Positions 1-64,000 of a stretch of DNA of 64,000 nucleotides are shown here, piece after piece; positions within the stretch are counted from its first letter, which is position 1; every line of letters starts with the position of its first letter. A program made the position numbers and the translations under genes. Under the pieces are notes generated by a model that was not told the DNA's origin, made no database searches, and saw only the letters and a list, made by a program, of their open reading frames with translations. Origin of the DNA: Nitrospirota bacterium (lineage in GTDB: Bacteria; Nitrospirota; Thermodesulfovibrionia; Thermodesulfovibrionales; Dissulfurispiraceae); NCBI GenBank assembly GCA_963790025.1, contig CAWBMP010000002.1, positions 448,001 to 512,000 on the forward strand. Reading direction: 5' to 3'.

Positions 1-151
1 AGGGGCCTTGAACATTTATATAGAAACCGCAATAAAGGAGGCATCGAAAAGAGCTTTAAAGGAGCTTTATGACAATGTGCAGATAATTGTTTCGACGCTG
101 GGAGAAGATGCCGGACTCATCGGCGCCGCACATCTGGTTTTAGATGTTTAA
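1..151 (+). CDS. ROK family sugar kinase (glucokinase-like), 3' end only
   Basis: Frame from position 2 reads ...VSTLGEDAGLIGAAHLVLDV*, the typical ROK C-terminal LGxDAGxIGAA motif; truncated by the window edge. Confidence 0.8.
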   Translation, partial: GALNIYIETAIKEASKRALKELYDNVQIIVSTLGEDAGLIGAAHLVLDV

Positions 152-157
152 TTCTGA

Positions 158-1957
158 TTGAGTATCATGCCAAAAAACATCCGCAATTTTACGATAATTG
201 CACATATTGACCACGGAAAGTCCACCCTTGCCGACAGGCTGCTTGAATTTACCGGGGCCGTGAGTTCCAGAGATATGATGGAGCAGGTGCTCGACACCAT
301 GGACCTGGAGCGTGAGCGGGGCATTACAATCAAGGCGCATGCGGTCAGACTCGGCTATAAGGCCGATGACGGCAATGAGTATATACTTAATCTTATCGAT
401 ACTCCGGGACATGTCGATTTTTCATATGAGGTATCAAGGAGTCTCGCCTCGTGCGAGGGAAGTCTGCTGGTTGTGGATGCCACTCAGGGCGTTGAGGCAC
501 AGACCCTCGCCAATACATATCTTGCCCTCGAACATGATCATGAAATCATTCCTGTAATCAACAAAATTGACCTGCCCGGCGCAGAACCGCAGAGGGTCAA
601 GGAGCAGATAGAGGAAGCAATAGGAATAGATTGCTCCGAGGCGATCCTCGCCAGCGCAAAAGAGGGTATCGGCACAAAGGAGATACTCGAGGCCATTGTC
701 AGGAGGGTGCCCCCTCCTAAAGGTACAGCCGAGGCGCCGTTAAAGGCCCTTATCTTCGATTCATGGTTTGATAACTATCAGGGTGTAATCGTGCTTGTCA
801 GGGTCTTTGACGGAACAGTGCGGCCCGGCATGAAGATGAGACTGATGGCGGGAGCAAAGGAATACGAGATCACTAAAGTCGGCATATTCACGCCCAAAAT
901 GGAAGATGTGCCTCAACTGTCGGCAGGTGATGTGGGATATATTATTGCGGGCATCAAGACGGTCGGTGATACAAAAATAGGAGATACCATTACTGATGCG
1001 GCCCGCCCTGCAGAAAGCCAACTGCCGGGGTATAAGGAAATCAAACCCATGGTGTTTTCCGGACTCTATCCTGTTGAAAACATTTATTATGAGGAGCTTA
1101 AGAACGCCCTCGAGAAGCTGCGTTTGAACGATTCCTCGTTCAGATTCGAGCCGGAGACCTCTTCAGCACTGGGTTTCGGCTTCCGGTGCGGCTTTCTGGG
1201 ACTCCTGCATATGGAGATCATAAAAGAGCGGCTCGAAAGGGAATTTCAGCTTTCGCTCATCACTACCGCCCCCACGGTCATCTATAAAGTGATGGGGACA
1301 AACGGCGACGATTTTTTTATTGACAACCCAAGCAGTCTTCCGGACCGCTTTGAGAAGATAGAGGAGCCATATGTAAAAGTATCGGTCTTCGTGCCTCAGG
1401 AATACGTAGGCCAGATACTCGAGCTTTGCCAGGAAAAACGCGGAACGCAGACTGAATTCACCTTTATCAGCAAAGACCGTATAATGGTGGTCTATGAGAT
1501 ACCGCTCAATGAGATCCTATGGGATTTCTACGACCGGCTCAAATCGGTTTCGCGCGGCTACGCATCCATGGATTACGAATTCATAGGTTACCGTCCGTCC
1601 AAACTGGTAAAGCTGGATGTTTTGCTTAACGGAGAACCTGTTGACGCCCTCTCCTTGATTGTCCACAGCGATACATCTTATTATAAGGGTCGGCAGCTTG
1701 TGGAAAAGCTGAGACAGGTTATCCCACGGCAAATGTTCGAAATCTCTATACAGGCCGCCATCGGAGGTAAGATAATAGCTCGGGAAAGTGTCAAGGCGAT
1801 GAGAAAAAATGTCCTCGCCAAATGCTACGGAGGCGATATCACAAGAAAAAGAAAACTGATCGAGAAACAAAAAGAGGGTAAAAAGAAAATGAAGCAGATC
1901 GGAAAGGTGGAAATCCCCCAGGAAGCCTTCCTGTCTGTTCTCAAAGTTAAAGAATAG
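158..1957 (+). CDS. lepA: Elongation factor 4 (LepA)
   Basis: [35 protein letters not shown] and C-terminal [14 protein letters not shown]; true start may be the ATG at 167. Confidence 0.98.
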
Positions 1958-1977
1958 AAACTGAAAAGATGAAATAG

Positions 1978-2132
1978 AGAGACACAGAGAGGCGGCACGT
2001 GGGGCCATTTTACCCACTCTTAAGGGCAGGGTCCCCGAAAAGTCGAAGACTTTCCGGGGTGCTGTTTGAGGGGTCGAAGGGGAGTTATGAAGAGAGGCTA
2101 ATTAAAAAGGTTTTCTCTGTTCCTCTGTGGTT
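1978..2132. repeat. Nested REP-like palindromic elements in the lepA-lepB spacer
   Basis: ACACAGAGA...CTCTGTGG outer arms enclose the hairpin CCCCGAAAAGTC-GAA-GACTTTCCGGGG at about 2033-2059. Confidence 0.5.
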
Positions 2133-2158
2133 AATTATTAATAAAAAAGGAGAAGAGT

Positions 2159-2764
2159 TTGGAAAAGAAACAGAATAAGGCTTTGGAATATATAAAAGCC
2201 ATCGGCACTGCGCTGGTCCTTGCGCTTATTATAAGGACCTATGTAGTACAGGCCTTCAAGATACCGTCGGGGTCCATGATTCCGACGCTGCTCATAGGTG
2301 ATCATCTCCTGGTGAACAAATTTATATATGGAACACAGGTCCCTTTTAGTGATAAAAAGATCCTGATTATTACTCAGCCAAAGAGAGGCGATATTGTTGT
2401 TTTTAAATATCCTGAAGATTTGAGTAAGGACTTCATCAAAAGGGTCATCGGCGTAGAAGGCGACATCGTCGAGGAGAAGAATAAAGTGGTCTATGTGAAC
2501 GGGAAACCTTTAGTTGAGCCATACACACAGCATACGGATAATTCCATAAACAGCATTGAACCTAGGGACAATTTCGGCCCCTACCTTGTCCCCATGGGCA
2601 AGATTTTCGTCATGGGTGACAACAGGGACCAGAGCTACGACAGCAGGTATTGGGGCTATGTCGATCTTAAGCTTATCAAGGGCAAAGCAATGATAATATA
2701 CTGGTCCTGGGACAGTACAAATAGCTCCCCTCGGTTCAGCAGAATCGGAAGAATAGTAAAATAA
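2159..2764 (+). CDS. lepB: Signal peptidase I
   Basis: IPSGSMIPTL, FIKRVIG and GDNRDQSYDSRYWG motifs; follows lepA. Confidence 0.97.
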   Translation: MEKKQNKALEYIKAIGTALVLALIIRTYVVQAFKIPSGSMIPTLLIGDHLLVNKFIYGTQVPFSDKKILIITQPKRGDIVVFKYPEDLSKDFIKRVIGVEGDIVEEKNKVVYVNGKPLVEPYTQHTDNSINSIEPRDNFGPYLVPMGKIFVMGDNRDQSYDSRYWGYVDLKLIKGKAMIIYWSWDSTNSSPRFSRIGRIVK

Positions 2765-2873
2765 AAAACAGGCCATAGGCAATAGGCGATGGACGATAGG
2801 AACAGAAAAAAGAATATTTTTGGTGTTATGACCCATAGCCTATTGCCTATAGCCCAGCGCCTTTTATAATTAT

Positions 2874-3509
2874 ATGTTTACCGGATTGATCATGGAAATG
2901 GGTAGCATTGCCGCTCTCGAAAAAAGGGCCGGGAACGCAAGGCTTTCGGTCGGGGCAGGCGATATTGTCCATGATACCTCAATCGGCGACAGCATTGCAG
3001 TCAACGGCATATGCCTTACTGTGACCGCAGTAGATAAAAACATTCTTTTCTTTGATGTTTCCTATGAGACGTTAAATAGCACCAACCTTGAAAGTCTGAA
3101 AAAAGGTGACCGTGTAAACCTGGAACCCTCTTTGAAGCCGAATTCGAAACTGGGCGGTCATTTCGTTACAGGCCATATCGATGGCGCCGGCAAAATACGG
3201 TCAAAGACGGTTTCTGGAAACGCGGTGAGAATTGAAATAGAAGCTTCCACGAACATCTTGAAGTACCTCGTCGAAAAAGGCTCGGTTGCCGTGGACGGCA
3301 TAAGCCTCACCGTAGTTGATGTACTTAAGGATGCCTTCAGCGTGGTTATTATACCCCACACCGCAAAATTGACAACATTGGGCTTTAAGGGAGCAGGCGA
3401 TACTGTTAATCTGGAGCCCGACATTCTTGCCAAATATGTAGAGAAGTTCATCCGTCCCGACAGCGGGTCCTCTCTGCTTTCGGCTCTGAAACAATCAGGA
3501 TTCATGTAA
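2874..3509 (+). CDS. ribE: Riboflavin synthase (alpha chain)
   Basis: MFTGL N-terminus; two lumazine-binding repeats (SIAVNGICLTV, SVAVDGISLTV); GGHFVTGH. Confidence 0.97.
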   Translation: MFTGLIMEMGSIAALEKRAGNARLSVGAGDIVHDTSIGDSIAVNGICLTVTAVDKNILFFDVSYETLNSTNLESLKKGDRVNLEPSLKPNSKLGGHFVTGHIDGAGKIRSKTVSGNAVRIEIEASTNILKYLVEKGSVAVDGISLTVVDVLKDAFSVVIIPHTAKLTTLGFKGAGDTVNLEPDILAKYVEKFIRPDSGSSLLSALKQSGFM

Positions 3510-3582
3510 AGACAGGCGGTTTCTCTTTCTGTTATAATATCTTTTTCTCTTTGGAAAAGGCGCACGTTACGGAGGTCTCTCA

Positions 3583-4797
3583 GTGGAAAAAGCTAAAATT
3601 AATACGATCGAAGAAGCCCTTGATGATATTTCGAAAGGCAGAATGGTCATCCTCGTGGATGATGAGGACAGGGAAAACGAGGGAGACCTTTGTATGGCTG
3701 CTGAAAAGGTCAGTCCCGATGCCATTAATTTTATGGCAAAGTACGGCAGAGGGCTCATCTGCCTGTCGCTGACCCCCCAAAGAGTCGATGACCTTAAGCT
3801 TCCCATGATGACCGACGACAATACGTCTACCTTCGGTACTGCGTTTACCGTATCCATAGAGGCCAAAAAAGGCGTTACCACGGGGATCTCGGCACATGAC
3901 CGGGCACATACTATCCTCACTGCTATTGACCCCAAGTCCAGGCCGGAAGACATTGCCAGGCCGGGCCACATTTTTCCGTTGAGGGCCAAACGCGGCGGTG
4001 TTTTACAACGGGCCGGACAAACGGAAGGCTCCGTCGACCTTGCAAGGCTCGCAGGACTTAACCCTTCAGGAGTTATCTGCGAGATCATGAACGATGACGG
4101 CAGCATGGCGAGGATGCCGCAACTTTTGGAATTCGCAAAACAGCATAAATTAAAAGTGATAACGGTCAAAGACCTGATCCGGTACAGGATGCGTGCTGAA
4201 CGTTTCGTCAGGAGGATCGCTACGGTCCAGATGCCAACGAAGTACGGCGGCGATTTTACAGCCATTGCCTATGCTAATGACGTTGACAGGAATATTCATA
4301 TAGCGCTGGTCAAGGGAGAAATCAAACATGAGGATAAAGTCCTCGTGAGAGTGCATTCCGAGTGCCTTACCGGTGACGTGTTCGGTTCGAAGCGGTGTGA
4401 CTGCGGCGACCAGTTGCATAAGGCAATGGAAATCATAAAAACAGAGGGCAAGGGAGTTGTCCTTTACATGCGACAGGAAGGCAGGGGAATAGGGCTTGCA
4501 AACAAGCTTCTGGCTTATGAACTCCAGGACAAGGGCCTTGATACGGTCGAAGCCAACCTCAAACTCGGGTTTAAGGCCGACCTGAGAGACTATGGCATCG
4601 GCGCCCAGATACTGGTAGATCTCGGAATTAAGAAAATGCGGCTGATCACGAACAACCCGAAGAAAATCGTGGGACTTGAAGGTTACGGGATTAAGGTTGT
4701 AGAACGGGTGCCGGCTGAAGTCCAGCCGCACGACAAAAACATTATTTATCTGCAGACCAAAAAGAAGAAAATGGGCCACATCCTGGAGAACGTATAA
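3583..4797 (+). CDS. ribBA: Bifunctional DHBP synthase / GTP cyclohydrolase II
   Basis: [37 protein letters not shown] and TNNPKK motifs. Confidence 0.98.
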
Positions 4798-4806
4798 AGG
4801 CAAAAG

Positions 4807-4879
4807 CGCGCCTGGGAGGATTCGAACCTCTGGCCCTCAGCTCCGGAGGCTGATGCTCTATCCACTGAGCTACAGGCGC
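4807..4879 (-). tRNA. tRNA-Arg(CCG)
   Basis: Reverse complement forms a cloverleaf GCGCCTG...CAGGCGC with anticodon arm TCAGC-CTCCGGA-GCTGA and GGTTCGAATCC; no encoded CCA. Confidence 0.95.
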
Positions 4880-4956
4880 ATTTAAAGCGCGTAAGAAGTG
4901 AAAAGTAAATGCTAATAAAAAAGAGGTCTTTTACTTTTTACTTTTTACTTGTTTTT

Positions 4957-5033
4957 TGGGGTGGGCGAGGGGACTCGAACCCCCAACGTCTGGATCCACA
5001 ATCCAGTGCTCTAACCATTGAACTACGCCCACC
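4957..5033 (-). tRNA. tRNA-His(GTG)
   Basis: Cloverleaf with G-1, anticodon arm CTGGA-TTGTGGA-TCCAG, encoded CCA. Confidence 0.95.
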
Positions 5034-5097
5034 AAAATGCGTACAGCGTTGTGCGCCACACGCTCACTTCCTGATTCTTAGTAGTCGTATATTACAA

Positions 5098-5171
5098 TGC
5101 GCCTGAAGGGATTCGAACCCCTGGCCCTCTGCTTAGAAGGCAGATGCTCTATCCAACTGAGCTACAGGCGC
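5098..5171 (-). tRNA. tRNA-Arg(TCT)
   Basis: Cloverleaf with anticodon arm TCTGC-CTTCTAA-GCAGA. Confidence 0.95.
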
Positions 5172-5210
5172 AAAAACAAAAGGACCATCGGCCTTTTGCC
5201 TGTTTTTGGT

Positions 5211-5289
<79 letters not shown>

Positions 5290-5298
5290 TAAACATTT

Positions 5299-5328
5299 AC
5301 TCTACTAAATAGGCGGAATAAAAGTCAA
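5299..5328 (-). promoter_or_regulatory. Sigma-70-like promoter of the minus-strand tRNA cluster
   Basis: TTGACT-18 nt-TAGAGT about 10 nt upstream of tRNA-Pro. Confidence 0.55.
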
Positions 5329-5535
5329 TTTTAGAATGTATTATTAAACCAGAGAGAACGCAGAGAAAACCATTGATTAAAAAACAAAACTGAAAGCACC
5401 TTTCAAAGACGTATCCCTCAGTGCAGAGAGAAGCACTCCGAGCACACCAAAAAACTTTTCTTGGTTTCTTTTTACAAGGTACACCTCTGTGTGCTCTGTG
5501 GTTTGCTTTTTTTCATGCCGTTTGCAAAAATGTGA

Positions 5536-5565
5536 TTGACAATAGTAGAATAGTTGCCCTATATT
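5536..5565 (+). promoter_or_regulatory. Sigma-70-like promoter of the tRNA-tuf operon
   Basis: TTGACA-18 nt-TATATT 11 nt upstream of tRNA-Thr. Confidence 0.6.
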
Positions 5566-5576
5566 AGTAAGTTAAA

Positions 5577-5649
<73 letters not shown>

Positions 5650-5653
5650 TAAC

Positions 5654-5738
<85 letters not shown>

Positions 5739-5913
5739 GTAAAAACAAGTTAAAAGTAAAAAGTCAAAAGTGAGAAACTGAGAAACAAAGTAATGAAGAA
5801 TTCTTGTAACTTCTTTGTTCTTAACCTTTACTTTTCATTTTTTACTTTTCACTAGCCTTAATGTGTCTGTAGCATAAAATTTTTTTTTGTTTTATAATAT
5901 ACATTTGCTGCTC

Positions 5914-5985
5914 GCGGGAGTAGCTCAGTGGTAGAGCGTCAGCCTTCCAAGCTGAGGGTCGCGGGTTCGAATCCCGTTTCCCGCT
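5914..5985 (+). tRNA. tRNA-Gly(TCC)
   Basis: TCAGC-CTTCCAA-GCTGA anticodon arm. Confidence 0.95.
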
Positions 5986-5987
5986 CT

Positions 5988-6060
5988 GCCCATGTAGCTC
6001 AGTTGGCAGAGCACATCCTTGGTAAGGATGAGGTCACCGGTCCGATTCCGGTCATGGGCT
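5988..6060 (+). tRNA. tRNA-Thr(GGT)
   Basis: CATCC-TTGGTAA-GGATG anticodon arm; T-loop TCCGATT; canonical Thr-Tyr-Gly-Thr order before tuf. Confidence 0.93.
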
Positions 6061-6197
6061 TTCGAGAACAACATACTGCGTACAGGATTCAGCGTTGTAC
6101 GTATGAAATTAAATTTAATATTTTTGACGTTGTAGGCTGAACCGGCAGTAGGTGCCATAAGCACGCAGCACGCTGAACGCGAAATGGAGGAGGAGAT

Positions 6198-7397
<1,200 letters not shown>

Positions 7398-7400
7398 GCC

Positions 7401-7553
7401 ATGCGAGATATAATCCTGTTTCAGTGCACCGAGTGCAAAAATAAGAATTATTCAAATATGAAAAATAAGAAGAATACTACCGAGAAGCTTCAGCTCAAAA
7501 AGTATTGCAGGCATTGCAAAAAGCATAGCATACATAAGGAGACAAAAGCTTAA
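7401..7553 (+). CDS. rpmG: 50S ribosomal protein L33 (zinc-binding type)
   Basis: Manual translation [50 protein letters not shown]; absent from the ORF track because of its size. Confidence 0.95.
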
Positions 7554-7630
7554 GAAACGACATGGCGTGCTGCGTTCAGCGTACCGTGTACAAAAACTCA
7601 GAACGCTGAACGCAGCACGCTGTAAGCAGT

Positions 7631-7706
7631 AGGCCAGTAGCTCTAACGGCAGAGCATCGGACTCCAAATCCGAGGGCTGGGGGTTCAAATCCCTCCTGGC
7701 CTGCCA
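7631..7706 (+). tRNA. tRNA-Trp(CCA)
   Basis: AGGCCAG acceptor stem, CTCCAAA loop, CCA end; conserved position between rpmG and secE. Confidence 0.95.
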
Positions 7707-7744
7707 TAAGAAAGCTCATGGCTTATAGCCATTTAGGAGACGAA

Positions 7745-7930
7745 ATGTTTGAGAAGATCAAATTTTTTTTTAAAGACGTGAGAACAGAGGCAAAAAAGGT
7801 TAATTATCCAACCAGGGATGAGCTTGTGGGCTCTACATGGGTTGTTATTACAACGGTGGTAATAGTCTCGATATTTCTGGGGATTGTCGATGTAAGTCTG
7901 TCCAAAATTGTGAAATTGCTCGTAAGGTAA
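7745..7930 (+). CDS. secE: Preprotein translocase subunit SecE
   Basis: EAKKVNYPTRDEL motif plus one TM helix; AGGAGA SD before the ATG at 7745. Confidence 0.92.
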   Translation: MFEKIKFFFKDVRTEAKKVNYPTRDELVGSTWVVITTVVIVSIFLGIVDVSLSKIVKLLVR

Positions 7931-7938
7931 GGGAGACG

Positions 7939-8463
7939 ATGGGAAAGAGCTGGTACGTTGTGCACACATATTCAGGCTACGAGGAAAAGGTAAAAATTTC
8001 TATAGAAGAAAAGGTCAAGTTAAAAGGACTTGAAGAAAAAATTACCAGGATACTGATTCCCTCTGAAAAAGTTGTGGAACTCAAAGGGAAAAAGAAAAGG
8101 GAGAGCGACAGGAAGTTTTATCCCGGTTATATCCTCGTGGAAATGGAACTGGATGACGATACCTGGCATCTCGTTAAGAATGCTCCACGTGTAACAGGCT
8201 TTGTAGGCGGTGCCAAGCCGGTTCCTCTTCCTGAAGAAGAGGTGGAAGTTATTCTTCAGCAGATCGAAAAAGGACCTGCGCCGATGGTGAAGAGCCAGTA
8301 TGAAAAGGGCGAAAACGTCAGGATTATCGACGGCCCATTCAGCAGCTTTGTCGGCTATGTGGATGAGGTTGATATGGACCACGGGAGGATGCGCGTTATG
8401 GTAAGCATATTCGGGAGGCAGACGCCCGTAGAACTAGCCTTCTCGCAGGTGGAAAAAGCATAA
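7939..8463 (+). CDS. nusG: Transcription termination/antitermination factor NusG
   Basis: WYVVHTYSGYE, YPGYILVEM, KOW domain with VSIFGRQTPVEL; start trimmed to the ATG at 7939. Confidence 0.97.
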   Translation: MGKSWYVVHTYSGYEEKVKISIEEKVKLKGLEEKITRILIPSEKVVELKGKKKRESDRKFYPGYILVEMELDDDTWHLVKNAPRVTGFVGGAKPVPLPEEEVEVILQQIEKGPAPMVKSQYEKGENVRIIDGPFSSFVGYVDEVDMDHGRMRVMVSIFGRQTPVELAFSQVEKA

Positions 8464-8586
8464 AAACAGGCAATGGGCTATAGGCAATAGGCGATGGGTC
8501 AAAGAAAAAAAGATTTTGTTGTTCTTGTCTTTGCCTATGGCCTATCGCCTATAGCCTATCACCTGTTTTAAATTTGGAGGTTATAG

Positions 8587-9015
8587 ATGGCCAAGAAAAA
8601 CGTAGTGGCACAGGTTAAGCTTGTGATACCTGCTGGAAAGGCGAACCCGGCACCCCCTGTCGGACCAGCGCTCGGTCCTCACGGTATCAATATTATGGAA
8701 TTCTGTAAGCAGTTCAATGCTCAGACACAGAGCATGGGTGATACACTTATCCCGGCAGTATTAAGCATTTATAATGACAGGTCATTTACGTTTGTGCTTA
8801 AAACGCCTCCGGCATCGGAACTCATCAAGAAGGCTTCGGGCATTGTGAAGGGCTCGGGTGTTCCCAACAAGGACAAGGTCGGCGCCTTGACTAATGCCCA
8901 GGTGGAAGAGATAGCAAAGACAAAATTGCCAGACCTTAATACCACATCTCTTGAGTCTGCAACAAGGACCATCAAAGGTACCGCAAGAAGCATGGGTGTG
9001 GAAATAAAGGATTAA
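8587..9015 (+). CDS. rplK: 50S ribosomal protein L11
   Basis: [15 protein letters not shown] and GTARSMG motifs. Confidence 0.98.
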
Positions 9016-9029
9016 GGAGGACCATGTAA

Positions 9030-9719
9030 ATGGGCAAGAAGCTTGACAATGCAGCGAAACAGGTTGATACTATTAAAGAATATACCGTTGAGGAAGCGAT
9101 AACGCTGGTTAAGGAGAATAAAGTTACAAAGTTCGACGAGACAGTTGATATTGCGATAAACCTCGGTGTTGATGCAAAGAAGTCCGATCAGATGGTAAGA
9201 GGAACTGTTGTACTGCCGTACGGAACAGGGAAACCTGTGCGCGTGCTGGTATTTGCAAAGGGAGATAAGGAAAAAGAGGCCAGAGAGGCCGGCGCCGATT
9301 TCGTTGGAGCTGAAGATATGGTTGAAAAGATACAGAAAGGATGGCTCGATTTTGACAAGGCTGTAGCTACCCCGGACTTAATGGGACTGGTCGGCAAACT
9401 TGGCAAGCTGCTTGGACCGAGGGGGCTTATGCCAAATCCTAAACTGGGAACAGTAACGTTTGACATCGGCAAGGCGGTGAAAGAGATTAAGGCAGGCAAG
9501 GTTGAATATAAAGTCGAGAAGGCGGGCATTGTTCATGTAACGGTAGGAAAGGTTTCGTTCGACAGCGAAAAACTTCTTGACAATACGATGGCTGTTCTGA
9601 AATCTGTGATCAAAGCCAAACCTTCTGCATCCAAAGGAAAATATATAAAGAAGGTCACCATGTCTTCCACCATGGGACTCGGAATCAAAGTTGATGTTGC
9701 AGCATTAAAGGTAGGATAA
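9030..9719 (+). CDS. rplA: 50S ribosomal protein L1
   Basis: [22 protein letters not shown] and SSTMG motifs. Confidence 0.98.
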
Positions 9720-9817
9720 AAGCAGGCTTTGCCTGTAAATAAGTGTCGGTGTCAGGGTTTAGTGTCGGTCAAGGATTCCTTTACTGACGCGGACACTGTC
9801 CACTGGCACTATAAATT

Positions 9818-9900
9818 AGAGTCAGAGACAGTAGGCAGTTATACTTTAATTGGCGTAAGGTCAGCCTACCGAGACACAGTAGAACAATAAGTAAGCAGTG
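9818..9900 (+). promoter_or_regulatory. Ribosomal protein L10 leader (autoregulatory RNA)
   Basis: AGACAGTAGG...TTAAT...CCTACCGAGAC motif in the rplA-rplJ spacer; boundaries approximate. Confidence 0.7.
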
Positions 9901-9991
9901 GACAATAAAAAAGCCGGTCATTGCAATGACTCTTTTTATCATACTGCTTACTCCTTCTATTTGAGCTGGTCTCTGGGAAAGGAGGAAGCTT

Positions 9992-10513
9992 CTGATTACC
10001 AAGGAAAAGAAATCCCAACAAATTGCACAACTGACTGAAAGATTTTCACGTTCCAAGGCCGTTATTTTCACGGAATACAAGGGATTGACAGTAGCCGAGA
10101 TCGCCGAGTTACGCAGGGCGCTGAAAGAAGCCGGGGCAGAGTACAAGATTGCCAAGAATAGTCTTATAAACATAGCCGTGCAAGGGACACCTGTTGAAGC
10201 TGCAAAGAGATTTTTTGTCGGCCCGACCGGTGTTGCCTTCGGTTTTGATGATCCTGTAGCTGCTACAAAAAAAGTCCTCGAGTATTCCGAAAAGAACAAT
10301 AAACTCAAAGTCAAGAGCGGTATTGTCGAGGGAAAGCTCTTCTCGTTTGATGACCTTAAATCCCTCTCGAAGCTGCCGCCGAGAAATATTCTTCTCGGTA
10401 TGATGGCAGGCACATTCCAGGCGCCGATATCGAAACTGGCAGGCGCATTGTATGCTACTGTAGCACAATTTGCCTACGTATTAGACGCGGTAAAGAATAA
10501 AAAAAGTGATTAG
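9992..10513 (+). CDS. rplJ: 50S ribosomal protein L10 (probable CTG start)
   Basis: In-frame extension ITKEKKSQQIAQLTERFSRSKAVIFTEYKGLTV upstream of the track ORF; AAGGAGG SD ends 6 nt before the CTG at 9992. Confidence 0.95.
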   Translation: MITKEKKSQQIAQLTERFSRSKAVIFTEYKGLTVAEIAELRRALKEAGAEYKIAKNSLINIAVQGTPVEAAKRFFVGPTGVAFGFDDPVAATKKVLEYSEKNNKLKVKSGIVEGKLFSFDDLKSLSKLPPRNILLGMMAGTFQAPISKLAGALYATVAQFAYVLDAVKNKKSD

Positions 10514-10565
10514 CGTCAGTGGTTCGTGGCTGACACTTACACTATAAAAAAGGAGGAAGTTTTAG

Positions 10566-10949
10566 ATGGCAGTGACAAAGGATGATGTATTCGGTTTTAT
10601 TGATAATATGACTATTCTTGACATGTCCCAGTTTATCAAGGAATTTGAAGAGCGCTACGGGGTTACCGCAGCTGCCCCGGTTGCGGTTGCAGCAGCTCCC
10701 GGAGCGGCAGCAGGTGCGCCCGCGGCTGCTGAGGAAAAAACAGCCTTTGATGTTATGCTGACTGGGGTTGGCGACAAGAAAATCCAGGTTATCAAGGTCG
10801 TAAGAGAAATCACCAGTCTTGGGCTTAAAGAAGCCAAGGAACTGGTGGATAGCGCACCCAAGCCGGTTAAGACCGGCGTGTCAAAGGAAGAAGCGGAGTC
10901 AATCAAGGCTAAACTCGAGGCAGAAGGGGCTAAAGTAGAAATCAAATAA
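10566..10949 (+). CDS. rplL: 50S ribosomal protein L7/L12
   Basis: Ala-rich hinge and [23 protein letters not shown]. Confidence 0.98.
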
Positions 10950-10976
10950 ATAAATCAGTAGTCAGTGTGAGTGTTT

Positions 10977-11008
10977 AGTGTCAGTTAAGGAATTCCTTAA
11001 CTGACACT
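10977..11008. repeat. 32-bp perfect palindrome upstream of rpoB (GTGTCA/TGACAC repeat family)
   Basis: AGTGTCAGTTAAGGAA/TTCCTTAACTGACACT; degenerate relatives at 9741-9811 and 39579-39649 share an AAGGATTCCTT centre. Confidence 0.8.
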
Positions 11009-11048
11009 GACACTGTCACTAATCATTAACACCAATTTAAGGAGAGCT

Positions 11049-14000
11049 ATGGCCAATCTTCTGAGAGAAAGAGTAGATTTCGGAAAAGTTCCGTTGGTCC
11101 TGGAAGTCCCGTACCTTGTGGAATTCCAGAAAAGGTCATTTGAGAGGTTCCTGCAGAAGGATGTTGCACCGGAACAACTGACAGATGAAGGGCTTTATTC
11201 GGCGTTTAACAGCGTTTTCCCTATAACCGATTACAACGATACCGCATCAATAGAGTTTATTTCGTATACGCTGAGCGATTCAAAACTGACGCCCCGCGAG
11301 TGCATCCTTAAAGGCCTGAATTATGCGGCGCCGCTGAGGATCAAAGTGAGACTGAACATCTGGGAGAAAGACGATCGCGGAAACAAACGTCTGAAAGAGT
11401 CTCGCGAGCAGGAAGTTTATATAGGGGACATGCCTGTCATGACTGAAACTGGAAGCTTTATCATAAATGGAACCGAGCGGGTAATTGTCAGCCAGCTGCA
11501 TCGCTCCCCGGGCGTTTATTTTGCGCCGGACAAGGGCAAGACACATGCAAGCGGAAGACTTCTATATACAGCGCGTGCAATTCCGGCGAGGGGCTCCTGG
11601 CTGGACTTCGAGTTCGATTCAAAGGATATCCTTTATGTGAGGATCGACCGGCGCAGGAAATTGCCGGCAACGATTGTGCTGAAGGCCCTCGGTCATTCCA
11701 ATGAGGACCTTCTGCGGACATTCTATCCTGTGGAAGAGATAAAAATAAAGGGTAAGGACAATTACACACGAGTTGTCAGCGAGGTGCTTGCCGGTGTGCG
11801 GGCGAAACATAATATCATTGCCCCCAAGACCAATGAAATGATCGTAAAAGAGGCCAGCAAGATCACGAAGGCGGCACTCAAGAAAATGGAAGCTTCGGGA
11901 ATAAAAGAAATCCCTTTGGCGAACAGCGACATAATCGGCAGGGTCACACTCACCGATATTGTCGATCCCTCAACAGGTGAGATTGTTCTCGACGGAAACA
12001 AGGAAATCACGGAAGAGGTCTTCTATAAGGTCCTTACCCTCAAGATAGATACGTTGCATCTGCTTTTCATCGACAACGTAAACTACCTGCCTTCCTTCAG
12101 AGAAACTCTTCTGACAGATAAAGTGGCGAAGCAGGAAGAGGCCCTGAAAGAGATATACCGCAAACTGAGGCCGGGAGAACCCGCGACCGAAGATGCCGCA
12201 CGGGAACTCTTCAACGGTCTGTTTTTCGACCCGAAGCGGTATGACCTTTCGCCTGTAGGCAGGCTGAAAGTCAATGAGAAACTCGGTCTCGATGTGCCCC
12301 TCACCATGAGGGTCCTGACGGACAAAGACATTGTCGAGATCGTGCGCTACCTGCTCAATCTCAGAACTGGAAAAGGGGAAGTCGACGATATCGACCATTT
12401 GGGCAACAGGAGAATACGGGGCATCGGAGAACTCCTGGAAAACCATTTCAGGATAGGGCTTGTCCGCATGGAGCGGGCCATCAAGGAAAAGATGACTCTG
12501 ACCGAACTAGAAAGTGCAATGCCCCATGACCTTATCAACGCGAAACCAGTCATGGCAGCAGTAAAGGAATTTTTCGGTTCGAGCCAGTTGAGCCAGTTTA
12601 TGGACCAGACCAATCCCCTGTCGGAGATAACGCACAAAAGAAGGCTGTCCGCCCTCGGACCCGGGGGACTGACCAGAGAAAGGGCCGGCTTTGAAGTAAG
12701 AGACGTCCACCCTACACACTACGGAAGGATATGTCCAATTGAGACGCCTGAAGGCCCCAACATAGGACTGATTACGTCGCTCGCGTCATATGCAAAGATC
12801 AACGATTTTGGATTCATAGAGGCGCCTTACAGAAAAGTCGAACAGGGCCGTGTGACAAAAGAGATCGTATACTTGTCCGCAATACAAGGTGAGAATTTCA
12901 TAATTGCGGAGGCAACGTCTCACCTTGATAAGAAAGGGAACCTCGTGGGAGGGGCGGTCTCGGCAAGGGTCGGTGGTGACTTTAAAATAGTCTCCCCCGA
13001 AGAGGTCCAGTATATGGACGTTTCGCCGAAGCAGATTGTCAGCGTGTCCGCAGCACTGATTCCTTTCCTCGAAAATGACGACGCAAACAGGGCGCTTATG
13101 GGTTCTAATATGCAGCGCCAGGCCGTCCCGGTATTGAGGCCGGATGCGCCTGTTGTCGGCACAGGCATGGAACACGCCGCAGCAAAAGATTCGGGTTGGC
13201 TTGTGCTGGCAAAACGGGCCGGAATTGTCGAAAGCGTTGATTCCGCCAGGATTGTGGTGCGGGCAACAGAAGAAGGAGCAGTTGACATCCACAATCTTGT
13301 CAAATTCCATCGTTCAAACCAAGGTACCTGCATGAACCAGAAACCGATTGTCAATGTCGGGGACAAAGTTGAGCCCGGAAGTGTGTTGGCTGACGGCCCT
13401 TCAACCGAACTAGGTGAGCTTGCGCTGGGGAAAAATGTGATTGTTGCTTTCATGCCCTGGGGCGGCTACAACTTTGAGGATGCCATGCTGCTCAATGAGA
13501 GACTGGTCAAGGACGATGTATATACCTCTATACATATTGAGGAATTTGAAGCTGAAGCGCGTGATACAAAGCTAGGGCCTGAAGACATCACCAGGGACAT
13601 TCCGAATGTAGGAGAGGAGGCGCTTAAGGACCTCGACGAAAGCGGCATAATCAGAATAGGTGCAGAGGTGAAACCGGGCGATATTCTTGTCGGCAAAGTC
13701 ACGCCTAAAGGCGAAACAATGCTGACCCCAGAGGAAAAACTGCTCCGCGCCATATTCGGTGAAAAAGCTGAGGAGGTCAAGGAAAGCTGCCTCTATGTGC
13801 CTCCAGGCATAGAGGGTGTTATTGTCGATGTAAGGGTCCTTTCCAGAAAAGGAGTTGAAAAGGACAAACGGACAAAGAGCATAGAGGAGGATGACATAAA
13901 TAAGCTGCAGCGCGACCTTGAGGAGGAGATTAAGATCCTCAAGGAGGAGCGTGCAGCAAAAATAAGGAAACTATTGGTCGACCAGAAGCTTGCCGAGGAC

Positions 14001-14990
14001 TTCGTCGATCCCAGGAGCAAAGAACAGATAGGCCAGAAGGGCAAGAAGCTTACAGAAGCGCTGGCCGGCAGGATTAAGGACGACCATCTACTCAGGGTAA
14101 AGATAGATAATGCCGATGTAAGGGCCCAGATAGAGACGTTAAATACTACAAACACCCAGTACATCAAGCACCTTGAAGCCCGATACCAGGAGCGTATTGA
14201 ACGTATCAAGAAAGGAGACGAGCTGTCTCCGGGTGTCAACAAGGTCGTTAAAGTGTATATCGCAATGAAGCGAAAGATACAGGTGGGCGATAAAATGGCT
14301 GGACGCCATGGCAACAAGGGCGTTGTTTCAATGGTGCTGCCCGAAGAGGACATGCCCTATCTTCCGGACGGCACGCCGGTTGATTTCGTCCTGAACCCCC
14401 TTGGTGTTCCTTCGCGTATGAACGTTGGACAGATACTCGAAATTCATCTGGGCTGGGCTGCCAAGACGCTCGGCCTCCATGTATCGACACCTGTCTTTGA
14501 AGGGGCCAAAGAAAGCGAGATCAAGGACCTTCTTAAAAAAGCCGCGCTTCCCACTTCCGGACAGATGATTCTGCACGACGGCAGGACAGGCGAACCCTTC
14601 CAGCGGCCGGTGACAGTGGGGTGCATGTATATGCTTAAGTTGCATCATCTCGTTGCGGACAAGATACATGCCCGGTCCATCGGACCATACTCGCTCGTAA
14701 CGCAGCAGCCTCTGGGCGGAAAGGCCCAGTTCGGCGGGCAGAGGCTCGGTGAAATGGAAGTGTGGGCGCTTGAGGCTTACGGCGCCGCTCATACACTGCA
14801 GGAATTCCTGACAGTGAAGAGCGATGACATCAGCGGAAGGTCGCGCATGTACGAGGCGATTGTGAAAGGTGATCCGATACTGGAACCAGGGATACCTGAG
14901 TCTTTCCACGTATTAATAAAAGAGCTCCAGAGTCTTGGACTTGATGTTGAACTCCTGGAGAAAAAGAAAAAAAGGGAGGAATTAGGTTGA
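11049..14990 (+). CDS. rpoB: RNA polymerase beta subunit
   Basis: [38 protein letters not shown] and [14 protein letters not shown] motifs. Confidence 0.99.
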
Positions 14991-17900
14991 TAGAAGATAT
15001 TTATGCCCTTTTCCAAAAACCGAAGAATCCTAAAGACTTCGATGCAATAAGGATAAAGCTTGCATCTCCCGAGAAGATCAGGGAATGGTCCTATGGAGAA
15101 GTAAAGAAGCCTGAAACCATTAATTATCGCACCTTCAAACCGGAACGCGACGGGCTTTTCTGCGCGAAGATATTCGGCCCTGTAAAAGACTGGGAATGCC
15201 TCTGCGGAAAGTACAAAAGGATGAAACATCGCGGTGTGATTTGCGACAAGTGCGGAGTAGAAGTTATCCAGTCCAAAGTAAGAAGGGAGCGCATGGGGCA
15301 CATAGAGCTGGCTACCCCGGTTGCCCATGTTTGGCTGCTCAGGGGAGTGCCGAGCAGGATCGGCACGCTCCTCGATATGACCATACGGCAGCTAGAAAAG
15401 GTGCTTTATTTTGAAGAATACATTGTTATCGATGCCGGAGATACCCCGTTAAGAGAAAAAGAACTGCTAAGCGAGGATGAGCACAAAAAGAAGCTTTCCG
15501 AATTCGGCAACAGGTTCAAGGCCGGAATGGGGGCCGATGCCATCCGTGAGCTTTTGCGGAAGGTTGATCTTAAAACATTGGCGGTAGAGTTGAAAGAGAA
15601 GATCGATTCAGTATCGTCTCTCGGCGTGAAAAGAAAGCTTTCCAAAAGAATAAAGACAGTGGAAGCTTTCCTGAGATCGGAGAACAAGCCGGATTGGATG
15701 ATCCTCGATATCGTGCCGGTGCTGCCCCCTGATCTTAGGCCTCTTGTTCCTCTGGACGGCGGCCGTTTCGCCACTTCAGACCTCAATGATCTGTACCGGA
15801 GAGTCATCAACAGGAACAACAGGCTTAAAAGGCTCATGGAACTGAAGGCCCCAAGTGTCATCATAAAGAATGAAAAAAGAATGCTCCAGGAGTCCGTGGA
15901 TGCGCTGTTTGATAACAGCAAGCGGGCCAAGGTATTGAAGGCAGGCGGCAAGCGCGCCCTTAAATCACTGAGTGATATGATCAAGGGTAAACAGGGCCGT
16001 TTCAGACAGAACCTGCTCGGGAAGAGGGTCGACTATTCCGGCCGTTCGGTCATTGTAGTCGGTCCTGATCTCAAGATGAACCAATGCGGTCTTCCCAAAC
16101 GCATGGCGCTTGAGCTTTTCAAACCCTTTGTGTTCAATAAGCTGGAAGAGAAAGGCTATGCGACAACGATAAAGCAGGCAAAGAGGCTTGTCGAGAATGA
16201 ACGGCCGGAAGTATGGGATGCCCTTGAGGACGTAATCAGTGAACACCCCGTACTCCTGAACCGCGCGCCTACATTGCACCGCCTCGGAATTCAGGCCTTT
16301 GATCCGGTGCTGGTCGAAGGAAAAGCAATCAAGTTGCATCCCCTCGTCTGCACGGCATTCAATGCCGACTTTGACGGTGACCAGATGGCAGTGCACGTCC
16401 CCTTGTCAGTTGAAGCTCAAATAGAGGCGCGGATATTGATGCTCTCTGTAAATAACCTGCTGTCTCCGGCCAACGGGAAGCCTGTTGTAGTGCCTACCCA
16501 GGACATGGTACTGGGCCTCTATTATCTGACAAAGCAGAGAAAAGGCGCCCGCGGTGAAGGTAAGATTTTTGCCGACACCGAGGATGTCCTAATGACCTAC
16601 GATTCCGGGTTCGTCGACGAGCATGCTGCTGTCAAGGTCAGAATGAACGGCGGCGTTGTCGAAACAACGGTAGGAAGGATTATATTCGGCGAAATACTTC
16701 CCAAGAACATTCCATTTGAAGCAATCAACAAGGAACTGACAAAGAAGGAATTGGGCAAGCTGATCGAGTACATTCATAAGGTATCGGGAAAACGGGAAAC
16801 CGTTGTGTTCCTGAACGAACTCGAGCGTTTGGGATTCAAATATGCGACATATTCCGGCATCTCCATCTGTATCGATGATATGCATGTACCCTCTAAAAAG
16901 GCTGCGCTTATCCGGGAAGCGGAAAATGAAGTTATGGAGGTCCAGCGACAGTATGCCGACGGTCTGATTACCCAGGGTGAACGTTACAACAAAGTCATCG
17001 ATATCTGGGCGAACGTGACTGAGAAGATTGCCGATGAGATGATGAAGGAACTGGGCGCTGAAGAGGGCAAGTCGCTCTCCGAAGAGGAGATAAGAGAGAG
17101 CCGTTCCTTTAACAGCATATTTATGATGGCAGACTCCGGCGCAAGAGGCAGCGCGGCCCAGATACGGCAGCTTGCCGGTATGAGAGGCCTGATGGCAAAA
17201 CCTTCTGGAGAAATTATCGAGACCCCGATTACCGCCAACTTCAGGGAAGGCCTTACACCTCTGCAGTATTTTATCTCGACGCATGGCGCGCGTAAGGGCC
17301 TTGCCGATACTGCTTTGAAAACCGCTAATGCGGGATACCTCACCAGGCGGCTTGTCGATGTAGCCCAGGACGTTATCCTGATAGAGGAAGATTGCGGTAC
17401 GAGGGAAGGCATTACAGTCATACCGCTTATAGAGGGAGGAGAGATCATCCAGTCCCTCGAGGAACGTATTTTCGGAAGAACGCTTGCCGAGACACTCAAA
17501 GACCCGGTGACCAATGACATTATTGCGAATAGAAATGTGGAAATAGACGACGAGTTGGCAAAGAGGATCGTTGATGCCGGCGTCGACCGGGTGAAGATAC
17601 GTTCGGTTCTCACCTGCCATTCAAAGATCGGCGTATGTGGCAAGTGCTACGGGAGAGACCTTGCAAGAGGCGGCAAGATCGAGATTGGTGAGGCGATAGG
17701 CATCATAGCCGCACAATCCATCGGCGAACCCGGCACGCAGCTCACCATGAGGACCTTCCATATCGGTGGAGCAGCAACAAAGGTTATTGAACAAGCTACG
17801 CTGGCGCCGAAGAATTCGGGGTTTGTAAAATTCATCGATGTAAGCGCGGTTAAAAACAAGGAAGGCATTCAAATCGTGCTCAACCGCAATGCCACGATAG

Positions 17901-19096
17901 CCATTGTCGATAAGACCGGACGGGAAAAGGAAAAATACAATCTTGTTTACGGCGCGAGGATATTTGTGGAAGACGGGCAGAAGGTTGAGTCCAGCCAGCG
18001 ACTGGTCGAATGGGACCCTTACTCTACTCCGATCCTGACTGAAATCGGCGGCAGGATAGCACTCGGCGACATCGTTGAAGGCGTGACCTTTAAGGAAGAA
18101 GTGGACGAAACCACCGGTCTGGCCCATAAGGTCGTCATAGACTATCCCGCTCATATGAGACCAAGGATTTCGATAAAAGATGAACACGGTAAGACCGTCA
18201 AGAGCCCCGGTACCAGCAACCCTGCACGGTATCAGCTGCCCGCGGGCGCTCACATGCTGGTGGAAAGAGGAGATCTCATGGCGCCTGGAGATATCCTTGC
18301 CAAGATTCCGAGAGAAACAACAAAAACAAAAGACATCACTGGCGGTCTCCCGCGAGTTGCTGAGCTTTTCGAGGCACGGAAGCCCAAAGAGCAGACGATC
18401 GTCAGTGAAATCGACGGTATTGTCGAGTTCAGGGGCGCGCATAAAGGCATGAGGGTTGTGCTGGTTAAAGGCGGCAGCGAGTCAAGAGAATACCTGATCC
18501 CAAAGGGCAAGCACGTTACTGTCCATGAGGGTGACTGGGTCAAGGCAGGAGAGCCGCTGATGGATGGAGCTGTAAATCCCCACAGCATACTCGACATTCT
18601 CGGTCCCAAGGAACTGCAGAGTTATCTTGTTGACGAAGTTCAAAAGGTATATCGCCTCCAGGGCGTCTCGATCAATGATAAACATATTGAAGTGATTGTA
18701 CGCCAGATGATGAGGAAGATAAGGATCGAAGAACCTGGTGACACGATATTTCTTATTGGTGATGAAGTCGATAGAATGGTATTCGCGGAAGAGAATGAGC
18801 GTGTTAGAGGTGATGGTGGCAGACCTGCCCAGGGCAGGCCGCTGCTTCTCGGTATCACTAAAGCCTCCCTTTCAACGGAAAGCTGGGTATCGGCTGCATC
18901 GTTCCAGGAGACTACAAGGGTCTTGACTGAAGCGGCCCTGAGCGGGCTCGTGGATGAGCTTCGAGGGCTCAAGGAAAACGTCATTATGGGAAGGGTCATC
19001 CCTGCAGGTTCCGGAATGCAGGTATACAGGGACACCTTCATCAAAGGCGATTTCTATTCCATGCAGCTTGAACACGAAGAGGCTGAAGTAGAATAA
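14987..19096 (+). CDS. rpoC: RNA polymerase beta' subunit
   Basis: [12 protein letters not shown] catalytic motif and zinc finger; TTG start overlaps the rpoB stop. Confidence 0.99.
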
Positions 19097-19191
19097 GTCA
19101 GGTAGAGGTAGAGGTAGAGGTGAAGTAAAGTCCTCGTGCTCGTTGTATTAGTTTTTGTCTTTATCTTTACCTTTACCTTTACCTTTCATTT

Positions 19192-19677
19192 ATGGATTCT
19201 CCCCGTTTTATCTGTGATGTAATGCTCGGAAGCCTTGCCAGGTGGCTCAGGCTTTTCGGTTTCGACACGGCATATTTCAGGTCGATCGATGACAACGAGC
19301 TTATCCGCTGCGCCCTGCAACAAGAGAGGATCCTTTTAACCAGAGATACCGGCATCGCAAAACGGAAAAGTATCAAGAAATTCATTCTTTTACTCTCCAA
19401 CGACACCTTCGCACAGTTAAAAGAAGTATTGAAGGCAGGCGAATGGCTAAAGGCGAAAGGCGAAAGGTCCCCACGATGCGCTGTATGCAACGGTGAACTT
19501 GCCGCAGCGGAAAGGGAAGCCGTTGCCGGCCGTATCCCGGAATACGTCTTTCTGAACGCAACGTCTTTTTTAACCTGCCGTGAATGCGGAAAGGTTTACT
19601 GGCGCGGTTCACACAAGAAATCCATCGATGCTCAGTTGCAAAAAATATTAGGAGAGATCATCACTCAAAAACCGTAA
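19192..19677 (+). CDS. Mut7-C RNase (PIN-like) domain protein with zinc ribbon
   Basis: RFICDVMLGSLARWLRLFGFDT, RILLTRD, RCAVCNG and CRECGKVYWRGSH motifs. Confidence 0.9.
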   Translation: MDSPRFICDVMLGSLARWLRLFGFDTAYFRSIDDNELIRCALQQERILLTRDTGIAKRKSIKKFILLLSNDTFAQLKEVLKAGEWLKAKGERSPRCAVCNGELAAAEREAVAGRIPEYVFLNATSFLTCRECGKVYWRGSHKKSIDAQLQKILGEIITQKP

Positions 19678-19699
19678 TTAAGCCCTGTCACTCTACCTT

Positions 19700-19721
19700 A
19701 GCTTTCTAAGCTGCCACTTCC
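19700..19721 (+). repeat. 22-bp direct repeat, copy 1 (AGCTTTCTAAGCTGCCACTTCC)
   Basis: Identical to 20577-20598. Confidence 0.9.
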
Positions 19722-19921
19722 CTGCAAGGTACATGTCTTGCCAGCCTGTATAGACCTGACCTTTGACTCCCGATCCTTTGAGAACTCTTAGCGTACGATT
19801 TTTTCGTTTCGTGAGGTGCCCTCATATAGCGCTCGGGGTCCCAGATGTAACCATAATGTAAAGCTGGTGTAACCGTAATGCAACTTTCTTCGTCTATTCT
19901 TGAATCAGGAGGACAGAGTTC

Positions 19922-19996
19922 AGACAAAGACAAACCCTTTGCGAAGAGGGGACGGAAGCTGCGGATCTTGAAGGAAGATGGCCGGAGCTGCCGAAA
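19922..19996 (+). promoter_or_regulatory. Cyclic dinucleotide (c-di-GMP-I / GEMM-I class) riboswitch aptamer
   Basis: CAAACCCTTT-GCGA-AGAGGG-GACGGAAGC...GGATCTT...AAGATGGCCGGAGCTGCCGAAA fits the GEMM-I layout (GNRA-capped P2, GGACG junction, P3, 3' TGCCGA); a hairpin plus T-run follows at 19998-20025. Confidence 0.75.
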
Positions 19997-20085
19997 ACAA
20001 ACGGTTGATTCGGCCGTTTGATTTTAACGCAACACATAATGATTTGCTGCATGATGGCAGTAAATCTGAATATGGAGGTAATGCC

Positions 20086-20463
20086 ATGAAAAAAATATAC
20101 ACTATAGCGATTGCCGTGTTTTTAGTATTGTCACTCATAAGTTTCGCTGTTGCCAAAGAAGAGGCGGGCAACTATTGGGGAGAAGTAGCATCGATTGACT
20201 ACCATGCAAAAACTGTGAGTATAAAGGCGTTTTCTCCACTCGTATCGCCTGACGTGACCGGTGGCAGAACCGGAATCACATTCGGAATGGATGAGTCAAC
20301 CGATGTGATCAAGTGCCATACGAGTAAGGATTTAAAGAACATCAAAGTCGGTGACGCGGTCCAAATACGGTATCATGAAAAAAACGAAAAGTATATTGCT
20401 GAATCCATTGCCGTAAGCACGCCGCTCACAGCTTGCAGCGCAACGGAAAAAGCGGGCAATTGA
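20086..20463 (+). CDS. Small secreted protein, probable OB-fold beta-barrel
   Basis: GGAGG SD before the ATG at 20086; signal peptide MKKIYTIAIAVFLVLSLISFAVA; GEVASID...LKNIKVGDAVQIRY pattern. Confidence 0.7.
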   Translation: MKKIYTIAIAVFLVLSLISFAVAKEEAGNYWGEVASIDYHAKTVSIKAFSPLVSPDVTGGRTGITFGMDESTDVIKCHTSKDLKNIKVGDAVQIRYHEKNEKYIAESIAVSTPLTACSATEKAGN

Positions 20464-20475
20464 TGTGTTTGTTTT

Positions 20476-20552
20476 AGCGAGCAGGCTGAGGGGTCACCCC
20501 CTCATGCCTCTCGCACCACCCGGCATAAGGTCCACGTACACTGGCGGTCCCC
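20476..20552 (-). mobile_element. Degenerate group II (class C-like) intron 3' end, domains V-VI only
   Basis: Minus strand GGACCGCCAGTGTACGTGGACCTTATGCCGGGTGGTGCGAGAGG...GAGGGGGTGACCCCTCAGCCTGCTCGCT resembles IIC DV (ACCGCC...GGTGGT) and the DVI hairpin; no RT ORF present. Confidence 0.6.
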
Positions 20553-20576
20553 AAAGTTAATCTGAATTTATACTGC

Positions 20577-20598
20577 AGCTTTCTAAGCTGCCACTTCC
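20577..20598 (+). repeat. 22-bp direct repeat, copy 2, spanning the DUF2283 stop codon
   Basis: Identical to 19700-19721; includes the hairpin GCAGCTT-TCT-AAGCTGC. Confidence 0.9.
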
Positions 20599-20789
20599 TT
20601 ATCTTTTACAACGCTCTCTAATGAATCAAGTATAAAGTCTTTTGCATCAAGAATTTCAAGCAGAACAGGCTCTCCATCCTTGGAAAAATGGATAATAAAT
20701 TGTCCTTCCTCTTCTGCATAGTCAATGGGCCTGTCGGAGAATTCTATAAGGAGTGCATCAACATCCTTGCTGTATTTAATTTTTCTCAT
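20583..20789 (-). CDS. DUF2283 family protein (putative antitoxin)
   Basis: KIKYSKDVDALLIEF...GEPVLLEILDA pattern; acidic 68 aa; overlaps the upstream partner. Confidence 0.8.
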   Translation of the reverse strand: MRKIKYSKDVDALLIEFSDRPIDYAEEEGQFIIHFSKDGEPVLLEILDAKDFILDSLESVVKDKEVAA

Positions 20790-21036
20790 ATCTATTCCTC
20801 CGTCCGGGATACATGGTTATAACAAGTATTTCGTCTCCTTTATCCTCGCAAACGACACGTAGAACATGGGACTCATTTATGCGTTTTTGAGCTATTCTTC
20901 GTCCTTTATAGCCTGTGTCTGTCCTGTCTGGAAACGTTACGACGTCCTCTATGAAGACTTCTGTTAGTGCTATTCCATGCTTCTTCAAAACTTCGATCTT
21001 TATTTGTGCATGGATCGAGAATTTTATCACTTTCAT
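20776..21036 (-). CDS. DUF4258 family protein (putative RelE/BrnT-fold toxin)
   Basis: FSIHA...GYKGRRIAQ...VLRVV...LVITMYP; basic 86 aa paired with DUF2283. Confidence 0.75.
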   Translation of the reverse strand: MKVIKFSIHAQIKIEVLKKHGIALTEVFIEDVVTFPDRTDTGYKGRRIAQKRINESHVLRVVCEDKGDEILVITMYPGRRNRYEKN

Positions 21037-21122
21037 TTCAAATTATAGATTAATCCGGAAACTCATAGCAAGTTCAATGAAATACATTTAGGGGTGGAAT
21101 GGGTGACCCTATGTTAGCAAAT

Positions 21123-21154
21123 AAAAAAGACGGGCCTTGCGGCCCGCCTTTTTT
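21123..21154 (-). terminator. Rho-independent terminator of the porin gene
   Basis: Minus strand GGCGGGCC-GCAA-GGCCCGTC-TTTTTT. Confidence 0.85.
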
Positions 21155-21199
21155 GCATCATTTCACGCATTATGCATTACGCATAACACATTTCGACAT

Positions 21200-22708
21200 T
21201 TAGAAGTTGAGGATGATGCCTTCCCTTACTGTGTAAGCATCTTTCGGGCTGGTTCCTGTTCCAACTGCGTGTAATGCCTGCCAGAAGTTTCCTGCCCAGA
21301 GGTAACCGCCCTCGACATAGAGCTTCAGGCCCTTGTCGATCATGTAGCTGATTGTAGCGTCAGCCTCTGTACCGATGTTCCTGCTGTTGGTAGCGCCACC
21401 TTCACTACCGATAGTGTAGTTAAGGCCAGTCGTTCCCTTAACAGTCTTGATATCGTGTGCAGCCTGCAGCTCCATGACCGCTACGTCAACATTCACGTCC
21501 TTCGTCACATCCGCATTACCATCGAGTTTCAGATACATGACGTTTTCAAGACCGCCGTATTGCGCACCGGCTGCATTGACCGTCCGGTAATCATACACAT
21601 AAGAAAAGTGTGGTACCGGGCCCTGGAAGGTTATGAAGGTCCCGTCTTTGTTGTTACTACTGCCGTCATTACCACTGCCATAGGCTGCTTCAAGAGTAAG
21701 CTTAACCGGGTTAAGTTTATAGCCTACGGCTGCTTTTGCGGCATAACCGCGGAAATTTTCATTGCCTGTACCGCCGAGTAAATTATGACCGCCGGAGATA
21801 CCAGTTATCTCTTCCGTCCCTGTCTGCACTTCTCCGTCTACCATCATTGTGAAACCAGAAATGGCGGTATTGGCATGGAGCCCGAAGTTCCACAGATGTA
21901 CATCGGGATCCAAAGTTGCACTTTGAGAGGCAGTTTCGCCCACATTCTGGACGTCGAGATAGGTTGCGTCAAAAGCAATGGCCGTATCCTTACTGGGTTT
22001 ATACTGTGCTATAAATGCATATCCATTGGTCGAATCGCTCAGATTAGTCGACTGATCTCTGAGCTTGAGGTAAACAGCATCAAGTTCGAGTTCCTTGACA
22101 GGGTTTACAAAGGCAACGATACCATCATCGCCGTAATACGAGTGGTCAAGGAATATGCCGTTAGGCAGTATTATGGGCTGATGACCAATCTTGAATCCTG
22201 CATTGACGCCGAGAAGACCGGTGCCCTGGTGCAGTATCCAGGCATTAAGAATGGAGAATCCAGGTTTTAAATTGTTGCCGACCTGGGCTATGGCTGGATA
22301 GCCCTTTGACAGGGTCCTTGGATCCTGAATAACGCCAGTAGCAGAACCCGGCGCCCCAGTAGCAGTGTCGTTGTTTGGAGCACCCCAAACCACACTATCC
22401 GGCGCACCAGTATCTCCTGTGTCGGTCTCAAGCTGAATGAAGCCGGTGGTGTTCGGAGTCACTTTGGCTTCAACGCCGAGTCTCACACGCTGATCAAAAA
22501 AATTGACATCAGGTGCGTTATTGGTAAAAGCCACGTGTCTGAAGTCATATCTTACCCTGATTTCACCGCTCAGCGTGATCGAAGCGGTGCCTTTAGCTAC
22601 TGCAGGTGTTGAGTCATCCGAGGGGATGTCGAGATGAATAGCAAAAGCACTGGCGGCAAAGCCCAGGACAAGCAGCATGCCTAAGAAAATCGCTAGAATT
22701 TTTTTCAC
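21200..22708 (-). CDS. Outer-membrane beta-barrel porin (OmpJ / alginate-export-like)
   Basis: Signal peptide ending ASAFA; ITLSGEIRVR and DQRVRLGVEAKV strands; C-terminal Phe; own terminator. Confidence 0.8.
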   Translation of the reverse strand: MKKILAIFLGMLLVLGFAASAFAIHLDIPSDDSTPAVAKGTASITLSGEIRVRYDFRHVAFTNNAPDVNFFDQRVRLGVEAKVTPNTTGFIQLETDTGDTGAPDSVVWGAPNNDTATGAPGSATGVIQDPRTLSKGYPAIAQVGNNLKPGFSILNAWILHQGTGLLGVNAGFKIGHQPIILPNGIFLDHSYYGDDGIVAFVNPVKELELDAVYLKLRDQSTNLSDSTNGYAFIAQYKPSKDTAIAFDATYLDVQNVGETASQSATLDPDVHLWNFGLHANTAISGFTMMVDGEVQTGTEEITGISGGHNLLGGTGNENFRGYAAKAAVGYKLNPVKLTLEAAYGSGNDGSSNNKDGTFITFQGPVPHFSYVYDYRTVNAAGAQYGGLENVMYLKLDGNADVTKDVNVDVAVMELQAAHDIKTVKGTTGLNYTIGSEGGATNSRNIGTEADATISYMIDKGLKLYVEGGYLWAGNFWQALHAVGTGTSPKDAYTVREGIILNF

Positions 22709-22819
22709 TTCCTAACCTCCTCAGGTTAGTTCAGTATATCCGCCAAAGGCGGATTTGCTTCTTACTGCCTATTTCTTAGTCTCTACTTTTTTTATCAACC
22801 CCCTTTTCTGTCTTGGATT

Positions 22820-22841
22820 TTGTTTCCGTATACGGAAACAA
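22820..22841. promoter_or_regulatory. 22-bp perfect palindrome in the porin leader (possible operator)
   Basis: TTGTTTCCGTA/TACGGAAACAA. Confidence 0.5.
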
Positions 22842-23031
22842 GCTTTATAAAACTATACACAACAATTAATTTAAAAACAAAAACTACCATATTGTATATA
22901 TTTCACTATAAATAATCAAGTGATAATTTAGTATCTGTCAAGCCGGACAAAAACAAAATACCGGTTTATGGACAGACACTACCGGGCATATCAACGAACG
23001 CAACAATTCTAATCTATTATATATTACAAAA

Positions 23032-23048
23032 AGCAACAATCATGCCAA
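23032..23048 (-). promoter_or_regulatory. Sigma-54 (-24/-12) promoter facing the porin gene
   Basis: Minus strand TTGGCATGATTGTTGCT fits TGGCACG-N4-TTGCW; an AATGTG-N10-CACATT dyad lies at 23098-23119. Confidence 0.7.
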
Positions 23049-23309
23049 CTGTAAGTGCCTAAATTAAAGACAAAAAAAGGATAGCTATTTATGCTACAAT
23101 GTGTCCATTATGCCACATTATGTGAAATAATAATACATTATTGTTATATTTATTAAAAATGGCGATGGGCAATAGGCTATGGACTATTCGAAAAGTTCCC
23201 ATCATTAGTCACCTTGTAAATATACACTGCTATATTTTTAGATTTTTGCCATACTTTAAGCTCTTTGAATCCTTCTTTCCCATAGCCTATCGCCTATTGC
23301 CTTGCCTTT

Positions 23310-23885
23310 TTATCGCCTATCGCGTATCACCTTCAGTATCTCTTTAAAACAGGCTGCAGAACGGATATTGTTATATGTAGCGGATGTTTTAATATATCCC
23401 CAGTTGTTATACCCCTTGTCAATGGCCTTTTTCAGCCACTTGCATGCCTCGAAGTCATTGCTGTTAGCAGCATAAAACTCTGCCATACTGTTCAACGCAT
23501 ATATATTGTTCGGGTTGAGCTCAATAGATTTCTTAATGTCACTCAAGGCTTCTTCAAATTTTTGCATTAGCATGAAAACAAAGCCCCTGTTATTATAGGC
23601 CATGCCGTTTTCCGGATTCAGTGCAATAGCCTTATCATAGTCTGAGATGGCATAATCGTAATTGCCTGTCTTATGATATGTATTGCCCCGGTTGATGTAG
23701 CAAATAGCAAAAGAGGGATTAAGTTCGAGGGCCCTGCCGTAATCGGTGATTGCAAAATCATAATCGCCCCGCTGCTGGTATGCATTTCCGCGATTATTGT
23801 ACGCCCTGTAATCCGCCGGGTTAGATTCGATGATCTTGCTGTACTGGGCTATTACATAGTCACTTTTTTCTTTTTTTTTGCTCAC
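23310..23885 (-). CDS. Tetratricopeptide repeat protein
   Basis: Repeated AYNNRG...AI.DY.KA.ELNP units; GTG at 23885 with GGAG SD preferred, because the longer N-terminus is translated hexamer repeat. Confidence 0.85.
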   Translation of the reverse strand: MSKKKEKSDYVIAQYSKIIESNPADYRAYNNRGNAYQQRGDYDFAITDYGRALELNPSFAICYINRGNTYHKTGNYDYAISDYDKAIALNPENGMAYNNRGFVFMLMQKFEEALSDIKKSIELNPNNIYALNSMAEFYAANSNDFEACKWLKKAIDKGYNNWGYIKTSATYNNIRSAACFKEILKVIRDRR

Positions 23886-23978
23886 AAACTCTCCAAAGAA
23901 ACAGGTAGAGGTAAATGCAGAGGCAGAGATAAAGACACAAGACTTCACCTTTACCTATGCCTTTACCTGTCGTTTATA

Positions 23979-24053
23979 TGGTAGGCGATGTAGGGATTGA
24001 ACCTACGACCTCTTCCGTGTGAAGGAAGCGCTCTCCCACTGAGCTAATCGCCC
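23979..24053 (-). tRNA. tRNA-Val(CAC)
   Basis: Reverse complement GGGCGAT...CTTCC-TTCACAC-GGAAG...ATCGCCTACCA. Confidence 0.95.
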
Positions 24054-24194
24054 TTTCTGCCTGAAAAGATACCATTTTCTCCCCCCTACCGTCAAATAGA
24101 GCTAAATGCTAGACGAACTTCAATTACTGAGGAACTGTCAAGAGGGTGTTACCCGAGACGGCATCGAAGAAGTTTCATTGTGTATAATACAAAA

Positions 24195-25340
24195 ATGAAG
24201 GCGAAGTGCGCTGACGGTCCGGAGCAAGCCCAATCCTTAAGACACTTTCATTGGCTGGATTCAATTCGTTTTATTGCGGCATTGCTGGTGCTGGTGGGGC
24301 ATGCTCGTTATGAGACTTTTGTTGAATTCGGCGCATTGTCGGCGGCCGATAAGACCCTTTACACAGGGATTGCATATGAATTCAGCAGGCTTGGAGATGA
24401 AGGCCTGGCAATGTTCTTTGTTCTGAGCGGGTTTCTGGTTGGGGGACGTGCTCTTGAGAGAATTGCATCAGGCTCATTTCGACCTGTTGATTTCACGATA
24501 GATAGGTTGGTAAGGATAATGCTGCCTCTTATCCCTGCTCTGGTTTTAACCGCTATTGTTCAGTTAGTGAGGAGTCAAAGTATCAATGTAATGCACTTAT
24601 TGGGTAATTTAATCGGGTTGCAGGGTGTCCTTGTTCCTCCATGTTCACAGAATGAGCCATTATGGACATTATCATACGAATTATGGTTTTACGTCCTTAC
24701 ATGGATTGTCGGTGTCATGGCTATAAACAGACATCATCTGCAGGCAGGCATTATGTTGATTATATTAGCCCTTGTTTTTACCTCTCTAAAATGCGTTTTT
24801 CTGTTTTGTTGGCTGATTGGGGTCTTTTTCTACATTTGCAGGCCGACTAAACATTCCCCGGGCATGATGCTGTGTTCAGTCGGTTTATGCTTATTCAGTA
24901 TTGCTGTCCATCAAATTGCGGAAGATTCTGCCTCGATTTCATTAAGTATAAAGCATTACATGCCATCCCTTGATGCTTCAAGGATTATTCTGTCAGCCAG
25001 TTTGGCGTTTCTTATGCAACAGCTGGTTATTGCTCCTCCAAAGAAAAAGGTGTTGACGAGATTTGATCAAATAGGTACCAGGCTGGCTGCATCATCCTAT
25101 TCCCTTTACATTACCCATTATCCGGTACTCCATCTAATGGTTTATCTTGGGCTGAAAAGGGCCAGCCATGTTAATTTAACAACGATAAGCATATTTTTTG
25201 CTGTCGTGTTATTTTGTTATTTGGTTTCCTGGTTCTTTTACCAGTTTTTTGAGAAGCACACGAATATTGTCAGAAAATTAATAAAGAACGGCGTTAATTC
25301 CTTTATTCAATCTGTTCCGCCTGCTTCAATGAGTTCATGA
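24195..25340 (+). CDS. Acyltransferase family 3 (OafA-like membrane O-acyltransferase)
   Basis: LDSIRFIAALLVLVGH, FFVLSGFLV, LWTLSYELWFY and SYSLYITHYP motifs; start could be 24180. Confidence 0.9.
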   Translation: MKAKCADGPEQAQSLRHFHWLDSIRFIAALLVLVGHARYETFVEFGALSAADKTLYTGIAYEFSRLGDEGLAMFFVLSGFLVGGRALERIASGSFRPVDFTIDRLVRIMLPLIPALVLTAIVQLVRSQSINVMHLLGNLIGLQGVLVPPCSQNEPLWTLSYELWFYVLTWIVGVMAINRHHLQAGIMLIILALVFTSLKCVFLFCWLIGVFFYICRPTKHSPGMMLCSVGLCLFSIAVHQIAEDSASISLSIKHYMPSLDASRIILSASLAFLMQQLVIAPPKKKVLTRFDQIGTRLAASSYSLYITHYPVLHLMVYLGLKRASHVNLTTISIFFAVVLFCYLVSWFFYQFFEKHTNIVRKLIKNGVNSFIQSVPPASMSS

Positions 25341-25573
25341 GCCCATGCAATTCCCGCCGCCTGCAGCCTGATAACAAAACCATCGATGCCGCCCAGTTTT
25401 CGTGAATCATCCGGTTTATGTCGGCCAGCACCCTTTCAAATATCTGGGGCATAGAATTCTTCTTGCTGAACATGCTGAATAGATAGTGTCAAACATTCAT
25501 GGCTTCCAGTTTTATCAGGGGAAAGCTGTAGAGTCAGTTTTTTTATTTTATGGATAATTGGGCCCACCTAAAG

Positions 25574-26686
25574 TCATATTTTGTATTTTTGTTCAAAGCT
25601 GAAAGAGATAAAATTAAAGAAACGGTGAAGAATGAACGCAAGTGCGACAACTGACAAAATATAAATATATACACTATAACTTTGCTTAATGCCGGCGAGG
25701 GAAAAATAAAGATGATACACTTTCATGTGGATTAAATACATTTCAAGTGATAGTGCACCAATAAATCCAAAAACCTTTGAAGAAACAGACAATTTAAAAA
25801 AGATAATAAGTATCATAATCACGGATAGCATTAGTTTCAATATAGGAAACAATCCATATCCCCATAAATGTAATCTATACAAGACAAAATATGAACCAGA
25901 CACCAATAAAGCGGTGATGGCATAATGTTCAGAGAATAATTTGATTGCTTGTTCCCTGTACATTCCGAAAAAAATCCCCAGAGGGAAGCAAAAGCACGAC
26001 TCATACCACCAACTACCTTTACCAATTTCCTGACATATCACCATATAAACTGTAACAAGTAACACGATTATTAGAGGTGCTTTTTTTATCGCAAAATAAC
26101 GAAATGAACCCCAGAAGAAAAGGTAGAACAAAACAATTGTTATAATAAACCACTGAGTAGTGTCTATCTGTAAATTGATGCCAAGGGCAGATGCAAATAT
26201 GTATGCAAGTGGATAATATTTATGGCAAAAAAAATTCAATGCTAACACTGTAATACTATTTATGATTACAAATGGCAAATAGACTCTTAAAATTCTTTTA
26301 ATTAAAAAGCCTTGGAGATAATTCTGATTCTTCATGAGAGATACGGTGATTCCGTAAGCCGACAAGAAGAAAAAGATGCTAACTGCGTGTCCTCCAACCG
26401 GAATAAAAATGTTCATTAAGGCTGGCTGCTGCATTTGTAGAGCAATATGACTGATTATCACAACCAGAATAAACAGCCCTCTGTATTGATTTGTTGACTG
26501 TGGCGATAGAAAACTAGTATTAAATGTTTTAACATATATCTTAGCTCCATACAGAAATACTAATGGAATCAGAACAAATACAAGTAAGTATAAATATGAA
26601 TTATTGATAAACTGAAGTTTGCCCACAGTTATTAATTCTCCCTCCTTAGACCTCACATGTGAGATTATCTCCACCTGTGAATACAA
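25574..26686 (-). CDS. Acyltransferase family 3 protein, AT-rich
   Basis: RGLFILVVIISH, FFFLSAYG, KRILRVY and SLEMYLIH motifs with many TM segments; start uncertain. Confidence 0.85.
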   Translation of the reverse strand: MYSQVEIISHVRSKEGELITVGKLQFINNSYLYLLVFVLIPLVFLYGAKIYVKTFNTSFLSPQSTNQYRGLFILVVIISHIALQMQQPALMNIFIPVGGHAVSIFFFLSAYGITVSLMKNQNYLQGFLIKRILRVYLPFVIINSITVLALNFFCHKYYPLAYIFASALGINLQIDTTQWFIITIVLFYLFFWGSFRYFAIKKAPLIIVLLVTVYMVICQEIGKGSWWYESCFCFPLGIFFGMYREQAIKLFSEHYAITALLVSGSYFVLYRLHLWGYGLFPILKLMLSVIMILIIFFKLSVSSKVFGFIGALSLEMYLIHMKVYHLYFSLAGIKQSYSVYIYILSVVALAFILHRFFNFISFSFEQKYKI

Positions 26687-26889
26687 AAAGCAAGAAAAAA
26701 AACAGCTGCAATCAATATTTTCTTGACACTTTTTTTGTCCTAAAGGATGGTCAAATGCAGGAGCGGACTCGTTGAACTGGCAGGCAAGGGCAACGTACTA
26801 TTATTATTCCTGATTCTTGTTCTCATTAACCATTTAACCATTGACCTTTAACCTTTAACCTGATTCATATGATATGATTAACTGGATAT

Positions 26890-28083
26890 ATGGAATTACT
26901 CGATTTCTCTCACATTTCGAAAACTTGTGGATACCTATCACAATATATCCATAAAACTCCGCTGGTCTACTCCAATTCATTCAGTGAAATGTTCGGTGCG
27001 GAGATATACCTTAAATCCGAGAACCTTCAAAAAACAGGCTCTTTCAAGGTCCGGGGGGCATTCAGCAAACTGTCCGGCCTGAATCCTGAAACAAGGGTCA
27101 TTGCTGCTTCGATGGGCAACCACGCTCAGGGGGTAGCATTTGCAGCCAGGCGCCTCGGCATGAAGGCGACAATTATTATGCCATTGCAGGCTTCCCTGAT
27201 AAAGCAGGAGGCGACAAAAGGGTACGGTGCGGAAGTTGTTTTATATGGTGAATCCTTTACAGACGCTCTCAATTATGCACTCTCGCTGAAACAGTATACG
27301 TTCATTCACGCTTTCGATGATGATGCGGTCATAGCCGGCCAGGGCACTGTAGGTATAGAGGTGCTGCATGATCTGCCCGATGCCGATGCCGTGGTTGTTC
27401 CGGTAGGGGGCGGCGGCCTCATTGCAGGTATGGCCATTGCCATAAAATCACTCTCACCCCGCACCGAAGTAATAGGTGTTCAGACTCTCTCTGCATCTTC
27501 TGCGTTCGAGTCATTCCACTCAGGAAAACTTATCGAAGTCCCGATTCAACCGACACTTGCAGATGGCATATCGGTGGGGAAAGTGGGGACCAGGACCTTT
27601 GGGATAATAAAAAAAAATGTCGATGACATGCTTAAGGTAACGGAGGAATCGATTGCCCGGGCAGTCCTCCTATGCATGGAACGGAAGAAGCTTGTAGTTG
27701 AAGGCGCCGGTGCAGTCCCGCTTGCTGCCCTGCTTGAGCACGGCGAACGTTTCAAAGGGAAGAAAATAGTCCTTATGATGAGCGGCGGCAATATCGACTT
27801 CACCGTTATCGACCGCATAATTCACAAAAGCCTCATTTCCAGCGGCAGAATCGGGGTGCTTAAGGTCATTGTCGATGACATGCCGGGCAGGCTTCATCAG
27901 CTGACAGGAATCATCGCCCGACACGGCGGCAATATTCTCAATGTCGTGCATGACAGGCTGGTTCAGGATATTCCTGTCGGGAAAACGCTTGTCATACTGA
28001 CACTTGAGGCAAGGGGTTTCGATCATATCAGAGAGATGACCACTGCAATCAGCGAGGCCGGGTTCAGCCTTTATTCCACATAG
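26890..28083 (+). CDS. ilvA: Threonine ammonia-lyase with C-terminal ACT domain
   Basis: ENLQKTGSFKVRGA PLP lysine, ASMGNHAQG, VPVGGGGL, SGGNID and an ACT domain. Confidence 0.93.
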   Translation: MELLDFSHISKTCGYLSQYIHKTPLVYSNSFSEMFGAEIYLKSENLQKTGSFKVRGAFSKLSGLNPETRVIAASMGNHAQGVAFAARRLGMKATIIMPLQASLIKQEATKGYGAEVVLYGESFTDALNYALSLKQYTFIHAFDDDAVIAGQGTVGIEVLHDLPDADAVVVPVGGGGLIAGMAIAIKSLSPRTEVIGVQTLSASSAFESFHSGKLIEVPIQPTLADGISVGKVGTRTFGIIKKNVDDMLKVTEESIARAVLLCMERKKLVVEGAGAVPLAALLEHGERFKGKKIVLMMSGGNIDFTVIDRIIHKSLISSGRIGVLKVIVDDMPGRLHQLTGIIARHGGNILNVVHDRLVQDIPVGKTLVILTLEARGFDHIREMTTAISEAGFSLYST

Positions 28084-28142
28084 ATAATTTTAAAATCACG
28101 AGTAACCGGACGCGAGGAAGAAACGTGGTTCAGCAACAAAAT

Positions 28143-28179
28143 AAAAAGATCGGGATAAGTATTAACTTATCCCGATCTT
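28143..28179 (-). terminator. 15-bp-stem hairpin terminator between ilvA and the Cys-repeat gene
   Basis: AAGATCGGGATAAGT-ATTA-ACTTATCCCGATCTT with a T-run on the minus strand. Confidence 0.8.
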
Positions 28180-28258
28180 CCCAAAAATCAAGCTGTTACC
28201 CGGAATATCCTTTCTTAGTTATAGATGTTGGAATTAATTCGTTTCTCTTACTATGACG

Positions 28259-28633
28259 TCATTTAACGGTTTCTTTGCTTTTGTCTTTACTGCCTGCTCC
28301 GCACTTGCAGTCCTTTCCGCAATGCCCGCACTTGCAGTTCTTGCCGTCTGCTCCGCACTTGCAGTCTTTTCCACAATGCTCACACTTGCAGCCCTTGCCG
28401 GCTGCTCCGCACTTGCAGTCCTTTCCGCAATGCCCGCACTTGCAGTTCTTGCCGTCTGCTCCGCACTTGCAGTCTTTTCCGCAATGCTCACACTTGCAGC
28501 CCTTGCTGTCTGTTCCCGATTTTAACTGTTTCGCATTGTCGTCAGCAGCGGATACATCCGTTAGTAAGGAAAAAGCACCTCCAAAAAAGAGCAGGCTTGC
28601 CATCAGGAAAATAACGCCCAATTTCTTTAACAT
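28259..28633 (-). CDS. Exported Cys-rich tandem-repeat (metallothionein-like) protein
   Basis: AGGAGG SD, then signal-like MLKKLGVIFLMASLLFFGGAFSLLTDVSA, then 4 x CKCxHCGKDCKCG (20 Cys, 4 His); downstream terminator. Confidence 0.8.
   Translation of the reverse strand: MLKKLGVIFLMASLLFFGGAFSLLTDVSAADDNAKQLKSGTDSKGCKCEHCGKDCKCGADGKNCKCGHCGKDCKCGAAGKGCKCEHCGKDCKCGADGKNCKCGHCGKDCKCGAGSKDKSKETVK
28294..28506. repeat. Intragenic tandem repeat: four 54-bp units in an A-B-A-B (108-bp) pattern with a 27-bp sub-period
   Basis: CACTTGCAG recurs every 27 bp; units 1 and 3, and units 2 and 4, are nearly identical. Confidence 0.9.
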
Positions 28634-28750
28634 TCCTTCCTCCTTGCATGTAATCATTTTTGTACTTGAATATTAGCATAATTCTGAGACCCACTACCAG
28701 ACCCACTACCGGATGTTGACAACACTTTTTATCTGTGTTAAATAAAAAGC

Positions 28751-29584
28751 ATGTGGGAATATACTAAAAAAGTTAAAGATTATTTCCTCCATCCGAAAAA
28801 TGTCGGAGAGATAGAAAACCCCGATGCAGTGGGAGAGGTGGGCAGCATCATATGCGGCGATGCCCTCAAACTCACGCTTAAGGTGGACAAAGATACCGGC
28901 AGGATTGTCGATGCCAAATTCCAGACCTTTGGTTGTGCTTCTGCGATAGCAAGTTCATCAGCGCTCACCGAACTGGTTAAAGGCAAGACGCTCGACGAGG
29001 CGCTCAAACTTTCCAACAAGGATATAGCGGATTTTCTAGGCGGCTTGCCCGACGAAAAAATGCACTGTTCTGTAATGGGAAAGGAAGCGCTCGAAGCGGC
29101 CATTGCCGACTACAGGGGTGAAGCCCCTGTCCGTGAAGCGGGAGAGAGGGTCGTCTGCAAGTGTTTTGACGTGACCGAGGATAAGATCAGGAAGGTAGCA
29201 ATGGAGAACCATCTTGCTACGGTTGAGGAGATTACCAATTACACAAAAGCGGGAGGCGGATGCGGCACCTGCACCCCCGATATAGAAGCTATCCTCAGGG
29301 ACATATGGGCGTTGAAACCTCTACCTGAGATGCCCAAAGAAACCAGGAAGCTGACCAATCTCCAGAGGATTGCGCTTATCCAGGACATTATCGAACGGGA
29401 AATACGGCCGCGACTGCAGGCGGACAACGGGGATATAGAGCTTATCGATGTCGATGGCCCAAAAGTAATCGTTGCCCTGCGGGCGATGTGTGTCGGATGC
29501 CCTATGGGCGGGGTTACCGTTAAGGGGATAGAGGAAAAATTACGGGAACTCGTCAGCAGTGATATTGCAGTGGAGGCCCGATAG
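28751..29584 (+). CDS. nifU: Fe-S cluster scaffold NifU (three domains)
   Basis: CGD, FGCASAIASSS and KMHCS (IscU domain); VCKCF...GGGCGTC (2Fe-2S domain); DNGDIEL...CVGC (Nfu domain). Confidence 0.95.
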   Translation: MWEYTKKVKDYFLHPKNVGEIENPDAVGEVGSIICGDALKLTLKVDKDTGRIVDAKFQTFGCASAIASSSALTELVKGKTLDEALKLSNKDIADFLGGLPDEKMHCSVMGKEALEAAIADYRGEAPVREAGERVVCKCFDVTEDKIRKVAMENHLATVEEITNYTKAGGGCGTCTPDIEAILRDIWALKPLPEMPKETRKLTNLQRIALIQDIIEREIRPRLQADNGDIELIDVDGPKVIVALRAMCVGCPMGGVTVKGIEEKLRELVSSDIAVEAR

Positions 29585-29588
29585 AAAA

Positions 29589-30773
29589 ATGACCACCATT
29601 TACCTCGACAATAACGCAACAACCGCCGTCGCCCCTGAAGTGCTGGAAACCATGCTTCCTTACTTCAAAGAGCTATACGGCAATGCATCCAGCATGCATA
29701 CCTTCGGAGGGCAGATCGGACCTGTTTTGAGAGCTGCGCGAGAAAAAGTCGCTGCGCTCATCGGCGCAGAGACCAATGAAATTATCTTCACAAGCTGCGG
29801 CACCGAAAGCGACAATACAGCAATAATGAGCGCACTCGAAATAAATCCTCACAGGAAACATATTATCACCACCAGGGTGGAACACCCGGCGGTATATAAT
29901 TTCTGCAAGCATCTTGCCCGCAAGGGTTGCCGCGTTACCTTTCTTCCTGTCGACAACATGGGCAGGCTTCAGATGGACGCCTTCTACAAGGCGCTTGACG
30001 ATGACACTGCCATCGTATCGATAATGTACGCCAACAATGAAACCGGCGTGATCTTTCCCATAGAGGAGATAGGGACAGCTCTCAGAGAGCGGGGCATTCT
30101 TTTTCACACAGATGCGGTCCAGGCGGCTGGTAAAGTCAACCTTGATATGAAAACGCTCCCGGTTGACATGCTTTCGCTTTCAGGACACAAACTGCATGCT
30201 CCTAAAGGCATCGGGGTGCTTTACGTACGAAAAGGGACCCGTTTTTGTCCTTATGTGATAGGAGGACATCAGGAACTCGGCAGAAGGGCCGGGACAGAAA
30301 ATGTCGCTTCGATTTTAGGTCTTGGCAGGGCCTGCGAGCTTGCTATGGAAAACCTTGAAACAGAAAGCACCTATTTGGGCAGGTTGAGAAACAAGCTTGA
30401 GAACTCTCTTCTGGCAACTTGTCCCGACGCAAGGGTCAACGGCGACACCACGCATCGCCTGCCGAATACAACAAACATAAGTTTTGAATTTGTCGAGGGA
30501 GAAGCGATTCTCCTGAGGCTTGACGAATACGGCATTTGTGCCTCATCAGGGTCTGCCTGCACTTCAGGTTCGCTCGAACCCAGTCATGTCCTGATAGCAA
30601 TGGGCGTCCCATTTACCGCGCTGCACGGGTCAATCAGGTTCTCACTCAGCCGCTACAGCAGCGAAGCGGAAATAGATAAAGTCATCGAGGTGCTCCCTCT
30701 CATCATAAAAGAACTGCGGATGCTCTCGCCCTACGGCAGGGGAAAATTGGCGTCCCGGGTATGCAAACCCTAA
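29589..30773 (+). CDS. nifS: Cysteine desulfurase NifS
   Basis: YLDNNATT, HTDAVQ, SGHKLHAPKG and SSGSACTS motifs. Confidence 0.95.
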   Translation: MTTIYLDNNATTAVAPEVLETMLPYFKELYGNASSMHTFGGQIGPVLRAAREKVAALIGAETNEIIFTSCGTESDNTAIMSALEINPHRKHIITTRVEHPAVYNFCKHLARKGCRVTFLPVDNMGRLQMDAFYKALDDDTAIVSIMYANNETGVIFPIEEIGTALRERGILFHTDAVQAAGKVNLDMKTLPVDMLSLSGHKLHAPKGIGVLYVRKGTRFCPYVIGGHQELGRRAGTENVASILGLGRACELAMENLETESTYLGRLRNKLENSLLATCPDARVNGDTTHRLPNTTNISFEFVEGEAILLRLDEYGICASSGSACTSGSLEPSHVLIAMGVPFTALHGSIRFSLSRYSSEAEIDKVIEVLPLIIKELRMLSPYGRGKLASRVCKP

Positions 30774-30776
30774 AGG

Positions 30777-31811
30777 CTACTTGCTGCCTACTCTTTTGAA
30801 TACGTCATTATAAAAAGCTGCATCGATATTCCAATCCATCTGCAGGCTGTAAACAGTATCCGGGATTTTTAATGTTTTGAGTTTGATCATGTCCTTTTCA
30901 GTTGTCATCAGGAGATCACAATTAAGCGCCCTGCTTAGCCGGTCAAGATGACGGACGTCAGCGGGTGTATAAAAATGATGGTCTCTATACACCTTAAATC
31001 CCGGAAGTCGTACCGGAAGTGACAAAAGAGTCCGCTCGAATGATCCCGGATGCGCTATCCCGCAGAAAGCCAATACTCTTTTGTACCTCAAAGCCTCAAG
31101 CGGAAATTCCGCGTCCACTCTGTTTCTGGCCCCTATCACCCTGTATTCGGAAAAGTAGACCGGCTTCCCCGGCCATGCATGCCTGAGTTCATCGGCCATC
31201 TGTTCATTGCGGTGTCTGGTTATTACAAAAATATCGGCACGCTTCAGCTCACTGAGCGGCTCCCTCAACAGACCGAGAGGGAGCAACTTCCTGTTGCCAA
31301 AAGGATTAAGGCCGTCAATAAGGACAACATCTATGTCACGGTGAAGCCTCCAGTGCTGGAAACCGTCGTCAAGGATAAATATAAAAGGCGCGGAGGCCGC
31401 AAATGAAAAAGATTGAAGGGCGAATATTCCCCCTGCGTATCTGCTCGCAGATTTTATAACAGGCACACCCTTCAACCTTTCCGCCATAAGCACCGGTTCG
31501 TCACCCGCATCTTTAACAGCCTGAATTACGTTGCCGGGGTCTCCCAGGTAATTCCTGACAGGCAGATTCTTAGGCGATACAACACGGGGTCCCTTCACCC
31601 TGCCCTTGTATCCTCTTGTCAGAATTACAGGACTGAAGCCCCTCCTTATGGATTCCTCGGCAACTGCAATGGTGGCCGGAGTCTTTCCGGTACCGCCGAC
31701 AGTAATGTTGCCGATACTGATTACAGGATAAGGGAGCCTTCTCTGAAGCCTTAAGCTGCGCTGTTTTTTAAGTACATAGCCGGTATAATAAAGAAATTCC
31801 AAGGGCGTCAT
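30777..31811 (-). CDS. lpxK: Tetraacyldisaccharide 4'-kinase
   Basis: SIGNITVGGTGKTP, LDDGFQH, LPLGLLRE and TTEKD motifs. Confidence 0.95.
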   Translation of the reverse strand: MTPLEFLYYTGYVLKKQRSLRLQRRLPYPVISIGNITVGGTGKTPATIAVAEESIRRGFSPVILTRGYKGRVKGPRVVSPKNLPVRNYLGDPGNVIQAVKDAGDEPVLMAERLKGVPVIKSASRYAGGIFALQSFSFAASAPFIFILDDGFQHWRLHRDIDVVLIDGLNPFGNRKLLPLGLLREPLSELKRADIFVITRHRNEQMADELRHAWPGKPVYFSEYRVIGARNRVDAEFPLEALRYKRVLAFCGIAHPGSFERTLLSLPVRLPGFKVYRDHHFYTPADVRHLDRLSRALNCDLLMTTEKDMIKLKTLKIPDTVYSLQMDWNIDAAFYNDVFKRVGSK

Positions 31812-33082
31812 TTTAAAATCTCCTCTATGATTTCCATTGCCCTTTCGGTAGCGCCGGCGTTTTTTACATAAAGGTCCTTTGCAATGCTGCCCATGTGCCG
31901 TATCTGTTCAGGAGAATCAAGCAATTCTTTCAAAATATTATAAAGCAGCGGCGCTTCCGCCATGACAGCCCCTCCTTTGGAATAGAACTCCCCTATAAAA
32001 GGGAAATTCTCCATATGAGGCCCGCAGACAACAGCCTTTCCCCAGAATGCCGGTTCCAGCGGATTTTGACCCCCATGTTCAATAAAACTGCCACCTATGA
32101 CCGCAATATCAGCAGTTCCGTAAACAGAAGAAAGTTCACCCATAACGTCAAGAACAACAACAAAACCCGAAATTTTTTCTTCCCCGCGTCCCAAATCCGA
32201 TCTCTTAACATATTCCAGCCCCTTTTTCATTACCAGTTCCTCTACTGCCTTGAAACGCTCGGGGTGCCTTGGCGCAATAATAAGATTGAGACGGGGAAAG
32301 TCGGATTTTAAACGTAGAAAGGCATCGAGAACCACAGCCTCTTCGGTTTCGTGCGTACTTCCTGCAATTATGACAGGGCCGCAAAGTACTCCAGTCCATT
32401 CCGGCACAGCGGAAGATGGCCGTGTATCGAATTTCAAGCTGCCGATGACCTTTATCCGTCCAGGTTCCGCGCCAAGGCTCCTGAATCGTTCAGCATAAAT
32501 GTCATCCTGTACACAGAGAAGACTGATGTCATGGAGGACCTCTCTGATAAAGAAAACCACTTTTTTATACCTCTTATATGAACGTTCGGATAGTCTGCCG
32601 TTCATAAGCACCACAGGAACATTACTTTCTTTCAAAATCCTGATAATATGGGGCCACAATTCGGTCTCCATTATAATAAATGCAGAAGGCCTTATATGAT
32701 GCAACGCATTTGTAACGGCAAAAGGCAGGTCGAAAGGTACGTAAATAATTTGGGCATAGGCCCCGACCCGGTCCCTCGCAACCTTCTGCCCTGTGTCAGT
32801 CACCGTTGAAATAATAATATCCAGAGACGGATATCTCTGTTTTATATTTTTTATCAGGGAAACCGATGCAATAACCTCACCGACTGAAACTGCATGGATC
32901 CAGACAGGACCCTTTAAAGTGTTGGAGGATTGAGGGTTAAGGTTGGGGTTTTCTTTATTGTATATGCCGAAACGTTCCCGCAGCCATCGTTTCCTCAGTT
33001 TCCCCGCCCGTTTTAAATATTCAAAGGGCAGGAGAAACACCAGTGCCAAAGTATAAACCGCGCTGTATAACATATATGTCAT
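31808..33082 (-). CDS. waaA: Kdo transferase
   Basis: WIHAVSVGE, ETELWP, AGSTH, APRHPER and GGQNPLEPA motifs. Confidence 0.95.
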   Translation of the reverse strand: MTYMLYSAVYTLALVFLLPFEYLKRAGKLRKRWLRERFGIYNKENPNLNPQSSNTLKGPVWIHAVSVGEVIASVSLIKNIKQRYPSLDIIISTVTDTGQKVARDRVGAYAQIIYVPFDLPFAVTNALHHIRPSAFIIMETELWPHIIRILKESNVPVVLMNGRLSERSYKRYKKVVFFIREVLHDISLLCVQDDIYAERFRSLGAEPGRIKVIGSLKFDTRPSSAVPEWTGVLCGPVIIAGSTHETEEAVVLDAFLRLKSDFPRLNLIIAPRHPERFKAVEELVMKKGLEYVKRSDLGRGEEKISGFVVVLDVMGELSSVYGTADIAVIGGSFIEHGGQNPLEPAFWGKAVVCGPHMENFPFIGEFYSKGGAVMAEAPLLYNILKELLDSPEQIRHMGSIAKDLYVKNAGATERAMEIIEEILK

Positions 33083-33137
33083 TTAGCCGCTTAAAGCCTG
33101 AGGATTGAGGTCTGAAGCGTCCTCTAACCTCAATCCT

Positions 33138-34316
33138 CTAACCTCCAACCAGTTTCTCCACCATTTCAGCAACTCGCAGCGATGCGTTCCTGTTCAGGAA
33201 AAGCGACCGGACTTTTTGCATTTGTAAAAGCATTGCAGACCTGTATTCATGATCGTCCGATATGCGGATAAGCTCTTCCATAATGTTTTTTTTATTCGCC
33301 TCCCCCTGCAGCAATTCCCTGATCCTGAGCCCTGAGTCATCCGGGACCGATTTATCGAGCAGGATATTTGCAAGAGAAACATGGCTGACTTTGACAACAA
33401 GCCTGCCTACCAAGTAGGTAAAAGGCGATAGTTTGTAGACAACGGCCATGGGCACCCCCAAAAGCGCCGCCTGGAGGGTAGCTGTGCCGGACGCAATAAG
33501 GGCGCTGTCAGCTGAAAGAAGCGCCTTGATAGCGTCATCGGTAATGACCAATGAGTGATCAGTCAATTCCATTAACTCATTTCTAATTGCCGATAACGCA
33601 TCACTGCTCAAGTTAGGCGCAACTGGAAGCACAAACTGATATTCAGCGGACCGCTTTTTCAGTGCTGCAGCAACAGCGGACATTACCGGCAGGAGTTTTT
33701 TCACCTCGTGAGGCCTGCTGCCCGGCATTAATACCATAACCGGCCGGTCAGGTTGCAGGCCCAAATCTCTTTTGATTTCGAGAGGGGAAACGCCTCCTGT
33801 GTTGGCGACCACCTCTGCAATCTCATCCATTATCGGGTGGCCCACGAACTCGCAGTGAATGCCGGAGCTACGGTACAGCTCAGTCTCGAAAGGGAGTATT
33901 ACCGCCATTGCATCTACCAGTTTGCCGATAGTCGTAATCCTCTTCGTTCTCCAGGCCCAAACCTGAGGGCTAACATAATAAAGCACTTTTATACCACGTT
34001 TTTTAGCTTCCCGGGCAACAGGTATGTTGAAATCGGGATAATCTATAAGCACGATAACCTGAGGGTCAAATGACGTGAATGCCGAAACAATTTTTTGGAA
34101 CGTTTTTTTGATTTTACCGAAAGTCCTTACCGCTTCAATCAGACCAAAAGAACTCGCTATTGCCGATATAAGTTCCACCCCTGCCGATTTCATTCTTTCT
34201 CCGCCTACACCGGCAATGCGCAAAGAGGGATTATGTGACTTGAGTGCTTTGGCAAGGAGGGCGCCGTAGAGTTCACCGGAACTCTCGCCGGCGATTATCA
34301 TCAGTCTTTCAAGCAT
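33138..34316 (-). CDS. lpxB: Lipid A disaccharide synthase
   Basis: AGESSG, IDYPDFN, YVSPQVWAWR, PGSR and ASGTATL motifs. Confidence 0.96.
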   Translation of the reverse strand: MLERLMIIAGESSGELYGALLAKALKSHNPSLRIAGVGGERMKSAGVELISAIASSFGLIEAVRTFGKIKKTFQKIVSAFTSFDPQVIVLIDYPDFNIPVAREAKKRGIKVLYYVSPQVWAWRTKRITTIGKLVDAMAVILPFETELYRSSGIHCEFVGHPIMDEIAEVVANTGGVSPLEIKRDLGLQPDRPVMVLMPGSRPHEVKKLLPVMSAVAAALKKRSAEYQFVLPVAPNLSSDALSAIRNELMELTDHSLVITDDAIKALLSADSALIASGTATLQAALLGVPMAVVYKLSPFTYLVGRLVVKVSHVSLANILLDKSVPDDSGLRIRELLQGEANKKNIMEELIRISDDHEYRSAMLLQMQKVRSLFLNRNASLRVAEMVEKLVGG

Positions 34317-35398
34317 GCCCGGATAGCATCAGCGATACATTGTATATCTGCGGCCTCAAGCTCGGGATACATAGGCAGCGAGAGCACTTCCTTTGAAACC
34401 TGCTCCGTCACCGGGAAACTTCCTTCTTCACAGCCCAGATATTCCAGGGCCTTCTGCATATGGAGAGGTATGGGGTAATAAACGACCGACGCTATGCCCT
34501 GCTCCTTCAACCGCTGCTGGATATAATCCCGTCTGGAACTCCTGATAGTATACTGGTGATAGACATGAAACGCGCCTGGCCGCTCTACCGGGCAGATAAC
34601 GCTGCCTGCAAGCAGCCGGTTATACAGATGGGCGTTCTCGCGCCTTCTGCCGTTGTACTCATCGATCCTCCTGAATTTGACCAGAAGAATCCCCGCCTGT
34701 ATTTCGTCAAGCCTGCTGTTATAGCCGATACACTCATGCCGGTAGCCGCCTCTGGAGCCGTGATTCCTCAACATTTTTATTGCAGCGGCAGCCTCCAGGT
34801 CGTTAAGCAGGATCATCCCCCCGTCACCGCAGGCCCCTAGATTTTTGCTCGGGTAAAAGCTGAAACATCCGGCATCACCGAAGCTTCCCGTTTTCCTCCC
34901 TTGCAACGACGCTCCGAAAGACTGCGCGCAATCTTCCACCACCTTCAGGCCGCTGACAGCGGCAATATCCATAATGTTTTCCATGTCGGCAGGATGTCCG
35001 AAAATATGGACCGGGAGGATTGCCTTCGTATGTTTTGTTATCTTTTTCTCTATGAGCGTCGGGTCAATATTGCATGTTTCATGGTCGATATCGACAAAGA
35101 CCGGTTTGGCGCCGGTATATAAAATCGCCTCAACAGTGGCAAAAAAAGTGAAGGGACTTGTAATAACCTCATCTCCTGTCCCTATGCCGAAAGACTTCAA
35201 TGCCAGGTGAAGGGCATCAGTGCCGGAAGCAACTCCAATTGCCTCCTTCACTACATGATAGTCCCTGATGTCCGCTTCAAGCTCCGAAACTTTTTTACCG
35301 AGGACGTATTGTGAGCTTTCGAGTATTTCATTTACGACATGCAGGATCTCATCCTTAATCCCAGCGTACTGTTTTTTTAAATCTATCATAGGTTTCAT
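34301..35398 (-). CDS. gnnB: DegT/DnrJ PLP aminotransferase, probable GnnB
   Basis: SGTDAL, EDCAQS, SFYPSKNLG and NSRLDEIQA motifs; directly upstream of lpxB; the family is clear but the gnnB name rests on context. Confidence 0.75.
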   Translation of the reverse strand: MKPMIDLKKQYAGIKDEILHVVNEILESSQYVLGKKVSELEADIRDYHVVKEAIGVASGTDALHLALKSFGIGTGDEVITSPFTFFATVEAILYTGAKPVFVDIDHETCNIDPTLIEKKITKHTKAILPVHIFGHPADMENIMDIAAVSGLKVVEDCAQSFGASLQGRKTGSFGDAGCFSFYPSKNLGACGDGGMILLNDLEAAAAIKMLRNHGSRGGYRHECIGYNSRLDEIQAGILLVKFRRIDEYNGRRRENAHLYNRLLAGSVICPVERPGAFHVYHQYTIRSSRRDYIQQRLKEQGIASVVYYPIPLHMQKALEYLGCEEGSFPVTEQVSKEVLSLPMYPELEAADIQCIADAIRACLKD

Positions 35399-36321
35399 TA
35401 TAGTCCCCACCCCTGTTTTATATGTGACCCTGCCTGAAGAGCAATTTTCAATGCGTTGCGGCCCCTTATCGCGCACACAACCGGCCTGCTTCTGCTGCCG
35501 ACGCATTTGACAAAACCTTTCAGTTCCTCTTTAAGAGGTTCTTTTCTTTCAACCAGGATGGATTCGCTGACAATCCCGTCTCCCCGCCTGAAAAATTTTA
35601 TTATTTCCATCCGCTGGTAGTCCATAACAAGATATGAATCCTTTTGAAAAACGGTGAGCTTTCTCGATTTATCAGATGCTATCCTGCTCGCCGCAAGGAG
35701 CGCATGAGTCCCATTGTCAAACTCAAGCCACACTTTCGCGACGTCGATGGTATCGGTCATCACTTTTGAGCCCGCAGCTTTCACATCACTTACCACCATT
35801 CCGTCCATTATAGAAAGCACAATCTCGATGTCATGGATCATGAGGTCAAGAGTGATATCAACGTCAACCCCTCTCCCCTGAAATGGGGACAGGCGCTCTG
35901 CCTCGATAAACGTGGGAGCATTCAGTAAGGGATACAATGCCGACACAACCGGATTAAACTGCTCCAGATGGCCTATCTGTATAAGCGTGCCTGCCTCATC
36001 GGAGGCCGCAATGAGCCGGTCTGCTTCCTCTATTGTGACAGTAATGGGCTTTTCGATCAGTATATCCTTGCCTGCCCGTATACAATCCATAGCTACGGAA
36101 TAATGGAAAGTCGTCGGAGTGACTATGCTCACGGCATCCACTTCATTTAGAAGTTCATGATAATCGGTATACGCTTTGCACCCGTATTTTGCGGCTATCT
36201 CACCGGCACGGTTTCCGTCTGTATCAGCAACAGCAAACATCCTGACATCATCGAGTTCTGAAAAAATGCGGGCATGGTGCTGCCCAAGGTACCCGACTCC
36301 GATTACTCCAACATTCAACAT
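35398..36321 (-). CDS. gnnA: Gfo/Idh/MocA oxidoreductase, probable GnnA
   Basis: GVGYLGQHHAR, EKP, DLMIHDI and ASR motifs; coupled to the DegT gene and lpxB. Confidence 0.75.
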   Translation of the reverse strand: MLNVGVIGVGYLGQHHARIFSELDDVRMFAVADTDGNRAGEIAAKYGCKAYTDYHELLNEVDAVSIVTPTTFHYSVAMDCIRAGKDILIEKPITVTIEEADRLIAASDEAGTLIQIGHLEQFNPVVSALYPLLNAPTFIEAERLSPFQGRGVDVDITLDLMIHDIEIVLSIMDGMVVSDVKAAGSKVMTDTIDVAKVWLEFDNGTHALLAASRIASDKSRKLTVFQKDSYLVMDYQRMEIIKFFRRGDGIVSESILVERKEPLKEELKGFVKCVGSRSRPVVCAIRGRNALKIALQAGSHIKQGWGL

Positions 36322-36950
36322 TTCGCCGCCCCTAGTATTTTCAACACTTTGCTTTTTGCCTTTCTGACACCTTCTTTTCTGAAAGTTTCAATCGTTTCGG
36401 GTGCAGCGATTTCTTTTATGACCCGTTTTCTCGTCCGCTCGTCTGCAATATCTCTTAACGCATTCTTCCTCTGTTTCCCCAGAAAATCGACAAATGCACC
36501 GAACTTGTTATTGTACAGTAGTTCCAGTTCCTTTCTGATGCTTTTTGCCAAAGCAGGGCTGGCGCCCGACGTAGATACGGCAAGTGCCAGAGGTCCCTTT
36601 TTTATGACTGAAGGGACAATAAAGTTGGCAAGTTCAGGCGCGTCGACTACATTTAAAAGACACGGAGCATCAAGGGAAACTTCCCGGTTGACCCGCTCAT
36701 CCGATGTGGCAGCAATAACAAGAAAGGCATTTTCGAGATCACCCTTCCTGTATTTCCTTTTTATATATGTTATCCGCTTTCTGCCGGCATATTTCGCAAC
36801 CATACCGGTCACAGACGGACTTATTACCGTAACTTTTGCCCCGGAACGAAGCAGCGCAGCGACTTTTCTCTCAGCTATTTTCCCACCGCCGATAACAATG
36901 CATGGCCTTTCTCTCAGGTCTATGAAGGCAGGATAGTAATGATAATTCAC
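36315..36950 (-). CDS. sirC: Precorrin-2 dehydrogenase / sirohydrochlorin ferrochelatase (CysG N-terminal type)
   Basis: YYPAF, GGGKIAERK, NVVDAPELANF and STSGASPALAK motifs; start trimmed to the GTG at 36950. Confidence 0.88.
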   Translation of the reverse strand: MNYHYYPAFIDLRERPCIVIGGGKIAERKVAALLRSGAKVTVISPSVTGMVAKYAGRKRITYIKRKYRKGDLENAFLVIAATSDERVNREVSLDAPCLLNVVDAPELANFIVPSVIKKGPLALAVSTSGASPALAKSIRKELELLYNNKFGAFVDFLGKQRKNALRDIADERTRKRVIKEIAAPETIETFRKEGVRKAKSKVLKILGAAKC

Positions 36951-36957
36951 TGTACTG

Positions 36958-37713
36958 CTAACCCTGAACACCCTTCCTGGCTTCTTTAACAAACTCGCTA
37001 GCAGGATACTTTTCGATGAGCGTTTGAAATGCCTCCCGGGCCTTGTCAGTCATTTTAAGTGCTTTATATGATTTGCCGAGCAGCAGCAAAGTATGATCAG
37101 CGCCCTGATAGTCGGGGAATTGCGTGAGCAGTGCCTCGAACCTGCTTATTGCAGCGCGATATGATTCTTTCTTATAGTAGAATTGTCCAACATAAAATTC
37201 GCCGTCTGCAATTATGTTCTTGCACTTCTCCGTCCTGAGCGTGATGATCTCCCGATAAGGGTTTCGCGGATAAAGCTCTTTTAAACGAGTAAATTCCTGC
37301 TGGGCTTTTCGTGCAGCGCCGAGCCCCCTGTCGGAACCTTCTATCTGCGAGAAGTAAGCCATTGCAATCTGGTACTGAACATATGACGCCTGCTGGTTGT
37401 CTGGATAGAGTTCAAGAAATTTTCTGTATTCCTCGATTCCATGATCAGGGTCACCATCTTTTATATAGGAATCCGCAATCCTCAACTGTGCAAGCGGGGC
37501 ATACTTCTTCGATGTGTCCCTGTTCTTTACCTCGAGCAGGACCTTTCGTGCCTCATCGTACTGGTTATCATCAATGAGTTTGGCGGCCCTGGCAAGAAAT
37601 TTTTCAGAATCAAAGTCCTCATCCTTCTTGACCTGCTTCCCGCTGCATCCGCCAAACACCGCAACAAGCGCAATAAGAAGAATTAAAGCAGCTAACATCC
37701 TGATTTTTCTCAT
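36958..37713 (-). CDS. bamD: Outer membrane assembly lipoprotein BamD
   Basis: Lipobox FGGC; TPR repeats with AQLRIAD, FLELYP and FYYK...AAISRF. Confidence 0.88.
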   Translation of the reverse strand: MRKIRMLAALILLIALVAVFGGCSGKQVKKDEDFDSEKFLARAAKLIDDNQYDEARKVLLEVKNRDTSKKYAPLAQLRIADSYIKDGDPDHGIEEYRKFLELYPDNQQASYVQYQIAMAYFSQIEGSDRGLGAARKAQQEFTRLKELYPRNPYREIITLRTEKCKNIIADGEFYVGQFYYKKESYRAAISRFEALLTQFPDYQGADHTLLLLGKSYKALKMTDKAREAFQTLIEKYPASEFVKEARKGVQG

Positions 37714-37859
37714 ACTAGATATTTAAACCTTTACCGCCTTCTTAAGTCAAGACTTTGACTTCTCAGCAGCCTATATTTTAAACTGTTTAATACCTAAATG
37801 TATGATGAAAAAAAAGCATCCCTAAGTGTAATCCAGCAAAAATCCGGAGGATTAATTCA

Positions 37860-39575
37860 ATGCTCCAAAAAATAGGAGTTAGTACGCTCTTCTCGTGTTT
37901 ACTTTTGCTATGTTTTGCACAGCGGGGTTTTTCCGAGCAACCCGCCGTTCAAAACGACGCAGCGGCCGCTCTAAAATCATTGAAGGACGAAACACTCTCT
38001 TACTTCGAACCTGTAGCTGGGACAGTTACCTATGTTGAAGGCAACTCAGTGAAAATCCAGCCCGGGTCGCAAGGGTCCTTGAAAACAGGCATGCGGCTTA
38101 CGGCCTACAAAGAGGGAGCATCCTTTATTCATCCTGTTACAAAAGAGCCCCTCGGGAAGATAGAACTCCCTATCGGGTCAATTGAAGTCACCTCGGTTGC
38201 TCAGCAAAATGTGACTGGAGTTATTGTTAAAGGAAAACCGGAACATTTTGCTGAAGCAAGGCTTAAGATCCCCTCTACCAAAGTCAAAGTGCTGTTTTAC
38301 CAGGGCGATATCGATTGGTTTCTCGGCGACGCGTACTATCAGATGCTTAAGAAGACGGATCGTTTTGAGCTCATCGACACGGGCCTCGAAACAAATGATA
38401 TTTCCAGGATTCTGACCGACGCAAAGGCCAAGGGCGCTGACGCAGCTTTAATACTGCGTTCCGAGACTTCTGCCGAACGTGTAGACCTCAAACAGGACCT
38501 TTTCTGGGTAGGAGACGAAAAGGCATTTTCAGAAAAATCGGTTTCGGCTGACAAGATCAGCGTTAAAGAATTGAGATTCAATGCAGGCCTTTTTATACCC
38601 AGCGAGGGAGAGATATTGCTGACCTTCCACCTGCCTTATAAGGCGAACCGTATAGCGGCAGGCGATCTCGAAGGCAACGGGAATATGGAGATATTGCTGG
38701 CTTACGGCAATAAGATAAGAACATACAAGCCTGGAACCGATCTTAAGGCAACGGAAGAGTTCACTTTACCCGTAAACGAGATTCTCTGGATAGATGCAAC
38801 CGATCTTAACAGGGACGGCAAGGACCAGATACTTATTACTGCCATGCAGGGAGACGAGGTGATCTCATATGTCTATGAATTACAGAATTCAAAATTTGTC
38901 CAGCTGCTAAAGATGAAAGACTGGTTTTTAAGGAAGCTCGATAATAAGACAATCTCACAGGAATTCAGCAAACGAGAGGGCTATGAAGGGCCTGTATACT
39001 TCTTTAACTTTACAAATGGCACCTTCAAAAAGGGAGAGACCCTCAAGCTGCCTGCCGGCGTAAATATTTATGACTTCCAGCGTTTCACTTCACCCGGAGG
39101 GAAGCAGTCGATCGCAGCATGGGACGAAAACGGCTTTCTGAGCGTTTATAATGATAAAGGCCTGCGCTTGTGGATGAGCAAAGAAGACTTCGGCGGCTTC
39201 CCGATATCCTTCAGCAAAGAGGCCGGAATGTTTGTCGACCGGGGGAAGTGGTCGATAAAAGACAGGCTGCTGGTATCAAACAACGAACTGCTTGCACCCA
39301 GACGCAAACCGCTCATCGGTTCTTTCAGTGCGTTTAAAGTGCTCGGATTAGGATATGGGTCATCATCGATAAAGGGTTTATGGTGGAATGGCTCTGCTAT
39401 TGAAGAGAGAGATTTTATAAAAAATGCAGGAGGGGAAATACTCGATTACTATATGCTGGGTGACCGGATGGCTATACTTACAAAAGGGTCCGTCACCACC
39501 AGGGCGATAAATATATTTAAGGGAGAAAGCCCTTTCGGTTCCACTCTGTATATATATTCACTGAAGGGGAGATGA
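37860..39575 (+). CDS. Secreted protein with FG-GAP/VCBS-like repeats
   Basis: Signal peptide; GDLEGNGNMEI and DLNRDGKDQI calcium-blade motifs. Confidence 0.65.
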   Translation: MLQKIGVSTLFSCLLLLCFAQRGFSEQPAVQNDAAAALKSLKDETLSYFEPVAGTVTYVEGNSVKIQPGSQGSLKTGMRLTAYKEGASFIHPVTKEPLGKIELPIGSIEVTSVAQQNVTGVIVKGKPEHFAEARLKIPSTKVKVLFYQGDIDWFLGDAYYQMLKKTDRFELIDTGLETNDISRILTDAKAKGADAALILRSETSAERVDLKQDLFWVGDEKAFSEKSVSADKISVKELRFNAGLFIPSEGEILLTFHLPYKANRIAAGDLEGNGNMEILLAYGNKIRTYKPGTDLKATEEFTLPVNEILWIDATDLNRDGKDQILITAMQGDEVISYVYELQNSKFVQLLKMKDWFLRKLDNKTISQEFSKREGYEGPVYFFNFTNGTFKKGETLKLPAGVNIYDFQRFTSPGGKQSIAAWDENGFLSVYNDKGLRLWMSKEDFGGFPISFSKEAGMFVDRGKWSIKDRLLVSNNELLAPRRKPLIGSFSAFKVLGLGYGSSSIKGLWWNGSAIEERDFIKNAGGEILDYYMLGDRMAILTKGSVTTRAINIFKGESPFGSTLYIYSLKGR

Positions 39576-39662
39576 TTTTAGTGTCTGTGTCAGTAATAAG
39601 TGTCAGTTTAAGGATTCCTTCACTGGCACTGACACTAGACGCTGACACTTAGAGAACACGTT

Positions 39663-40418
39663 ATGGAAGAAAGAAACATACCCAAACATATAGGCATCAT
39701 TATGGACGGTAACGGCAGATGGGCAGAGTTGAGAGGATTGCCGCGGTCTGAAGGCCACAAGCGCGGCGTGGAAAGGGTGCATGAAATAGTGGAGGCTGTG
39801 AAAGAAGTGCGGGTGGAGGTCCTTTCTCTCTATGCCTTTTCCATAGAGAACTGGATGCGGCCCGAGGAAGAGATTGAGGTCATTATGGAGCTCCTCGAGT
39901 CCACTCTCAAAAAAGAGTTCGAAAATTTCATGAAAGAAGGTATCCGGTTCAGGATTATCGGTAACAGGGAAAAACTGCATGATAATATCAGGGCCGTTAT
40001 AGAGATAGCGGAACATGAGACCAGAAATAACAGCAATCTTCTTTTTCAGTGCGCACTCAGCTATGGGGGAAGGGACGAGATAATCAGGGCAGTCAAAAAA
40101 GCAATTGCAATGGGTGCCGGACCTGACGATATCACCGAAAACTATATAGCGGGCTTGCTTGACACTGCCGGGATCCCTGATCCTGACCTCATCATAAGGA
40201 CCAGCGGAGAACAGCGGCTCAGCAACTTTCTCCTTTGGCAATCGGCGTATTCGGAATTCTATTTCACGACTACATTGTGGCCAGACTTCACGAGAGAAGA
40301 ACTGCTCGATGCCATTCACGAATACCGGACCAGGAGCAGGCGTTTTGGCAGAGTTGACGGCCCCCGGAATCCTTTTGTTGAAGGATTTCCCGGGATCCCC
40401 GACAAGTGGGGTGTTTAA
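39663..40418 (+). CDS. uppS: Undecaprenyl diphosphate synthase
   Basis: HIGIIMDGNGRWA, FSIENW and RTSGEQRLSNFLLWQ motifs. Confidence 0.96.
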   Translation: MEERNIPKHIGIIMDGNGRWAELRGLPRSEGHKRGVERVHEIVEAVKEVRVEVLSLYAFSIENWMRPEEEIEVIMELLESTLKKEFENFMKEGIRFRIIGNREKLHDNIRAVIEIAEHETRNNSNLLFQCALSYGGRDEIIRAVKKAIAMGAGPDDITENYIAGLLDTAGIPDPDLIIRTSGEQRLSNFLLWQSAYSEFYFTTTLWPDFTREELLDAIHEYRTRSRRFGRVDGPRNPFVEGFPGIPDKWGV

Positions 40419-40422
40419 CACC

Positions 40423-41232
40423 ATGCACTTGAAAAGAGTCATTGTCGCTCTCATTGCACTGCCCCTGTTCTACTTCTATATTGCAAAACTTTCGCCCCTT
40501 TACTTTCTTTTCCTCCTGCTCCTTGTCAGCTCGATTGCGCAGGCCGAATTCTATTCCATGTACAAAACCGACAGATTGCTCTCTTTGATCGGAATATTAA
40601 GCGGCATTTTCATTCTCTGTACTCCCTTTTTAGTGATGCGCTTCCCCCGCCTCCAGTCCCACTTCAGAGGCTTACAAACGTTTTTCCTTATACTCTCGTT
40701 TATGCTGATTGCACTGGCCAGGCTCTTTGCGAAAAAAGGCCCTCTTGCGTCTTTGAAAGACATTGCACCAGCTGTTGTCGGCATCTTTTATATTCCCAAC
40801 CTGTTAATCGCCCAATGGTATCTGAGACTGGAAGGATACGAATGGATTTTGTTTTTATACGGCTGCGTCTATACTGCCGATAGCATGGCTTATTACATCG
40901 GCAAGGGCATAGGGAAGAGAAAGCTCTATTGCGCAGTGAGCCCGAACAAGACCGTTGCAGGGGCTGTGGGTTCGCTGGCGGGAGGCGTGATTGCATCGCT
41001 TATTCTTGGCTCTGTGCTGCTTAAACATAGGGGCGTGCCTGATCTTTTTGTATTCGGCGGAGTTATCGGCGCTATAACAATTGCCGGAGACCTTGTCGAA
41101 TCCATGTTTAAGCGTGACGCAAACATTAAAGATTCCGGCTCTTTTATTCCAGGTCACGGAGGGGTACTTGATAAAATAGACGGGGCGCTCTTCGCAGGGC
41201 CTGTCTTATACTGGGTAACACTCTGGCTATGA
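40423..41232 (+). CDS. cdsA: Phosphatidate cytidylyltransferase
   Basis: SPNKT and GDLVESMFKR...KDSG...PGHGGVLD motifs; start at ATG 40423. Confidence 0.95.
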   Translation: MHLKRVIVALIALPLFYFYIAKLSPLYFLFLLLLVSSIAQAEFYSMYKTDRLLSLIGILSGIFILCTPFLVMRFPRLQSHFRGLQTFFLILSFMLIALARLFAKKGPLASLKDIAPAVVGIFYIPNLLIAQWYLRLEGYEWILFLYGCVYTADSMAYYIGKGIGKRKLYCAVSPNKTVAGAVGSLAGGVIASLILGSVLLKHRGVPDLFVFGGVIGAITIAGDLVESMFKRDANIKDSGSFIPGHGGVLDKIDGALFAGPVLYWVTLWL

Positions 41233-42398
41233 AAAAAATTGTAATACTGGGTTCCACTGGTTCGATAGGGAAAAGTACCCTGGATGTGGTCGCAAAGTTT
41301 CCCGACCGTTTCAAGGTCGCCGGCCTGACCGCCGGTAATAATGTGTCGCTTCTCATGGAACAAATTCAGCGCTTTCATCCTGAAACAGTTGCCGTTTCCA
41401 ATGAGAAAACCTATCGTGTCCTCCGCGATCTGTTTGCGCAGTATACCGCTCCCTACACTCCGGAAATACGCTTCGGTGTTGACGGCATTTGCAGTACGGC
41501 GTCAATGACCGGGGCAGATATTGTAATATCCGCAATTGTTGGTGCGGCGGGCCTCCTGCCCACGCTCTCTGCCATAAGGGAAGGGAAGACAGTGGGGATA
41601 GCAAACAAGGAAACTCTGGTGATGGCGGGAGAACTTGCTCTTTCAGAGGTCCGCCTCCACGGTACAACGTTATTGCCTGTTGACAGCGAACACAGCGCTA
41701 TTTTCCAATGCATGCATGGTTACGATAAAACGTCTGTGGAAAAAATAATACTTACCGCATCCGGCGGACCCTTCATCGGGAAGACGGCGGCGGAACTTGA
41801 AACCGTTTCCCCCGGCAGCGCGCTTAAACACCCGAACTGGAGTATGGGTCAGAAAATATCTATAGACTCAGCCACGCTGATGAACAAAGGGCTTGAAGTG
41901 ATCGAAGCCTATTACCTTTTCGGTCTGCCCCTCGATAAAATAGATGTGCTCATCCATCCTCAAAGCATTATACATTCCATCATAGAGTTTAAAGACGGCA
42001 GTTACATGGCACAGCTTTCTCAACCCGATATGAGGGGGCCCATTGCCTATGCCCTGTCTTATCCTGCAAGACTCGGCGAGGTGCTGAAACCCCTCGCATG
42101 GGAGAGTCTGCCCGGTCTTACCTTTCAAAAACCAGATACCACCGCGTTCCCGTGTTTATCCTTCGCTTATGCAGCTCTGAAAGAAGGGGGGACGTTACCG
42201 GCAGTGCTCAATGCCTCTAATGAGATCGCTGTCAGGGCCTTCCTGGACGGTATTATTGGTTTTAATAAAATACCTGTTATAATAAAAAAAGTAATGGAAT
42301 CGCATACAACACAGCCTGCCTGTGACATTGCCATTATCCTTGAAACTGACAGATGGGCGCGGGAAGAAACCAGAAAGCTCATAGCTCATAGCTCATAG
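41229..42398 (+). CDS. dxr: 1-deoxy-D-xylulose-5-phosphate reductoisomerase
   Basis: LGSTGSIG, ANKE, PVDSEH and HPNWSMG motifs. Confidence 0.97.
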   Translation: MKKIVILGSTGSIGKSTLDVVAKFPDRFKVAGLTAGNNVSLLMEQIQRFHPETVAVSNEKTYRVLRDLFAQYTAPYTPEIRFGVDGICSTASMTGADIVISAIVGAAGLLPTLSAIREGKTVGIANKETLVMAGELALSEVRLHGTTLLPVDSEHSAIFQCMHGYDKTSVEKIILTASGGPFIGKTAAELETVSPGSALKHPNWSMGQKISIDSATLMNKGLEVIEAYYLFGLPLDKIDVLIHPQSIIHSIIEFKDGSYMAQLSQPDMRGPIAYALSYPARLGEVLKPLAWESLPGLTFQKPDTTAFPCLSFAYAALKEGGTLPAVLNASNEIAVRAFLDGIIGFNKIPVIIKKVMESHTTQPACDIAIILETDRWAREETRKLIAHSS

Positions 42399-42418
42399 CT
42401 ATCCCGGAGGAATCGGAG

Positions 42419-43501
42419 TTGAGTATAATATCTGCGATTTTATTGTTCGGCTTTCTCATCTTTATCCATGAACTGGGCCACTTTCTGTTTGCAAAGATAA
42501 GCGGGGTAAAAGTTCTCAAGTTTTCGCTCGGTTTTGGGCCGACGGTCATCGGAAAAAAGTTCTGTGAAACTGAATATGTGATCTCTGCCGTGCCTCTAGG
42601 GGGCTATGTGAAGATGCTCGGACAGGAGGACATCGGAGAGATTGAAAATGAATCGGAGACTGCTGAGAGGGAGCGGTCGTTCCGCTACCAGCCTGCGTAT
42701 AAGAGGGTGTTGATTATCCTGGCAGGGCCCGTGTTCAACCTTCTTACCGCTGTCGTTATCTTCTTTTTTGTTTTTCTTGCCGGCGTCCCCACGCTGCTCC
42801 CCACAATTGGAGAGGTAATGCCGGACACACCGGCTGCAAAGGTCATGCTGCAAAAGGGCGATAAGATTACGGCCATCAACGGCGCCCCTATTAAACAGTG
42901 GGCTGAGATGACCGATATTATACACAGCAGCCCCGGCAAGCGTTTGGAACTGACAGTGGAAAGAAATGGTGCACTCCTCAACGTCTCAGTGACTCCCGAA
43001 AGCAAAAAGATGAAAGACCTGTTCGGGGAAGAACGGGAAGTGGGCCTCATAGGCTTGAAGCCCTCGGGAGAAACATTTACTGTAAAGGAAAACCTGCCAG
43101 GAGCCATCAACAGTGCAGTCCTGAAAACATGGGACATCTCCGCTTTAACCGTACTCGGAATGATAAAACTTATACAGAGAATTGTTCCTGTTGAAACCAT
43201 AGGCGGCCCTATTCTGATATTCCAACTTGCCGAAAAGCAGGCCACAGCCGGGGCCTTAAGCTATTTCATTTTTGCTGCAGTAATAAGCATAAACCTGGGT
43301 ATATTAAATCTTCTGCCTATTCCTGTTCTGGACGGCGGGCACATCTTTTTCCTCGGTCTTGAGGCTATACGGAAGAAACCCCTGAGCGAGCGGAGCCTTT
43401 TGATTGCACAACGGGTGGGACTGGCCTTGCTGGTTATGCTGATGATGTTCGCAATGTATAACGATATTTTCAGGATCATCAGTGGAAAACCGTTGCCATG
43501 A
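42419..43501 (+). CDS. rseP: RIP metalloprotease RseP
   Basis: [16 protein letters not shown] domain and [11 protein letters not shown]. Confidence 0.96.
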
Positions 43502-43977
43502 AAGAGGAAGTCCCAAAAATACTTTTACAGGATGAACTTAAAAAAATCGTTGCAAGACTCAAGTCTCAAGGCAAAAAAATAGTTTTTACTAACGGCTGTT
43601 TTGACCTGCTTCATGTCGGGCACGTCCGCTACTTGAAAGATGCTAAGAAACTTGGAGATATACTAATCATAGGACTGAATTCAGATACTTCGGTCAAGCG
43701 ATTGAAGCCTCAAAGGCCCATCAATGAGGAGTCAATGAGAGCAGAGGTCCTCGCATCACTCGAAGCGGTCGATTATGTGACCATTTTCTCCGAAGATACT
43801 CCCTATGAACTTATAAAATCGCTCAGGCCGGATGTCCTTGTGAAAGGCGGCGACTGGAAGAAAGAGGACATTGTGGGCTCGGATATCGTGGCTGAAGTAT
43901 ACAGTTTGCCCTACGTCGCAGGGATTTCGACCACTGAAACCATCGAAAAAATACTTAATACAAAGAAGAGCCGGTAG
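43498..43977 (+). CDS. rfaE2: D-glycero-beta-D-manno-heptose 1-phosphate adenylyltransferase
   Basis: [22 protein letters not shown] and STT motifs. Confidence 0.93.
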
Positions 43978-44007
43978 GCGCTTACTTCTTGGTAAAGGAG
44001 AGTGCGT

Positions 44008-44673
44008 ATGTCCAGAAAAAGTTTCTATGTGTCGCTGCTGCTCACCGTTATTATTTCTTTCGGTCTTTGCTTTGCTGGTGCTCAAAAAAGTGACGATGCC
44101 TTAAGCAAGCTCGTTGACGGCAACAAGAGGTTCGTTTCGGGGAATCTGCAGTTAAAAGACCTAAGCGGTGAAAGGCGTAAAGAACTCTCAAAAGGGCAGC
44201 ACCCTTCTGCAATAGTAGTTGCCTGTTCGGACTCGAGGGTGCCGCCTGAAATCATCTTTGACCAGGGTCTGGGTGATGTCTTCGTCATCAGGGTCGCCGG
44301 CAACGTGCTCGATCCCGTCTCCGTGGGCAGCATCGACTACGCTGCCGAACATCTCCATGCACCCCTTATCATTGTCCTTGGACATGATAATTGCGGGGCT
44401 GTGAAGGCCGCTCTCGAAGCAAAAGAGAAAACCGCGGACAATATTGGGGCAGTGATTAGGAAAATACTGCCTGCTGTAAAAAAGGCAACTGAAAGGGGAG
44501 GCTCCAAAGAGGATATCCTAAATAATGCAATCAGGGAGAACGTGATGGTACAGCAGAAATACCTGCTCAGGAAAAGCGCTATCGTGAGAAACCTGATCGC
44601 GTCAGGAAATCTTAAGATTGTTACCGGCATATACCACATCGAGAGTGGGGAGATCGAGCTGTTCGACAAGTAG
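44008..44673 (+). CDS. Beta-class carbonic anhydrase with signal peptide
   Basis: GNKRF, CSDSRV, RVAGN and GHDNCGAV zinc ligands; hydrophobic N-terminus ending CFA. Confidence 0.92.
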   Translation: MSRKSFYVSLLLTVIISFGLCFAGAQKSDDALSKLVDGNKRFVSGNLQLKDLSGERRKELSKGQHPSAIVVACSDSRVPPEIIFDQGLGDVFVIRVAGNVLDPVSVGSIDYAAEHLHAPLIIVLGHDNCGAVKAALEAKEKTADNIGAVIRKILPAVKKATERGGSKEDILNNAIRENVMVQQKYLLRKSAIVRNLIASGNLKIVTGIYHIESGEIELFDK

Positions 44674-44761
44674 TAAAAAAGTAAGCACTAGGCAGTAAGG
44701 AGTGAGCAGTAAAGTCTCTTTTCCCCTTGCTACTTACTACCTGTTAGTTTATGATATTTCG

Positions 44762-45700
44762 ATGAAACATATCTTTTTCATCATTTTTATGTTCGTCCTT
44801 TTATTGCTCTCTCTTCCTTCGTTATCCCTTGCAACGCCGGAATTTGCCCAGAAGACGGGACTGGAATGTACTGAATGCCATATTAACCCTGCCGGGGGAA
44901 GACCACTCAATGAAAGGGGGAACGCATACTTAAAAGAACTACAGGCAAAACAACACTATAAACCGCTTACATCGGCACAAAAAATAGTACGCCTGCTCAT
45001 CGGATATCTCCATATGATGGCTGCTATCACCTGGTTCGGGGCCATAATTTACGTCCATCTGCTCCTCAAACCGTCATATGCAGCAAAAGGTCTCCCGCGC
45101 GGCGAGCTCCGTCTGGGCTGGATATCCATGGTTATAGTCCTCATAACGGGCACCCTGCTCACTATCGCCAGAATGTCTTCATGGCAAGCTTTTTATACTT
45201 CACGGTTCGGCATTCTGCTCAGTATCAAAATATTGCTGTTTGCCATTATGTTCCTGAGCGCTCTCATTGTGACCGTTTTCATAGGACCCAGATTGCGCGC
45301 TGAGAGAAAAAATGGGACGCTTCTAATTTCCGAGCTGAAAAAATTAGAAGCGTCCCATTTTTTCTCTCAGGACGAACTTGCCATGTTTGACGGAAAAGAA
45401 GGAAGGCCGGCCTATGTCGCATATAAAGGTGTGGTTTACGATGTCTCGCAGAGCCGGCTCTGGAAAGACGGTTCTCATTTGAGAAAACATAATGCGGGGC
45501 TGGATATGACCGATATCCTGAAAACAGCGCCCCACACCGAGGAAAAGATCCTTGCAATGCCTGTGGCAGGAAACCTTATATTGACAGCCGAAAAACCACT
45601 GCTGCCGTTTCATGTGCGGCTATTCTACTTTTTTGCCAGGATGAACCTGGTGTTTACCTTTATAATAGTATTCATAGTTGCTCTCTGGCGGTGGTGGTAG
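44762..45700 (+). CDS. Membrane protein: CXXCH domain + CopD-like TM bundle + cytochrome b5-like domain
   Basis: Signal peptide, CTECH, TM region with H..AA..WFG and KILL, then ELAMFDGKEGRPAYVAYKGVVYDVS...H...HNAG.D...APH. Confidence 0.75.
   Translation: MKHIFFIIFMFVLLLLSLPSLSLATPEFAQKTGLECTECHINPAGGRPLNERGNAYLKELQAKQHYKPLTSAQKIVRLLIGYLHMMAAITWFGAIIYVHLLLKPSYAAKGLPRGELRLGWISMVIVLITGTLLTIARMSSWQAFYTSRFGILLSIKILLFAIMFLSALIVTVFIGPRLRAERKNGTLLISELKKLEASHFFSQDELAMFDGKEGRPAYVAYKGVVYDVSQSRLWKDGSHLRKHNAGLDMTDILKTAPHTEEKILAMPVAGNLILTAEKPLLPFHVRLFYFFARMNLVFTFIIVFIVALWRWW
45300..45370. repeat. Perfect 30-bp inverted repeat inside a CDS
   Basis: CTGAGAGAAAAAATGGGACGCTTCTAATTT, 11-nt spacer, then the exact reverse complement. 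Confidence 0.9.
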
Positions 45701-45732
45701 GTAGTTTATAGTATAATTAAATCATATATAGC

Positions 45733-48700
45733 ATGCCAATCCTGTATCAACACTTGATAAATCATGTCACGGAACTTCTCCAGCAGCTAAAATCCGATCC
45801 TGGGGGGAGGATTTATAACCTCTCGGTCCCTCATTTGGCATTACTTCTTTTGTTCGATATCAGCCCGTTTGTTGTAATCGAGGATTCCACCGAATCAGCC
45901 GCTGCGCTCTATAATGATCTTCAGTTTTTCAGGCAACTTGTACCGGGCAGTGACAGGACCATAAGTCTCTTCCCGCCTGGCTCGAGCCCTGAGTTGATAG
46001 GTAAAAGGGCATCGGTACTTCTGGCAGGCATCACCGAAGAGAATATCGGAATCATTACTTCTCCTGAGGCTTGCATGACAGGATTCTCTCTTTCCCGGAT
46101 AATGGATACGGTCACAATTGTGAGAAAGGGAGCATCCCTTGAGCGCGACAAATTGAATACTATACTAGCGGGCCTCGGTTACAAAAAGGTGAGTATCGTA
46201 GTGGAAAAAGGTGAATATAGCCAGAGGGAATGGCTGTTTGATATTTACCCCGCCACCGAAGATATGCCGGTTAGAGTAGAGTTTTTCGGGGACGAAATAG
46301 AAGTAATGCGAGCGTTCGATGTAGAAACTCAGCGTTCAATAAGAGAGGTCCAGGAACTGGTAATTTTCCCGGCCGGCGAGGACAAACCCGGCAATACCAT
46401 AATCCACGAGCTGGCACAAAGTATAAACCCTGATGTGTTCGTTATCGGTGACGCCAGCTTGTCAGTTTGTTCGCTTGACAGCCGACCGCATTGCCGGCTT
46501 TACTCTGTGTCACATCTGCCGTTCGCCGGAGAAGGAATCGATGCAATGGAGCGTTCAATCAAAGGCATGGGAATTTTACCTGAAGAGCGCAAAGAACTCG
46601 GTGACATACCTGCGGCGCTTAAGTTGGCCGGTTCCGACATCCTGATAGTCCTTCCATCTGAAGCCCAGGCCGAGCGTCTGAAAGATATCGTCTTTGACGG
46701 AGGGGTAATAGCTCCGATAATCAGGAGCAAAGACCTGGAGTCATATGAGGGCGGGATCAGCATCACAAACGGCACACTTTCATCTGGCATGCGGATACAG
46801 AACGTACTGATCCTGACCGACAGGGAACTCTTCGGAGAGCGACCCGCTTACCGGCCTCTGAGGCGATCAAAGGCTTCCAGACTTCTCTTCACTATAGACG
46901 ATCTGAAAATCGGTGACCTTGTCGTGCACAAGGACCACGGAATAGGAAGATTCACGGGACTGCAGCGGCAAAGGACTGAAAACTGCGAAGAGGACTTGAT
47001 TACCCTTGAATATGCTCAAGGCGACAGGCTGTATATCCCGTTTTACAGCATAGATAAATTACAGAAATACAGCGCCGGAGAAGGGCATACTGCGCCTATT
47101 GACCGGCTTGGAAGCAAGAAATGGAATAAAACAAAACAACGGGCCAGGGAAAAAATAAGGGAAATGGCCGACAAACTCGTTAAGTTGTATGCCGAGAGAA
47201 AGGTTTCCCGTGGATTCGTATTTAGTGAAGATACAACCCTGCACCGGGAATTTGATGATTTTTTTCCTTATGACGAGACACCTGATCAGATAAAGGCTTT
47301 TGAGGAGATTCAAAAGTACATGCACTCGGAAACCCCTATGGACATGCTGCTTTGCGGCGATGTCGGTTACGGCAAAACCGAGGTTGCGATAAAGGCTGCA
47401 TTCAGGGCCGTGTTTGACGGCAAACAGGTGGCTGTCCTTGTGCCGACAACGCTGCTTGCAGAACAGCATTACAGGACCTTTAAAACACGGTTTTCAGGAT
47501 TCCCGGTGAAAATCGACTACCTGAGCAGGTTTAAGAGCAAAGAGAATATCCAACAGGCAATCAAGGCCCTGGCTGACGGTGAAACCGATGTCATAATCGG
47601 CACACATATGCTCCTGAACAAAAAGCTCCGGTTTCCCGACCTCGGGCTGCTTATTATTGACGAAGAGCACCGTTTCGGTGTTGCCCAGAAAGAACGGCTT
47701 AAAGAACTCAAGAAGGGTGTAGATATTCTTACGCTTACGGCAACTCCTATTCCAAGAACACTGCATATGTCGCTGTCAGGTATAAGGGAAATCGCTACTA
47801 TTGAAACCCCGCCTGAAGAAAGGCTCGCAGTCAGGAGTATTGTCACACCTTTTAACGATAAAACAATAAAGGAAGCGGTCGAGAGAGAACTGAAAAGGGG
47901 CGGCCAGGTGTTTTTCGTCCATAACAGGGTCCGGGACATAGAAAAAGCGGCTGAATATTTACGAAAACTGGTGCCTAATGCGCGGCTTGCCATAGCGCAC
48001 GGGCAGATGCCGGAGGTCGAGCTGGAAAAAATTATGCTGCGGTTCCTGAACGCCGACATCAATACGCTTGTGTGCAGCGCAATTATCGGCTCGGGCCTCG
48101 ATATCCCCATTGCAAATACCATTATACTGGACAGAGCAGATACGTTCGGACTGGCTGATCTTTATCAACTCAGGGGACGGGTCGGCAGAGGCAATGTGCA
48201 GGCCTACGCGTACTTTCTGATACCCCGCGAAGACAGCCTCACCGATGAGGCAAAAAAACGCTTGCAGGCCATACAGGAAATGAGCTATCTGGGGGCGGGA
48301 TTCAGGCTTGCACTGAAAGACCTTGATATTCGCGGCGCCGGCAACCTTCTCGGGGCCGAACAATCAGGGTATATCGAGGGGGTCGGGTTTGATATGTATA
48401 TTGAAATGCTCGAAAAAGCCGTTGCCGAGTTGAAGGGACAGGTGGTGGTGGAAGAGATCGAACCGTCAATAAAGCTGCGCCTTTCGGCATTCATTCCTGA
48501 TAATTACATCTCCGATATCACTCTCAGGCTCAACATCTATAAACGCATATCATCGCTAAAGTCCATCGAGGCCCTAGCGGACCTGGGGGATGAACTCTCC
48601 GACAGGTTCGGCATACTGCCCGAAGAAGCGTTAAACCTTATGCATGTTATAAAAATCAAGCTGCTTTCAAAACAGCTGTATATAACAAAGGTCACCGATA

Positions 48701-48954
48701 TTGACGGAAGGTACCGTTTTTCCTTTCTCATTGATCCGGATAATACCTATAAGATTCCTGAGGATTTCTTTGACCGTCTTATGAAAGCCCTTTTTCCCCT
48801 TTTTTCCGGCATGTCCATCAGGTTTCTTCCCGATGGGTTTGAGTTGGACGCTCATAATATGGTCCTGTCCGAGGCCATAGACAAGGTGGAAAAAACACTG
48901 CAGAGACTAGTCGAACAAATAAATACAGTAGGCAGTAAAGGTAGTAAAGTGTAA
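45733..48954 (+). CDS. mfd: Transcription-repair coupling factor
   Basis: CarD-like HGIGRF, GDVGYGKTE, DEEHRFG, TATPIPRT, QLRGRVGR and TRCF C-terminus. Confidence 0.97.
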   Translation: MPILYQHLINHVTELLQQLKSDPGGRIYNLSVPHLALLLLFDISPFVVIEDSTESAAALYNDLQFFRQLVPGSDRTISLFPPGSSPELIGKRASVLLAGITEENIGIITSPEACMTGFSLSRIMDTVTIVRKGASLERDKLNTILAGLGYKKVSIVVEKGEYSQREWLFDIYPATEDMPVRVEFFGDEIEVMRAFDVETQRSIREVQELVIFPAGEDKPGNTIIHELAQSINPDVFVIGDASLSVCSLDSRPHCRLYSVSHLPFAGEGIDAMERSIKGMGILPEERKELGDIPAALKLAGSDILIVLPSEAQAERLKDIVFDGGVIAPIIRSKDLESYEGGISITNGTLSSGMRIQNVLILTDRELFGERPAYRPLRRSKASRLLFTIDDLKIGDLVVHKDHGIGRFTGLQRQRTENCEEDLITLEYAQGDRLYIPFYSIDKLQKYSAGEGHTAPIDRLGSKKWNKTKQRAREKIREMADKLVKLYAERKVSRGFVFSEDTTLHREFDDFFPYDETPDQIKAFEEIQKYMHSETPMDMLLCGDVGYGKTEVAIKAAFRAVFDGKQVAVLVPTTLLAEQHYRTFKTRFSGFPVKIDYLSRFKSKENIQQAIKALADGETDVIIGTHMLLNKKLRFPDLGLLIIDEEHRFGVAQKERLKELKKGVDILTLTATPIPRTLHMSLSGIREIATIETPPEERLAVRSIVTPFNDKTIKEAVERELKRGGQVFFVHNRVRDIEKAAEYLRKLVPNARLAIAHGQMPEVELEKIMLRFLNADINTLVCSAIIGSGLDIPIANTIILDRADTFGLADLYQLRGRVGRGNVQAYAYFLIPREDSLTDEAKKRLQAIQEMSYLGAGFRLALKDLDIRGAGNLLGAEQSGYIEGVGFDMYIEMLEKAVAELKGQVVVEEIEPSIKLRLSAFIPDNYISDITLRLNIYKRISSLKSIEALADLGDELSDRFGILPEEALNLMHVIKIKLLSKQLYITKVTDIDGRYRFSFLIDPDNTYKIPEDFFDRLMKALFPLFSGMSIRFLPDGFELDAHNMVLSEAIDKVEKTLQRLVEQINTVGSKGSKV

Positions 48955-49069
48955 ACAGCAGGCAGAAAAGAGACTGTCATCCGCAACCATAAAGTACAGT
49001 GCTTTATGCAATCACAATCTTGTCGCTGCATACTAGCTTTACTTCCCAGGAATGATTTAAACTGAACTC

Positions 49070-49852
49070 ATGCGAAAGATTTCCACTTACTCCGCACGTC
49101 CTCCTGCCTATCATTTTATGCTGCCCGCTGCTTACTGCCTGACAGGTACTTTTTTGGTGCTTACTGCCTGCTGCCTGCTGTTTACTTTTTTTGTCAGTTG
49201 TACAACGTTCGGGGATGAGCAGAAGGAAGCAGATTTTCACTATAAAATGGGGATTGCCTCTTTGAGTGAGGGGAATTTACAGGCCGCCTTTGTCGAACTC
49301 CAAAAGACTTTGCGGCTTGATCCCCGCAACAAGGATGCCCTTTTCAGACTCGGATATGTCTATTTGCAGTTTGAAGATTTTGGAAAAGCAAAAGAACTCT
49401 TTATGAGGGCTGTTTCCCTCGATCCCGAATTCTCCGAAGCTTACACCTACCTTGGCATAATTCATATCAGGATGCGTCAATGGAAGGAAGCGGTAGTGCC
49501 GCTTAAAAAGGCATTGTCAAATGTGCTATATGATACTCCCTGGAAGGCCTTTTATTATCTTGGTATTGCCTATTACCGGATCGGACAGTTTGATCTTTCC
49601 ATGGACGCATATAAAGACACGCTAAAACGCTCGCCGTCATTTACAGAGGCATATTACGGTCTCTCCCTGACTTATAATAAAATCGGCAGATACGGCGATG
49701 CAGCCGCTATCCTTGAGCGCGCCATAGAAATTGACCCCGTTTTTAAAGGCGATAAAACAAAATTCATAAGCGAGATGAGGGAAAGGCTGTTAACAGCAAA
49801 GCGAGAAGATGAGGCAGATGCGCGAGACTATCTTGAAATAATGAAATACTAA
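49070..49852 (+). CDS. TPR lipoprotein, PilF/PilW-like
   Basis: Lipobox FVSC, TPR repeats and ALSNVLYDTP motif; N-terminus partly repeat-derived. Confidence 0.7.
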   Translation: MRKISTYSARPPAYHFMLPAAYCLTGTFLVLTACCLLFTFFVSCTTFGDEQKEADFHYKMGIASLSEGNLQAAFVELQKTLRLDPRNKDALFRLGYVYLQFEDFGKAKELFMRAVSLDPEFSEAYTYLGIIHIRMRQWKEAVVPLKKALSNVLYDTPWKAFYYLGIAYYRIGQFDLSMDAYKDTLKRSPSFTEAYYGLSLTYNKIGRYGDAAAILERAIEIDPVFKGDKTKFISEMRERLLTAKREDEADARDYLEIMKY

Positions 49853-49988
49853 TGATGGCAGCCTCATAAAAAGTTCATATGCTGCGTTGCACTGCGCGCT
49901 TCGTCACTGCGGCGTATGAAAAAGTACGCCTCATTCCTCAGGATTTGTGCGCCTTGCCCCTGGAGCTTTTTACGAGGCCGCCATCATT
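49851..49988. mobile_element. MITE-like element (about 138 bp)
   Basis: 26-bp imperfect terminal inverted repeats, AATGATGGCAGCCTCATAAAAAGTTC vs reverse-complemented AATGATGGCGGCCTCGTAAAAAGCTC; internal GGCGTA...TACGCC hairpin; no transposase. Confidence 0.75.
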
Positions 49989-50375
49989 TTTTACACTTCC
50001 TTTATATTGTATAGTGATTTCGTATGCTACGCTGGCATGGTCAGCAGCCAGACCGTCATTCTTTCCTTCACAGGCAAGTTTCCCCTTCCCGGTTTTTTTT
50101 CGATCTTTTACCATCCTTGTTATAATAGAAGTTAAATCAAACCCGCCATTGAGACAATCCCTTATCATGCAATCCATATTAAAATACGCATAGGTGGTAG
50201 GTAAAACATTTACAGTACGCACCATAAGGATGGGATTCAAGCTTTTCTGATAATAGGTCAGATTAATTACAATACTGTCCACCTTAGGAAACCGTTCGGA
50301 TACCAGGCCCGCTGCAAGCTTATTTTGCTTGTTCAGTTCCGCCTTAGCTGAGTGGTACTGCTTGTTTGACATCAT
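49938..50375 (-). CDS. Hypothetical protein with candidate Cys/His metal ligands
   Basis: Protein-like composition with CMIRDC...GGFDL...C...H; C-terminal tail runs into the MITE. Confidence 0.65.
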   Translation of the reverse strand: MMSNKQYHSAKAELNKQNKLAAGLVSERFPKVDSIVINLTYYQKSLNPILMVRTVNVLPTTYAYFNMDCMIRDCLNGGFDLTSIITRMVKDRKKTGKGKLACEGKNDGLAADHASVAYEITIQYKGSVKNDGGLVKSSRGKAHKS

Positions 50376-50400
50376 CCTTTATAGAAGAATCCCTATGTCG

Positions 50401-50601
50401 TCATATCTTGACCACATTGATTGCTTTTGGACCTTTGGGGCCCTTTTCGACATCAAAGCTGACTTTATCACCCTCGGCGAGTGTTTTAAAACCGTCGCCC
50501 TGAATGGACGAATAATGGACAAAGACATCACTGCCGTCTTCGCTGGTGATAAAACCAAACCCTTTCGACTCATTGAACCATTTCACTTTCCCTTGCGCCA
50601 T
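50401..50601 (-). CDS. Cold-shock protein
   Basis: [18 protein letters not shown]...DVFVHYS; AGGAGG SD before the ATG at 50601. Confidence 0.96.
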
Positions 50602-50774
50602 ACAATTATCCTCCTGACGTTTAAGTCCGGTTGTGGTCTCATGTTTTTGCCTGCTAACAAAAAACCACAAAGCAAAGAGTCTTTGTGGCAACATGCATCA
50701 AAAAAGTTCTTTATCTTCAGCAGATTTTTGCATATCCTGAATTTAAAAGTCAATATGTCTTCTGCTTTAATTAA

Positions 50775-50849
50775 TGGAGGCGACGAGCGGATTCGAACCG
50801 CTGGATAAAGGTTTTGCAGACCTCTCCCTTGCCACTTGGGTACGTCGCC
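50775..50849 (-). tRNA. tRNA-Cys(GCA)
   Basis: Reverse complement GGCGACG...GAGGT-CTGCAAA-ACCTT...CGTCGCCTCCA. Confidence 0.95.
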
Positions 50850-50946
50850 GGAAATAAAGGTAAAGGAAGAGGTAAAGGTTAAGGCAGAGCCAGGGGTCTC
50901 CTTTTTATTTTCTTTACCTCAACCTTTACCTCTACCTATTTTTTAA

Positions 50947-51022
50947 TGGAGCGGGCGACGGGATTCGGACCCGCGACCCCAACCTTGGCAAGGTTGTGCT
51001 CTACCAGCTGAGCTACACCCGC
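50947..51022 (-). tRNA. tRNA-Gly(GCC)
   Basis: CAACC-TTGCCAA-GGTTG anticodon arm, CCA end, T-loop TCCGAAT. Confidence 0.95.
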
Positions 51023-51111
51023 AATTTACAACATGAAAAAACTTTATCCTAAAAATTTATCATAATTTTAATGTTTCTGTCAATTATGGGGCAGTGGAAC
51101 TGAGGGATTTA

Positions 51112-52566
51112 TTAATATGCTCCCTCTTTATTCAGCACAACCCTCACCGTTTTAAATAGTATCACAATATCAAACCACAATGACCAATTCAGAACATACC
51201 ACGTATCAAGCTTGACTCTAAAATCATAGTTCATGTCATTCCTCCCGCTTGTCTGCCACAGACCTGTCATTCCCGGCTTCACCATAAAATAGTAGTCTGC
51301 ATACTCTTTATAATAATTATCTATTTCCTCCTGTAACACAGGGCGCGGCCCTACCAGGCTCATATTGCCCTTCAGTATATTTATGATCTGAGGCAGTTCG
51401 TCAAGAGAGGTTTCTCGCAACCACTTCCCAATCCTTGTCACTCTCGGATCATTCTTCAGTTTAAAAAAAGTTTCCCACTCCGCCCTGGCTAATGGGTCCC
51501 TTTCCAGAAATTCATTCAACTTTTCCCGGGCATCCAGGTACATGGTCCTTATTTTATAAACCCTTATCGATTTCCCTTTCTGCCCAATACGAATATGCGA
51601 ATAGAATACAGGGCCGGCCGAATCAATCTTAACGATAAGGCCGATCACTCCCACGATCAGCAAAAAAAAGGGGAAAAAAAGGAACGCCACAGTGAGATCA
51701 AAACTCCTCTTAACAAACCTGTTGAACAAGGACTTCAAGTTATTATTTATCTTCAGAAGAAAGAGCTGCTGCATGAAAAGATGATATAATTCGGTATTAA
51801 GAAGCGCTATGCCTTTAAGGTCCGGAACGAGCAGAACGCTCTTCGTGTATCGTTGAACAGCACTGGTAATCTCCGTCATTTTCTGAAGCGAAAGTGAAGG
51901 GATCGCAATAATAACTGTCGATATATCCAGCAGGTTCACAAATTTACTGAAATACCTGGTCTTTCCAAAAACTTTATATGCCGTATTATCAATGACGACC
52001 TCTGTACCCTTCTTTTGTTCATCATCATCGAGAAATCCGATAATCTTATAGCCGAGATGGTCTTCCCTGATAATTCCCCTGGCTGTTTCAACACCGGCAT
52101 TTCCCGCGCCGATGATTATGGCGTTTTCCCGCCAGAGGCCGGTTGCCGAGAGAATTTTCTTCCCGAATAATCTGAACAAAGGGAACAGCAGCAGGCTGTA
52201 AAACCACAAGAATAAAATTACCAAACGGGAAATGATATTGCTTAACTTTCCCAGAGATACGATGGCAAAAACAATTACTACCGATACTGTTACCGCCTTT
52301 ATTATTTCCCTCGTCTCATCCCAAAACGAGAGCCTCTTCATATACAGCATTTCATATGCAATGGCAATGATAAATATCAGAGGTACCCACAAAAACCGGA
52401 AAAAATGGACCAGCGGAAGATCAAATGATATAATGCCGGTAAACAAGGTATCAAGCAATTTTCGGGTAAAATAAGCGGAAACAAGCGCCCCATAAAACGC
52501 CAGCAAATCGGTCAGAACAAGTGCGGAGACACATGCCAATTCTTTATTTCTGTTACCATATCTCAT
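51112..52566 (-). CDS. wbaP: Undecaprenyl-phosphate sugar phosphotransferase (WbaP family)
   Basis: N-terminal TMs; GAGNAG; KRSFD, KIRTM, DPRVT, SLDELPQ and KPGMTGLWQ motifs; sugar specificity not determinable. Confidence 0.88.
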   Translation of the reverse strand: MRYGNRNKELACVSALVLTDLLAFYGALVSAYFTRKLLDTLFTGIISFDLPLVHFFRFLWVPLIFIIAIAYEMLYMKRLSFWDETREIIKAVTVSVVIVFAIVSLGKLSNIISRLVILFLWFYSLLLFPLFRLFGKKILSATGLWRENAIIIGAGNAGVETARGIIREDHLGYKIIGFLDDDEQKKGTEVVIDNTAYKVFGKTRYFSKFVNLLDISTVIIAIPSLSLQKMTEITSAVQRYTKSVLLVPDLKGIALLNTELYHLFMQQLFLLKINNNLKSLFNRFVKRSFDLTVAFLFFPFFLLIVGVIGLIVKIDSAGPVFYSHIRIGQKGKSIRVYKIRTMYLDAREKLNEFLERDPLARAEWETFFKLKNDPRVTRIGKWLRETSLDELPQIINILKGNMSLVGPRPVLQEEIDNYYKEYADYYFMVKPGMTGLWQTSGRNDMNYDFRVKLDTWYVLNWSLWFDIVILFKTVRVVLNKEGAY

Positions 52567-53525
52567 ATTTTCATCTTTTTCCCCTCAACCCATGCCATGT
52601 TTTCTATATACCACTGCACTGTAGCTCTTATCCCCTTTTCAAAAGAGACCTTCTTTTTCCATCCAAGCTGTTTTTTGATTTTGGCAGAATCGAGTGAATA
52701 GCGGTAGTCATGGCCGGGCCTGTCTTTTACAAATTCTATCAGTTTTTCCGATCTCCCCATCAGGCGAAGAATCTCTCTGACGACTTCAATATTCTGTTTC
52801 TCCTCGCCGCTGCCCACATTATAAACATCGCCGGGACTGCCATGCTCCAAAACAGCAAATGCCGCATTAACGCAGTCAGAGACAAACAGCCATTCCCTTA
52901 TATTTTCTCCTCTGCCATAAACAGGGATTTTCTCGTTATTCATAGCTTTCAATATGACCACGGGGATCAGCTTTTCAGGGTATTGCCACGGGCCATAATT
53001 ATTTGAAGGCCTTACTGTTATTACCGGCAGGCCGTAGGTCCTGAAATATGCCCTCCCGAGCATATCGGCAGATGCCTTGCTGACCGAATACGGAGAGTTC
53101 GGGTTCAGAGGAGTGGCCTCATAAAAGCGCCCGTCAGCCTCAAGCTCTCCGTATACCTCATCCGTCGATATATTGACAAATCGTTTTATCCCGTATTGCC
53201 GTGATGCCTCAAGCAAACGTTGGGTCCCCTTGACATTAGTTTCCAGGAACGGGCCTGCATCCAGAATACTTCTGTCCACATGACTTTCCGCAGCCCAGTG
53301 AATAACGGCATCAGGCCTCTCGGTCTTGAAAATCTGTCGTATAAAATCCACATTACCGATATCAGCCTTATAAGAAGTGACTTTCTTTGCAACTTTCTGT
53401 ATTCTTGCCATGTCGCCGGCATAGCTGAGCGCATCAATAACACCGACAGAATACCCCCGCTTCACAGCCTGTCTTACAAATTCGCTCCCAATAAATCCTG
53501 CCCCACCGGTAATTAAAAGCTTCAC
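52563..53525 (-). CDS. rfbB: dTDP-glucose 4,6-dehydratase
   Basis: GGAGFIG, AAESHVDRS, STDEVYG, YSVSKAS and DRPGHD motifs. Confidence 0.96.
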   Translation of the reverse strand: MKLLITGGAGFIGSEFVRQAVKRGYSVGVIDALSYAGDMARIQKVAKKVTSYKADIGNVDFIRQIFKTERPDAVIHWAAESHVDRSILDAGPFLETNVKGTQRLLEASRQYGIKRFVNISTDEVYGELEADGRFYEATPLNPNSPYSVSKASADMLGRAYFRTYGLPVITVRPSNNYGPWQYPEKLIPVVILKAMNNEKIPVYGRGENIREWLFVSDCVNAAFAVLEHGSPGDVYNVGSGEEKQNIEVVREILRLMGRSEKLIEFVKDRPGHDYRYSLDSAKIKKQLGWKKKVSFEKGIRATVQWYIENMAWVEGKKMKI

Positions 53526-53567
53526 AATACCTCCTTAACATATTGCATTAATGTGAAAAAAAATAAT

Positions 53568-54416
53568 TCAAAAATCACATTTCTTTATGTATCTATCAAT
53601 AGCATTCTTCCAGTCAGGTATCTCCACACCCAGGTCTTTTGACACTTTTGCATTCGACATCGCGGAAAAGTAGGGACGCCTCGCGGCCTCGGTAAAGAAA
53701 TGCGAATCTACAGGCAATACCGTTCTCTTGAGTCCAAGTTTTGCAATATAATAGCGCGCAACCTCATACCGTGAGCCATATCCGCCGTTAGTCAAATGAT
53801 AAACACCCCTCAACCCTTTATCGAGAGCAGCAAGCGTATATTTAACGATATCCTCTGTATAGGTCGGCACAGAGACCTGATTGCATACGATCTTCAGGAT
53901 ATCCCTTTCCTTGGCCCACTCAGAAAGTTTATAAAGAAAGTTTGCCGTCCCGTGACCGAATACCCAGCTTACCCTGAAAAGCAGAAAGTCATCTGTCTCC
54001 CCTGCTATCAACCGCTCGCCTGACAGCTTGCTTTCGCCATATACATTTAACGGATAAGTGCTGTCCGTCTCAGTATAAAAATTTTCTTTAGCTCCGTCAA
54101 AAACATAATCGGTGCTGTAATGGACCAAAAATGCATTATTTTGGTTGCACACAGCCGCAAGATTTTTCACTCCGGTGGCATTCACACAAAAAGCGGCATC
54201 CCTGTCCTCCTCCGCTCTGTCCACAAGATTGTATGCGGAGCAGTTTATGACAACCGCAGGTTTGTTGTCTGAGATCGCTTCACAAACTGATTGATAATCA
54301 GACACATCGAGTTCTTTTTTGCTTAACGCAGTAATCTGGTAAGTTCCAGAGCGTTTGCAGTATCTCTGAAATTCCATGGCAAGCTGACCGTTTGCGCCGG
54401 TTATAAGTAATTTCAT
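53568..54416 (-). CDS. rfbD: dTDP-4-dehydrorhamnose reductase
   Basis: GANGQL, STDYVFDG and YGESKL motifs. Confidence 0.96.
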   Translation of the reverse strand: MKLLITGANGQLAMEFQRYCKRSGTYQITALSKKELDVSDYQSVCEAISDNKPAVVINCSAYNLVDRAEEDRDAAFCVNATGVKNLAAVCNQNNAFLVHYSTDYVFDGAKENFYTETDSTYPLNVYGESKLSGERLIAGETDDFLLFRVSWVFGHGTANFLYKLSEWAKERDILKIVCNQVSVPTYTEDIVKYTLAALDKGLRGVYHLTNGGYGSRYEVARYYIAKLGLKRTVLPVDSHFFTEAARRPYFSAMSNAKVSKDLGVEIPDWKNAIDRYIKKCDF

Positions 54417-54425
54417 CCTCTCACT

Positions 54426-54977
54426 CTACTCAAAATTATTGTCCGCGTCTTTGAGGAAAGGGAGCACCCTGTCTTTTTCCGAAAGTATCGGGGCCCTTAC
54501 CGGCCAATCAATATTGATGGCTGGATCATTCCAGATTATTCCCCTGTCGTATTCTGGAGAGTATTCCTGAGTGCACTTATAAATGATTTCCGCTGTGACG
54601 CTTAAAGTCACGAACCCGTGGGCAAAAGACGGCGGGATATAAAGCAGCTGCCTGTTATCTTCGGACAGTTCAATGCCGGCCCATTTGCCATATGTCGGAG
54701 ATCCTTTGCGCATATCGACAGCAACGTCAAAGATCCTGCCCTTTAAACATCGCACCAGTTTACCCTGCGCCATAGGGTCCTTCTGGTAATGCAATCCTCT
54801 TAACACGTATTGTGCCGACTTCGAATGATTATCCTGAACAAAATATTCCGCTATGCCTTCCCGGGCAAAATCCGAATGCTTGTACGCCTCCATAAAAAAA
54901 CCCCGGGCATCACCGAAAATCGCCGGTGTGACCAATACTAGCTCATGCAGGGAAAGTCTTTTGAAAGTAAAAGGCAT
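54426..54977 (-). CDS. rfbC: dTDP-4-dehydrorhamnose 3,5-epimerase
   Basis: DARGFF, QDNHS, LRGLHYQ and AHGF motifs. Confidence 0.96.
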   Translation of the reverse strand: MPFTFKRLSLHELVLVTPAIFGDARGFFMEAYKHSDFAREGIAEYFVQDNHSKSAQYVLRGLHYQKDPMAQGKLVRCLKGRIFDVAVDMRKGSPTYGKWAGIELSEDNRQLLYIPPSFAHGFVTLSVTAEIIYKCTQEYSPEYDRGIIWNDPAINIDWPVRAPILSEKDRVLPFLKDADNNFE

Positions 54978-54986
54978 CTTAACTCC

Positions 54987-55604
54987 TTATTGTGCTAATT
55001 TATACCACAGTGCCTTTTCAAATTCCAGCAGGACTATTTTCGCACTCTGACGGTCTTTCCACCAGCCCTTGAGTGTTACACTGGAATCCTGCGCAGGGAA
55101 TACATACATGGTCATACCATTTTTCCTGGCAAGACCGCTATAAACACGCCTTGCACGCGCAGTATGATAATCAGAGGTGACTAAAATAAATGACTTTGCA
55201 CCCAACTTTCTTAGCAGCTTGACATTAACCTGCGATTCGCCCTCCGTGCTCATCTGGACAAGCCTTTCATCAGACCAGGCGGCAAACTCAGGCCCAATGC
55301 CGCTTGCTTTTAATTGCCGCAAAAACAGTTCTGCATTGGTTATCTTCCAGTAAACAGGACCGCCCCAAAACACTATTTTTTTTCCGTATCCACCCTTAAA
55401 CAGACTGATCGCCGTCATAAGACGGTCGCCGGTATAATCTCCCTGCAGTACAACGATAGCGTCGCAAGGTTTAATATCATCTTTATATACAAGTTGATTT
55501 GCCAGATAATTTAAAACAGGTTCGTGTACAAGAGCAAGAATAAATAAAAGGACGGCACATAAAACAATTATATTGGTTTTAGATATTAATTTTCTTTTGG
55601 GCAT
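54987..55604 (-). CDS. YdcF/DUF218 (ElyC-like) protein
   Basis: N-terminal TM; DAIVVL, ST..E and LVTSDYHTARA motifs. Confidence 0.85.
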   Translation of the reverse strand: MPKRKLISKTNIIVLCAVLLFILALVHEPVLNYLANQLVYKDDIKPCDAIVVLQGDYTGDRLMTAISLFKGGYGKKIVFWGGPVYWKITNAELFLRQLKASGIGPEFAAWSDERLVQMSTEGESQVNVKLLRKLGAKSFILVTSDYHTARARRVYSGLARKNGMTMYVFPAQDSSVTLKGWWKDRQSAKIVLLEFEKALWYKLAQ

Positions 55605-55621
55605 ATTCCATCAGACATTAT

Positions 55622-56503
55622 TCAACATTCAGCTTTCAACATTCTTAATAGGTACTGACCGTACCCGTTCTTTTTAAGAGGTCCGGCAAGTTTTAAAACC
55701 TGTTCCTTATCGATATATCCTAGAGAGTATGAAATTTCTTCGATACATGCAATCTTCAGACCCTGCCTTCTTTCTATAGTAGCAATAAACTCACCAGCCT
55801 CAAGCAGGCTTTCGTGGGTCCCCGTGTCAAGCCATGCATAACCCCTTCCCATGAGTTCAACCCTCAATTTTCCCTCTTTCAGGTACTCCTTGTTTACATC
55901 CGTTATCTCCAGTTCGCCGCGGCCGGACGGCTTAATATTTTTGGAAATTTCAATCACGTTGTTATCATAAAAATAGAGCCCCGTTACAGCATAATTCGAT
56001 TTAGGCTCTTTGGGCTTTTCCTCGATGGAAAGTACCTTGCCGCTATTGTCGAATTCTACTACGCCATATCGCTCCGGATCGTTCACGTAGTAACCAAACA
56101 CTGTAGCACCGTCCCCAGCTGCAATATCACCCATGGCTTTCTTCAGCAAAGCCGTAAAACCATGACCGTAAAAGATATTATCGCCCAGAACCAGGCATAC
56201 GCTATCGCTTCCGACAAACTTTTCCCCCAGCAAAAAGGCCTCGGCAATGCCTTTCGGCTCTAATTGCTCCATATACGAAAAACTTAATCCCAATTGTGAG
56301 CCGGTATTGAAAACTTCCCTGAACCTCGGTAAATCCTGGGGTGTTGAAATAATCAGGATCTCCCGAATGCCCGCAAGCATCAACACAGAGAGCGGATAGT
56401 AAATCATTGGCTTATCATATACAGGGAGGAGTTGCTTGCAAACCGACAGGGTCACAGGATACAGCCGTGTGCCGCTCCCTCCCGCAAGTATTATACCCTT
56501 CAT
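55622..56503 (-). CDS. rfbA: Glucose-1-phosphate thymidylyltransferase
   Basis: [26 protein letters not shown] and GELEITD motifs. Confidence 0.97.
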
Positions 56504-57429
56504 GCGTCCTTCCTTTTGAGTGGTCCGTTCCACCAGTAATTATGCATGCTCATTTTCTTCGATATACTCTTTGGAATGGTTGTATAATGTTTTCCGAGAA
56601 AATAACCCATGTATTTTAAACCATTTCGCAAAAAAAATTCAGGCACCAGGCAGTACTTCCTCCTTGCCGCCAAATAACGGAATTCAGACTTGAGGTATTG
56701 AATTCCTTCACCCTCTGCTTTGCCGAACTTTTCCAGCAGCCATTCTTCCGACCTGTGAAATACCCCTGTATCGAAATATCTTTTAAAATCCTCGGTCACG
56801 GTATAGTTGTGCGAATGATAAACGATTGCATCCGCCGCATAGGCCAGACTGTAACCGGAAAGCAATATGCGGGCGCCCGCATGCATATCTTCGCCCATTA
56901 TTAGGTCCTCCTTGAAATAACCAATTTTACTCAGAACGTTCCGCCGGTATGCTGCAAACGAGTTCGAAATAAAAGCGGCCCTGATTCCCTTGGTCCCGTC
57001 ATTCAGCGAACGCACATGTGAAACATCGGAATAATTGAAGAACCTGATATGCTCGGCAAATGTTGTAGCTTCGGGATACGGCAACTGCCTTCCATATGCC
57101 GCTCCAATTCCGGGGTCTGCAGAAAACGGCTTTAGCAGCTTCTCAATTGCGTCACTCCGCGCAGGCAAGGCGTCATGCGTGAGGAAAATAATAATGTCTC
57201 CTTTGCTGCGCCGCACCCCGAGATTTCTTGTTTTGCCGTGGCCGAATTCCTCTCTTGCAATGTTGACTACAACAGCGCCGAATTTTTCGGCAATGGCCGG
57301 CGTATTGTCTGTTGAGGCGGAATCGACAACGATTATCTCCTCCGCCAAAACCGTCTGCGCCAGTATACTTTCAAGCAGAGCCGGCAGATAGAGCGCAGAA
57401 TTGATGGTGGGAATGACAATGCTAACCAT
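56500..57429 (-). CDS. GT2 glycosyltransferase, probable rhamnosyltransferase
   Basis: [19 protein letters not shown] and RYFDTG pattern typical of RfbN/RgpB-like enzymes; next to the rml genes. Confidence 0.8.
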
Positions 57430-58426
57430 AAAAAAGTTTTCGCGCCTTTGATCTCAATATCTCTCTGCTCCAAACAGGCGTCATTACTTCCGCCAAATAT
57501 TTATCCGACATCTTTTTATTCTTCATGATTTGCTTTCTCTCCCGTAACATCTCCGGCAGCATGCGAAGGGCGTCCCTCTTTGCTTTGAAAAACATCTTGG
57601 CTTTTCCGTATTTAACAGCAAAGTACATAAATTCCGCTATCGAGCCCAGAATAAATTCAGGGAGGCAGCGCATCAACAAATTAAAAGGAACATTCTTAAT
57701 CCTGACAAATTCACTATTTCTCAGGGTATAGTATACAGCCATATCACTCATATGTCCTATTGAGGACCTGACCTTGTGGCCTACGACGGCTGTAGGAACA
57801 TACACAACTTTCCAGCCATATAACTGCGCCCTGAAATTTAGGTCGGTATCTTCGTGAATAAGAAAGAAATTCTCATCGAGAAAGCCTATATCCTCTATCA
57901 TACTCCTCCGGTACAGAGCTGCACCGGCGCAAGCTCCAAATACGTATTTCTGCACGCTGTAGCGTTCCGCCTCTTCTCCTTCTCCATGTTTAAATCCCTT
58001 TAGCAAGGTTGAAAATCCGTCACCGGCACTATCTATAATGCCTGTACCATAGACGAGCATCTTCGAAGCGCATATGCCGGCTTCGGGGTGTGTATTCATA
58101 GCCTTTACAAGTTCCTCAAGCCATAGCCGGTCCGGCTCGGTATCGTTATTTAAAAGAGCAATATACTCTCCCCTAGCATATTTCATCCCTTCTATATTCC
58201 CTCCTGAAAAACCTGTATTGGATTTCAGGGGGATTAACTTAGCCGCTGTGGAAGAAGAGCTCAGGGCGAGGAATTCCTGAATTGCGCGCAATGAATCATC
58301 CGAAGAACCGTTGTCAATTACGATAATCTCAAAGTCCCTGAAAGTCTGAAACATCAATGCCCGAAGGCACTCTTGAGTAAGATTCCCCCCATTGTAATTC
58401 AATATGAGTATGCTTACTTTAGGCAT
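57422..58426 (-). CDS. GT2 glycosyltransferase
   Basis: DNGSSD, LLNND and EDTDL motifs. Confidence 0.88.
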   Translation of the reverse strand: MPKVSILILNYNGGNLTQECLRALMFQTFRDFEIIVIDNGSSDDSLRAIQEFLALSSSSTAAKLIPLKSNTGFSGGNIEGMKYARGEYIALLNNDTEPDRLWLEELVKAMNTHPEAGICASKMLVYGTGIIDSAGDGFSTLLKGFKHGEGEEAERYSVQKYVFGACAGAALYRRSMIEDIGFLDENFFLIHEDTDLNFRAQLYGWKVVYVPTAVVGHKVRSSIGHMSDMAVYYTLRNSEFVRIKNVPFNLLMRCLPEFILGSIAEFMYFAVKYGKAKMFFKAKRDALRMLPEMLRERKQIMKNKKMSDKYLAEVMTPVWSREILRSKARKLFYG

Positions 58427-58466
58427 GTATACATAGGCCGCAATTCTGAAGATGCCCAGACTATTC

Positions 58467-60992
58467 TCATATCGGTACGCCGCCGCGAAAACGGCGCCAG
58501 GGGATCAGACAACAAAAAATTGACGCGATGGAAACCCCGGTCCCATAGAAAAAAGACCTCGGCTTATACTCAAGAACGATTTCCTTATCCCCTTTTTCGA
58601 GGAATATACCCCTGAAGGCCCCATCAGCCTCATAAATGGGACGCGCATCACCATCGACTTTTGCCACCCAGCCGGGATAATATGTATCGGTAATCACCAA
58701 CATCCGGCCTTTTTGCGGATTCTCAATCGCAAGCACGATTTTCTGCGCGCTCATCTCTCTTATCTTCACTTCTGTAGGAGAAAGGCCCCTGCCCGGATTA
58801 TTTACTTTAAAACCACTCTCTTTTGATGTGATGACCGCCTGGTCCCTTAAGTCAAGTGTTCCCATCATGTCGAGAGCGTCTTTAGTGCTCCCTGAGACTT
58901 TGACATCAGAAACCACGAAAGCACGCGGATATGCCGCGGCATTCTCCCAGATCTGGGCCTCATTATTGTATATCCGGACCATTCCGCTGTCATTTAAACC
59001 CTTTTCCGGAGAGGTGACAATATATCGTGCGCCAATAAGGTCATAATATTTCTTATATGTCAACAATGCTTCTCTTGCACTGCCTCCGGTCCGGAAGCCG
59101 TTATCACCGTCGAAGAAAACAGGATTGGCATGGGGATCGAGGTATCTTTTAGCGAACTCATTAACATTTCCGGGAACAAGTGCTTCGCAGACATTAAGAC
59201 CATAAATTCCAAAGGCGGAGTGGAAGTTGCCGGTCAGGAATCCATCCAGAGAGAACGCTCTCTCGTAATTATTCAGCTGCCTTTCCTTCAGAAATGTGAT
59301 AAAAGATGATCCCCTAAAAAGATCTCTGTTCACTGGCGGTCCTTTTTTTGAGATAATAAAACTTGCAGACATCGCAGTAATAGACACAATAACAAGAAGT
59401 CCGGCTGCAAGGCGTTTTCCTTCGGAAGCAATGATAACTCCTGATGATAAAATGAAAACAGAGGCGATTCGTAATAATTCGACACCCGGCTTCAACCCAA
59501 ACTGTGTAAGGACCATCAACTCTGCTGAAAGGAGAATGATTACTGCAAAAGCCTCCCGGCCTGTATTTTGTCTTACTATTAAAAACCAGAGCAATCCCAT
59601 GAAGATAGTTGTTATTGCAAGTGACCCCAGCACCAATGTGTTGAGCTTCGCTGTAATCAGCCCTGTAACTGGCGATAACAGTATGGCAATGAGGATAAGG
59701 GTAGCAATAAACGCCCTTTGCCTAACCTCTGTATTGGTATTCGTCAGTATCTCCTGGGTTCCCACAGCCGCAACGGTAGCGAAAGACATAGTCAAAGCAG
59801 CGCCGCTGTATCGGGTAATCCAAAAATGTTTCAGAACAGGCAACGCCCCCAACCACTGTAATGGCGGGAACCCGTAGATTTTCATCAATAATATCCCTGC
59901 AGCGATCATCATAAATTTTGAAATATCATTAAAAGCTTTCTCTCCCCTTGAAAGAATGCCGAGAATAACGAGATAGGCCCCTATAACTCCTGTGTATCCT
60001 CCGATATAGTTCCATGAGAAAATTGCTTTGGCGCCCGGAGATATATAATGGCCGGCATGTCCCAACAATTGAGGAATGACCTGAAATACCATAATTCTGG
60101 CGTTAAGGTACATCTTTCCCAATCCGGCCCTGCCTGGATCGGTATTCTGGAAATACTCCCAGACAGACATTAAGAGCGGCATCGCCATTAAAATACCCAT
60201 CGGATACATGGTAAGCGGGCCGAAAGCCTCTCCTTTTTTGCAGCCTTCTGCATGTTTCTGCCACCCCCTGAAAAATGAGTAGCTTCCTGCAAACAAGGCA
60301 TTGATTATTGATATTTCCGGTTGCCCCGAAACAACCAAAAAACTAAAGGAAAGGGCCGCCCAAAGAAGATTTTTCCGAGACCAACTGCCATATAATCTTT
60401 CAAAAAAATACAGGACAACAGGGAGCATGATATCGCTGTTAAATGCAGGTTCAAGCCTGAAATAAAGTACTACGGAACCTGAAAGCACATAGAGGAGAGC
60501 GCCCGAAACAGCAGCCAGAGGTTGGAGCCCAACGCGTCGCAAAAAAAGAAAAGTAAAAGATCCCGCAGCGAAAAATCTCACCATATACATGACGCTCCAC
60601 ATATATGAGGGCATAATATCCTGCAGGGTTTGCAGTGGAAAAAGAAATGCAGACTGAATATTCGCCAGGAAAGGAATGCCTGTGAGACTATAGGGATTCC
60701 ACAGCGGTATGTTCCCTTTCTTCAAGGCATCACCAGCCATTTTATCCCATGGCAATATTTGCAGCGAACCACCGGGATCAATCGAAAGGTCTCCTGCCGG
60801 AGAACGGACAGGTTCATGGTAAAAGCCAGACGGGAATACACTCGGGGTCGGATAGGAGGGCAGCAGACTATATCCCAGAATTATCGGTAACCCAAATACA
60901 ATAAAAATCACTGCAAACAAGAAAAATACCGGCAGTGATTTTTCGTTTTCACGCAACCGGCTTAAAAAGGCCATCACCCCAGCCCTCTGCAT
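58467..60992 (-). CDS. YfhO-family polytopic membrane protein (GT-C-like)
   Basis: PLWNPYSLTGIPFLAN N-terminal motif, many TMs, C-terminal YPRAF and YYPGW.AKVDG. Confidence 0.82.
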   Translation of the reverse strand: MQRAGVMAFLSRLRENEKSLPVFFLFAVIFIVFGLPIILGYSLLPSYPTPSVFPSGFYHEPVRSPAGDLSIDPGGSLQILPWDKMAGDALKKGNIPLWNPYSLTGIPFLANIQSAFLFPLQTLQDIMPSYMWSVMYMVRFFAAGSFTFLFLRRVGLQPLAAVSGALLYVLSGSVVLYFRLEPAFNSDIMLPVVLYFFERLYGSWSRKNLLWAALSFSFLVVSGQPEISIINALFAGSYSFFRGWQKHAEGCKKGEAFGPLTMYPMGILMAMPLLMSVWEYFQNTDPGRAGLGKMYLNARIMVFQVIPQLLGHAGHYISPGAKAIFSWNYIGGYTGVIGAYLVILGILSRGEKAFNDISKFMMIAAGILLMKIYGFPPLQWLGALPVLKHFWITRYSGAALTMSFATVAAVGTQEILTNTNTEVRQRAFIATLILIAILLSPVTGLITAKLNTLVLGSLAITTIFMGLLWFLIVRQNTGREAFAVIILLSAELMVLTQFGLKPGVELLRIASVFILSSGVIIASEGKRLAAGLLVIVSITAMSASFIISKKGPPVNRDLFRGSSFITFLKERQLNNYERAFSLDGFLTGNFHSAFGIYGLNVCEALVPGNVNEFAKRYLDPHANPVFFDGDNGFRTGGSAREALLTYKKYYDLIGARYIVTSPEKGLNDSGMVRIYNNEAQIWENAAAYPRAFVVSDVKVSGSTKDALDMMGTLDLRDQAVITSKESGFKVNNPGRGLSPTEVKIREMSAQKIVLAIENPQKGRMLVITDTYYPGWVAKVDGDARPIYEADGAFRGIFLEKGDKEIVLEYKPRSFFYGTGVSIASIFCCLIPWRRFRGGVPI

Positions 60993-60995
60993 GCC

Positions 60996-63900
60996 TCAAC
61001 GAACACCTTTCATCCTTATGGAAAAATCTTCCCTTACCAGTGTAAGGTTAGGGCTGTAGTACGGATCTCCTCTTTCCAGTACATGCTTCCATTTTTGTTG
61101 AAATAATTCTATCTCACCTTTAAACCTTTTCTGCTTTTCGGGTGTATCCTCATAGCCTCTCGACTTCGACTCATAATGGTATAGCTCGGCATGGGGAGTG
61201 AAGACTATAAGATATCCTCTTTCCCGTATTCTCAGACATAAGTCAACGTCGTTAAACGCATGAGAATACTTCTCATCAAATCCACCGATCTCTTTGAAGA
61301 CCGTTCTGCGCATCATCAGGCACGCCGCTGTGACGGCGCTCAGGTTCTGCACAATTTTGGGTCTGTAACAATATCCGTTTGAATCTCGCGCAAAATGCTT
61401 GTGAGAATGCCCGGCAACTCCCCCGAGACCAAGAATTACTCCGGCATGCTGAATAGTATCGTCGGGATAGTACAGTTTAGCGCCAACTGCCCCTATCTCA
61501 TGCCTTAGAGCATGTCCCAGCAACTCCTCCATCCAGTCAGGACTAATCACCTCAATGTCATTATTAAGGAAAAGAAGCACTTCTCCTGACGTAAAAGGTA
61601 CCGCATAATTATTGATTGCCGCATAGTTAAAAGGCTTTTGCCACCGGACAACCTGTATATTGTCTTTTTTTGTCAGCTCTTCATAAAGCTCGAATACTTC
61701 CTTCTCCTGACTGCCGTTCTCAACAATGGTAATGATAAAATTCCTGTAGGTAGATGTTTCAATCGATGAAATACATCGCTTCAAATCCTCAGCATGATCT
61801 CTGTTGGGAATTACGATGGAGACTAAAGGGGTCGATTTGCAGGCGTACTTTATTCTGTATGTGCAGGTAGAAGAGTCGAAATGTGCTTCTCCATCCGTAC
61901 CGGTCCTTTTAAGGTGATCATTCAAAGCCCTTTTCGCTGCCTCATAAGCATACGTTTTAGCAGAAGTGTTCCCAGCTGCCGACGAGGAAGAAACCCTCCA
62001 GTGATAAAGGATTTTAGGCAAATGAACGACCCTGACTGCTTTCTCTAAAGTGCGCAGGAAGAGGTCATAATCCTGACTTCCGTCAAATCCATACCTAAAC
62101 CACCCTACCGCCTCGCCGAGACACCTTCTTATAACAGACAGATGACATATATAATTGTAGCTTCTGAGTGTATCAGGCGCATAGTCAGGTTTAAAGTGAG
62201 GATCGCACCTGCAATTGCCATCTTCCGATATTTTGTCCTCATCAGAGTAAATGAAATCCGCTTCCGGATTTTCGTTTATAGCCTTTACTACTTCAAAAAG
62301 CGCAAATGGGGCCAAAAGATCATCATGATCGAGCAGCGCGATAAAATCGCCCGTCGCGAGCGATATAGCCCCATTGGAATTGCCTGCGATACCTTTATTG
62401 CCATCCAAAAACCGGACCTTGATCCGTTCGTCTTTCAGCGCATAAGAGGTCAAAATATCTTTTAAATACGGCCCCCGACTGCCCCCATCAGCAATACATA
62501 ACTCCCATTTATTGTAAGTTTGGGAGAGTACCGATTCTATCATCTCGATTAAAAACTCGCGGGGGGTATTAAAAGTCGGGACCGCAATGCTTATCTTCGG
62601 CTCTATAGTAAATCCCGTTTTTCTCTGCATATTGAGTTCCCGTTGTGAAGGCTCGTGCTGCGCGATCCATGCATCATAATTATTGCTGTAAGCAATGCCT
62701 TTAACAGTGACTGGCCCGTTGTTCGATATCTCTTCCCTTACTTTATTTATAAAGCCCTTTAGTCCCTGATTTTTTATGCACCCTACTGATTTTCTGATAT
62801 TGGAACCGTTAAAAAGTTTTAACGGCTCTTTTATCCGCTGGTAATAATTTCTCATTTTCCAGAATTTGCTGTTTTCCATTGCGGCAATGGTATCATTTGA
62901 ATATTGCAGTGAGGCATGGGCCTTTTGCAATTCAGAATGGGTCCTATGCATTTCAGCACGAATCTTATGCAATTCAGCACGACTTGGATTCATCTCTGCC
63001 TGGGCCTGAGACAATTTGACGAACAAATCAGCGGTCTTATTCTGAAAGCACTGCAGTCGTTCGGATTCGTATTGACTCATACTCAATAACATGTTGTTCC
63101 CCGAAACTCTGGGACGTTCAGAGGCAACCGCAGGCTTTAATATATCGTGATAGTCATTTACCATATCCGTCAGGCTTCGGTGCGATGAATCTTTCAGACG
63201 CCTTACAACATTCGACAGGAGTTGCCGCTGTACGGATAATTCCCTCAATTTAGTGATAACCGCATCTTTATCAGGTTCGACAAGAAACCCGTTGACTCCA
63301 TCCGTGATCCTGTCCTCGAAACTGCCCACTTTCATTGCCAACACCGGAATATCCAAAAGCATGAGCTCACTGAGCGTATAGCTGAACGTTTCCGGCCATA
63401 TCGACAGCAGGAGGCCCATATCCGGTGATATTTGCCTGATAATTTTGGGCAAATCTGAGATTGAGTATTCTTCGGCCACAATATTAATGCCCTGGATTCC
63501 GCCAAATACCCGCCCTTGATCGCCGCATCCCAGGAGAAAGATATCTGCAATGTCGAGAATCTCCTTATATATTTCGTTCAGAAAATCCAGTCCTTTGTGA
63601 AACACCAGCCGGCCCAATATAAGGACCTTTAACTTTGCAGTCTCCCCCGCTCCCTGGTCAGGTTCAACATTGTCCTCCGCCACCTTTGCTCCCTGAGTTT
63701 CATCAGTAAGTTCAACATGGTCCTCCGGGAATTCCGCCCCATGAGGAATTATCCGGAAATCCACATCCTTAAAAGCAGGCTCAAGCCTGATCAAATGCCG
63801 TCGGACTGAATCTGAAGGGGCCACTAACATTATATGATAGTGCTGGATCAACTCCAGAAAACTCCTCCGTACCGGCACCCATTCACATCCCGATGCCAGA

Positions 63901-64000
63901 CGGAAAAAACGATTATACCTGTTGCCATCGAAACAACGTTCTAAATCACCAATCCCACACTCACTGCAGATTCTGTCAAAATAGATATTGATAGCAGGAC
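60996..64000 (-). CDS. Large multidomain glycosyltransferase (GT4-like + coiled coil + two GT2 domains), 5'-truncated
   Basis: Frame stays open past 63878 to the window edge; PETFSYTLSE (GT4-like), heptad region, then LLDHDD...GSQDYDL and LNND...FNDVDLCL GT2 domains. Confidence 0.88.
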   Translation of the reverse strand, partial: PAINIYFDRICSECGIGDLERCFDGNRYNRFFRLASGCEWVPVRRSFLELIQHYHIMLVAPSDSVRRHLIRLEPAFKDVDFRIIPHGAEFPEDHVELTDETQGAKVAEDNVEPDQGAGETAKLKVLILGRLVFHKGLDFLNEIYKEILDIADIFLLGCGDQGRVFGGIQGINIVAEEYSISDLPKIIRQISPDMGLLLSIWPETFSYTLSELMLLDIPVLAMKVGSFEDRITDGVNGFLVEPDKDAVITKLRELSVQRQLLSNVVRRLKDSSHRSLTDMVNDYHDILKPAVASERPRVSGNNMLLSMSQYESERLQCFQNKTADLFVKLSQAQAEMNPSRAELHKIRAEMHRTHSELQKAHASLQYSNDTIAAMENSKFWKMRNYYQRIKEPLKLFNGSNIRKSVGCIKNQGLKGFINKVREEISNNGPVTVKGIAYSNNYDAWIAQHEPSQRELNMQRKTGFTIEPKISIAVPTFNTPREFLIEMIESVLSQTYNKWELCIADGGSRGPYLKDILTSYALKDERIKVRFLDGNKGIAGNSNGAISLATGDFIALLDHDDLLAPFALFEVVKAINENPEADFIYSDEDKISEDGNCRCDPHFKPDYAPDTLRSYNYICHLSVIRRCLGEAVGWFRYGFDGSQDYDLFLRTLEKAVRVVHLPKILYHWRVSSSSAAGNTSAKTYAYEAAKRALNDHLKRTGTDGEAHFDSSTCTYRIKYACKSTPLVSIVIPNRDHAEDLKRCISSIETSTYRNFIITIVENGSQEKEVFELYEELTKKDNIQVVRWQKPFNYAAINNYAVPFTSGEVLLFLNNDIEVISPDWMEELLGHALRHEIGAVGAKLYYPDDTIQHAGVILGLGGVAGHSHKHFARDSNGYCYRPKIVQNLSAVTAACLMMRRTVFKEIGGFDEKYSHAFNDVDLCLRIRERGYLIVFTPHAELYHYESKSRGYEDTPEKQKRFKGEIELFQQKWKHVLERGDPYYSPNLTLVREDFSIRMKGVR

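Follow-up and report, generated by a model that had tools for sequence, protein, structure and literature searches.

A predicted exported, metallothionein-like cysteine-repeat protein of a Nitrospirota bacterium and its relatives fused to YtkA-like domains

To our knowledge, the characterised bacterial metallothioneins are few and cytoplasmic. CxC triplets together with His are typical metal ligand sets, and SmtA/BmtA (PF02069) and MymT (NF052418) carry them in small chains of about 20% Cys with no hydrophobic core. The protein described here, P0001, is like them in each of these respects, and a metal-thiolate cluster is presumed to be common to all. However, P0001 is predicted to be exported by the Sec pathway, whereas SmtA/BmtA and MymT are cytoplasmic, and neither PF02069 nor NF052418 appears among the Pfam and NCBIfam matches of P0001 at E up to 10. 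PmtA of P. aeruginosa has been reported at the cell surface (PMC11237414). Csp1-type stores and bufferins are described as sequestering copper with cysteines outside the cytoplasm, as we propose for P0001. The Csps are folded, Cys-lined four-helix bundles, whereas P0001 is modelled, at low confidence, without a helix after residue 32 and has no Pfam match; bufferins require an MNIO enzyme, and none was found in the P0001 genome. Nothing of the P0001 kind was found in the literature on periplasmic or exported bacterial metallothioneins, including that on signal peptides and Nitrospirota.

Relatives of P0001 carry a second, fused domain whose closest known relatives are CrdA of Helicobacter pylori and YtkA (CtaK) of Bacillus subtilis, both of which handle copper outside the cytoplasm. 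CrdA is described as a copper-binding protein (PMC9182242), YtkA and the YtkA domain of YcnJ are said to aid CuA assembly in B. subtilis (PMC13344008, PMC12362106), and MbnH, a relative of MauG, is said to make the kynurenine that serves the copper protein MbnP as a ligand (PMC11951088). The CrdA/YtkA domain is not in P0001 itself, and the link runs only through the fusion in its relatives.

The P0001 gene lies in a 64,000-nucleotide stretch of Nitrospirota DNA, which we call the window; its features are collected in the table. The start codon is the ATG at 28633, with an AAGGAGG Shine-Dalgarno sequence 5 nt upstream. A longer reading of the same frame, of 132 aa from an ATG at 28657, was rejected: we prefer the 124-aa start because it alone has a Shine-Dalgarno sequence and because the relatives begin with MLKK. 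Read by eye, residues 1-29 are of Sec type, with MLKK, a hydrophobic stretch of ~20 residues and VSA/A at the cleavage site, and the start of this signal peptide aligns with those of the relatives; the same reading of the N-terminus found neither a lipobox Cys nor a twin-arginine motif. The only helix in the AlphaFold2 model spans residues 2-32, and the mature chain is modelled without secondary structure at a pLDDT of about 40-50. By composition count the 95 mature residues include K22, C20, G17, D10 and H4 and zero F, W or Y. Cys makes up 21% of them (20/95), in part as eight CKC triplets, and the mature chain is without a hydrophobic core. P0001 thus has the composition of the metallothionein class, being small, high in Cys arranged as CxC or CxxC and free of aromatic residues.

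Features of the P0001 locus and related elements
Feature	Position	Strand	Remark
P0001 CDS, 124-aa exported Cys-repeat protein (predicted)	28259..28633	-	stop codon included; translation, ORF list
P0001 predicted signal peptide, residues 1-29	28547..28633	-	MLKK, hydrophobic core, VSA/A; putative cleavage site
Shine-Dalgarno AAGGAGG	28639..28645	-	read from sequence
In-frame tandem array, four 18-aa CKCxHCGKDCKCGxxGKx units	28294..28516	-	Tandem Repeats Finder, unit comparison
Candidate extended -10 element TGCTAATAT	28670..28678	-	assigned by eye
Perfect 12-bp x 2 direct repeat AGACCCACTACC	28687..28710	.	-35 region of candidate promoter
Intrinsic-terminator-like hairpin + T-run	28142..28183	-	19 pairs, 75 nt past stop codon
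MITE-like copies in G000	C2:232036-232243; C4:481644-481814; C4:832247-832415; C4:1674495-1674663		outside window

An earlier, sequence-only reading of this DNA had described a 124-aa ORF with a Shine-Dalgarno sequence, a 29-aa Sec signal peptide, a mature chain of 95 aa with 20 Cys, 4 His and no aromatic residues, a terminator of its own and a nested build of 27, 54 and 108 bp. Translation and the AAGGAGG motif confirm the ORF, the lone AlphaFold2 helix agrees with the signal peptide read by eye, the count of residues is exact, the hairpin and its T-run supply the terminator, and Tandem Repeats Finder recovers the nested periods. Over the array it reports a 27 bp period (7.6 copies, 73% matches), a 54 bp period (4.1 copies, 87% matches) and a 108 bp period (2.0 copies, 99% matches), all of them divisible by 3. 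Every unit holds 5 Cys and 1 His, so that the four together account for all 20 Cys and 4 His. The same reading had given the repeat as four CKCxHCGKDCKCG copies; the copy number stands, but the unit is better written as the 18 aa of the table and is unlike the 7-Cys unit of the relatives. Units 1 and 3 are one base apart, at a synonymous site. Between the older 54-bp units, 6-10 of the 54 bases have changed, yet not one of the 20 Cys and 4 His codons has been lost. A contig from a public run is identical to 28341-28478 within the array and may derive from the same sample; the contigs of this run, X1, span parts of the stretch only.

On the 5′ side, a consensus promoter scan listed no two-hexamer promoter on the minus strand of the spacer, where we assign the candidate extended -10 element. 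The 12-bp direct repeat may be a regulator site or what is left of the end of a mobile element. At least 4 copies of a MITE-like element, 169-208 bp long with ~32-bp terminal inverted repeats, are present in the P0001 genome (G000), and an exact-core search showed that the outermost 11 bases of the element recur at the end of the AGACCCACTACC repeat. This identity suggests that the repeat may be a scar left by a mobile element at the border of an inserted cassette, and the element accounts for at most those last 11 bases of the 12. On the 3′ side, P0001 is followed by its own terminator and then by a convergent ilvA-like gene. An Rfam scan of 27800-29200 returned sub-threshold chance matches only.

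No already characterised family lays claim to P0001. Pfam and NCBIfam, searched at E up to 10, gave only sub-threshold, collagen-like composition matches, and a PDB sequence search gave chance zinc-finger matches and no relative. A word-indexed homologue search found nothing at E up to 0.01, and the ESM Atlas returned scores of 0.80-0.81 only, which is the level of a lead. HMMER with bias correction over 41 related genomes gave E values of 0.0089-0.098 against fusion proteins, phmmer against 1.8 billion proteins gave P0007 at 5e-9, and BLASTP gave 1e-21 (46% identity) against P0007 and, with compositional adjustment, 6e-14 against the N-terminal part of the fusion protein of G002, all statistics that rest on cysteine-biased repeats. 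P0007 was the only true relative among 13 of the 47 proteins listed by phmmer, the other 12 being Gly/Lys/Cys-biased repeats. A word-indexed search with P0007 returned itself and one further protein, of 109 aa, which has no signal peptide, lies on a 461-bp contig and was judged unrelated. The fusion proteins of G002 (same genus, 259 aa) and G037 (same order, 306 aa) consist of a signal peptide, CxCGKDCKCxHC repeats and a C-terminal YtkA-like domain, called as PF13115 at E 1e-14 to 1e-15.

P0007, an exported protein of a public assembly, is the only clear stand-alone form found other than P0001. The signal peptides of the two are near alike (SLLLFGGSFAL against SLLFFGGAFSL), and they differ in that P0007, at 107 aa, retains the 7-Cys unit of the relatives (CQCGPDCKCEHCGAGKPCHCAKH) whereas P0001 has a 5-Cys unit. 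Allowing up to 2 mismatches, the P0001 motif order occurs in this genome only among 317 genomes of the order, and P0001 is the sole gene of its kind in its own genome. Judged by sequence, P0001 is a species-specific, stand-alone variant of a Nitrospirota Cys-repeat family. It is an atypical and putative member, and the surrounding family is the more interesting object.

To delimit this family we used a 36-base degenerate pattern for CxCGxDCKCxHC, with a chance expectation of ~0.07 in 596 billion bases if base frequencies are equal. We found 9 loci in a one-genome-per-species collection, all in records titled as Nitrospirota/Nitrospirae, Nitrospiraceae or Thermodesulfovibrio MAGs, and 47 metagenome loci, for a family total of 56. 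The proteins are labelled 'hypothetical protein' in the database, and all their matches to metallothionein models are below threshold. Twelve further ORFs are truncated at contig ends; among the 44 complete ones, the order is signal peptide, Cys repeats, YtkA in 34, signal peptide, YtkA, Cys repeats in 8 and Cys repeats only in 2, placing a YtkA-like domain in 42/44. One of the Cys-only cases (L018) runs out of frame into a YtkA region and the other (L037) lies 252 bp from its contig end. In the main form the number of Cys is a multiple of seven (14, 21, 28, 35, 42). In four sets of proteins the flanks are identical (45/45 N-terminal and 118-120/120 C-terminal residues) while the Cys number is 14, 28 or 42 and the blocks of 54-56 residues number one, two or three. 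Even very close strains thus differ in repeat number, and the variation in copy number that had been anticipated from the P0001 sequence is borne out among its otherwise identical relatives.

P0001 has the homologous signal peptide and Cys-repeat region that mark members of this family. It shares the signal peptide start MLKK-GVI-L with the Cys-YtkA proteins (for example that of G002, L006:1033-1812, minus strand), the blocks GKDCKC and CKCxHC and the G/K linkers, and repeat number is variable in both. The differences are that the P0001 unit is of 18 aa with 5 Cys in the order CKCxHCGKDCKC, whereas that of the family is of ~27 aa with 7 Cys as CxCGxDCKCxHC; that P0001, unlike the family, has no PF13115 domain; and that it sits at another locus without the downstream MauG/MbnH-like gene that usually accompanies the family. 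The Cys-YtkA gene is whole in G002, G006 and G008, split in G004 and absent from the P0001 genome. The first 30 coding bases of P0001 and a AATTATnCnAAT stretch upstream of it resemble the 5′ ends of same-genus Cys-YtkA genes, which are also preceded by a AATTATnCnAAT-like stretch, and this likeness is a weak hint that the P0001 gene may derive from the 5′ portion of such a gene.

We searched the family loci by tblastn with the MauG-like protein of the P0001 genome. Of the 28 Cys-YtkA loci that offer at least 400 bp of downstream sequence, all but L021 and L055 (26/28) have a homologue of 46-72% identity immediately after the Cys-YtkA gene on the same strand, and 2 loci with under 400 bp have it too. 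The same search found it in 0/11 YtkA-Cys loci. The gene matches CCP_MauG in Pfam, and it comes closest to the NCBIfam models for MauG and the MbnH family without reaching their cut-offs.

Several other arrangements were seen around these genes. The reversed, YtkA-Cys order occurs on metagenome contigs (L030, L032, L034, L047, L050, L057, L067, L070 and L071), with 2-5 C-terminal CxCGPDCKCEHCTTGKGPCACK units, and in no record of the one-genome-per-species scan; two ORFs neighbouring it in L032 are without an NCBIfam match. Frameshifted or split Cys-YtkA copies, with their parts in different frames, are found at L018:5710-6276 and G004:C6:177998-178781 and may be due to sequencing error in the repeats or to real decay. 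At L055:3529-5722 and L022:7453-8928, a response regulator of the OmpR type and a sensor kinase are divergent from the Cys-YtkA gene, and both fall below the cut-offs of the NCBIfam heavy-metal sensor families. Two small exported proteins, at L076:2971-3471 (G008) and L077:3064-3417 (G053), both on the minus strand, carry two copies of a different, six-Cys unit CxCGxxCxCGT...GxCxCG, have the opening CDCGKDCKCG of the motif in common and match no family.

The YtkA-like domain of the relatives is recognised by Pfam at E 1e-12 to 1e-15. In the AlphaFold2 model of one fusion protein it has a pLDDT above 90, against 35-50 for the Cys region, and Foldseek matches the model best to silver-bound H. 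pylori CrdA (E 1e-6, target TM 0.80, rmsd 2.1 Å). The domain has the invariant motifs MPEHGHG and SMxGWW and invariant M, H, H and M residues. Since the fusion occurs in both orders, we argue that the Cys repeats and the YtkA part work together. The proposal of copper as the metal of P0001 is drawn wholly from this partner domain of the relatives.

The P0001 genome itself has 5 YtkA-like matches, three of them in addition to a paralogous protein with two such domains, and one of these three is ahead of a TolC-like gene. The two-domain protein, of 278 aa, is encoded in the middle of an operon-like trio of genes at C3:72791-75812 of G000 (L010). Before it comes a Met/His-rich exported protein of 267 aa that matches no family, and after it a MauG/MbnH-like di-haem protein of 416 aa. 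Near the trio are a TonB-dependent receptor, ExbB/ExbD/TonB, an ABC transporter and a gene that by eye is NosL-like (CPVCGMF), and the region resembles an island for acquiring or handling copper.

On balance, and with modest confidence, we favour the reading that P0001 is exported by Sec and buffers soft metals, most likely Cu(I), in the periplasm in the manner of a metallothionein. The sequence-only reading had also proposed an exported metallothionein-like protein, and the composition, the signal peptide, the CrdA-like fusion of the relatives and the lack of a curated family argue for it indirectly. For P0001 we infer export and cleavage, reduced thiols, metal-driven folding and copper as the main metal. 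Cleavage between Ala29 and Ala30 would free a 95-residue Lys/Cys/Gly chain that would remain without a fold in the absence of metal; on binding, its 20 thiolates and 4 imidazoles would enclose metal ions in thiolate clusters, whose negative charge the 22 lysines would balance. P0001 would then be a free-standing, recently re-amplified Cys-repeat module that passes metal to, or takes it from, the separately encoded YtkA-like proteins of the genome, as suggested by the fusion of the module to a YtkA/CrdA-type domain in other Nitrospirota. A wider scheme, which we offer tentatively and regard as doubtful, is a so far undescribed Nitrospirota periplasmic copper system made of a length-variable 7-Cys sponge, a CrdA/YtkA Cu(I) site and a MauG/MbnH-like enzyme, in which P0001 would be the first free-standing sponge, tunable by copy number and acting in trans. 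The enzyme may modify the invariant GWW motif, by analogy to the kynurenine ligand that MbnH makes in MbnP, or may oxidise and release thiolate-bound metal.

Other explanations of P0001 draw on the same observations. It could be a non-functional or barely functional relic, in which the 5′ part of a Cys-YtkA gene was copied, the partner domain lost and the repeats expanded by slippage without selection. The exact form is species-specific, and a motif order found in one of 317 genomes means that conservation cannot vouch for function; moreover, the Cys-YtkA gene of its congeners G002, G006 and G008 is missing from the genome, split and frameshifted copies exist elsewhere (L018, G004), the coding start and upstream stretch are like those of same-genus Cys-YtkA genes, and the 108-bp duplication, with its one base difference, is too young to reveal selection. 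However, the start codon, Shine-Dalgarno sequence, signal peptide and terminator are intact, the repeat periods are all multiples of 3, the Cys and His codons have survived the 6-10 base differences per 54 and P0007 provides a second stand-alone form, so that we consider a relic unlikely. We hold it quite unlikely that the thiols serve a purpose other than metal buffering, such as linking an envelope or matrix by disulfides, carrying sulfide or polysulfide, buffering redox or nucleating metal sulfide particles outside the cell. An unstructured chain rich in Lys and Cys would suit such roles, and record titles and a run label place the organism's group in sediments and wetlands. A DsbA-like match is present, if weak (21.6 bits, or 38.8 bits with its neighbours in the frame), and makes it conceivable that the P0001 cysteines may be oxidised. 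Against this, neither DsbB nor VKOR was found in the 98.8%-complete genome, as would be expected if the thiols remain reduced, CxC triplets together with His form typical ligand sets for metals, and the fusion of the relatives to a Cu/Ag-type domain in both orders points to metal handling. Scarcely credible, in our judgement, is a bufferin-type RiPP precursor whose cysteines are made into heterocycles before copper binding. Bufferins are described as MNIO-made RiPPs that chelate excess copper (10.1101/2024.03.18.585515, PMC12452194), but the MNIO family PF05114 has no match in the 98.8%-complete genome, the NCBIfam bufferin models do not match P0001 at E up to 10 and the adjoining genes are ilvA-like and nifU.

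The sequence-only reading had further proposed that P0001 may be coupled to NifU and NifS, for Fe-S assembly or repair under metal stress, through a shared 117-bp promoter region. The genes are divergent and the spacer of 117 bp between the P0001 ATG and the nifU ATG (28751) is indeed common to both, but the nifU promoter sits by its own ATG. In the same-genus genome G007, nifU follows ilvA after 148 bp, compared to 667 bp here, and the two have no Cys gene between them. The extra DNA here consists of the terminator, the Cys gene and its upstream region; neither the terminator hairpin nor the 12-bp direct repeat is in the G007 spacer. The nifU promoter, TTGACA (28716-28721), a 17-base spacer and TAAATA (28739-28744), is conserved in G007. 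It is placed outside the inserted cassette, no more than about 35 bp from the nifU ATG. With the gene missing from the G007 spacer and the nifU promoter conserved, P0001 is, on comparative grounds, probably a lineage-specific insertion of a self-contained cassette of promoter, gene and terminator. A Cys gene upstream of nifU was seen in none of the 5 same-genus genomes examined, and in G001, G002, G004 and G006 a response regulator is upstream of nifU. The synteny with nifUS that would have been expected does not appear in the relatives either, whose Cys-repeat genes lie beside MauG/MbnH-like genes. In addition, P0001 is predicted to be exported, whereas the NifU and NifS translations have no signal peptide. 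We therefore think functional coupling very unlikely, and the adjacency to nifU-nifS looks accidental and without functional meaning. The nifU promoter ends 6 bases before the ATG, which suggests that the nifU mRNA may be leaderless or nearly so; the TGTTGACAACA core is palindromic.

If the metal-buffer reading of P0001 and its relatives is true, anaerobic sediment bacteria would hold a periplasmic cysteine-thiolate store of metal whose capacity shifts through simple gain and loss of repeats and which is connected to a domain of the copper chaperone type and to a MauG-like enzyme. The family would then offer a testable model of metal buffering in reducing envelopes and a compact, exported and tunable metal-binding module.
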